From a virus (lineage: Duplodnaviria; Caudoviricetes): 32,672 nucleotides of DNA. The number at the start of each line of letters is the position of its first letter. Positions within the stretch are counted from its first letter, which is position 1. Location: positions 1 through 32,672 of IMG/VR virus record IMGVR_UViG_3300029930_000007, one strand, 5' to 3'. The notes below the pieces were generated by a model. It was not told the origin of the DNA. It did no database searches and saw nothing but the letters and a program-made list of their open reading frames with translations. Below, piece after piece: positions 1 to 32,672 of this stretch. Both the position numbers and the translations under genes were made by a program.

Positions 1-134
1 CCGTCTCCTTTTTGTACTAGTCCTTCGCGCATGAGCATGCGCCGCGCTTTGTTTGCTTGTGCTCTGGCTTTCTTGGCTTTCTCAGTTTTCTGATATGGCT
101 CGTAGGGAGGGCGATTGCCGGGGGCGTAGGGCAT
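1..134 (-). CDS. N-terminal part of a small HNH-like endonuclease (truncated by window edge)
   Basis: Not in the ORF track; read manually as MPYAPGNRPPYEPYQKTEKAKKARAQANKARRMLMREGLVQKGDG, with SD AGGAG upstream. NKARR...G.V.KGDG resembles the region before the DVDH motif of small phage HNH proteins. Confidence 0.6.
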   Translation of the reverse strand, partial: MPYAPGNRPPYEPYQKTEKAKKARAQANKARRMLMREGLVQKGD

Positions 135-143
135 GATGGGCTC

Positions 144-809
144 CTAGTGTTTTGGGTTGAACTCGCAGGTTTTGACAGGACACCAACCGCACAACGGCGA
201 CTGCATAGGCTTCCACACATCGTGCGTGAAACACGCTTGCAGCTTGGCGTAGCGTTGCCGGTATTCCCACCAATACTTTTCGATTTGTTCGTGCGTCATT
301 GAAAACTTGACCATGCTGTTCTTGACGATAAATAGCAGAGCGCTGTTGACTTTTCTGATGTGCGGGAAGTGCGCAAACACCATGAGCGACATGAGCACAA
401 GCTGGTCTTGGTCCGGGTACTTGTCGTTGCCCGTCTTGTAGTCGCCCACCCACGCGGTCAGGTTGTCGTCGTCCAGAATAAGTATGTCAGCAATGCCTCG
501 CACCCAGACGTTGGGGGACTTCCAATGACAGGGCTCAAGCTCTTCAGTCAGCGCCATCTCATACTCAGCCAGCTTGCGTCCGGGCTTTTTCAGCAACGAG
601 TCGGCAACAGGTTTGAACTGGGCGTACTCAGGCGGTAACTCTTTGCCATCTTTGACATACACCTCAAGTGCTTCGTGCACCTGATTGCCGTACCGCGTTG
701 CCTCTGTCTCCACGAACGGGTAGTTCTTGAGAATCTTGACCTCGTGATACCTGCGCTGGCATCCCTCAAAGTCTTTAAGACTGCTGTGCGACCAAGCTTG
801 TTTTTTCAT
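144..809 (-). CDS. PD-(D/E)XK exonuclease, Cas4/RecB-like
   Basis: WSHSSL..FEGC at the N-terminus, RGIADIL...GDYKTG catalytic motifs, and C-terminal CGWCPVKTC (four-Cys Fe-S pattern). Confidence 0.88.
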   Translation of the reverse strand: MKKQAWSHSSLKDFEGCQRRYHEVKILKNYPFVETEATRYGNQVHEALEVYVKDGKELPPEYAQFKPVADSLLKKPGRKLAEYEMALTEELEPCHWKSPNVWVRGIADILILDDDNLTAWVGDYKTGNDKYPDQDQLVLMSLMVFAHFPHIRKVNSALLFIVKNSMVKFSMTHEQIEKYWWEYRQRYAKLQACFTHDVWKPMQSPLCGWCPVKTCEFNPKH

Positions 810-972
810 AGTAGGGGTTTACGTCCAGAAAAGTTTCCCATGCGGACTCGTGCGCGGGGGCGTACAGGTTGTCTGCAATCAAATAGCCGTGACCATCTGG
901 TGTTACCAACTCCCAAACGCCGTTCGGCTGCAGGTTGTACTCCCACCCCAACACAGTCCAGATGTGGCGCAT
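775..972 (-). CDS. hypothetical protein (65 aa)
   Basis: MRHIWTVLGWEY... fills the gap between flanking genes and overlaps the nuclease start by 35 nt. Confidence 0.4.
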   Translation of the reverse strand: MRHIWTVLGWEYNLQPNGVWELVTPDGHGYLIADNLYAPAHESAWETFLDVNPYYEKTSLVAQQS

Positions 973-1012
973 AGTCTCAAGACTAGGATAGGGCCTTGGG
1001 TACTTGGGGTAG

Positions 1013-1297
1013 TTAGAACTTCGCAGAGTCGATGGCATCGGACAACCTGTTTGCAAACGAGTTGACGAATCTTTCGTTGTCACACAGGCTGGAGCCCATG
1101 TCGTTGAGGATGCCGTGCACCATCTCGTGCCAGAAGGTGTTGCGTATCTCGACGGCAGGATACGCGGTGCTGATCTCGATGCGCTTCTCGCTGTGCTTTA
1201 TCCGACCCATTATGTTGTCGTTGATGCGCTCAAGTTGATGCACAGTAAACCACTTGCTGCCAATCTTTATCTTCTTGGGTAACTTGACCTTGCTCAT
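1013..1297 (-). CDS. small HEXXH metallopeptidase-like protein
   Basis: FWHEMVHGIL...NERFV motif; SD AAGGAG; ATGA overlap with the upstream gene. Confidence 0.7.
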   Translation of the reverse strand: MSKVKLPKKIKIGSKWFTVHQLERINDNIMGRIKHSEKRIEISTAYPAVEIRNTFWHEMVHGILNDMGSSLCDNERFVNSFANRLSDAIDSAKF

Positions 1298-1482
1298 TGC
1301 TTCTCCTTCTCTTCTACGTGTTTGATTGACGTATATGTCAACCTTGCTTCTACGATCAACGCCAGTGTTTTCTCCAGCGCTGTCTCATAGTCTCTGTCCA
1401 AACAAGCGTTGTGAACTTCTTTGGCTAACCTCTCGACCGCCATCAGCGGTCCTGCGTAATCGATGTGTACTGTCTCGTTCAT
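1294..1482 (-). CDS. hypothetical protein (62 aa)
   Basis: Start MNETVHIDY follows the polymerase stop; its stop overlaps the next ATG. Confidence 0.65.
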   Translation of the reverse strand: MNETVHIDYAGPLMAVERLAKEVHNACLDRDYETALEKTLALIVEARLTYTSIKHVEEKEKQ

Positions 1483-1484
1483 GA

Positions 1485-3452
1485 TCAGTTCTTTGCCAAC
1501 CCGTAACGGCGGTGTGCTCCAACTTCTGCGTTCAAAGGTATACCCGGCATGTAGCGCGGCTCCATAGTCATCTGCGCCAAAACCCAAGTTTTAGCGTCTT
1601 CCACCTCTGCGTCTGGCACAACACACAACAACTCATCGTGCACCGTGCCAACCACCGGATACCGCTGTGCAACCCGCAGCATCCCATCTGTCATCACCAC
1701 TCGCGCAGTTCCCTGCACAATGTTGTTGGTGATCTTGCCTGCGTACAGCTTGGTCGGCTTCTCGCCTTCGTTGCCGTACACCCAACTATCTTTTTCCTTG
1801 CGTAGATTGGGGTACTTGATCGACATGCCTGACGGCAGCACGATCTCCCCTTGACGGAAGGTAACGCATTTATACACAACTTCTTCGCCGCCGACAAGAG
1901 ACCGTATCAGCAATTGTTCGCACGCTCCCCAGAACGCCACCACAGGCCACGCCGTTTGCCTATAGATATCTATGATGCGCTTGGCTGCAACACAGTGCTC
2001 CAACAAAGCTTGGTCTGAGTAAGTGCTGGGAATGCCGAGCACCTTGTCGTCCACACCCTTCTGCTCTACAAACCGCTGCACAAACTCTTTGTTTACGCCC
2101 AACAACTTGCCAAACTCTTTGCTGTACCGCATGGGCGGTGCTCCGAGAAAGCCTGTCAGAAGCTGTTGAGCAAAGCTGTGCCATCCCAGCCCGTAGCCGC
2201 ACCCAAGTAGCGCCGATTTAGCCGACTGTCGCAGATCAGGGTGGCTCTCTTTGGTCATACCGGGGATACCGAACATCTGCGCCCCGAACTGGGCGTAAGC
2301 GTCTTGTCCTGAGCGGAAGATATCCAACAAGTCTTGGTAGTCTGCAAACCACGCCAGCACACGCGGCTCGATCTGCGACAAGTCACCCACCACAAGCTGA
2401 TACCCCGGCGGGGCCATGATGGCTTTGCGCAGGAAGCTGCCGCGCTTTAAGTTCTGCATGTTGATGGCGCTGCCTTTGGCAGCAGCCCATCGGCCAGACT
2501 TAGCACCGTAATAACTAAGTGGTACAGGCAGTTTGCCGCGCTGAGAGATGTCCAGAAACCGTTGCGCCCGGGTGCGCTCGGTGGTTGACTTGACCTTGAG
2601 TCTTGCCTCGCACAGCGCCGCCACATCCTCGTTGTCCCCGTTGAGCAGCGCTTGAAACATGGCATCGTTCTTAGCCAGCGCCAGCGTCTCTTTGCCTGTT
2701 GTCTTGCTGATCTTTGTGGGCGGTGTGATGCTCATGCTGCGCAGGATTTCCGCAAAGCGTTGATTGGATGCAAGCTCGGCTTCTTCTACGCCAACACGTT
2801 TGAGCAAACTTTCCCGGTGTCGCCCCTCTTCGACCAGCGCTTCTATCAACATCTTCTGATCAAGCTCCAGCACAGGGCGGGTGTACATCTTGAGCGTCAT
2901 GTCGATGAGGCGAAGCTCCTTGGCTGGGTAGTCGACAACCAACCGCTCGAAAATCCGTTCGCAGAGATATACGTCGTGCTTGCAGTAGGCCGCAAGTTCA
3001 GATTCCACAGCCTCGTCCAACTTGGTAAGGCCATCTGTGCTGTGGACAGCTTTTCCTTTCTCCGGTAGTTGAAAGTCTGCGGCGAGCTTTGCGAGGGAAT
3101 TACCAACCTCCACGCCGCGTAGAGCGCGTGCCATTGATAGGGTGTCGAAGATGAACGCGGGACGTGCGTTGTATCGCCACTCCAGAATGGATACATCGAA
3201 CTGTGCATTATGCGCAAGCACTGCGGTTCGTCCCCAGTCGATTCCAGAAAAGTACTCAGATAGGTCTGATCCTCCAACCCATCTAATTGGTTCGTCGCTT
3301 CCGTATAGATGTGTGCAAACTCCAAAGCAAGTGAATCTCTCGTCACGGATGTACTCCTCTGTCGTCATCTTTGAGAGCGTGTAGCCCTTGCTGTCCCATC
3401 TGGTTTCAAAGTCTATTGTCAGTATCTGATCGTACGGTTTTGCCAAGCTCAT
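1485..3452 (-). CDS. polA: DNA polymerase family A with 3'-5' exonuclease domain
   Basis: Exo I IDFET, Exo II HNAQFD, Exo III YCKHD; motif A DLSQIEPR, motif B RQSAKSALLGCGYG, motif C VHDE. Confidence 0.95.
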   Translation of the reverse strand: MSLAKPYDQILTIDFETRWDSKGYTLSKMTTEEYIRDERFTCFGVCTHLYGSDEPIRWVGGSDLSEYFSGIDWGRTAVLAHNAQFDVSILEWRYNARPAFIFDTLSMARALRGVEVGNSLAKLAADFQLPEKGKAVHSTDGLTKLDEAVESELAAYCKHDVYLCERIFERLVVDYPAKELRLIDMTLKMYTRPVLELDQKMLIEALVEEGRHRESLLKRVGVEEAELASNQRFAEILRSMSITPPTKISKTTGKETLALAKNDAMFQALLNGDNEDVAALCEARLKVKSTTERTRAQRFLDISQRGKLPVPLSYYGAKSGRWAAAKGSAINMQNLKRGSFLRKAIMAPPGYQLVVGDLSQIEPRVLAWFADYQDLLDIFRSGQDAYAQFGAQMFGIPGMTKESHPDLRQSAKSALLGCGYGLGWHSFAQQLLTGFLGAPPMRYSKEFGKLLGVNKEFVQRFVEQKGVDDKVLGIPSTYSDQALLEHCVAAKRIIDIYRQTAWPVVAFWGACEQLLIRSLVGGEEVVYKCVTFRQGEIVLPSGMSIKYPNLRKEKDSWVYGNEGEKPTKLYAGKITNNIVQGTARVVMTDGMLRVAQRYPVVGTVHDELLCVVPDAEVEDAKTWVLAQMTMEPRYMPGIPLNAEVGAHRRYGLAKN

Positions 3453-3594
3453 GCTCCTTGAGTAGTTGTGTGAATGTCAGTATCTTGTTGCGCCAGTTGG
3501 GGTAACTGTCTCGGGACGCGTCGTACATGCTGGATAAGCCGACAGACTCAGCCATGCGCAGCACCCGAATCTCTTCCTCTAAATTTTCAGTCAA
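3406..3594 (-). CDS. hypothetical protein
   Basis: Start overlaps the upstream stop; co-oriented. Confidence 0.5.
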   Translation of the reverse strand: MTENLEEEIRVLRMAESVGLSSMYDASRDSYPNWRNKILTFTQLLKEHELGKTVRSDTDNRL

Positions 3595-3866
3595 TTGAAC
3601 ATCTCCTTGGGCGGTGCATCTTTGGTGTTCAGATACTCAAACACCTCATTGACAGCCAACAGCAGGTTTGAAACTTCCATCTTGTTGCAGTTGACTGACA
3701 CTACATCACGCATGCTGTCTGCATCACCGAAGATCACAATCGCTTTCTCGTCGTTGTCATCGCCGTAGCAGCGGATCAAGTTGTAGATGATGTGCTTGAG
3801 ATGCTCTTTCAAGTCTTCTGGCATGGCGTCTATGCGCTTTGCTATCTCTTCATTCATTTCATCCAT
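3591..3866 (-). CDS. hypothetical protein
   Basis: SD AAGGAG before the ATG; packed between neighbours. Confidence 0.7.
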   Translation of the reverse strand: MDEMNEEIAKRIDAMPEDLKEHLKHIIYNLIRCYGDDNDEKAIVIFGDADSMRDVVSVNCNKMEVSNLLLAVNEVFEYLNTKDAPPKEMFN

Positions 3867-4144
3867 AAAAGCTCCTTGAGTGTATTGAGGTTGCCCTCGT
3901 TGATCACCAGCGCAATCCCACCAGCGGCGCGTATCCGGGCAAGGTGCATCTCTTGCAGCGCGGTTGGTTTATTGTTGCCTGCTTTGGCTTCTACTGCAAT
4001 GAATTTTCCTTGCTTGCAGATTAAAAAATCAGGCACGCCTGAGTTGCCGTAGCCAGACCCGATTGGCATGGCGTAGTAAGCGCCTGCTGCATCCAGCATC
4101 TTGCGAATTTCTTTTTTGACTTTGACTTCTGGTGTGTTTGCCAT
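3854..4144 (-). CDS. VRR-NUC domain nuclease (Holliday junction resolvase-like)
   Basis: PEVKVK...GVPDFL...FIAVEAKAG...PTALQ...GGIALVI pattern. Confidence 0.88.
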   Translation of the reverse strand: MANTPEVKVKKEIRKMLDAAGAYYAMPIGSGYGNSGVPDFLICKQGKFIAVEAKAGNNKPTALQEMHLARIRAAGGIALVINEGNLNTLKELLWMK

Positions 4145-4162
4145 GATGTGTTGGTGTTAGGT

Positions 4163-4310
4163 GAGGGGGGAAAGTAGATTCCGCGCCCCCTCGTTTTCGC
4201 GGTCGAGTGCTGGTGTGGGCTGTCTATTTAAGAAGCCGCGCAACCCACACCGCTGTTCATGGTCGCATCTACTAGGTTTGCATGAACAGCCATGATCAAT
4301 CGCGGCTTCC
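4163..4310 (-). ncRNA. candidate structured RNA with two tandem pseudoknots and a kissing helix
   Basis: Six complementary segment pairs of 5-11 bp fill the intergenic gap; G-U pairs favour the minus strand. Confidence 0.7.
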
Positions 4311-4312
4311 GG

Positions 4313-4423
4313 TTAAAAGGGTGCAGGCTCTGTCGTGTCGTAGACAGAGGGTTGTTTGGGAAAACGCTTGGGGTCCAAGCGTGTAAACGGCCACCACGCT
4401 TCAAGCTCTTTCTGGCTTAACAC
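4313..4423 (-). CDS. small hypothetical protein (36 aa, GTG start)
   Basis: LSQKELEAWWPFTRLDPKRF...EPAPF; start uncertain. Confidence 0.4.
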   Translation of the reverse strand: MLSQKELEAWWPFTRLDPKRFPKQPSVYDTTEPAPF

Positions 4424-4574
4424 GCCGCTGTCTTTTGGGCTTTGGCGTGGTGATCGGGACTTCTTTTGTGTTAAAGCTGTGGTCGTTGAAACAGTGACGG
4501 CGTCTGATGGGTGTTCCATTGTCATCCTTGGTGTGTTTTACTTCAGTTGGCGCTTTGCATAGGGGGCACTTCAC
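4401..4574 (-). CDS. zinc-ribbon protein resembling the NrdR N-terminal domain
   Basis: GTGA-coupled start; KCPLC...IRRRHCFNDHSFNTKE. Confidence 0.65.
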   Translation of the reverse strand: MKCPLCKAPTEVKHTKDDNGTPIRRRHCFNDHSFNTKEVPITTPKPKRQRRVKPERA

Positions 4575-4777
4575 TTTGGCTCCTTGTACGGGAACCCGCC
4601 CCAATCATCAAACAACGGCATGGGGTTACGCTCTCTGGCTTGTATGGCCTCTTCCAGATTTTGGTTGTTTACATACAGCCTGACAAGTTTCAGGATGGCC
4701 TCGCGCTCGGCCTTGACTGCGGCCTCCAGTTCGGAGCGGTAGCACATAGTGTCGTCGTCTTCTTTATTCATCGTCAT
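4571..4777 (-). CDS. hypothetical nin-like region protein
   Basis: LEAAVKAERE motif; overlaps its neighbours. Confidence 0.6.
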   Translation of the reverse strand: MTMNKEDDDTMCYRSELEAAVKAEREAILKLVRLYVNNQNLEEAIQARERNPMPLFDDWGGFPYKEPK

Positions 4778-4919
4778 CCTCTTCGTGGTCTCGTATTAGC
4801 TGGGCCTCGATGACCCTCAGTACACCAAGAACAGACACCAGCGGCATCGACTCGTTGTACTTGTAAATCACGGTAAGCAGTTCTTCGGTCAGCCCTTCAG
4901 CGAGTTTTAATGGTGTCAT
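4764..4919 (-). CDS. hypothetical protein (51 aa)
   Basis: ATGA-coupled start MTPLKLAEGL. Confidence 0.6.
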   Translation of the reverse strand: MTPLKLAEGLTEELLTVIYKYNESMPLVSVLGVLRVIEAQLIRDHEEDDDE

Positions 4920-5350
4920 GCCTGCCCCCTTGCTCTGATGGCAGCGGCGCAAGCGATTGCACCTTCTTTCCATGCTGATGCCCCTTGCGTCTGCTCCTCA
5001 CACACCCGCGCACACACCTCCCTCTCAGCCTTGACTGCGGCCTCAAGTCCACTTGGCAGGTGCTCAAGATGGTTTTGCAATTTCCAGTTCATTGCGTCGG
5101 CATAGCCCCTCTTGTATTCCTTGGAATCCTCTATCGTCTTGACTAGCGCCTTGATGTGCGCGTTGACCTTCTCAATCTCTGGCGCGTTGGCAGCAATGAT
5201 GCGCTCACGCTCGGCTGCGACGGCGAGTTGGTAAAAGCGTTCAAGCACATCAGGTGTGGCAAACACCTGAACATCGTTGTCATATGCAGGATGTCGGCGT
5301 GGGATACACCCAGCCTCCCGCGCCATGCGGATGATGTCTTCTTTATCCAT
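4916..5350 (-). CDS. hypothetical nin-like region protein
   Basis: EDIIRMAREAG...AEREVCARVCE...CAAAIRARG; SD AAGGAG. Confidence 0.75.
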   Translation of the reverse strand: MDKEDIIRMAREAGCIPRRHPAYDNDVQVFATPDVLERFYQLAVAAERERIIAANAPEIEKVNAHIKALVKTIEDSKEYKRGYADAMNWKLQNHLEHLPSGLEAAVKAEREVCARVCEEQTQGASAWKEGAIACAAAIRARGQA

Positions 5351-5780
5351 TGTTCTTCTCCTTTAAAGCATGCTCTAAAGCAACCCAGCAGTCTTCAAGG
5401 TCTTCCAGCCCATCGACTGCCTTACGGAATTCAGCAGCCGTCAGACCCACCCACTCCCGGCGCGGCAAGGTGGCTTGAAAAGCAGGATGCGGGTGCACTA
5501 TCAGCGGGGCAGAAGCGTCCCACTTCGCCACCGGCTCCTGCTCCTGTCGCTGTTTTGCTGTTTCATCAACACGTTTCGTCGATGTGTCGCCGCGTGGAAC
5601 CCATCCAAGCGCTGTAGCGATGCGCCGCGCTGCTGACTTGTCGATGACCGGCTCTGGCTGCGCCAGCCTCTGTTTCAGGGCGACGATAGCTCTATCTGCG
5701 TAGTCTCTCTTGGCTTTAGGCAGTTTGGACAACAACTCCAGCGCCTCCAGCGCCTGCTTAAGCAATTCGCGGTCGGTCAT
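5343..5780 (-). CDS. hypothetical nin-like region protein
   Basis: RELLKQALEALE...QEPVA...REWVGLT...LKEKN mosaic pattern. Confidence 0.75.
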   Translation of the reverse strand: MTDRELLKQALEALELLSKLPKAKRDYADRAIVALKQRLAQPEPVIDKSAARRIATALGWVPRGDTSTKRVDETAKQRQEQEPVAKWDASAPLIVHPHPAFQATLPRREWVGLTAAEFRKAVDGLEDLEDCWVALEHALKEKNNG

Positions 5781-6001
5781 TTTTCCCTCGCTTTCAGCAT
5801 GGCGTCTGCTACTGCATACGCCGACTCTTCAATCCAAGACTGTCCTACTTTTAGAATTTGCTCTTGTAGCTTTGGGTTTGCCAACATTCCCTGCATCGCC
5901 TTTGCCGCAAAGTAATCGCGCAGGGTCATGCCGTGTTCGGCATCTGCCATGTCAAAGTGGTTTGCGGGAAACGCTGGCCCGCCTGTGGTTTTATTGGTCA
6001 T
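5777..6001 (-). CDS. conserved small phage protein (GMTLRDYFAAKAM family)
   Basis: GGPAFP...GMTLRDYFAAKAMQG...AYAVADAMLKAR. Confidence 0.8.
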   Translation of the reverse strand: MTNKTTGGPAFPANHFDMADAEHGMTLRDYFAAKAMQGMLANPKLQEQILKVGQSWIEESAYAVADAMLKAREK

Positions 6002-6228
6002 GGCTTCTCATCCGTAACTTCGCCATAGTGAGAGCGCGGCCAGAGCAGCATAGTCCCACTCTTGGCCCCCGCATCGATCAGTTCGTGCGCTGCATATCGA
6101 GCGCGGGTAAACCGGGGGTAGCCCGGACCAACATACACACTGCTGTTGCGGTAGTGGGGCACATAAGTGACCCCATCCTTTTTGTACACAGTCGTTTCGA
6201 TCAGGTCCTTGGTTGCGTACTCAGTCAT
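5998..6228 (-). CDS. hypothetical protein
   Basis: ATGA-coupled start MTEYATK with SD AAGGAG. Confidence 0.65.
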   Translation of the reverse strand: MTEYATKDLIETTVYKKDGVTYVPHYRNSSVYVGPGYPRFTRARYAAHELIDAGAKSGTMLLWPRSHYGEVTDEKP

Positions 6229-6422
6229 TTGATTCTCCTTACTTGGCTTACTTGAATCCACTCGGGTTGCTCAATCTTCTCGATCACAGGGGGCGGGGTC
6301 ATCTTCTCGCTGGGCGGTGTCCACCCGTACTTGCGCCATGTCTTCTGCACATCAGCGCCACTTGTCCACACAAAATCAGGATGCCCAACGGGTATCCACG
6401 GGTCAGTGCGCTTGGCCTTCAT
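6225..6422 (-). CDS. hypothetical protein
   Basis: F.WTSGADVQKTWRKYGWTPPSE; coupled on both sides. Confidence 0.7.
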   Translation of the reverse strand: MKAKRTDPWIPVGHPDFVWTSGADVQKTWRKYGWTPPSEKMTPPPVIEKIEQPEWIQVSQVRRIK

Positions 6423-6952
6423 TTGACACCTCCAAAGATTTTGTGCAGTTCGTCGTACAACTCACGGGCTTGTTTGATAGGCAGTGTATCGAGCAAACTC
6501 TGCGCTGGTGACACGACTACTTCTTTGACGATGGCTTCGACAGCACGCTCTTGCCGTGCCTGCAAACGCATCTTACGCTTGTCTCGTGCGCGTATGTTTG
6601 CAAGTTGCTTCTTGGTTGGCACAGGCATATACGATGTGAACTCAGTTGTCAACCTGCCATCAACTTCTTTGAAGTAACCTGCACGCACATACTGGGTGAT
6701 AAGCGATGAGACTGAGTTGTCAGAAAGACCCTCCTTCTGTAGCGCTTGTCGCAACTGTTTGCGGGTGTGGTGCGGGTGATCTACGACATACTGAAAAACG
6801 CTGCGTGAAACTCCGGGGTGTGCTTGCATTTGCTTCTCCTGTTTGGGTTGAGGTTGTGGATCGTCTTGTGACCATTCTGTGATGGTTTCCTGTAAAGCGC
6901 TGGCCTGTTTTTTGTCAAGCGCGGCCTGTAACGCGTCTTGTAAAGAAGGCAT
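6419..6952 (-). CDS. hypothetical protein, possibly winged-helix DNA-binding
   Basis: SVFQYVVDHPHHTRKQL...NSVSSLITQYVRAGYFKEVDG resembles a wHTH; second in-frame start at 6829. Confidence 0.55.
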   Translation of the reverse strand: MPSLQDALQAALDKKQASALQETITEWSQDDPQPQPKQEKQMQAHPGVSRSVFQYVVDHPHHTRKQLRQALQKEGLSDNSVSSLITQYVRAGYFKEVDGRLTTEFTSYMPVPTKKQLANIRARDKRKMRLQARQERAVEAIVKEVVVSPAQSLLDTLPIKQARELYDELHKIFGGVK

Positions 6953-6973
6953 GATGAGTGTTCCCCTTTCTTG

Positions 6974-7852
6974 TTAGAACGAAAACTTGTCCAAGATGGC
7001 ATCGACGGCCTTCTTGGTATCTTCCCGAACGGCATCGTTTTGACGCAGTTCCTCTGGCGTAACACCGAGCAAGCAATCGCTCAGTTCTTTGCGTGCTGTC
7101 TCAAGCGACTGATCGCCCACGACATTGAGAGCCTTGACCAAGTCGCACAACTCCAGCGCACCATCGACCAGCGAGTCGTGGAAGCGGCGGCGTTTGGTCT
7201 CGCCTTTGACAATGTCTGTGGTCAGTCGGTCAGACATACGCTTCATGTGCTCCCCAAGCCGAGCACGCACATCGGCCATAGCAGCGTCAATGCGCTCGTT
7301 AGCAAGACGCTCCAGCTTGTCGCGCAGTTCTTGCTGCGCTTGGTTGCCGACATCGACCCGGAAGTCACCTGCCACCGGCACAGGCATGTAGTTCACGCGG
7401 AACGAGAACTTGGTCATGATCTCATTGGCAGTCGGGTAGTCCTCACGCTTGAACATGCCGCCGAGCGCCATAGCCTGCGCCGTGATGAGCGAAGGATAGA
7501 TAGCCACGAATGATTTGACCAGAGCAGCGACCTCATCGTCGAACGCATTCATGCGCTCGGCAAACTTCTGGAAGTTCACTGTCGGCAACAGGCGCAGCCC
7601 TGAGTCAGACCACGGCAGGGTGTTGTCGTAAACAAACTGACGAGCGCGGTTGACTGCCTGCTGAATGACATCCAGTTCGGTGCGGCCTGCAAGCAGGTGT
7701 TTGTTCACCCGAGCGGCGTCCTTGGCTGCAGCGTTCTTGTTCTGCACCACTTCGTCGGTGGTTGACTTGTCCAGCTTACGCGCAGTCCAGACAGAGGCGT
7801 TGAACTCCACAAGCATGGAGCAGGTGTCGAGGTTGTAACGAGGTTGTGTCAT
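6974..7852 (-). CDS. helical protein, possibly DUF3150-like, third gene of the vWA/AAA module
   Basis: WTARKLD, TLPWSDSGLRLLP, DYPT..EI..KF motifs; SD AAGGAG. Confidence 0.6.
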   Translation of the reverse strand: MTQPRYNLDTCSMLVEFNASVWTARKLDKSTTDEVVQNKNAAAKDAARVNKHLLAGRTELDVIQQAVNRARQFVYDNTLPWSDSGLRLLPTVNFQKFAERMNAFDDEVAALVKSFVAIYPSLITAQAMALGGMFKREDYPTANEIMTKFSFRVNYMPVPVAGDFRVDVGNQAQQELRDKLERLANERIDAAMADVRARLGEHMKRMSDRLTTDIVKGETKRRRFHDSLVDGALELCDLVKALNVVGDQSLETARKELSDCLLGVTPEELRQNDAVREDTKKAVDAILDKFSF

Positions 7853-7912
7853 GATGCTTCTCCTTAAAGTTGATTGATGTTTGCCTGTTGAGAGGGCAGG
7901 CTCCTCATTGCT

Positions 7913-9034
7913 TTACTTGCTGAAAAAGATTTTGTGTGCAGCCAGCATCTTGCCGAAGCCGTCGATGGTTGCGAACAGCGCTACACGCTGGCTTGATGCC
8001 ACTGTGTTGCAGAAGATGGACTGCATCTCTGCACGCATACGCCACACATACTCGACGATGGCCTCGGCCTCGGCACGATCAGCAGCACGCGAGACGAACT
8101 GGAACACCTGAATAAGCTGTGCTGTCGGGTTGTTGGACAGCGGCGCATTCTTGGGGTCTTTGATGACACGCGCATACTCGCAGATGTCTTTGCCGAACCG
8201 CACGAAGGAGGACATGGCCTGCGCGGTAACAGAGCCGACAGTACCCTCAAGCGCTGCTTCCAGCGTGTCGTCGTCGAGCACACCGAGACCGGCATCAAGG
8301 ATGTCGGATGCAGCAGCAAGCGAGCGCGGCGATGCGTAAGCAAGCTGCACAGCTTTGGGGTTGAAGATGTAGCCGTTGTCCTTGGATTGGTCCTTGCCCT
8401 CAAACTTGCCACCCTTGGCGTAGTCGATGAAGGAGTCCATAACGCGTGGCTCGTTGTTGACGAACGCGATGACCATAGGATTGAGCGCTGCATCGGTAGC
8501 CCACCGGACCCACTCCTCTGCGGTAGGCTTGCGCATCTTGACGAACACGAGACGATTACGCAGGTGCGCTTGGATGCTATCGCCTAGCCCCTCGACGCTA
8601 AGGTTGGTAGCGCAGAAGACGACAGACCCCTCGACGAAGTGGTAGTTGCCAACACGATGCTCGTAGATGACCGGGGCCAGCACATTCTTGATGAACTGCG
8701 GGGCCTTGGCGATCTCATCGAGAAAGCACAGGATAGGTTTGCCACCATTGACGCCGCGCTGGTTGGTGCGGCTGACACCGAAGCGCTCGTTGGGCAACTC
8801 GCGGGAGATGCCGTTCTCGCGGTCAAGGTCAGGCATCCAGACCGAGCCGTCAGACAGTTGCGTGCAGTCGATGGGATCGACTGCGATGTGGTTGGCAAAC
8901 TTGGGGTCGCGTTTGAGCGCGTGGAACAGCGCGGTCTTACCGATGCCGTTCTCGCCCTCGACGATGACAGTGCGCTTGTCACCGATAGCGGTGATGAGAT
9001 TGAGAACTTGGGAGAACGAAAGATATTGAGACAT
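7913..9034 (-). CDS. MoxR-like AAA+ ATPase
   Basis: Walker A GENGIGKT, Walker B CFLDE, sensor ATN, arginine finger LRNR, SPRS. Confidence 0.88.
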   Translation of the reverse strand: MSQYLSFSQVLNLITAIGDKRTVIVEGENGIGKTALFHALKRDPKFANHIAVDPIDCTQLSDGSVWMPDLDRENGISRELPNERFGVSRTNQRGVNGGKPILCFLDEIAKAPQFIKNVLAPVIYEHRVGNYHFVEGSVVFCATNLSVEGLGDSIQAHLRNRLVFVKMRKPTAEEWVRWATDAALNPMVIAFVNNEPRVMDSFIDYAKGGKFEGKDQSKDNGYIFNPKAVQLAYASPRSLAAASDILDAGLGVLDDDTLEAALEGTVGSVTAQAMSSFVRFGKDICEYARVIKDPKNAPLSNNPTAQLIQVFQFVSRAADRAEAEAIVEYVWRMRAEMQSIFCNTVASSQRVALFATIDGFGKMLAAHKIFFSK

Positions 9035-9058
9035 GATTAACACTCCTTGGTTGGTTGA

Positions 9059-10237
9059 TTACAGTTTGATATGCAAGGTTTTGCCGTGTTTGGCAACGAA
9101 CGAGTCGTTGTCCACTACCCCCCAGAGGGACGGCATGGTAGTAGCCGGGTCATCGCAGCCGATGTCACCATCCGATAGCCAGACGATTGCTTTGGCGTCG
9201 ATCTTGTGCTTGACGATGTAGTCCACGACTACCTGCGGCGTAGTGCCACCCCCGCCTTTGGGCTTGAGCAGCGTGGCGATCTGGTCGTAGTCAGTAGCAG
9301 TGAACACTTGGTCACCGCATACGCTCGTGTCCCACCACAGCACACGCACAGCAGCAGGCTTAGTCTGCTGACAGATGGTAGAGACCTCACCGAACAGCAG
9401 CTTGTAGTATGGCCCCATCGAGCCCGAAGTGTCGGCAGCGATGATGATCTCACCGATAGACTCCGTGAAGTGCGAAGGCAAGATGAAACCTGCTGCAAGC
9501 AAGCGCTTGTTGGGCGGTGCAAAGCGAGAGTTGTCGTCACCAGCAGAGACAGACTGTATGAACTCACGCAGCGCAGATACCCAGTCGGTGCTGCGGTCAG
9601 CGGCAAGCCCGAAGATGTCGCTACCGCCGCCGTCTTTGCCAGCGAGTTTACGGGCCAGCATCTGACCCTGTCGGTTGGCATCGTCGATCTGTCTGCTAAG
9701 GTCTTGCTGCTCGTCGAAGGACAAGTCGTCAGCGTCGATGTGCTCATCGAACGGGTTGTCGTCTTTGCCACCCCCACCGCCTTCGTCATCGGCATCGTCA
9801 GGCAAGAGATTGAACACCTGCTGAAACGACATGCCGTTGAACCTAGGGTCAACGAGAATACCCTTCGATGGACGCTCGACGAATGTAAAGCCCGGGTCCA
9901 TCTCCTCGATGAGTCCGTTGATGACATAGTCCTGCGCTTTGTTGGTTTTTCTCGCCCACTTCTTCTTGATGTCTTTGTATAGCACGCAGTGCTTGAGGGC
10001 TACATGGAAGTTCTCGTGAAGCACGAGATACCGCAGTTGTTTGCGGTTAAGTGGCGTGATGAAGTCTGCGCCATAGAGCTTGTCTCTGCCGTTGGTGGCA
10101 GCGGTCGGCAGGTTGTCCGTAACCTCGGACTTACCCATCATGATCACGCCCGACAAGAGGGCGAACTTGGGATGCCTCATGCAGTCGATGTTGGCTGCTT
10201 GAATGCGCTGGTTGAGGGTCATCTTATCGAATGACAT
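9059..10237 (-). CDS. HEXXH metallopeptidase + vWA-like domain protein (DUF2201-type)
   Basis: TAATNG, LHENFHVAL, acidic linker, MIDAS DTSGS, GGGGT, LSDG. Confidence 0.85.
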   Translation of the reverse strand: MSFDKMTLNQRIQAANIDCMRHPKFALLSGVIMMGKSEVTDNLPTAATNGRDKLYGADFITPLNRKQLRYLVLHENFHVALKHCVLYKDIKKKWARKTNKAQDYVINGLIEEMDPGFTFVERPSKGILVDPRFNGMSFQQVFNLLPDDADDEGGGGGKDDNPFDEHIDADDLSFDEQQDLSRQIDDANRQGQMLARKLAGKDGGGSDIFGLAADRSTDWVSALREFIQSVSAGDDNSRFAPPNKRLLAAGFILPSHFTESIGEIIIAADTSGSMGPYYKLLFGEVSTICQQTKPAAVRVLWWDTSVCGDQVFTATDYDQIATLLKPKGGGGTTPQVVVDYIVKHKIDAKAIVWLSDGDIGCDDPATTMPSLWGVVDNDSFVAKHGKTLHIKL

Positions 10238-10265
10238 AGTGCTTCTCCTTTTCTTAGTTTTCACA

Positions 10266-10294
10266 AGTATAGGGGATTGTCTATTGCTAGACAA
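10266..10294 (-). promoter_or_regulatory. sigma70-type promoter overlapped by a palindromic operator candidate
   Basis: Minus strand TTGTCT-17 nt-TATACT; palindrome TTGTCTA-TTGC-TAGACAA at 10277-10294. Confidence 0.65.
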
Positions 10295-10315
10295 CCCCCC
10301 GGGGATACCCTGAGA

Positions 10316-11308
10316 TCAGGGGTTTTCTCTCACAAACACATTGCTGCGAGGATAGTCCTCGTAGTTCATGAACTGTGGCAGTTCAATCCATTTGCTGCGC
10401 TTGTTAAGCTCAAGAACTTCTTGCAACTTGTTCAGGACAGATTTCGATAGATCGTCTGCCGTGACTGTGCGCTCCAGTTCTTCGTACTTGCTGCAGTTTT
10501 CTGGTTTTTGCCAGTAGCTTGACAGTTGAAAGTCGTCTTGCTTGGCTGCTCGTTTGCTGGCGAGCACATTGAACACCTTCTGACACATGGTAAAGAAGTT
10601 GCTGGTCTGCACATCTGTGGGCATCTGGTCTAACTGTAACGCAGCGTCCATCTCCTTGATGTGCTTTTTCGTCTCCCAGTTGGGCACATACCCGCCGAAT
10701 GCGCGGCCAAGCGAATTGCTCAACGCGATCTCGTTGATGAACTCAGGCATGCGAAACGCCGCCAGCATCAAGAACGGCTCCCACCGGGTACGCATCTGTG
10801 CGCGTATAGCCCTGTCGTTTTCGTCAGCGACCTTGCGCCAGTGCCGTGTGTGCCGTGACTTCTCAACGATCAACTTGTCATCAGGCGTGAACCAATAGTC
10901 TGCGCTGAAGTCTTTGCTCGGCTCCTCCATCAGCTTCAAGAAGGGTGTGCAGTATGTGGGAGCAAATACTTTCCTGCCGTCAGTTGCGTACATGTAGCTG
11001 CGTCGTACCAAGACATCACACATAAACTTCTGAGAAGTCGTTGTGTTTACACCTCGGTACAGCCTGCGCTCGTTGCCTTCTGCATCGGGAGCGTACAACC
11101 TGCCCATCGTCGTGCCGTACAGACAGATGTCAAAGTACTGGTCGGGGTTGTCGCTCTCTATGCGGTAGTGAGTAGACCTTGAATCTTTGAGTGGGCGTTG
11201 GTTGTCTGCCCACTTAGCCGAGCGCGGCTTCTTGATGAGTCCCCAATACGCGCGTGCTTGGGCGTAGTTGCTGATTGTTGGTAACAGATGTGTTGAACCT
11301 GAAAACAT
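10316..11308 (-). CDS. hypothetical protein (330 aa)
   Basis: Long ORF with SD AAGGAG. Confidence 0.8.
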   Translation of the reverse strand: MFSGSTHLLPTISNYAQARAYWGLIKKPRSAKWADNQRPLKDSRSTHYRIESDNPDQYFDICLYGTTMGRLYAPDAEGNERRLYRGVNTTTSQKFMCDVLVRRSYMYATDGRKVFAPTYCTPFLKLMEEPSKDFSADYWFTPDDKLIVEKSRHTRHWRKVADENDRAIRAQMRTRWEPFLMLAAFRMPEFINEIALSNSLGRAFGGYVPNWETKKHIKEMDAALQLDQMPTDVQTSNFFTMCQKVFNVLASKRAAKQDDFQLSSYWQKPENCSKYEELERTVTADDLSKSVLNKLQEVLELNKRSKWIELPQFMNYEDYPRSNVFVRENP

Positions 11309-11334
11309 AGTGCACTCCTTGGTTGGTTAAAAAC

Positions 11335-11967
11335 TTACGCGAGATAGCCGTCCTCATCGAACCGCCACTCGTTGATCTCTGCTGTCTCTTGTATGTGCTC
11401 GTCACTCATCTCATAGTCATACTCCTTCTCAAGTTGTTTGTAAATGTCATCGGCGTAGCTTCTGGCTTCGTCTAACGCCCACTCGGTCAAGCGGTCTATC
11501 ACATCGTCGATGTCAATGCTCTCGTACAACTCGGCTCCGTCGGCTCCTGCAAGAATGCCTCTTTGTAGCGTCTCGCTGGATGTTCTGTACGCCGTGGGGC
11601 CTTCTGTCTGCATCGTCTTGCTGTGGTTGTACATGAACGAGCGCATGTAGATTGGAAAGCCGTTATCCACAAACTCGTTGTCGATAAGCTCTGCAAGAAC
11701 TGTGTAACGGGCAAAGTCCGGGTTGTCTCCTTTGAGATGGAAGTCCAAGAACGGGCGTATTTGCAGACGCCCCTGCCACGAAGCACCATCGCCTTGCGAA
11801 TGGAAGCCCGACCACTGCACATCGTCAATGTCGAACCCTCGCTGTTTGCCGTCTTCTTTGGCGTTGTCGATTACTACCTCGGCCCAGTAGTTGTCTGTGT
11901 TTTGTGCGTACCATTCCCGCACTTTCGCCTTGGCAGGCTCGATGAGTTCTTCAAACTTGTAGTTCAC
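11335..11967 (-). CDS. acidic conserved mobile-element protein (GTG start)
   Basis: SD AAGGAG then GTG at 11967; WSGFHSQGDGASW and LEKEYDY..SDE...NEWRFDEDG motifs. Confidence 0.7.
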   Translation of the reverse strand: MNYKFEELIEPAKAKVREWYAQNTDNYWAEVVIDNAKEDGKQRGFDIDDVQWSGFHSQGDGASWQGRLQIRPFLDFHLKGDNPDFARYTVLAELIDNEFVDNGFPIYMRSFMYNHSKTMQTEGPTAYRTSSETLQRGILAGADGAELYESIDIDDVIDRLTEWALDEARSYADDIYKQLEKEYDYEMSDEHIQETAEINEWRFDEDGYLA

Positions 11968-12352
11968 TTGCTGCTCCTTGTATGTGCGGCAGGTTTGCGT
12001 TGATGTACGAGCGAGCCTCCATGTACTCCCACAAGTCCATCTCGCCGTGTTCTGACTGCTCGATGTCGCCGGTTTCTTCACCAATTCGCACGAACCGCCA
12101 GCCTGCGTTGTACAACTCTTGGGCCTGCTCCATGAGAGAGTGATGTACCTTGACATCTGAAAAACTTTCATACCACTTGACATCCTCCGTGCTAAAAGAA
12201 ATCAACGGATCGTCTTTGTATCTATGCTCGCATTCGTCGATGGCCTGCGTTGTCACAGGGTCGTTCTTGGCAAGCATCAGCGTGACAAAGTTGTCTCGAT
12301 CCTCAATGGTGTGAAACTTGATTACATACATTACATCTGATCTGTACCCCAT
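11951..12352 (-). CDS. conserved phage protein (MGYRSDV family)
   Basis: MGYRSDV...VKWYESF...FVRIGEE; SD AAGGAG. Confidence 0.75.
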   Translation of the reverse strand: MGYRSDVMYVIKFHTIEDRDNFVTLMLAKNDPVTTQAIDECEHRYKDDPLISFSTEDVKWYESFSDVKVHHSLMEQAQELYNAGWRFVRIGEETGDIEQSEHGEMDLWEYMEARSYINANLPHIQGAASELQV

Positions 12353-12353
12353 G

Positions 12354-12524
12354 TCATTCTCCTTTCTTGAGTTTCTCCACTATCGCCAGCGAACGCGGCG
12401 GGTGGAAGGGTTTGGTTGGGCTAAACAGGAAGGGGGTGAAGACAAGCGCTGTTGGTGGGAGAGGGCCCACCTTTTTGTTTAAGATGCCGCGCATCCATTG
12501 TCTGCGCGTTGGTTTTTTGATCAT
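12354..12524 (-). CDS. hypothetical protein (56 aa)
   Basis: Not in the ORF track; MIKKPTRRQWMRG...LKKGE with SD AAGGAG. Confidence 0.55.
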   Translation of the reverse strand: MIKKPTRRQWMRGILNKKVGPLPPTALVFTPFLFSPTKPFHPPRSLAIVEKLKKGE

Positions 12525-12545
12525 GTTGCTTTCTCCTTGGTAAAA

Positions 12546-12568
12546 CTCGCTGACAGGATGTCAGCAAG
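12546..12568. repeat. 23-bp palindromic motif, copy 1
   Basis: CTCGCTGACA-GGA-TGTCAGCAAG. Confidence 0.85.
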
Positions 12569-12592
12569 AAGTTGATGAGTGTTCCCTGCGGG

Positions 12593-12679
12593 TCAGGGAC
12601 GCCACCACAGCACATCGCACGCGACGACTATGAGCGCCAGCAGGAGCACTACGCGTACTATCTTTTCTTCTCGGGTCAT
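12593..12679 (-). CDS. 28-aa single-pass membrane peptide
   Basis: MTREEKIVRVVLLLALIVVACDVLWWRP; ATGA overlap with the upstream stop. Confidence 0.6.
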   Translation of the reverse strand: MTREEKIVRVVLLLALIVVACDVLWWRP

Positions 12680-12990
12680 TTCAATTCCTCCGGTACTTCA
12701 ACTTCATCTCCCAGCTTGCTGGCTACATAGCAGCGCATGGCTGCGATTAGCATGGTCGGGCCAAACTCCATGCAGATAGCTGGCCCTTCAACACGGGTAG
12801 CCAACCACCCATCGCCGTACTTGTCATGCGTCATGGGTTCCAGAGCGATTTCCTCCCGCTCGATGATCGGGCCACCTTGTGCCCAGTCGGTGGAGTAGGC
12901 AGGGACTGCCACGGGTTTGTATTCCCCGATGGCTTTCGCCACCATCCAGTTGAGCACCCCGCGCTTGGCTTCGCTTACTTTGACTTTCAT
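12676..12990 (-). CDS. NinX/DUF2591-like protein
   Basis: LNWMVAKA...YSTDWAQGGPIIERE...GPT.LIAAMRCYVASKLG. Confidence 0.8.
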   Translation of the reverse strand: MKVKVSEAKRGVLNWMVAKAIGEYKPVAVPAYSTDWAQGGPIIEREEIALEPMTHDKYGDGWLATRVEGPAICMEFGPTMLIAAMRCYVASKLGDEVEVPEELK

Positions 12991-13172
12991 TTGCTTTCTC
13001 CTTTCATTGCTGCTTCCAAAGCTTCGTTGACCCCTTTATTGGTCTTGATGTTGACACCCTTGTCTCCAAACGGATACTCCCCGTTCCACCCCTCGCCTGA
13101 TGCGGCAAACCCTGCATAGAAGCCAGCACGGAAGGCTTCTTCCCATATTTTGTTTAGCTCGTCTTGGTTCAT
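12987..13172 (-). CDS. hypothetical protein
   Basis: GF.ASGEGWNGEYPF; coupled on both sides. Confidence 0.7.
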   Translation of the reverse strand: MNQDELNKIWEEAFRAGFYAGFAASGEGWNGEYPFGDKGVNIKTNKGVNEALEAAMKGESK

Positions 13173-13453
13173 TTGCTTTCTCCTTTTATTGCTAACAAGT
13201 CGTACATAACAGCGTACCCCTCGGTGTCGGCTGCGCCAAGCCTGCTGTGTTTCTCCAGCGCCTCCTCGATAGCAGCCTGCACACCGGCAAGCGTCAAGTC
13301 TCCGCTGTTGAGCGCCTCCTGTGCTGCTCGGTTAAGGTCTAACGCTGCTGCGTTGCGCTGCGCAGTCAGGCGTCCGTCGTTGTCGCCATACAGCGCCCAG
13401 TCGTCAGCGGTCAGACTGAGTGTGAAGACACGCTTTACATGTACATTTCTCAT
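13169..13453 (-). CDS. hypothetical protein
   Basis: GAADTE motif; coupled on both sides. Confidence 0.7.
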   Translation of the reverse strand: MRNVHVKRVFTLSLTADDWALYGDNDGRLTAQRNAAALDLNRAAQEALNSGDLTLAGVQAAIEEALEKHSRLGAADTEGYAVMYDLLAIKGESK

Positions 13454-13635
13454 TTGCTTTCTCCTTTCATTTCCTCTACAGACTCAAGACTCCAGTTGCC
13501 ATAGTCCGAGCGGTGTGACCCGTCGCTTTCAAGCTCTTTCCACGCAAGCGCCTCTGCTTCTTCGGCGTTGTCTGCCTCCACAGTAATAACTGTGTAGGAC
13601 TCATACCGCAACTCGACTTCGTAGGTCTTTTTCAT
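13450..13635 (-). CDS. small acidic hypothetical protein
   Basis: MKKTYEVEL...VEADNAEEAEALA. Confidence 0.7.
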   Translation of the reverse strand: MKKTYEVELRYESYTVITVEADNAEEAEALAWKELESDGSHRSDYGNWSLESVEEMKGESK

Positions 13636-13636
13636 T

Positions 13637-13828
13637 TCACATCTCCCAGCCCATGCGCGGGGCATAACGCTCAAACAACTCGGGGAAGGCGTCGACCACC
13701 CTCACTTGGTTCGTGCTGTCCGCACGAAAGTACGCCAGCGCTATCGCCTTAGCGAAGCTGCCGCCGTAGCTCTTCATGTTGTGCGCTGCCTGTGCGAGTT
13801 CGCTACCGCTCATCTCGTTTGCTTTCAT
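13637..13828 (-). CDS. hypothetical protein (YGGSF..A...AD..N family)
   Basis: Start MKANEM with SD AAGGAG. Confidence 0.72.
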   Translation of the reverse strand: MKANEMSGSELAQAAHNMKSYGGSFAKAIALAYFRADSTNQVRVVDAFPELFERYAPRMGWEM

Positions 13829-13870
13829 TTGCTTTCTCCTTGTTGTGCCCTGCAACCGGCAGGGCGGCGG

Positions 13871-13893
13871 CTTGCTGACAAGTTGTCAGCGAG
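13871..13893. repeat. 23-bp palindromic motif, copy 2 (opposite orientation)
   Basis: CTTGCTGACA-AGT-TGTCAGCGAG. Confidence 0.85.
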
Positions 13894-13905
13894 TTCTGTT
13901 GGTGT

Positions 13906-14712
13906 TTACTTGATCTGCGAGAGACGACTGCGGCTCTCTTTACGCACACCAATGTGCCCATCTGTGGGCTTAGGTGGCGGTGCTCTGTCTGGCCTGTCTG
14001 ACAGCGCGTCAGGTAGCAGGTAGTACAGCTTCACGCTCGGGTCTATTGCATCCCAAAGGTCTTGCAACTCCTGTTTGAACTCAGGCTTCATGTATGTACG
14101 CCATTCGTAAGACTCAGGCATCTTCGGCGCAGTCTTTGCCTTGAACTCTATCGTGCCCCTCACAGCCCACAATACATACTGATAGCGCTGGAAGAACGCC
14201 ACCAACGGCTGGTAACGCGGCTTGTCCTCTGGCCACGCCGCACCTAACTTGCGCCGGGCGCGGAAGGTCTGCACATTGACGACTTTGATTAAGGGTCTGA
14301 GTTGTTCAGCCACGATTGATAGCCATGCAAGCGCTCGTATCGACTGCCATCGCTTGTGCACAGCCGCGCTTTTCTTGGCGTTCTTGTCTCGGTCGCGCTT
14401 GTCCAGCACAGCTTGCGCGGTTACAGGGTCAACATCTCCATGCTTGACCATCCAGCCTATCTGCGTGGGGGTAAGCTCCTCCAGCCAACGCTTGCGGGGT
14501 TGGCACGATTGGCACAGTTTGGAGATGGTCTCGTAGCGGTGGTTGCCTGCGTAGCCCCATGCCACGGCTTGAGCACGAGTGAGCGTGCGCTTGAAGGCTT
14601 TGATGGGCTTGATCTCTCGGCAACTGGTGCACAAGCCTGCGTCGAAGCCTTGCGCGGGGCGCACAACCCAGTCTTGTCTATTGGCGATTAACAGGTGTGG
14701 TGAGTTTTCCAT
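13906..14712 (-). CDS. hypothetical protein with N-terminal zinc finger
   Basis: CTSC.EIKP...F...CQSC. Confidence 0.7.
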   Translation of the reverse strand: MENSPHLLIANRQDWVVRPAQGFDAGLCTSCREIKPIKAFKRTLTRAQAVAWGYAGNHRYETISKLCQSCQPRKRWLEELTPTQIGWMVKHGDVDPVTAQAVLDKRDRDKNAKKSAAVHKRWQSIRALAWLSIVAEQLRPLIKVVNVQTFRARRKLGAAWPEDKPRYQPLVAFFQRYQYVLWAVRGTIEFKAKTAPKMPESYEWRTYMKPEFKQELQDLWDAIDPSVKLYYLLPDALSDRPDRAPPPKPTDGHIGVRKESRSRLSQIK

Positions 14713-14715
14713 TTT

Positions 14716-15005
14716 TCTTCCTGATGGTTAATCCGTTGGGAAAATAAAGTGAGGGGGCGGAACGCAGTATTCATGCGGGTTGTAGGGGTACATGGTTAAG
14801 TCTACTACCTCCAAAACAGAACTACAACAACAAAGTCTGGAGGACAAAGAGTGGTCTTTTTAGGGGGAAAGGGGGGAAACACATCTATCTATCTAAAAGA
14901 GTTTATTTAGAGATAGAAGAGTTAATAGAGGAGAGCGCAAACCCGCATGGATACTGGCTTGCGCCCCCTCAAGTGAAATTCCCGCTTGATTAACAATCGG
15001 GAAGA
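14716..15005. repeat. 66-bp imperfect inverted repeats flanking a 158-nt core (origin-like)
   Basis: Arms 14716-14781 and 14940-15005 align without gaps, 51/66 identical by manual count. Confidence 0.8.
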
Positions 15006-15021
15006 CACTTCTCCACAACAA

Positions 15022-15044
15022 GTTGCTGACAGATTGTCAGCGAG
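15022..15044. repeat. 23-bp palindromic motif, copy 3
   Basis: GTTGCTGACA-GAT-TGTCAGCGAG. Confidence 0.85.
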
Positions 15045-15261
15045 TCCCCCTGATGGGGTTGCAGGCACGCTTGATCTCGTCCCAGTCCTCGCTTCTCCGG
15101 GCGTTGTCGAGCAGGCGTTGCTTGCGCTCGTTGTCACGGGCGCGTTCGCGGAACTCGTCGCGTAGCTCACGCAGACGCTTGAGGGCGGCGTCCTTGATGG
15201 ACTCGCTATCGTTGGCAAACAGCACATGCTGTTGCGGGTTGGGTTTGCGGTGTTTGGCCAT
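15037..15261 (-). CDS. early hypothetical protein
   Basis: MAKHRKPNPQQ with SD AAGGAG. Confidence 0.7.
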   Translation of the reverse strand: MAKHRKPNPQQHVLFANDSESIKDAALKRLRELRDEFRERARDNERKQRLLDNARRSEDWDEIKRACNPIRGTR

Positions 15262-15276
15262 GATTGGCACTCCTTC

Positions 15277-15328
15277 GGTTGTCGGGCAAGATCGCCCCCT
15301 CAACCCTGCACGCAGGGTTGAGAGAGTT
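15277..15328 (-). repeat. duplicated structured leader, copy A
   Basis: 26 nt identical to 15598-15623, plus a long hairpin. Confidence 0.8.
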
Positions 15329-15343
15329 TCTTACTGGGTTGGT

Positions 15344-15577
15344 TTAGACTTGTTCAGCCTCCACCGGTCTGGCAAAGTCACTCGCAAAGCGCGAGCCGTC
15401 GGGGAAAACCCACGCCCACCTGATGCGGGGACTCTCCCACACCCCCGAGGTATCGACTTCGGTGGGCACGCCACCGAGGTTGGTAAAGTGGGCTCTGTAG
15501 GCTTCCTTTTCACTAGCGGGGGAGTAGTACAGGGGTTTTTTTGGGGCCGACTCGTGGGCCATTTGAGCTTGTTTCAT
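15344..15577 (-). CDS. early hypothetical protein
   Basis: MKQAQMAHE with GGAGAAGG upstream. Confidence 0.65.
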   Translation of the reverse strand: MKQAQMAHESAPKKPLYYSPASEKEAYRAHFTNLGGVPTEVDTSGVWESPRIRWAWVFPDGSRFASDFARPVEAEQV

Positions 15578-15597
15578 GGTGCCTTCTCCGAAACTAA

Positions 15598-15652
15598 GGT
15601 TGTCGGGCAAGATCGCCCCCTCAGCCCACGCAATGCATGGGCTGGGAGAGTT
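15598..15652 (-). repeat. duplicated structured leader, copy B
   Basis: GGTTGTCGGGCAAGATCGCCCCCTCA plus a hairpin with compensatory changes. Confidence 0.8.
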
Positions 15653-15660
15653 GACTCGGG

Positions 15661-15828
15661 TTATTTGAATGTGGGGTCGTAGAAGGAGAGAAGCTGAAGC
15701 CCCTCCCAAAGCTCGACCCGCCCGCCTGTGGTTTGCAGGGCGTTGAACAACACTTCAGCCTCTAGCCGATTCTGGCAATGGTAGGTGTGGTCGGTGTTCT
15801 GATGCCGCAGAATAGCGGTGAATTGCAT
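15661..15828 (-). CDS. early hypothetical protein
   Basis: MQFTAILRHQ; leader AGGAGTGCCAATCATG is identical to that of the gene starting at 15261. Confidence 0.7.
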   Translation of the reverse strand: MQFTAILRHQNTDHTYHCQNRLEAEVLFNALQTTGGRVELWEGLQLLSFYDPTFK

Positions 15829-15898
15829 GATTGGCACTCCTGATTGACACAAAAAGAAACCGCGCCACCCCCTCGCAGGAGTGACGCGGCGCGAAAAA

Positions 15899-15921
15899 CT
15901 CGCTGACGAGTTGTCAGCAAG
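15899..15921. repeat. 23-bp palindromic motif, copy 4
   Basis: CTCGCTGACG-AGT-TGTCAGCAAG, directly after the stop at 15922. Confidence 0.85.
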
Positions 15922-16335
15922 TTACTTGCCAAGCTTGGCAAGGAAACTGCGCTTCTGCCCCGCAGACAGATCGTTGTACGCCTTGAGCAGCTTGGCCACC
16001 GGGTCAGCCTTGTCGTGGCTGGCCTTGGCCTTGGCCTTGGGCTTAGGCGCGTCTGCCTTGGGGAAGCACACTTGCAAGACCCTGTACATCGCCTGCTCTG
16101 CCGCGCTGTTGCGTTGCGTGAAGGTCGGGCCGCGCTGACCCTTCTTGATGCTCGTGCCCGGGTACTTGGCTACAGCCCAGGCCATCGCGTAGGGTTGCGC
16201 CTCCGCACGGCTGGCGATGCCAGCACTCAATAGCTTGTCAGCAAAACTCGCTGACGAGTCGTCAGCAAGATCGAAGGTCGGTTTGACCTTCACGAGCACC
16301 GAGGGGTTGATGCCAAGTAGTTTGATTGTGTTCAT
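15922..16335 (-). CDS. first early gene, Ala/Lys-rich hypothetical protein
   Basis: MNTIKLLG with SD GGAG. Confidence 0.72.
   Translation of the reverse strand: MNTIKLLGINPSVLVKVKPTFDLADDSSASFADKLLSAGIASRAEAQPYAMAWAVAKYPGTSIKKGQRGPTFTQRNSAAEQAMYRVLQVCFPKADAPKPKAKAKASHDKADPVAKLLKAYNDLSAGQKRSFLAKLGK
16247..16269. repeat. 23-bp palindromic motif, copy 5 (intragenic)
   Basis: CTCGCTGACG-AGT-CGTCAGCAAG, with an extra half site at 16235-16244. Confidence 0.8.
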
Positions 16336-16408
16336 GGTTGCACTCCAAAAGAAAAAGCCCGGCGACTGGCCGGGCATCAGATCGTCTGGCTCCCCAAACG
16401 ATGAATCT

Positions 16409-16417
16409 ATTGTACCA
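16409..16417 (-). promoter_or_regulatory. extended -10 early promoter
   Basis: Minus strand TG-G-TACAAT upstream of the first early gene. Confidence 0.6.
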
Positions 16418-16654
16418 CACAGGGGTATCGTGAGGGGGTCGTGGCGTGGCTCTTGCTAGGCGATTTTGCCCTGCGGCGACCCCACCATACCCCCACCCAC
16501 CCAGTTTGGCATGGCGGCGGCGACGTTACGTGAACACTGTTTTGCACCCGGTCCCAGCATTTCTGTAATACCTTTTGCTTATCTTTGCCTTACCTCCCCT
16601 ACCCCACAAATTTTTTCTACAAAATCCACACAACCCCTTGTCAAACGCAAGACA

Positions 16655-16690
16655 AATAAAAAAGGCCCCACCAGTTTCCCGGCAGGGCCT
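16655..16690 (-). terminator. intrinsic terminator
   Basis: AGGCCCUGCCGG-GAAA-CUGGUGGGGCCU followed by a U tract; three G-U pairs work only on the minus strand. Confidence 0.78.
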
Positions 16691-16746
16691 AAGGAGGTAT
16701 CTCAACCCCAAGGAGAAGCAAATCAACAACTGCTTGCCGCTTTGCT
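16655..16746 (-). ncRNA. candidate anti-Shine-Dalgarno small RNA
   Basis: Predicted promoter upstream, two CUCCUU seeds and an intrinsic terminator; ends approximate. Confidence 0.65.
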
Positions 16747-16781
16747 AAACCGAGTGTACACTCCAGCGCCAATAGCCACAA
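16734..16781. promoter_or_regulatory. overlapping divergent sigma70-type promoters
   Basis: Plus strand TTGCCG(16734)-17-TACACT(16757); minus strand TTGTGG(16781)-17-TACACT(16758); shared palindrome AGTGTACACT. Confidence 0.55.
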
Positions 16782-16810
16782 CACCTGTGTTTTTGCACAG
16801 GGAACCGCAA

Positions 16811-17413
16811 ATGTTGGAGCATTTGGTGCAGTTTGAACCGGAGATCACCAGCCGGGACGGTTTTGTGAAACTGGAGAACGTCTCCAGCGAAGACTTGCTT
16901 GCTGCGCAGGTTAATACTGACGCATGGTTGCGCTCCTTGGGCGTGGCCACAGACGAAGAGATTGCGCAGGACAAGGAAAAAGAAGCCGCCAGAGAAGCTT
17001 TTGGTGCGCTGACCACGACTGCCGACGACTTGGAAACCAAGGAAAAGCTCGTCGCGCTTAAAACTCCTGCTGCCGTACGGCATCTGACGGGCATGCTGAC
17101 TGCCTATGACTGGGAATTTGTACAGCAGGCCAAGGAAATCCGTGGGTATACGGTGGCGCAGCTTCTGGAAGAGACCAAAAATCCCAACGCGAACATCCGT
17201 CTGAAGGCGCTGGGGTTGCTGGGCAAGGTCACAGAGGTTGGGTTGTTCACAGAGAAGGTGGAAATCAAGAAGACGGACTTGACTGAGGAAGAAGTCGAGG
17301 CCAAGCTCAAGGAGAAGTTGGCCAAATTCATGGGTGTGGTCGACGCTGACTACACCGACGTGGAAGAAAAGCTGCAGATTACCAATGACAACCAACCCGC
17401 CGCTGACGCCTGA
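16811..17413 (+). CDS. terS: probable terminase small subunit
   Basis: Directly precedes terL; helical RLKALGLLGK...VGLFTEKVEI pattern; start taken at MLEHL. Confidence 0.6.
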   Translation: MLEHLVQFEPEITSRDGFVKLENVSSEDLLAAQVNTDAWLRSLGVATDEEIAQDKEKEAAREAFGALTTTADDLETKEKLVALKTPAAVRHLTGMLTAYDWEFVQQAKEIRGYTVAQLLEETKNPNANIRLKALGLLGKVTEVGLFTEKVEIKKTDLTEEEVEAKLKEKLAKFMGVVDADYTDVEEKLQITNDNQPAADA

Positions 17414-18920
17414 GCAGGCTAAGGCGCTACTCATGAATATGAGCAAGCTCTCCTTGGAGGAGAAGCTTGAGGCGTTGGACTTACTCGACAAAACTGAGGA
17501 TCACCGCAAGAAAAACGCGGCTCGGTCTGACATGATTGAGTTTGCCAAGTCGGTATACCCGGGGTTCAAGGTGGGACCGCACCACAGGAAGCTGGCCAAG
17601 ATATTCAGTCAGGTTATACGCGGGGAAAAGAAACGGGTCATCATCAATATTGCGCCCCGTATGGGTAAATCGGAGTTCTCAAGCTACCTGTTCCCCGCCT
17701 TTTTCTTGGGTAATTTCCCAGAAAAGAAGATCATTATGGCCACGCATACTGCGGGGCTGTCGGAGGATTACGGGCGCAAGGTACGAAACCTGATTAACGA
17801 CGAAGATTACAAAGCGCTGTTTCCAGACACAAAGGTCGCAGACGATCAGAAAGCTGCAGGCAAGTGGTCAACCGCCTCGGGCGGGCAGTATTACGCCGCT
17901 GGTGTGGGCGGTGCTCTGGCTGGCCGGGGTGCGGACTTGTTTGTGATTGACGATCCCCACTCTGAGCAGGACGTAAAGGCCAACAGCCGCCTTGCCTTTG
18001 ATACAGCTTGGAGTTGGTTCCAGACGGGTCCGCTGCAGCGCTTGATGCCCGGGGGTGGGATTATTGTGGTGATGACCCGGTGGGGTAAGCTCGACCTGAC
18101 TGGGCGGCTGCTGGACTACCAGACCAAAAACCCGGAGTCCGACCCGTGGGAGGTGGTGGAGCTACCTGCCATCCTCAACGAAGACACAGAAAACGAGAAG
18201 TCTCTCTGGCCAGAGCAGTGGCCGCTGGAGTCGCTCAAACAGAAAAAGGCTGCGCTGGACCCCCAGTATTGGAACGCGCAGTACATGCAGAACCCGGTCT
18301 CCAATAACGCAGCCATTATCAGCCGCAAGCTTTGGAGAGTATGGGAGGCGGACGACCCGCCACGGTGCGACTATATTATTCAGTCTTGGGATACTGCCTT
18401 TGAGGCTAAAACCAGCGCTGACTATTCTGCGTGTACGACGTGGGGTGTTTTCTACAACGAGGAAGAAAACGATAAGGCCCAGATAATACTGCTCGACGCA
18501 TTCAAAGACCGGATGCAGTTTCCAGAACTGAAGTCCGTGGCGCTCAAACACTATAAAGAGTGGGAGCCCGATGCGTTTATTGTGGAGAAGAAAGCTGCCG
18601 GGGCTCCGCTGATTCAAGAGCTTCGCCGCATGGGTATACCGGTGCAGGAGACAAACCCAAGCCGGGGTAACGACAAGATTTCGCGGGTCAATGCAATTGC
18701 AGACCTGTTTGCCTCGGGTATGGTCTGGGCACCGGACACGCGTTGGGCGCGGGAGGTGATCGAGGAGATTGCGTCTTTCCCCAACGGCGAGAACGACGAC
18801 TATGTGGACACCACCTCACAGGCCCTGCTACGATTCAGGCAAGGTGGGTTTATTGCGCTGGAGTCGGATGAGAAAGACGAGCCCAGATTCTTCCGCCGTC
18901 GCGCTGCCGCGTACTATTAA
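17385..18920 (+). CDS. terL: terminase large subunit
   Basis: Walker A APRMGKS, Walker B FVIDDP, MTRW, RNase H-like SWDTA and DDYVD. Confidence 0.95.
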   Translation: MTTNPPLTPEQAKALLMNMSKLSLEEKLEALDLLDKTEDHRKKNAARSDMIEFAKSVYPGFKVGPHHRKLAKIFSQVIRGEKKRVIINIAPRMGKSEFSSYLFPAFFLGNFPEKKIIMATHTAGLSEDYGRKVRNLINDEDYKALFPDTKVADDQKAAGKWSTASGGQYYAAGVGGALAGRGADLFVIDDPHSEQDVKANSRLAFDTAWSWFQTGPLQRLMPGGGIIVVMTRWGKLDLTGRLLDYQTKNPESDPWEVVELPAILNEDTENEKSLWPEQWPLESLKQKKAALDPQYWNAQYMQNPVSNNAAIISRKLWRVWEADDPPRCDYIIQSWDTAFEAKTSADYSACTTWGVFYNEEENDKAQIILLDAFKDRMQFPELKSVALKHYKEWEPDAFIVEKKAAGAPLIQELRRMGIPVQETNPSRGNDKISRVNAIADLFASGMVWAPDTRWAREVIEEIASFPNGENDDYVDTTSQALLRFRQGGFIALESDEKDEPRFFRRRAAAYY

Positions 18921-18934
18921 GAAAGATTTCAGAC

Positions 18935-21373
18935 ATGGCCACAAATATCGACAAGGCGTTGTATCAGAATCCGCAAGGCATCGCTGCCGCCGCTGAGGAA
19001 GAAGAACCCATTGAGATTGAGATCGTTGACCCGGAGCAGGTAAATATCCACGCGGGGCCGTTCGATATCAGTATCACTCCCACAGAGCCGGACTTTGATA
19101 AAAATCTTGCCGAGGACATGGACGAGGGCGAGTTGTCTACGCTGGCTGGCGAGCTTGCTGAAGATATTACAAACGACCTTGGCTCCCGCAGTGAGTGGGA
19201 GAAAGCTTACGTACAGGGACTCAAATTGCTGGGTCTGCAGTACGAGGAGAGAACTGAGCCGTGGGATGGGGCCTGTGGTGTGTTCCACCCGATGATCACC
19301 GAGGCGGTGGTGCGGTTCCAGAGCGAGGCGATTACGGAGACCTTCCCGGCACAGGGTCCGGTCAAGACCAAGATTCTGGGCAAGCAGACGCCGCAGAAGA
19401 ATGAGGCGGCAGACCGCGTTCAGGACGATATGAACTACGAGTTGACGGAGGTCATGCGTGAGTTCCGGCCCGAGCATGAGCGCATGCTGTGGAGCCTCCC
19501 GGCAACCGGCAGTGCCTTTAAGAAGGTCTACTACGACCCCAATCTGGGACGCCAAGTCAGTATGTTCATACCGGCAGAAGACATCATCCTGCCCTACGGA
19601 GCGACAGACCTCGACACCTGCTACCGGGTAACGCACGTCCTCCGCAAAACAAAAAGCGAGATCATCAAGCTCCAGCAGGCAGGCTTCTACCGCGACATTG
19701 AGCTACCAGACCCGGACAAGAGCAAGACCGACATCCAGCAGGCCAAGGACAAAGAAACTGGCTTTAGCGATCTGAATGATGACCGCTACACCCTGTACGA
19801 GAGCCATGTGGACTTGGTAGTTGAGAGCGACGAGTTCACAGAGAAAGATGAGGATGGAGAGCCGCTGGGGATCACGCTGCCCTATGTGATGACCATCATC
19901 AAGGGCACCAACGACGTGTTGGCGCTGCGGAGGAATTGGAAAGAGGAAGACACGCTGCACTTGAAGCGCCAGCACTTCGTGCATTACCAGTACATCCCGG
20001 GCTTTGGTGCTTACGGTTTCGGACTGTTCCATCTGATCGGTGGGTACGCCAAATCGGCCACGTCCATCATGCGTCAACTCGTGGATGCGGGCACGCTCTC
20101 CAATCTACCCGGGGGGCTCAAAACCCGGGGTTTGCGGATCAAGGGCGACGACACCCCTATCGCTCCGGGTGAGTTCAGGGACGTGGACATAAGCTCGGGT
20201 GCCTTGCGGGACAACATCCTGCCTCTGCCCTATAAAGAGCCCAGCGCCGTGCTGGCAGGGTTGATGGACAAGATCGTCGAGGAGGGCCGCAGGTTCGCAG
20301 CTACTGCGGATATGAAGGTCTCCGACATGTCCGCGCAGGCTCCCGTTGGTACCACGCTGGCGTTGCTGGAGAGGCAGCTTAAAGTTATGACGGCGGTCTC
20401 CGCCCGACTGCACTTCTCGTTCAAGCAGGAGCTAAAGCTTCTGGCGGGGCTGATCCGTGACTACACGGACGACGACTATGACTACGAGCCGGTCGATGCC
20501 CCGCGCAAGGCCAAGAAGTCGGACTACAGCCACGTTGAGATCATCCCGGTCAGCGACCCCAACGCGGCCACCATGAGCCAGCGTGTTGTCCAGTACCAAG
20601 CCGTCATTCAGATGGCGCAGATGGCACCGGACATTTACGACCTACCCAAGCTGCACAGAGGCATGCTGGAGGTGCTGGGGATAAAGAACGCAGCCGAGCT
20701 TGTGCCGCTGCCGGACGACCAGAAGCCTAAAGACCCGGTCACCGAGAACATGGCTGCGCTCAAGGGAGAGCCTCTCAAGGCATTCCAGTACCAAGACCAT
20801 CAGGCACACATCCAAGTCCATATGTCGGCCATGCAGGACCCGATCATCATGCAGCTTGTGGGGCAGAACCCCAGAGCGCCGCAGATTCAGGCTGCGATGA
20901 TGGCCCACATTGCCGAGCACGTTGGCTTTGGATATCGCCAGAAGATCGAGCAGCAGTTGGGCATGCCCCTGCCGCCTGAGGACGAGAAGCTCCCCCCGCA
21001 GATAGAACTCCAACTCTCGGCCATGATGGCGCAGGCTGCACAACAGGTGCTCCAGCAAAGCCAAGCCCAAGCTGCCCAGCAGCAGGCGCAGCAGCAAGCC
21101 CAAGACCCTGTGCTCCAGATGCAGCAGCAAGAACTCCAGCTACGGGCGCAGGACTTGGCGCTCAAGGACAAGAAGATTCAGGTCGACGCTGCCGCTCGGG
21201 CAGACGAGATCAGACTCAGGGAAAAACAAATCGCAGTCGATGCGGCGTTCAAAGCCGACAAACTCGCTGCAGACCAAGAACGTGACGGTGTCCGCATGGG
21301 CATCGACATCGCCCGCAGTCGCCAACAGGCGGCACGCCCTCAACCTAATAAGGGTAAACCCTCATCTAAATGA
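18935..21373 (+). CDS. portal protein (P22-like, with a long Gln-rich helical C-terminus)
   Basis: 812 aa directly after terL; GSAFKKVYYD, YGFGL, C-terminal Q/A coiled coil. Confidence 0.88.
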   Translation: MATNIDKALYQNPQGIAAAAEEEEPIEIEIVDPEQVNIHAGPFDISITPTEPDFDKNLAEDMDEGELSTLAGELAEDITNDLGSRSEWEKAYVQGLKLLGLQYEERTEPWDGACGVFHPMITEAVVRFQSEAITETFPAQGPVKTKILGKQTPQKNEAADRVQDDMNYELTEVMREFRPEHERMLWSLPATGSAFKKVYYDPNLGRQVSMFIPAEDIILPYGATDLDTCYRVTHVLRKTKSEIIKLQQAGFYRDIELPDPDKSKTDIQQAKDKETGFSDLNDDRYTLYESHVDLVVESDEFTEKDEDGEPLGITLPYVMTIIKGTNDVLALRRNWKEEDTLHLKRQHFVHYQYIPGFGAYGFGLFHLIGGYAKSATSIMRQLVDAGTLSNLPGGLKTRGLRIKGDDTPIAPGEFRDVDISSGALRDNILPLPYKEPSAVLAGLMDKIVEEGRRFAATADMKVSDMSAQAPVGTTLALLERQLKVMTAVSARLHFSFKQELKLLAGLIRDYTDDDYDYEPVDAPRKAKKSDYSHVEIIPVSDPNAATMSQRVVQYQAVIQMAQMAPDIYDLPKLHRGMLEVLGIKNAAELVPLPDDQKPKDPVTENMAALKGEPLKAFQYQDHQAHIQVHMSAMQDPIIMQLVGQNPRAPQIQAAMMAHIAEHVGFGYRQKIEQQLGMPLPPEDEKLPPQIELQLSAMMAQAAQQVLQQSQAQAAQQQAQQQAQDPVLQMQQQELQLRAQDLALKDKKIQVDAAARADEIRLREKQIAVDAAFKADKLAADQERDGVRMGIDIARSRQQAARPQPNKGKPSSK

Positions 21374-21564
21374 TCCAAGATTTCGCACGCGTACTGCGCG
21401 AGAAGCTACGCACCGACATGAACAACTACACCGATGACTTGGCCGGTGGAGCGTGTCGCTCTTTTGACGAATACCAAAAACTCTGCGGCGTTATTCAAGG
21501 TCTAGCCGTTGCAGAGCGTCATCTCCTCGACCTTGCAAAGAAAGTTGAAGAAGCCAATGAGTGA
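21370..21564 (+). CDS. conserved hypothetical protein
   Basis: LAGG....DEYQKLCG.IQGL; ATGA-coupled to the portal gene. Confidence 0.75.
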   Translation: MIQDFARVLREKLRTDMNNYTDDLAGGACRSFDEYQKLCGVIQGLAVAERHLLDLAKKVEEANE

Positions 21565-21991
21565 ACTCATTCTGCCCCCCGGTATTTCCATGCCGCCAAA
21601 AATCCAGCCAAAGGACGCGCCTGAAAAGGATGCCGCGCCTGAGGAGAAGGCAACCAGCTTGCCGCTTCCTACCGGCTGGAAACTGCTGTGTATCGTGCCC
21701 GATGTGTCCGAAAAGCTCGACGGCACTGAACTGGACTTGGTCAAACCAACGTCCATTCTCAAACAGGAAGAACACGCGACCACCGTGCTGTTCGTCTTGA
21801 AAGTCGGTCCCGACGCGTACAAAGACGCAGCCAAGTTTCCCAACGGGGCTTGGTGCAAGGAAGGCGACTTTATCTTGGTACGTACGTATTCCGGTACGCG
21901 TTTCAAGATTTTTGGCAAAGAGTTCCGGCTGATCAACGACGATCAGGTGGACGCAGTAGTGCAAGACCCTCGCGGTATTACCCGCGTTTGA
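21557..21991 (+). CDS. groES: GroES-like co-chaperonin
   Basis: PTGWKLL...VLKVGPDAY...KEGDFIL...YSGT.F...GKEFRLINDDQVDAVV. Confidence 0.85.
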   Translation: MSELILPPGISMPPKIQPKDAPEKDAAPEEKATSLPLPTGWKLLCIVPDVSEKLDGTELDLVKPTSILKQEEHATTVLFVLKVGPDAYKDAAKFPNGAWCKEGDFILVRTYSGTRFKIFGKEFRLINDDQVDAVVQDPRGITRV

Positions 21992-22001
21992 AGGAGCAGA
22001 A

Positions 22002-22973
22002 ATGGCAAACGAATTTAAGTTTCCTGACGAACAGGACGACACAAAGCAAACCGATACAGAAATTGAAATTTCTACGGCAGATGCTGACAACGAAGTCGAG
22101 ATTGAGATCGTCGACGACACCCCTGAGCGCGACCGGGGCCGCAAACCCTTGGACCGGGAAGTCAACGATCCGACCGACGAAGAACTGGATACATATACAG
22201 AGGGCGTCAAAAAGCGTCTGAAAGAACTGACGCACGCCCGTCACGACGAGCGCAGGGCCAAAGAGGCCATGGCTCGGGAGAAAGCTGAGTTGGAACGGCT
22301 GGCCCAGGCCATGATTGAGGAGAACAAACGCCTCAAACAGTACGTTCAGTCTGGGACTGAGCAATACATGACCATGGCCCAGCAAGCGGCAGAGGCCAAA
22401 CTGGAGAAAGCGCGGCGAGAACTCAAAGCTGCGCAGGAAGCATTTGACACTGACGCCATTATTGCGGCGCAGGAAGCGTTGGCGGAGGCCAAGTGGGAAA
22501 CGCAGAATACAAAAAATATGCGTCCTGCCCCTTTACAAACGCAGCAAGACGATGTACAAAACACTCAACCGCAAACTCAACAGGTGCGGGCCGACGAAAA
22601 GACACTGCGCTGGCAGGCAAAAAACCAGTGGTTCGGCTCCCCCGGGTTTGAGGAAGTTACCAGCTTTGCACTAGGGCTGCATCAAAAACTAGTCAACAAC
22701 GGGGTAGACCCCCGCACTGATGAATATTTCGAGCAGATTGACGCTCGCGTGAAGTCCAAGTTCCCTGAAGTTTTTGGGGGCGAAGACGACAAGCCACGGT
22801 CTCAAGGGACTCCGGCTAAAAAACCAGCATCTGTTGTGGCTCCTGCCAGTCGTTCGACCGGCAAGAAAAAGGTTGAACTGACGCCGTCTCAAGCAGCGTT
22901 GATCAAAAAGTACAACCTCGATCCGCAAATGTATGTGAAGGAAGTTTTGAAACTGGAGAACCAAAATGGCTGA
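22002..22973 (+). CDS. probable scaffolding protein
   Basis: Acidic N-terminus, coiled coil, located upstream of the capsid genes. Confidence 0.7.
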   Translation: MANEFKFPDEQDDTKQTDTEIEISTADADNEVEIEIVDDTPERDRGRKPLDREVNDPTDEELDTYTEGVKKRLKELTHARHDERRAKEAMAREKAELERLAQAMIEENKRLKQYVQSGTEQYMTMAQQAAEAKLEKARRELKAAQEAFDTDAIIAAQEALAEAKWETQNTKNMRPAPLQTQQDDVQNTQPQTQQVRADEKTLRWQAKNQWFGSPGFEEVTSFALGLHQKLVNNGVDPRTDEYFEQIDARVKSKFPEVFGGEDDKPRSQGTPAKKPASVVAPASRSTGKKKVELTPSQAALIKKYNLDPQMYVKEVLKLENQNG

Positions 22974-23424
22974 AATCCAAGACCGTACCCCTCGTGATTT
23001 GAAATCACGCGATAAATCTGCTCGTGCTGTATACGTACCGCCGAGTAACTTGCCTGATCCGACACCTGAGCCGGGATGGGTTTACCATTGGGTTGGTACT
23101 CACATTTTGGGTCAGCCGAATCCTACCAACGTATCCCAAAAGATGCGCGAGGGTTGGGAGCCGGTGAAGGCAGAAGACCATCCAGAACTGATGCTTTTGG
23201 GTAATGAGAAAACTGGCAATGTGGAGATTGGCGGTCTGATGCTTTGCAAAATGCCGAAAGAACGCTTCCAAGCTCGTCAGGAGTACTACAACGCTCAGGC
23301 GCAGGGACAGATGGAATCAGTGGACAACCACTTCTTGCGAAACAATGATCCCCGTATGCCGCTGTTTTCGGACAGGAAATCGTCTACGACACGCGGTGGG
23401 GGTTTTGGTTCAGGTTCAAAGTAA
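22966..23424 (+). CDS. conserved head-module protein
   Basis: GWVYHWV...REGWEPV...IGGLMLCKMP. Confidence 0.75.
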   Translation: MAEIQDRTPRDLKSRDKSARAVYVPPSNLPDPTPEPGWVYHWVGTHILGQPNPTNVSQKMREGWEPVKAEDHPELMLLGNEKTGNVEIGGLMLCKMPKERFQARQEYYNAQAQGQMESVDNHFLRNNDPRMPLFSDRKSSTTRGGGFGSGSK

Positions 23425-23439
23425 TTAAGGAGGCCATAA

Positions 23440-24066
23440 ATGGCATCAGTAGCATCCCCGTACGGGCTACGGCCCGTCAATCAGTTGGGTGGCACCCCCT
23501 ATGCGGGCGCAACCCGTACTTATCTCATCGACCCCGCAGGTACTGCCTCAAACATTTACAACGGCTCGCCCGTGTATGTGAATGCCAGCGGTTATCTGGC
23601 TGTGGCAACCGCCACTGGCGCTGATGCGACTACCAATGGATTTCCCACCGGCACCGCTAATACCGGTATCGTGGGTGTGTTCGTTGGCTGCTCGTACTAC
23701 AACGCTCAAGGGCAGTTGATTTTCTCGCAGTACTACCCCACGGGTACGACTGGCGTCATTCAGGCGTCGGTTGTTGACGATCCCAACGTGGTGTTTCAGG
23801 TCCAGTCCGCTGGCACTGTTACGCAAGCCGCTGTGGGTGCAAACGTGTTCTTCTCTACTGGCGCTGTGGCAACTGGCAGCACCTCCACTGGCAACTCCAC
23901 GGCTTCTATCGTGGCTGGTGCCTCGGCGGTTACTACCACTGCAGCATTCCGTGTTGTCGGGTTCCCGAACGTGCAAGGCTTCTCGGTTGTGGGCGATGCT
24001 TACACCGACGTCTACGTGAAGATCAACCCCGGCTATCACACCTATACCAACGCTGTTGGTCTGTAA
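23440..24066 (+). CDS. probable capsid decoration/minor capsid protein
   Basis: PYGLRPV...GVFVGC.Y...DDPNVVFQVQ; Ala/Thr/Gly-rich; directly precedes the MCP. Confidence 0.7.
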   Translation: MASVASPYGLRPVNQLGGTPYAGATRTYLIDPAGTASNIYNGSPVYVNASGYLAVATATGADATTNGFPTGTANTGIVGVFVGCSYYNAQGQLIFSQYYPTGTTGVIQASVVDDPNVVFQVQSAGTVTQAAVGANVFFSTGAVATGSTSTGNSTASIVAGASAVTTTAAFRVVGFPNVQGFSVVGDAYTDVYVKINPGYHTYTNAVGL

Positions 24067-24079
24067 GGAGTAACTCAAA

Positions 24080-25012
24080 ATGGCTATTTCACGCGCACAG
24101 CTACTCAAAGAGTTGCTCCCCGGTCTGAACGCTCTGTTTGGTATGGAGTACGCTCGTTACGGCGAGGAGCACAAGGAAATCTACGAAACCGAGAAATCGG
24201 AGCGTAGCTTTGAAGAAGAAACCAAACTGGCTGGCTTCTCTGCCGCGCCTGTCAAGAACGAGGGCTCTGCCATCGCTTACGACAACGCGCAAGAGGCGTT
24301 CACTGCCCGTTACACCCACGAAACCATTGCGCTGGGCTTCTCGATCACCGAAGAGGCGATTGAGGACAACCTGTACGACAGCCTGTCTGCTCGTTACACC
24401 AAAGCGCTGGCCCGGGCTATGGCTTACACCAAGCAGGTGAAAGCTGCATCCGTGCTGAACAACGGTTTCAACGGTGCATACTTGGGCGGTGACGGCGTCA
24501 CCCTGTTTGGCAACAACAGTTCTAACACCCGTGTTGGCCACCCGCTGGTCTCTGGTGGTGTGAACTACAACAGCCCGACTACCGGTGTTGATCTGAACGA
24601 AACCTCGCTGGAAAACGCTGTGATTCAAATCGCTGCGTGGACCGATGAGCGTGGACTGCTGATCGCTGCCAAGCCGCGTAAGCTGGTGATCCCTCCGGCC
24701 CTGATGTTCGTTGCCAAGCGTCTGCTTGACACTGAGCTGCGGGTTGCAACTGCCGACAACGATATCAACGCGTTGAAGCAGATGGGTGCGATCCCCGAAG
24801 GCTATACCGTCAATCACTTCTTGACCGACAGCAACGCTTGGTTCCTCTGCACCGACGTTCCGAACGGCATGAAGCACTTTGAGCGTATGCCCTTGGCAAA
24901 TTCCATGGACGGAGATTTCGATACAGGGAATGTGCGTTACAAGGCCCGTGAGCGTTACAGCTTCGGATGGAGCGATCCGCTCGGAATGTGGGGCTCGTCA
25001 GGCTCGACCTGA
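24080..25012 (+). CDS. major capsid protein (Mu gpT-like family)
   Basis: MAISRAQLLKELLPGLNALFG...LVIPPAL...DFDTGNVRYKARERYSFGWSD. Confidence 0.92.
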   Translation: MAISRAQLLKELLPGLNALFGMEYARYGEEHKEIYETEKSERSFEEETKLAGFSAAPVKNEGSAIAYDNAQEAFTARYTHETIALGFSITEEAIEDNLYDSLSARYTKALARAMAYTKQVKAASVLNNGFNGAYLGGDGVTLFGNNSSNTRVGHPLVSGGVNYNSPTTGVDLNETSLENAVIQIAAWTDERGLLIAAKPRKLVIPPALMFVAKRLLDTELRVATADNDINALKQMGAIPEGYTVNHFLTDSNAWFLCTDVPNGMKHFERMPLANSMDGDFDTGNVRYKARERYSFGWSDPLGMWGSSGST

Positions 25013-25042
25013 TGAAAACCCAGTAACCATGCGGGTTACAGA

Positions 25043-25070
25043 GGGGGGCTTCGGCCCCCCTTTCTTTTTT
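25043..25070 (+). terminator. intrinsic terminator after the MCP gene
   Basis: GGGGGGC-TTCG-GCCCCCC followed by TTTCTTTTTT. Confidence 0.85.
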
Positions 25071-25115
25071 GTGGAGTTGGTGTAGAATTGCTCGTATCGT
25101 ATAACGGAGAAGCAA

Positions 25116-25715
25116 ATGGACTACCCCAAAACCCGCGCAGAAGCCAAAGCTACGGGCGCTACCCACTACTTCACGGGACAACCTTGCACCCGAGGGCACA
25201 TTGCTCTACGCAAAACAAAAGGTTCGTGTGTTGAGTGCATGAAAGAGGATTGGACGCTTGACAACGAAAAACGCAAGGCCAAGCCAAAGTCTGACGCAGC
25301 AAAAGCCGCCGGTCGCAGGTACTACGAGAAGAACCGGGAGGCGGTAAAAGCCCGAGCTAACACACGTCCAAAAAACGAAACAAACGCGTATAAGAAAAGA
25401 CATAAAGTTAACAACCCGGCCTACTACAACGCGCTGACCAGCGTGCGCAAGCGCCGTCACCGAGAGGCCACACCTAAATGGGTCACCGCAGAGCAAAAAC
25501 TGGCTATGCGGAAAACGTATCTTGCTGCCATGCGTTTGACAAAGATTTCTGCGGAAAGGTACGTCGTAGACCACATATACCCCCTGATTAGCCCGGTTGT
25601 TTGTGGGCTGCATGTGCCGTGGAATTTACGGGTAATGACACAGGCCGAAAACCTCCAGAAATCAAATTCTTTGCCGCCAGACGATCAGGCGCTTGCATTC
25701 CCCCCAAACAAGTGA
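25116..25715 (+). CDS. free-standing HNH homing endonuclease
   Basis: YFTGQPC..GH...CVEC at the N-terminus; VDHIYPL...GLHVPWNL......N..KSN. Confidence 0.88.
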   Translation: MDYPKTRAEAKATGATHYFTGQPCTRGHIALRKTKGSCVECMKEDWTLDNEKRKAKPKSDAAKAAGRRYYEKNREAVKARANTRPKNETNAYKKRHKVNNPAYYNALTSVRKRRHREATPKWVTAEQKLAMRKTYLAAMRLTKISAERYVVDHIYPLISPVVCGLHVPWNLRVMTQAENLQKSNSLPPDDQALAFPPNK

Positions 25716-25721
25716 TACAAA
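25693..25721 (+). promoter_or_regulatory. candidate promoter in the HNH gene tail
   Basis: TTGCAT-17 nt-TACAAA with a TG extension. Confidence 0.45.
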
Positions 25722-25730
25722 GGAGCCATT

Positions 25731-25812
25731 CCGGGGTTTCCGGCGTTTCTGACAGTCCCGGCTGACGACATGCAGACAGAGCGCCCAAACGAATACTCGC
25801 ATGTGAGGAATC
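25731..25812 (+). ncRNA. pseudoknotted leader RNA, possibly the Mu-gpT-DE motif
   Basis: Pairings 25731-36/25756-61, 25742-51/25777-85 and 25768-73/25799-804; lies downstream of a gpT-like MCP. Confidence 0.55.
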
Positions 25813-26214
25813 ATGGCAAATACCACCTTCAGCGGACCGGTACGGTCGCAAAACGGCTTCCAGTCCATCACTATTGATAGCACCACAGGTGCTGTTACCA
25901 CCAACGCTTCTTTTGGCACCGACGTTGTTCTGGGTGCTCAAAGTCTGTCCGGTGCAGGGGCCGTTGACATTACCAACGCCTATACCAACCTGACGACTAC
26001 GGGTGCTGCACAAGCCCTGACGCTGGCAAACGGCACGCTTGGGGAAGTCAAGATCATTACCCACGCTGTGGATGGCGGTTCGGCTGTACTGACTCCCACC
26101 ACCAAGATTGGGTTTACGACCATCACTTTTACTGGAGTGGGCGAGTCCGCCATGTTGGTTTACACCAGCGCAGGCTGGGCCATTGTCGCTCTTAACGGCG
26201 CAGTTGCTGCCTAA
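25813..26214 (+). CDS. putative virion structural protein
   Basis: MANTTFSGPVRS; Thr/Gly-rich, beta-type composition. Confidence 0.72.
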   Translation: MANTTFSGPVRSQNGFQSITIDSTTGAVTTNASFGTDVVLGAQSLSGAGAVDITNAYTNLTTTGAAQALTLANGTLGEVKIITHAVDGGSAVLTPTTKIGFTTITFTGVGESAMLVYTSAGWAIVALNGAVAA

Positions 26215-26226
26215 TAGGAGCGCATC

Positions 26227-26505
26227 ATGACGATGCAAACAGACATTCTCGCCACTTCGTTGGCGGCATCTGGTACTGCGTCTGATCAGCGCACCCGCCT
26301 GCGCGGAGCCATTATTGAGCCGGGTACGAGCGCAGGAAGTGTTGTGTTCAAGGACGGTGGTTCTGGCGGAACGACCAAGCTGACGATTAATACGTCGGCA
26401 AACGGGGAGTCTTTCTCCATGGTTATTCCTGCCGATGGCATTTTGTTCAAGACCGACATTTACGCAGCGCTAACCAACGCCAAAGTGACGGTGTTTTATG
26501 CCTAA
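26227..26505 (+). CDS. putative virion structural protein
   Basis: IPADGILF.TDIY...VTVFY. Confidence 0.7.
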   Translation: MTMQTDILATSLAASGTASDQRTRLRGAIIEPGTSAGSVVFKDGGSGGTTKLTINTSANGESFSMVIPADGILFKTDIYAALTNAKVTVFYA

Positions 26506-26752
26506 GACCCCAGCATGGCAACGCAAGGAAGGCAAGAACCCCAAGGGCGGACTCAACGCCAAGGGGCGTGCCTCCTACAACAAGGCCAATCCGGGCAAGC
26601 CGGGACTCAAACCCCCTCAACCAGAGGGCGGCAGCAGGCGCGACTCTTTCTGTGCCCGCATGAAAGGCATGAAGGCCAAGCTGACCGGCGAGAAAGCCAA
26701 GAAAGACCCGAACTCTCGTATCAACAAGAGCCTGAGGGCTTGGAACTGCTGA
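26498..26752 (+). CDS. small basic protein, DUF6321-like
   Basis: RRDSFCARMKGM...SRINKSLRAWNC. Confidence 0.72.
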   Translation: MPKTPAWQRKEGKNPKGGLNAKGRASYNKANPGKPGLKPPQPEGGSRRDSFCARMKGMKAKLTGEKAKKDPNSRINKSLRAWNC

Positions 26753-26753
26753 T

Positions 26754-26942
26754 ATGTCGAACGTAGAACTGACTGAACGTGAACGACTGATTGCCAAAGA
26801 AGCGGCAAAGCTCGCGCTTGAAGAACTCTCTGGGGAGTTTTACAAGAAGATTGGCAAAACCGTTGTCGAGAAAGTGCTGATCTGGGTCGGCATGCTGGTT
26901 GTTGGCTTTGTGTTGGGTAAAGGTTGGATCATCAAGGTCTGA
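26754..26942 (+). CDS. small membrane protein (possible holin or spanin-like)
   Basis: C-terminal hydrophobic stretch VLIWVGMLVVGFVLG. Confidence 0.55.
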   Translation: MSNVELTERERLIAKEAAKLALEELSGEFYKKIGKTVVEKVLIWVGMLVVGFVLGKGWIIKV

Positions 26943-26943
26943 T

Positions 26944-27459
26944 ATGCCGAGCAAAACCAAAGCTCAACACAATCTGATGGCAGCGGTTGCAAACAATCCG
27001 GCATTTGCAAAGAAAACGGGTATCCCTCAGTCTGTTGGCGCTGAGTTTATGAAAGCCGACAAGGGTAAGCGGTTTGGGTCGAGTAAAAGTCGTGCAGACG
27101 CACAGGCAATTAACCGGCCCCAGACCAATCAAGGTAAGCAAGAGTTTTTTTCAGAAGGAGGCCGTATGGCTGAGTCCAAAAAGATGGTTAAAAAAGAGAT
27201 CGGCTTCATGAAAAAAGCCGGTGCCCCTAAGTCCATGGTTAAGCATGAGGAGTCCGAAATGAAAGGCATGAAATACGGCGGTAAGGTCAAGAAGATGGCC
27301 AACGGCGGTATTACCACTGCAAAGATGGGTGCAGTAAAGGCTGGCGGCAACAAAGGCCATGGCGAGCACTCTGTGCAGGCCAAGGGCCACACCAAAGGCA
27401 AAATGGTCAGCATGTCCGGCAGCAAGCCGCTGGGCATGAAAAAAGGCGGGTACTGCTGA
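26944..27459 (+). CDS. Lys/Met/Gly-rich protein with multiple xxxGG motifs
   Basis: MPSKTKAQHNLMAAVA...; FSEGG, MKYGG, MANGG, MKKGG. Confidence 0.75.
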   Translation: MPSKTKAQHNLMAAVANNPAFAKKTGIPQSVGAEFMKADKGKRFGSSKSRADAQAINRPQTNQGKQEFFSEGGRMAESKKMVKKEIGFMKKAGAPKSMVKHEESEMKGMKYGGKVKKMANGGITTAKMGAVKAGGNKGHGEHSVQAKGHTKGKMVSMSGSKPLGMKKGGYC

Positions 27460-27460
27460 A

Positions 27461-27745
27461 ATGCGGGCCAGCCGGGGGATGGGAGCAATCAACCCGTCCA
27501 AAATGCCGGGTGGGGTGAAAAAGCCCCGCAGGGATGACACTGACTTCACGCAGTATGCCGAGGGCGGAAAGACGAAGTCCAAGGTCAACCAAGCGGGCGT
27601 CTACACCAAACCCGGTATGCGTAAACGGCTGTTTGAGTCCATCAAGTCTCGGGCGGTGCAGGGTACGGCGGCAGGTCAGTGGTCAGCCCGGAAGGCCCAG
27701 CTTCTTGCCAAGCAGTACAAAGCCCGTGGGGGTGGGTACAAGTGA
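27461..27745 (+). CDS. basic protein, N-terminal half of a DUF5872-like domain
   Basis: YAEGG, then YTKP..RK...GQWSARKAQLLAKQYK..GGGY. Confidence 0.72.
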   Translation: MRASRGMGAINPSKMPGGVKKPRRDDTDFTQYAEGGKTKSKVNQAGVYTKPGMRKRLFESIKSRAVQGTAAGQWSARKAQLLAKQYKARGGGYK

Positions 27746-27975
27746 AAAACCCGCAGCAGTCACTCAAGGATTGGACCGCGCAAAAGTGGAGGACTAAAAG
27801 TGGCAAACGCTCTTCTGACACGGGTGAACGGTATCTTCCAGAGTCTGCGATCAAAGCTCTCAGCCCTGCTGAGTACGCTGCGACAACGCGTGCAAAACGC
27901 GCTGGGAAAAAAGCCGGAAAACAATTCGTGAAACAGCCGCCTAAGGTGGCGGCAAAGACGGCGAGGTACAGATGA
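27742..27975 (+). CDS. basic protein, C-terminal half of a DUF5872-like domain (GTG start)
   Basis: QQSLKDWT.QKWRTKSG...ERYLP..AIKALS. Confidence 0.72.
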   Translation: MKNPQQSLKDWTAQKWRTKSGKRSSDTGERYLPESAIKALSPAEYAATTRAKRAGKKAGKQFVKQPPKVAAKTARYR

Positions 27976-28253
27976 AGAAAAAAGTAAAACGCTATGAGGA
28001 AGGCGGTGTTGTTGGGAACAGCAACTACCCGTTTGGTCAGAGCCAAGCCGCCTCGACCACGCCTGCCCCAAGTATCGGTCTAGGTAATACTTCGCCCCTG
28101 GTGCAAGTAAACACCCCTGGTGCCGCAGTTGCCGATCAGTCGCAGACTGGTATGCCGTTCGGCATGAAAAAAGGTGGTGCAGTCAAGTCGTCTGCGTCTA
28201 GTCGTGGTGATGGCTGTGCGATGCGCGGCAAAACTAAAGGAAGGATGGTTTGA
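27972..28253 (+). CDS. GG-motif protein, paralog 1
   Basis: YEEGG...MKKGG...RGDGCAMRGKTKGRMV. Confidence 0.75.
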   Translation: MKKKVKRYEEGGVVGNSNYPFGQSQAASTTPAPSIGLGNTSPLVQVNTPGAAVADQSQTGMPFGMKKGGAVKSSASSRGDGCAMRGKTKGRMV

Positions 28254-28254
28254 T

Positions 28255-28563
28255 ATGGCTAAAGTTAAAAAAATGGCATCTGGTGCTGTAGTGCAAAATC
28301 CGGGTATGAATAGGTCCCCTGACCGTGTACTTCCTGCACCTCCTAGGGTAGTGCAAAATCCGGGTATGCCTAGGTCCCCTATCCGTGTGCCTTCGCCGCC
28401 CAATATAGCGCGAAATCCGGGTATGAATAGGTCCCCTAACCGGGTGCTTCCGGCACCTTCTAGGGTAGTGCAAAATCCGGGTATGAAAAAAGGTGGCGCA
28501 ACTGCCTCTAAACGAACTAACAGCACTGCTCAACGCGGCAAAACCCGTGGAAAGATGCGTTAA
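28255..28563 (+). CDS. GG-motif protein, paralog 2, with Pro-rich tandem repeats
   Basis: Four NPGM repeats, then MKKGG...QRGKTRGKMR. Confidence 0.72.
   Translation: MAKVKKMASGAVVQNPGMNRSPDRVLPAPPRVVQNPGMPRSPIRVPSPPNIARNPGMNRSPNRVLPAPSRVVQNPGMKKGGATASKRTNSTAQRGKTRGKMR
28288..28485 (+). repeat. in-frame tandem repeat with periods 60/57/60 nt
   Basis: GTAGTGCAAAATCCGGGTATG at 28288, 28348 and 28465, with a variant at 28405. Confidence 0.9.
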
Positions 28564-28565
28564 TC

Positions 28566-28835
28566 GTGGCAAAGTTTCCTGATCTGACGGGTGACGGCAA
28601 AGTCACACAGGCTGACATTCTCAAAGGCCGTGGTGTCGAGGGAATGAAAAAGGGCGGCAGCACTGACAAATGGATACAGAAGGCGATCAGGAAACCCGGC
28701 GCTCTGCGCTCCGCGCTTGGTGTGAAAGAAGGCAAAACCATCCCGACAAAGAAGCTGGCGGCGGCTGCAAAGAAACCCGGCAAGATGGGTCAACGCGCAC
28801 GGCTGGCACAGACACTAAAGAAACTGGGAAAGTAA
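28566..28835 (+). CDS. basic protein with an EF-hand-like loop and a GG motif
   Basis: DLTGDGKVTQAD...MKKGG...KWIQKAIRKPGALR. Confidence 0.75.
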   Translation: MAKFPDLTGDGKVTQADILKGRGVEGMKKGGSTDKWIQKAIRKPGALRSALGVKEGKTIPTKKLAAAAKKPGKMGQRARLAQTLKKLGK

Positions 28836-29780
28836 ATGGCCAACACATCCGGGTCATCCGCATTTAACCTTGACTTGACTGAGATCGTTGAGGAAGCGTT
28901 TGAGCGCGTTGGCTCAGAGATGCGCACGGGTTACGACCTGAAAACGGCGCGGCGTTCCCTGAACCTGATGTTTGCCGACTGGGCCAACCGTGGCGTCAAC
29001 ATGTGGACGTTTGAGCAGGGCACTATCCCGCTCATTCAGGGGCTCAACACCTACACGCTGCCCAACGACACGGTGGATTTGCTTGATCATGTGATCCGCA
29101 CCCAGCCAAACCAGCAGTCCAATCAGGCCGACTTGACCATTACCCGTATCAGTATTTCTACCTACGCCACTATCCCCAATAAACTGACGCAAGCTCGGCC
29201 CATTCAAGTCTGGGTGCAGCGGTTGGACGGGCAGGTGTCTCCTACGGGATACACATTTCAGAGTGCAGACATAGGGGCACAAACAATCACCCTTTCTTCT
29301 ACGGCCAATTTGCCTACTACGGGCTATCTGAACATCGGCACAGAGACGATTTACTACGGGTGGATCAACAGCAGCACGCAGCTTGGCGGAGTGTTCCGGG
29401 CGCAGAATGGCACAAGTCAAACCACCCCCTCAGCCGGTACTGCCGTCTATGTCAACAACATTCCCCGTATCACGGTCTGGCCAACGCCGGATCAAGGCAC
29501 TGTAGGCAACCCCACCTATCAGTTTGTGTACTGGCGCATGCGGCGCGTGCAGGATGCCGGTGGTGGCGTCAGCGTGATGGATGTGCCGTTTCGCTTTATA
29601 CCGTGCATGACGGCGGGGCTGGCCTATTACATGGCGCTGAAGGTGCCGGGGGCGTTGGACCGGCTGGCTATCCTGAAAGCGCAGTATGACGAGGCGTGGG
29701 ACTTGGCCTCACAGGAAGATCAGGAAAAAGCTGCAATTCGGTTTGTGCCGCGTCGGCAGTACATTGCCGGAGCCTTCTGA
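28836..29780 (+). CDS. head-tail adaptor / tail tubular-like protein
   Basis: EIVEEAFER.G...ARRSLNLM..DWANRG...VWPTPD...GLAYY. Confidence 0.7.
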   Translation: MANTSGSSAFNLDLTEIVEEAFERVGSEMRTGYDLKTARRSLNLMFADWANRGVNMWTFEQGTIPLIQGLNTYTLPNDTVDLLDHVIRTQPNQQSNQADLTITRISISTYATIPNKLTQARPIQVWVQRLDGQVSPTGYTFQSADIGAQTITLSSTANLPTTGYLNIGTETIYYGWINSSTQLGGVFRAQNGTSQTTPSAGTAVYVNNIPRITVWPTPDQGTVGNPTYQFVYWRMRRVQDAGGGVSVMDVPFRFIPCMTAGLAYYMALKVPGALDRLAILKAQYDEAWDLASQEDQEKAAIRFVPRRQYIAGAF

Positions 29781-30208
29781 TGCCAAACCGGTTTTCGTCC
29801 GGCAAGTATGCGATTGCGCAGTGTGACCGCTGCAACTTTCGCTTCAAGCTCAAGGAACTCAAGACATACACGCTCAAGACCAAGAACGTGAATATGCTGG
29901 TCTGCGCGGCTTGCTGGGACCCGGATCAACCGCAGTTGCAGCTTGGTATGTACCCGGTGGAAGACCCGCAGGCAGTGCGTAATCCGAGGCCGGACATTAC
30001 CTACAAACTGGGTGGTAACAGCGGGCTGCAGATATCGAACATCAGTGGTACGGACCCTGACGAGGACGGGACTGCAACCGGTGGTAGCCGGATATTTCAG
30101 TGGGGCTGGGCCCCAGTGGGCGGTTCAAGGTTTTTTGATGCCGACTTGACGCCAAACAATTTGGTGTTGACGGTAAATTTGGGCACAATCACGGTAGCAA
30201 CGACATAA
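29780..30208 (+). CDS. zinc-finger virion-module protein
   Basis: CDRC...VCAACWDPDQPQ; TGATG coupling. Confidence 0.72.
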   Translation: MPNRFSSGKYAIAQCDRCNFRFKLKELKTYTLKTKNVNMLVCAACWDPDQPQLQLGMYPVEDPQAVRNPRPDITYKLGGNSGLQISNISGTDPDEDGTATGGSRIFQWGWAPVGGSRFFDADLTPNNLVLTVNLGTITVATT

Positions 30209-30218
30209 GGAGTCGATC

Positions 30219-30389
30219 ATGGATGCGATGAAGAAAGTGGCTAAGGCCGAGGTCAAGGCCCACGAGAAGCGTATGCACGGCGCTAAAGGTATGCGTGCCG
30301 GTGGTAAAACCAACGCCGATATGCTCAAGTACGGGCGCAACATGGCCAAGGTCATGAACCAGCGCAGCCCTGGCCGCAAAGGAGCCTGA
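30219..30389 (+). CDS. small basic GG-motif protein (56 aa)
   Basis: Not in the ORF track; MDAMKKVAKAEVKAHEKRMHGAKGMRAGGKTNADMLKYGRNMAKV...; SD TAAGGAG. Confidence 0.7.
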   Translation: MDAMKKVAKAEVKAHEKRMHGAKGMRAGGKTNADMLKYGRNMAKVMNQRSPGRKGA

Positions 30390-30390
30390 A

Positions 30391-30591
30391 ATGGCAACCT
30401 ACAAGACCCCCAAATACACGGCGATGCAAGAGGCTGGTCTCTGTGATAACAAAGAGCACCAGAAGAAGCTAAACCAGTCCATCGCCAATAACCACAGCAA
30501 CGACTACCCTGGCGTTAAAACCAGCGGTATCAAGATTCGTGGTACTGGCGCTGCAACTAAAGGCGTAATGGCACGAGGCCCGATGGCATGA
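30391..30591 (+). CDS. small basic protein
   Basis: GIKIRGTGAATKG.MARGPMA. Confidence 0.72.
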   Translation: MATYKTPKYTAMQEAGLCDNKEHQKKLNQSIANNHSNDYPGVKTSGIKIRGTGAATKGVMARGPMA

Positions 30592-31301
30592 ATTACACCG
30601 AGTTGTCCACTGCGATCAAAGATTACACGCAGAACTTTGAGGCCGACTTCATTGCGAACATTCCGGTGTTCGTGGAGCAGGCCGAGCAGCGCATTTACAA
30701 CTCGGTTCAATTCCCGTCTCTCCGCAAAAACGTCACCGGCTCTTTGTCCGCCAACAACAAATACTTGTCATGCCCGAATGACTTCCTGTCAACATATTCG
30801 TTGGCAATCATTACTGGTGTGACGGGTGGGAACCTCAACACGGGTTCTTATGAGTATCTGCTAAACAAGGATGTGAACTTCATCCGGCAGGCATACCCAA
30901 CGCCCAACGACACCGGGGTTCCAAAGTATTACGCGCTTTTTGGGCCGACTGTTTCTGGCGCGACCATCTCCGATGAGTTAAGTTTTATTGTTGGCCCGAC
31001 TCCTGATGCAGCCTACGACGTTGAGTTGCATTACTACTATTACCCGGAGTCGATCACTGTTGCTGCTGATGGCCAAACATGGCTGGGTGATAACTTTGAC
31101 ACGGTTCTGTTGTATGGTTCGCTGGTAGAGGCCGCAATCTTCATGAAAAGTGAAGCCGACATGATGAGCTACTATGACGGCAAATACAAAGAGGCGTTGG
31201 CTTTGGCTCAGAGACTTGGTGACGGCCTTGAGAGATCGGATGCGTACCGCAGTGGTCAGTACCGTCAAGCTCCATTACCTCAAAATAACGGGGTTAAATG
31301 A
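30588..31301 (+). CDS. second head-tail adaptor-like protein
   Basis: MNYTEL...AEQRI...G.PKYYA...GPTPD..Y.VELHY...LLYGSL.EA. Confidence 0.7.
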   Translation: MNYTELSTAIKDYTQNFEADFIANIPVFVEQAEQRIYNSVQFPSLRKNVTGSLSANNKYLSCPNDFLSTYSLAIITGVTGGNLNTGSYEYLLNKDVNFIRQAYPTPNDTGVPKYYALFGPTVSGATISDELSFIVGPTPDAAYDVELHYYYYPESITVAADGQTWLGDNFDTVLLYGSLVEAAIFMKSEADMMSYYDGKYKEALALAQRLGDGLERSDAYRSGQYRQAPLPQNNGVK

Positions 31302-31864
31302 TGGAAACGACCCGTCGAGCCGCACTTGCAAAAAAGGAGCTTCAGTATTTCACTGGGAAAGCGTGCCCACAGGGGCATGTTGCTCCGCGCCGCGCTCATA
31401 ACGGAGAGTGTGTTGCATGTCGCACGGAGCGGTTGACGGCATGGCGGATAGAGAACCCCCTCAAAGTGCAGCAGCACAACAAGACGCAGTATGCACGGTT
31501 TGCGGAAAAAATAAAGGCCGCAGTTCGTAAGTACAACGCAGAAAATGCGGATGTTGTGAATGCAAAAAAACGGGCCTATCAAAAAACCCATCTACACGTG
31601 TACGCCAAAATAAAGGCAAAGCGTAAGGCCGCTGAGTTAAAGCGCACACCTGCATGGCTCACCGAAGATGATCATTGGATGATGGAGCAAGCGTACGAGT
31701 TGGCGGCGCTACGCACAAGCGTGTTTGGAGTTCCATTTCAGGTGGATCATGTGCTGCCCCTACAGGGTAAGCTCGTATCCGGGTTTCACACACCACTAAA
31801 TTTGCAAGTGATTCCGGCTAAACTCAACCGCGCTAAGTCCAACACCTTTGAGGTTGCCGTATGA
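31298..31864 (+). CDS. free-standing HNH homing endonuclease
   Basis: YFTGKAC..GH...CVAC; TPAW; VDHVLPLQGK.VSGFH...NL......N..KSN. Confidence 0.88.
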   Translation: MMETTRRAALAKKELQYFTGKACPQGHVAPRRAHNGECVACRTERLTAWRIENPLKVQQHNKTQYARFAEKIKAAVRKYNAENADVVNAKKRAYQKTHLHVYAKIKAKRKAAELKRTPAWLTEDDHWMMEQAYELAALRTSVFGVPFQVDHVLPLQGKLVSGFHTPLNLQVIPAKLNRAKSNTFEVAV

Positions 31865-32283
31865 GCTTTACCGGCAACTACTCCTGCAACACGCTGCGGT
31901 CTGGGTTGGTCAACGGCACGATCAACTTTGCCTCGGACACGTTCTATCTGGCGCTGTACACCAATTCGGCAACGCTGGATCAGACCACAACCGCATACAC
32001 CACAACGGGTGAGGCGTCGGGCGGCAACTATGTTGCTGGCGGTGAGATTGTGACTGCCACTATTGCCAGCGAGACCACATCCACGGGCAGCACAACATAC
32101 ATCAATTTTTCGTCCCCAGCGTGGACGGGAGCCATTACAGCGCGTGGTGCCTTGATTTACACGCCCGGTGCCAATGGCGCTGTATGTGTGTTGGACTTTG
32201 GGTCTGACAAAACCTCAACCACAACTTTCACCGTGCAGATGCCAGCCAATACCGCAACCTCTGCGCTCATCCGACTCGTTTAA
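31861..32283 (+). CDS. putative tail/structural protein
   Basis: DTFYLALYT...TTAY...ITARGALIY...VLDFGSDK. Confidence 0.7.
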   Translation: MSFTGNYSCNTLRSGLVNGTINFASDTFYLALYTNSATLDQTTTAYTTTGEASGGNYVAGGEIVTATIASETTSTGSTTYINFSSPAWTGAITARGALIYTPGANGAVCVLDFGSDKTSTTTFTVQMPANTATSALIRLV

Positions 32284-32292
32284 GGAGTAATC

Positions 32293-32672
32293 ATGCAAAA
32301 AGAGTTTTCCAACTTTGGTGACCACGCAGAAGTCAAAATGCAGTCCAACGTGGTTGGCGTTGAATCTGTTGGTATCGAAGGTCACTACCATGTGATCTGC
32401 CGGGACGCTGATGGCAACATCAAGTGGGAAGAAGAGTTCCCCAATCTGGTCAATGCCATCGGCAAAGAGTTGATGCTGGACACCCTGCTCTCTGGCTCGT
32501 CTTACACCACTGTGGGTCCGTTCCTTGGGTTGATCTCTGGTTCTAGCCCGACTTTTGCGGCTGGCGACACAATGGCTTCACATGGTGGCTGGACTGAGTT
32601 CACCAACTACACCGTGGGCGGCTCAGCGGTTCGTGGCACTGCATCGTTCAGTGCCGCCACTTCTTCTGGCTC
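32293..32672 (+). CDS. putative tail/structural protein (truncated by window edge)
   Basis: SD TAAGGAG; MQKEFSNFGD...DADGNIKWEEEFPNLV; open to the end of the window. Confidence 0.7.
   Translation, partial: MQKEFSNFGDHAEVKMQSNVVGVESVGIEGHYHVICRDADGNIKWEEEFPNLVNAIGKELMLDTLLSGSSYTTVGPFLGLISGSSPTFAAGDTMASHGGWTEFTNYTVGGSAVRGTASFSAATSSG

Follow-up and report, generated by a model that had tools for sequence, protein, structure and literature searches.

A phage-encoded intergenic RNA with three crossing helices and an apparently new fold

An intergenic RNA of about 150 nucleotides, folded by three crossing helices, is encoded by a family of uncultured phages. The RNA was found in a stretch of phage DNA of 32,672 nucleotides, referred to below as the window, where it occupies positions 4163-4310 of the minus strand (148 nt; the family median is 150 nt). 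The window is part of a phage with a terminase, an SU10-type portal, a capsid, a family A polymerase and a PD-(D/E)XK nuclease. Judged from comparison of sequences, the RNA has six helices and an extra pair, a core and an optional helix P1; it is present in a single copy, starts at the stop codon of the upstream gene, is independent of what lies downstream and has been gained or lost repeatedly. The fold appears to be new and is absent from Rfam. The newness refers to the fold, and the function is inferred: it is tentatively proposed that the RNA is an optional RNA gene of its own, which would be co-transcribed, resist nucleases and act in trans as a decoy for a host protein. The natural covariation of this compact RNA is unusually clear, and the molecule is small enough to be made and tested directly. 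Whichever of the leading outcomes proves true would be a novelty, be it a phage decoy RNA of novel fold, a naturally occurring exonuclease-resistant RNA in bacteria or a ribozyme class of its own.

Fold of the RNA in the window

The RNA lies in a gap of 168 nt on the minus strand, between a stop codon at 4313-4315 and the start codon of the next gene at 4144. Read 5' to 3' along this strand, the fold begins with the 5' strand of P1 (4301-4310), the partner of which is 4231-4240. The P1-P2 joiner (4291-4300) is a loop that crosses PK1, and its U at 4295 is kept in at least 90% of the rows of alignment A3. The 5' strand of P2 (4281-4290, partner 4252-4261) is followed by a segment (4274-4280) that comprises an internal-loop strand, C4276 and the C-U that opens a YUNR motif, and then by the kissing strand of the P2 loop (4267-4273). 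G4266, the other internal-loop strand and the P2 3' strand make up 4252-4266. The 5' strand of PK1 (4241-4251) runs uninterrupted into the P2 3' strand on one side and the P1 3' strand (4231-4240) on the other, and its partner is 4212-4222. The second pseudoknot is formed by the P3 5' strand (4198-4202, partner 4181-4185), by a continuous segment (4181-4192) made of the PK2 5' strand (4186-4192) and the P3 3' strand, and by the PK2 3' strand (4163-4169), with which the fold ends. The segment 4173-4180, containing the invariant A4180 and the partner of the kissing strand (4173-4179), precedes this last strand.

The original prediction placed six helices on non-overlapping bases. All of them are present on the minus strand: P1 (10 bp), P2 (10 bp, perfect), PK1 (11 bp), P3 (5 bp), PK2 (7 bp) and the kissing helix (7 bp). 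Greedy packing of non-overlapping helices yields 50 bp with three helices of at least 10 bp, which exceeds all 400 dinucleotide shuffles (mean 30.7 bp, maximum 43; 0/400 reach 50), none of which has more than one helix of that length. The plus strand of the same stretch packs into 38 bp. Two G-U pairs, 4310-4231 and 4243-4220, were said to fit the minus strand only, and the plus strand indeed gives A-C at both. Nested folding alone is only moderately significant (z of -2.62, with 2 of 200 shuffles as good).

Beyond the six helices, C4276 pairs with G4266 and closes the kissing loop; this is a standard pair in 177/177 members. The adjacent positions 4277 and 4265 are paired in most members and are A-C in the window. 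The kissing loop is opened in 151/177 members by the YUNR motif, a U-turn typical of kissing loops. P2, PK1 and P1 would be stacked into one rod, on the tip of which the 3' pseudoknot would be docked. The P1 and PK1 stems are near a full helical turn in many members, which raises questions of folding order and threading. A ribosome at the upstream stop codon would be expected to cover the 5' strand of P1.

Covariation, core and periphery

Loci were collected through proteins, 80 by the VRR-NUC-like gene, 80 by the polymerase and 23, 4 and 14 by three other genes, and the rest were found via sequence patterns. The sequence of the window RNA alone matches 37 of the 80 VRR-gene loci, one of which is identical to the window. 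The iterated profile has a match in 140/279 loci, and the final profile gives at least 301 hits on redundant loci and at least 177 distinct full-length sequences, all of them from uncultured phages. The effective size of the family after weighting these 177 is about 71, and the mean pairwise identity of 53 representatives is 57%. Among the pattern matches, 42/153 have no exactly complementary upstream kissing strand; these are mostly due to chance, and a few are true members with one mismatch (e.g. L140). Five of 29 further pattern loci without a model match, and 15 of the first 100 metagenome loci without a strong match to model R1, were likewise rejected as chance.

Covariation in homologues had been put forward as a check of the fold. 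A sequence-only MAFFT alignment was made of 45 of the 53 representatives, the other 8 being omitted for odd length or parsing. In these 45 rows the kissing helix is paired in 315/315 cells with 50 double-sided changes, PK2 is paired in 98.7% and P3 in 88.9% of cells, no shuffle matches the covariation score, and registers slid from the true one drop to 41-51% paired. In an alignment of 61 rows fitted to P2, PK1 and PK2 only, the kissing helix is paired in 98.1%, P3 in 90.5% and the two loop-closing pairs in 95.1% of cells. Across all 177 members the kissing helix has seven Watson-Crick pairs in 164, one G-U pair in 1 and six pairs in 12. Column by column, covariation is strongest at seven standard pairs that belong to P3, the kissing helix and P2, and PK1 comes next. 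Base pairing between the GYGA strand and the 3' tail is absent from the top covarying pairs and was dropped. A correlation between the lengths of P2 and the linker was set aside because parsing errors would produce such a correlation.

P1 and PK1 are paired in just 52% and 46% of cells of the MAFFT alignment, which reflects poor alignment. Since these two helices align badly by sequence, they were tested in each sequence against its own shuffles. A search in every representative for a PK1 directly continuous with P1 gave a mean score of 47.0, compared with 26.4 in shuffles (sd 5.4, maximum 43), and 48/50 representatives beat all 10 of their shuffles; the exceptions are L178 and L112 or another representative. 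The median lengths are 9 bp for P1 and 11 bp for PK1.

The first pseudoknot is not kept throughout the family. P1 is absent in L178, L304, L320, L326, L367 and L523. In L304, L326, L367 and L523 PK1 is a plain hairpin, in L320 it takes the form of a short tetraloop hairpin and in L178 PK1 is gone together with P1. Because P1 and PK1 are reduced or lost in these members, the core deduced from the comparison is the P2 kissing hairpin together with the P3/PK2 pseudoknot, and the first pseudoknot is optional. P3 and PK2 are 5 and 7 bp long in the main group, and divergent members have a shorter PK2. L159, L186, L122 and L189 carry an additional hairpin of about 25 nt between P2 and PK1, and in L087 the PK2 end is partly duplicated after the RNA, ahead of the next start codon. 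The natural short variants (115-140 nt, without P1), together with the matched empty sites described below, are ready controls for experiments.

The outer helices are free in sequence and the junction is fixed. The unvarying letters lie together at the meeting point of the kissing helix, P3 and PK2: they are C4275, U4274, the U4267-A4179 pair, A4180, C4185 and the pairs between G4186-4188 and C4167-4169. The three G-C pairs at the P3/PK2 junction do not vary in the alignments. This invariance is partly built in, as the search patterns and anchor expressions required those letters; the members found through proteins share them, yet these members were still detected by sequence profiles. The unvarying junction could be a protein-binding surface, as the RNA-gene reading would have it, or the invariant bases may merely hold the tertiary fold. 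A new class of self-cleaving ribozyme, in which a kissing hairpin with a U-turn would dock on an H-type pseudoknot, dropped between genes and cutting polycistronic transcripts, would agree with the size of the RNA, its several pseudoknots, its optional peripheral domain, the small cluster of invariant bases at one junction and its indifference to the neighbouring genes. The invariant unpaired bases, however, are few (A4180, with C4275 and U4274 kept in 65/67), none of them is a G, and the sole trace of a ribozyme in the Rfam searches is a twister-sister hit that scores 14 bits where 34 are required and lies on the wrong strand of L542. A ribozyme is considered unlikely.

Genomic setting and proposed function

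On its upstream side the RNA is placed like a gene. An open reading frame of at least 40 codons stops 20-60 nt before the kissing strand in 170/177 members, and the upstream stop lies within -10 to +12 of the start of P1 in 72/85, with many unrelated genes upstream. In the window, the stop codon of a small ORF ending in a PAPF motif (4313-4525, minus strand) abuts P1. The true start of this ORF may lie near 4423, and its beginning is overlapped by an ORF resembling an NrdR-like zinc ribbon (4401-4574, minus strand; Pfam E of 9e-05, below the cut-off). No promoter scoring at least 10/12 was found in the 75 nt upstream of the RNA in the 177 members, and the RNA would be co-transcribed with the upstream genes. 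Tight packing at stop codons is also expected from genome compaction. The frame is open back to the upstream stop in 10/153 members, with the three phases about equal, and a stimulator of frameshifting or readthrough was rejected.

The downstream side is free. The next gene is led by an SD-like motif in 125 of the 177 members and has no such motif, by a crude test, in 31; a sigma-70-type promoter follows the RNA in 12, a convergent gene end in 5 and another arrangement in 2, and 2 sequences are too short. (Promoters and terminators here and below are predictions from consensus matches.) The RNA thus directly precedes a co-oriented gene in 156/177 members, at a median spacing of 21 nt in the 94 measured, and a cis effect on the following gene is possible in these. 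In the window, the next gene (3854-4144, minus strand) had been called a VRR-NUC nuclease. It can be assigned to the VRR-NUC/Hjc-like nucleases only through weak Pfam scores below the cut-off (E 0.026 and 0.0044) and through a match to PHROG 93 'endonuclease' with an E of 2e-15. Beyond it lies the family A DNA polymerase (1485-3452, minus strand), at most 32% identical to polymerases of cultured phages. An 869-aa ORF of L241 (7398-10007) with a VRR-NUC-like start and a DNA polymerase-like end is apparently a fusion of the two.

It had also been suggested that the RNA is a riboswitch-like element or a structure-driven initiator for the nuclease and polymerase genes. The start codon at 4144 is indeed separated from PK2 by an A/C-rich spacer of 18 nt (4145-4162, minus strand) without an SD-like motif, as predicted, and the next gene is VRR-NUC-like in 61/94 members. 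Most of the other leaders listed for the window have an SD-like motif, and the SD-less state is not conserved in the family. As a property of the family, control of the nuclease and polymerase genes by a 5' leader, whether a riboswitch, a protein-bound operator like that of gp32 or a structure-driven initiator, is not supported and is regarded as very improbable. In seventeen members the position of the RNA rules out a role as leader of the next gene, because a promoter intervenes (12) or the gene is convergent (5). In 125 members the SD lies outside the fold, no alternative fold that would sequester the SD and no common terminator were seen, and the next gene is another one in 33/94. In L330 and L501 a predicted promoter lies 6-12 nt before the start codon of the nuclease, so that the message would be leaderless and the RNA excluded from it. 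Apparent leaderless sigma-70-type promoters of VRR-NUC-like genes are seen in several low-GC members (L330:1070-1104; L501:2501-2541; L507; L517). Three divergent lineages share a similar short palindrome between the RNA and the promoter that follows it (L330:1030-1047, L511 near 3230 and L519 near 2595); it may serve as a repressor site or form a hairpin. P3 and PK2 together give the 12 bp of a tRNA-like stack in the main group, but the spacer tail reads ACCA in only 31/157 members, and a tRNA mimic with an encoded CCA was set aside.

A role in transcription, as a terminator or pause site tuned by the pseudoknot or as a processive antiterminator, the class to which EAR and HK022 put belong, could be read from the G-C stem of PK2 followed by U-rich tails in L501, L502, L504 and L505, and from the site itself, a boundary at which some relatives have a terminator and a promoter. 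One such relative without the RNA is L074, where inspection of this junction by eye shows what look like a terminator hairpin and a promoter (positions 1-193). Most members, however, have no U tract and a promoter-less gene next, so termination cannot be strong; an antiterminator would have no target in the 5 members at operon ends, and L519 has a separate terminator. Such a role is hardly to be expected.

At least two groups of phages, which differ in their replication genes, have the RNA. In the second group, which has a primase-helicase, the stop codon of the helicase lies on the opposite strand at the PK2 end; the RNA closes the rightward operon in L084 and sits in the opposite operon in L542. 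Another phage of this group has a tRNA gene (L533:4544-4616, minus strand). Taken together, the placements suggest that the RNA has to be carried on a transcript, whatever gene, if any, comes next.

Whole-record searches found one copy in each of 18/18 records known to hold the RNA and none in 12 relatives, 7 of which are at least 90% complete; the broader model R2 has no match in 9 negative genomes. On a polymerase tree of 99 tips, presence of the RNA requires 12 changes, and starred branches force 8 of these. Within the main group the RNA is carried by the deepest branches, a sign of repeated loss if the root, placed at the midpoint only, is right. In a relative about 85% identical, 4147 is joined directly to 4313, and L067 and L069 are without the whole element present in L124. 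An insertion element or MITE was rejected: the RNA is single-copy and the joint of the empty site has no letters common to both sides, nor was a target duplication seen in the comparison of L124 with L067. Outside the uncultured phages, a pattern scan of GTDB gave one match, in a coding sequence and with the other helices missing, blastn against cultured phages gave nothing useful, and R2 has no match in 32-kb stretches of Rhizobium phage RHph_TM3_14A and Pseudomonas phage KPP25.

The best co-occurring candidate for a partner is an upstream module of DUF3150, AAA ATPase and metallopeptidase-VWA (DUF2201) genes (6974-10294, minus strand, in the window). The RNA and the module co-occur in 11 of 13 against 0 of 9 genomes; among redundant loci, the RNA is present in 36/36 of those with the AAA module and the VRR gene and missing in 17/18 of those with a peptidase module. 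The link is not one of whole-genome lineage, as it takes 5 changes on the trees of terminase, portal and capsid, much as shuffles do, and a distantly related AAA-VWA pair lies upstream of the RNA in L084. The RNA might on these grounds be a subunit or substrate of the AAA+/VWA module. There are exceptions both ways, for which an obligatory partner was dropped and which also count against the RNA-gene reading. The RNA is present in the complete genome G011, which has no AAA module; none was found within 5.6-7.4 kb upstream in L201, L231, L239 and L241, and L538 and L541 have an AAA-VWA operon with no RNA within 7 kb. Five fragmentary records yielded neither the AAA nor the peptidase genes, which carries little weight. 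The pattern would look no different if RNA and module were physically linked within a single exchanged block. The association is attributed to linkage or a shared host rather than to partnership, and a role within the module is most improbable.

Alternative modules occupy the early region of these phages: AAA/VWA/DUF3150 (window 6974-11308), an M28 peptidase with proteins of 322 and 480 aa and apparently a third (compare L448:5126-9340 and L434:10788-12227), exchanged across terminase, portal and capsid lineages. The window also contains a segment (5276-5342) with a very high summed contig depth and many loose ends in all three runs examined, which consist of contigs and two of which are marked as probable DNA; it may be a motif common to many small phage ORFs that serves as a recombination anchor.

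The same co-occurrence, 11/13 against 0/9 genomes, would fit a stability element acting in cis, in which the double-locked 3' pseudoknot stops 3'-to-5' exonucleases and protects the upstream early mRNA; in members with genes behind it, such a pseudoknot would in addition impede the scanning of RNase E into these genes. Such an element would fit the upstream stop that adjoins the RNA in 170/177 members with a free downstream side, the 5 members in which the RNA closes the operon and the location of the conserved part in the 3' module. It is less easily reconciled with other observations. L519 has an intrinsic terminator hairpin directly behind the RNA, followed by a promoter, so that a 3' barrier would be redundant there; a generic barrier needs no invariant letters; the RNA is cleanly lost in close relatives; and the upstream genes vary widely, with the operon switched in L542. 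A cis stability element is a real but rather unlikely possibility.

The reading of the RNA as an accessory gene of its own is preferred, if tentatively, because of its gene-like placement, its free downstream context, the accessory pattern of gain and loss and the fixed junction amid variable outer helices. In L542, the strand that encodes the RNA also encodes the Betaproteobacteria-1 sRNA some 530 nt upstream of it (14010-14126, minus strand; RF02932, 93 bits); this neighbour was counted toward the RNA-gene reading and is also a weak hint of the host group. According to this proposal, host nucleases would trim the transcript down to the fold, which would survive mRNA decay as a nuclease-resistant rod of 150 nt and serve as a trans-acting decoy for a host protein, the target possibly being a protein of host defence or RNA decay.

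Comparison with known RNAs

The absence of a known family, which the original prediction left to an Rfam search, was confirmed, and the fold on the mRNA strand is uncatalogued. With Rfam 15 the window has no match at the gathering threshold and none at E of 10 or below for 3900-4600; nine loci holding diverse members have none at E of 1 or below; and 26 further loci have none at the gathering threshold on the RNA, with weak sub-threshold hits in L542 only. ARAGORN finds no tRNA or tmRNA gene in 10/10 sources. The motifs of the study that reported ROOL with three pseudoknots are said to be in Rfam.

No description of the triple-pseudoknot RNA was found in the literature, where part of it may stand among the unnamed candidates of a screen of IMG/VR intergenic regions, described as 8,495 DNA-virus candidates averaging 67 nt (PMC10690425); the text tables of that paper hold no match to the terms tried. 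The main text of a preprint on prokaryotic non-coding clusters (10.64898/2026.10.21.760802) has no relevant passage.

GOLLD, ROOL and Betaproteobacteria-1, like the phage RNA, are structured RNAs of phages or prophages without an assigned function, and the last of them occurs beside one member. Their Rfam models give no score on the phage RNA, however, and their topology and conserved letters differ. ROOL, with three pseudoknots, is reported to average 581 nt (PMC5737381), and kissing loops are reported in oligomers of orphan phage RNAs (PMC12286853).

The self-cleaving HDV/theta, twister and pistol ribozymes are also compact, multiply pseudoknotted and found in phage intergenic gaps. The phage RNA differs from the known topology of each in strand order and has no Rfam match to them; these three were rejected on the same grounds as hammerhead and hatchet. 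The dicistrovirus IGR IRES is a triple pseudoknot of similar size, described as active in bacteria through S1 (PMC9458429). The IRES must abut its coding frame, whereas the phage RNA need not, and most members are followed by an SD-led gene.

The pseudoknot of the T2 gene 32 leader has stems of 5 and 7 bp. The phage RNA likewise contains an H-type pseudoknot with two coaxial stems of 5 and 7 bp, but a 7-bp kissing helix ties the loop of this pseudoknot to a remote hairpin, and a second pseudoknot precedes it. The phage RNA has no long A/U-rich operator, and its next gene varies (VRR-NUC-like in 61/94, another gene in 33/94) or, in 5 members, is absent, and an operator of the gp32 type was rejected. 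The T4/T2 gene 32 leader is described in PMC3014915 as an H-type pseudoknot of a phage, with its two stems stacked coaxially, in a region of replication genes.

Long coaxial pseudoknots are also found among obstacles to RNase E, which in a bacterial transcript is reported to be impeded in proportion to the length of the coaxial pseudoknot (PMC9943677). The obstacles described there shield downstream RNA and need no fixed sequence, whereas the phage RNA has an unvarying junction and also occurs with nothing downstream to protect. For the nuclease resistance proposed here they offer an analogy.

Antitoxin RNAs of type III are described as tandem repeats of about 35 nt that lie beside a toxin gene and are cut by the toxin. 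The phage RNA, by contrast, is a single copy of 150 nt in 18/18 records with varied neighbours and no adjacent toxin gene seen, so that it was not classed with them. Its likeness to ToxI, CptI and pseudo-ToxI is one of fold: all three are H-type pseudoknot RNAs that bind protein, and pseudo-ToxI is described as a phage-borne RNA decoy against a toxin (PMC5086642), a role of the kind tentatively proposed here for the phage RNA.

Follow-up and report, generated by a model that had tools for sequence, protein, structure and literature searches.

In a large set of uncultured phages, a conserved stretch is located just 5′ of the packaging genes, and in the phage genome analyzed here this stretch (16655..16746, minus strand) is very probably a real small RNA gene. 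We observe its anatomy, its conservation, a contrast between early and late ribosome-binding sites (RBSs), and a partial matching between seeds and RBSs. As for its function, our preferred reading, which we consider probable from sequence comparisons, is that the RNA would act in trans to repress translation of the phage early genes through AGGAGA-type RBSs, and the late genes are predicted to be spared because they are mostly without AGGAGA.

The window, which is the whole stretch of DNA that was analyzed (32,672 nucleotides, IMG/VR record IMGVR_UViG_3300029930_000007), is a 32.7-kb phage record with two arms. The leftward arm contains genes for DNA polymerase, nucleases, and an ATPase, and numerous small ORFs, and the rightward arm contains terL, portal, GroES, and capsid genes. 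The labels early (leftward) and late (rightward) were assigned from gene content and thus give an inferred timing. TerL of the window is ~50% identical to TerL of DSL-LC04, HTVC027P, and HTVC023P. The product of the 200-aa gene before terL received no family name from PHROGs, Pfam, a homolog search, or Atlas, and this protein had no match among annotated phages in our search for cultured relatives. Blastn for cultured relatives returned only chance hits at the level of the terminator, and a model of the phage copies of the RNA found no match in the examined stretches of DSL-LC04, HTVC023P, MinM2, and Anaya. Among the 59 window proteins scanned, there was neither an antirepressor nor an integrase. 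The host is probably a betaproteobacterium, because a homologous 1.7-kb contig with the element lies inside a Limnohabitans MAG (mis-binning is possible) and because the rightward -35 box fits TTGCC, the -35 consensus reported in Burkholderia (PMC4603805).

On the minus strand the element folds into three hairpins with a fold z of -3.44, versus -0.80 for the plus strand. The strand-specific intrinsic terminator, which the original prediction had placed after the seed-bearing sequence, is confirmed and is found on the minus strand only. All counts of anatomy below use 87 distinct copies. The UCUCCU core of seed 1 has a P(unpaired) above 0.7 in 86/87 copies, and the seed extension is base-paired in 86/87 folds. 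The partner of the G in this extension is C in 43 copies and U in 42, and the seed itself is nearly fixed. This switching between G:C and G:U while the seed stays suggests that the seed extension is under constraint beyond folding. Two hairpins are located 3′ of the seed in the folds of 84/87 copies. The first of these, hairpin 2, opens with 28 different hexamers among the copies and is absent in one clade (L480, L483, and L485-L492); it comes from single-sequence folds, and RNAalifold with a loose alignment did not recover it. In the terminator, 8/9 consensus pairs show two-sided changes (56 of the 87 sequences aligned), and a GNRA loop is present in at least 53/87 copies. The region 5′ of the terminator has a median fold z of -2.6 (30 shuffles each). 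We note that several loci (L257, L272, L276, L280, L285, L290, L295, L407, and L434) carry extra small hairpins, often GGCCUUYGGCC, in the loop of the 5′ hairpin. These insertions lengthen the RNA to at most ~135 nt and leave the seed untouched.

Table 1 Features of the small RNA locus, its promoters, and predicted target RBSs in the window.
Feature	Position	Strand	Remarks
Predicted ~90-nt small RNA	16655..16746	-	fold z -3.44; start inferred 7 nt after -10 box
5′ hairpin; 3′ arm carries the UUUGCU seed extension	16717..16746	-	folds; at least 4 bp in 87/87
Seed 1, AUUUGCUUCUCCUUG	16709..16723	-	alignment columns nearly invariant
Single-stranded core UCUCCU of seed 1	16711-16716	-	P(unpaired) 0.99 in window
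Hairpin 2, sequence-variable; 3′ arm is seed 2 of the original prediction	16694..16709	-	single-sequence folds
Intrinsic terminator, GAAA loop and U-tract	16657..16690	-	minus strand only
-35-like box TTGTGG, predicted small RNA promoter	16776..16781	-	17 nt from -10 box
Palindrome AGTGTACACT with overlapping -10-like boxes	16753..16762	.	sequence; conserved in homologs
-10-like box, predicted small RNA promoter	16753-16758	-	within palindrome AGTGTACACT
-10-like box, packaging operon promoter	16757-16762	+	within palindrome AGTGTACACT
-35-like box TTGCCG, predicted rightward (late) promoter	16734..16739	+	TTG, 17-19 nt spacing in 83/87
200-aa gene before terL	16811..17413	+	small terminase by position only; terL next downstream
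Predicted target RBS, 94-aa gene after DNA polymerase (family 2)	1297..1308	-	12-nt match
Predicted target RBS, best early site	6828..6840	-	13-nt match
Predicted target RBS, 292-aa gene	7855..7865	-	11-nt match
Predicted target RBS, DUF2201 gene (family 3)	10240..10250	-	11-nt match
Five AGGAGAAAGCA sites, genes at 12524, 12990, 13172, 13453, 13828	12524..13842	-	pairing with one bulge

The element was found in 126/148 loci (the window and its relatives) by pattern and in four more by eye or model, i.e. ~130/148. The remaining loci comprise 14 without the element, one short locus of the lacking type, and three cut by contig ends. A further scan found the element in 59/65 loci, the other six being cut, and 17 additional loci inspected by eye all showed promoter, seed-like stretch, and terminator. 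The loose pattern used for collection gave mostly chance hits, as the terminator filter was passed by 11/120, 10 of them true copies. We found no description of the element in the literature that we searched. PMC12195039 held nothing relevant, and four seed strings are absent from the supplement of PMC10690425 outside its files 1 and 2, in which the element might be listed without a name.

Seed 1 (plus 16709-16723) had been predicted to be complementary to a series of RBSs in the window, and all the matches named are present in the sequence. The longest exact match, 13 nt, is at 6829; those at 1297 and 25116 span 12 nt, and those at 7852 and 10237 span 11 nt. Sites 6228 and 11967 pair with one mismatch, and those at 12990, 13172, 13453, and 13828 with one bulge, as does a previously unlisted site at 12524. 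Pairing was also said to extend past the SD core toward the AUG, and this extension is beyond chance. It is found at 9/12 early AGGAGA sites in the window, compared with 0.4 expected (0/5000 shuffles), and only 5/500 shuffled seed 1 extensions pair as well. The ranking of phage versus host RBSs with shuffled controls, proposed as a check, likewise came out in favor of the early genes, with median seed 1 pairing of -19.0 kcal/mol for early, -11.3 for late, and -13.0 for host sites. In the late arm there are two endonuclease VII-like genes (25116-25715 and 31298-31864), and the one at 25116 has an early-type address without the leading A, which might suit a mobile nuclease.

To compare genomes, RBSs were called as a simple AGGAG...ATG plus ORF in 21 whole or partial genomes. 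Two forms of the early RBS, A2 (AGGAGAAGC) and A3 (AGGAGAAAGC), together make up the address AGGAGA(A)AGC. This address is present at 88/375 early sites, 1/170 late sites, and 1/86 host sites, the last sampled from 800 kb of two host-genus genomes. Shuffling of the spacers predicts 7.3/253 address sites, with a maximum of 19 in 1000 shuffles, and the A2 pattern has 38 occurrences in ~126 Mb from 31 host-family genomes. AGGAGA itself is found at 253/375 early versus 21/170 late SD sites, with a higher share in the early arm in 21/21 genomes, and at 88/148 early versus 11/88 late sites in nine further genomes. The common host address AGGAGACA accounts for 4/375 early phage sites versus 10/86 host sites. 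The seed extension beats shuffled extensions (p up to 0.05) in 21/27 genomes, including 5/9 of the last-added ones; this set omits G009, and its genomes are related, so these counts are not independent. In G012, ~2 kb at the start of the record are repeated near its end, doubling several RBS matches, and the later counts therefore treat identical sites as one.

These comparisons bear on whether the RNA is mainly directed at the host. It could mimic S17 and its family RF02278 and block host AGGAGA sites, for example those of transporters, with the matches in the phage being secondary. Such a function would agree with a seed of which only the core is unpaired, with AGGAGA at 32/86 sampled host sites, with a layout common to the host RNA, with the host seed UGUCUCCU in one phage copy (L471), and with mismatches of the extension in several phages. 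However, seed 1 pairs less well with host sites than with early sites (the medians given above), its extension matches 1/86 host sites, and matched shifts occur at phage orthologs. We consider a mainly host-directed RNA rather unlikely.

The original prediction proposed testing in related phages whether seed and RBS co-vary, and the comparison gave partial co-variation, seen at two gene families and in two rarer matched shifts but not at a third family. In a tally of seed and RBS classes over 105 non-redundant rows, phages with an A3 seed have 0 A2 and 60 A3 sites, and those with an A2 seed have 79 A2 and, in addition, 51 A3 sites. Joint shifts of seed and RBS are seen at two orthologous genes, in approximately three lineages. 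In families 1 and 2, the RBS class follows the seed class across genomes, and the seed of a phage itself outperforms permuted seeds in pairing (17/5000 for family 1 and 1/5000 for family 2, relatedness ignored), while family 3 shows no significant own-seed preference (774/5000, relatedness ignored). In the C-insertion clade there is a matched shift (TGAGGAGAGA), with family 2 RBSs of the form TGAGGAGAG(A). Seeds ending in CUCCGUU or CUCCAUU in G091 and G093 pair with the family 1 sites AACGGAG and AATGGAGA, and the family 1 site of G092 has a one-base mismatch to the seed. The classes largely track clades, and an independent-contrast test of seed versus RBS class yielded three pairs on well-supported branches, also with a post hoc trait, a number at which significance is unreachable. 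Because the classes follow clades and the independent contrasts number three, co-evolution of seed and RBS is suggested at most. The family 1 gene (e.g. L089:15431-15820, minus) is not in the window; its best PHROG label is minor head protein, and it has a weak Gam-like hit. Its RBS is the most consistently matched across genomes and is usually located 15-20 nt after a TAGACA/TTGACA box.

Several genomes depart from this matching. G015 has an A2 seed, yet mostly A3 sites, the seed of the window ranks 11/19 on its own RBSs, and the commonest early RBS in G091-G093, AGGAGAACCA, mismatches the seed extension. Phages with an AUA seed were predicted to carry GGAGATAGCA targets; this prediction failed in G091-G093 and G019, held once, in L485, and was dropped. 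The early arms of G091-G093 are dominated by a repeated RBS that differs from the address, AGGAGAACCAACCATG, and no RNA extension matches it. Uniform AGGAGAAGCAACCATG sites persist at approximately three genes in the clade that lacks the RNA, and in its close relatives G086 and G087 the seeds are degenerate and the address is kept. A relocated copy was not found in G001 and G002 by the model, a generic terminator scan, or a seed search of these records, which are linear and may be incomplete. This pattern fits a dispensable regulator that decayed and was then deleted, and also fits an address kept for a different reason.

One such reason would be a protein that reads the address, either a RegB-like nuclease or a translational regulator, with the RNA as a secondary modulator or an anti-kin superinfection weapon. 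The persistence of the address in phages whose RNA is lost or decayed is what this explanation would lead one to expect, and a precedent is T4 RegB, which is reported to use an 11-nt GGAG-plus-A-rich early address (PMC1702504). In most genomes, however, the address class tracks the seed class, no candidate for such a protein came to notice, and we regard a protein as the main reader as unlikely. Neither this explanation nor the host-directed one is exclusive, as both are compatible with early-gene repression by the RNA.

The promoter predicted upstream of the RNA was not called by a promoter scan, but its boxes are conserved, with the leftward TTG preceding TAYACT by 17 nt in at least 85/87 distinct homologs. 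The clade that lacks the RNA has TACACC as its leftward -10 box in 6/6 distinct sequences and GTG at the start of its leftward -35 box in 5/6. The decay of these boxes suggests that promoter and RNA were lost together. GCAA is conserved inside the 5′ hairpin of the RNA because the rightward -35 box overlaps there. An element acting only in cis, i.e. a terminator or attenuator that halts leftward transcription before a putative genome end or origin and whose seed is structural or a relic, would account for the back-to-back promoters sharing a -10 palindrome, for the GCAA conservation through the rightward -35 box, and for the paired state of the extension in its hairpin. A terminator, however, needs no invariant unpaired UCUCC, no preserved leftward -35 box, and no matching RBS shifts, and the leftward promoter decays where the unit is lost, which makes a purely cis-acting element improbable. 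The region 16420-16655 of the window, and the same position in relatives, is non-coding and contains C-runs, conserved A-tracts (AAATTTTTATAAAATTT-like), and palindromes of the TTTGACA/GTCTAAC type; from these features it may be a genome end, a site of packaging, or an origin. Further along the minus strand, strong hairpins (16357-16375, 15859-15890, and 15299-15322) immediately precede the RBSs of leftward genes one to three. U-tracts follow the first two, and the hairpin at 15859-15890 includes ACUCCU, complementary to the AGGAGU SD directly after it. These hairpins are possibly attenuators or RNase-protecting stems.

A second seed in the RNA had been proposed to address late genes. Its matches are present: the capsid RBS (24080) pairs at 14 positions, and TAAGGAG(G) occurs at 23440, 30219, and 32293. 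However, 326/500 shuffles pair as well or better with the late RBSs, and its extension does no better than shuffles on the early RBSs (387/500). The core of seed 2 is paired in the window fold (P unpaired 0.19), and ACCUCC is found in 2/87 homologs. Since seed 2 amounts to a private hairpin arm that is base-paired, and since the conserved core is avoided in late genes, we reject the targeting of late genes through it. Because of the same two points, the likeness to the 16S 3′ tail, for which we used the sequence as first given, is incidental. Of the broader claim that one RNA silences many genes via an extended address, the part on early genes is thus upheld by the early/late contrast and the partial co-variation, and the part on late genes is not. 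A reading of the plus-strand copy as a genuine RBS, serving either a short upstream ORF or an extended small terminase, is very unlikely and was rejected. An ATG follows the SD-like copy in 38/87 homologs, two of which run in frame into the 200-aa gene, but is missing in 49/87 including the window, as originally stated for the window. The other ORFs have 9-47 codons spread over all three frames, the copy is located 5′ of the rightward promoter, and the structure signals are on the minus strand.

In the early-gene repression that we favor, the RNA would be transcribed from the leftward sigma70-like promoter overlapping the packaging-operon promoter, and its free UCUCCU core would dock on AGGAGA of the early RBSs. 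The 5′ hairpin would open, or RNase E would remove it as for S17, and the freed UUGCU would extend the pairing toward the AUG. Hfq may assist through the U-tail. Accumulation of the RNA would damp early genes both in the resident phage and in incoming kin that share its address, and seed 2 would have no conserved part in this mechanism.

A wider reading, which we offer only tentatively and think more doubtful than not, is that in this widespread phage family the early/late programme is encoded in the RBS itself (AGGAGA plus AGCAA early, AGGAGC/U late) and is read by one RNA taken from host RF02278 and re-addressed away from host targets. Such an RNA would be an RNA-guided counterpart of RegB, could provide kin-specific superinfection exclusion, and would explain the lone reverse copy of the SAS repeats discussed below. 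If early-gene repression by the RNA holds, a dispersed regulon would be under the control of a single RNA by way of an address in the Shine-Dalgarno spacer; phage antisense RNAs known to us mostly control one gene or operon. The phage family is abundant, and we found no cultured member. The RNA would also provide a specific model of how early genes are shut off, or of quiescence, in a phage in whose window neither an integrase nor a repressor was seen, and it suggests that a host small RNA design can be redirected by a seed insertion of 2-4 nt.

Multi-target anti-RBS small RNAs of such a layout are known in Betaproteobacteria (PMC11722255, PMC5688073). RF02278, a family of toxic small RNAs of this group, includes the Burkholderia double-hairpin RNAs ncS03/05/27/62 (BdhR1) and Bordetella S17. 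For S17, RNase E processing and Hfq dependence are reported, and 70/92 up-regulated genes have complementary RBSs (PMC11722255, preprint). For the Burkholderia copies, binding over RBSs is predicted, and their overexpression is reported to slow growth (PMC5688073). RF02278 and the phage RNA have in common a sigma70-type promoter, a 5′ leader, a single-stranded UCUCCU anti-RBS seed, a hairpin, a short U-rich linker, and a GC terminator, often with a GCAA loop. The RF02278 consensus runs UGUCUCCU, hairpin, UUCA, and terminator, and 24/26 Limnohabitans-genus genomes contain a single copy that has a promoter, a leader, and a GCAA terminator. The corresponding layout of free anti-RBS seed, hairpin, and terminator is seen in 84/87 folds of the phage RNA, one clade lacking hairpin 2. 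The phage U-tail and 5′ leader would be compatible with Hfq dependence and RNase E processing as in RF02278.

The two RNAs also differ. The phage seed is UUGCU(U)UCUCCU versus UGUCUCCUCCACC in RF02278, the conserved Site 2 loop of RF02278 is not conserved in the phage RNA, and RF02278 is chromosomal with host transport and metabolism targets, whereas the phage RNA is phage-borne with its address concentrated on phage early genes. RF02278 scores are below the 50-bit cut-off, with 17.2 bits for the window and 19-31.4 bits in 6/11 homologous loci, none being listed for the others. The RF02278 5′ block (an invariant ~27-nt stretch that includes Site 1 UGUCUCCU and the C/U-rich Site 2 loop) is not found, and only UCUCCU is common. 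CCUCC is located downstream of the seed in 15/87 copies. Site 1 UGUCUCCU occurs among the phage copies only in L471, located upstream of a homolog of the 200-aa gene, where the seed AAUGUCUCCU equals the core of host RF02278 Site 1. With the model of the phage copies, host copies score 21-27 bits, close to terminator-only fragments, versus 41-71 bits for full-length phage copies. Common descent of the phage RNA and RF02278 is plausible from these likenesses. For suhB/MmgR (RF00519), scores are 18-28 bits against a cut-off of 41.

The nearest phage antisense RNA is c4 of P1/P7, reported to act in trans, to block an RBS, and to differ in specificity between phages (PMC12197685). c4 targets a temperate-phage antirepressor mRNA and not dispersed early RBSs, and our RNA has no Rfam match to C4 antisense RNA (RF01695) at E up to 5 and no antirepressor among the window proteins scanned. 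A functional parallel is T4 RegB, which is reported to act with S1 on an 11-nt GGAG-plus-A-rich address at the SD of early mRNAs (PMC1702504). RegB is a protein nuclease, while the phage RNA is predicted to be an antisense reader of an early extended SD address. The same genomic anatomy, with unrelated sequence and host, is found in the SAS of Cluster K mycobacteriophages, a repeated extended SD reported at non-structural genes with a single reverse copy without a start (PMC3203893). We confirmed this arrangement in the scanned stretch of Anaya, where 14 forward copies and one reverse intergenic copy were found. The reverse copy (L343:24871-24883) lies in the gap separating gp96 from gp97 and follows a strong hairpin; no U-tract terminator was seen there, and the model of the phage copies gave no match. 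This reverse copy is a candidate antisense RNA, and with the phage RNA as a guide, the question of what the Cluster K SAS repeats do becomes testable.
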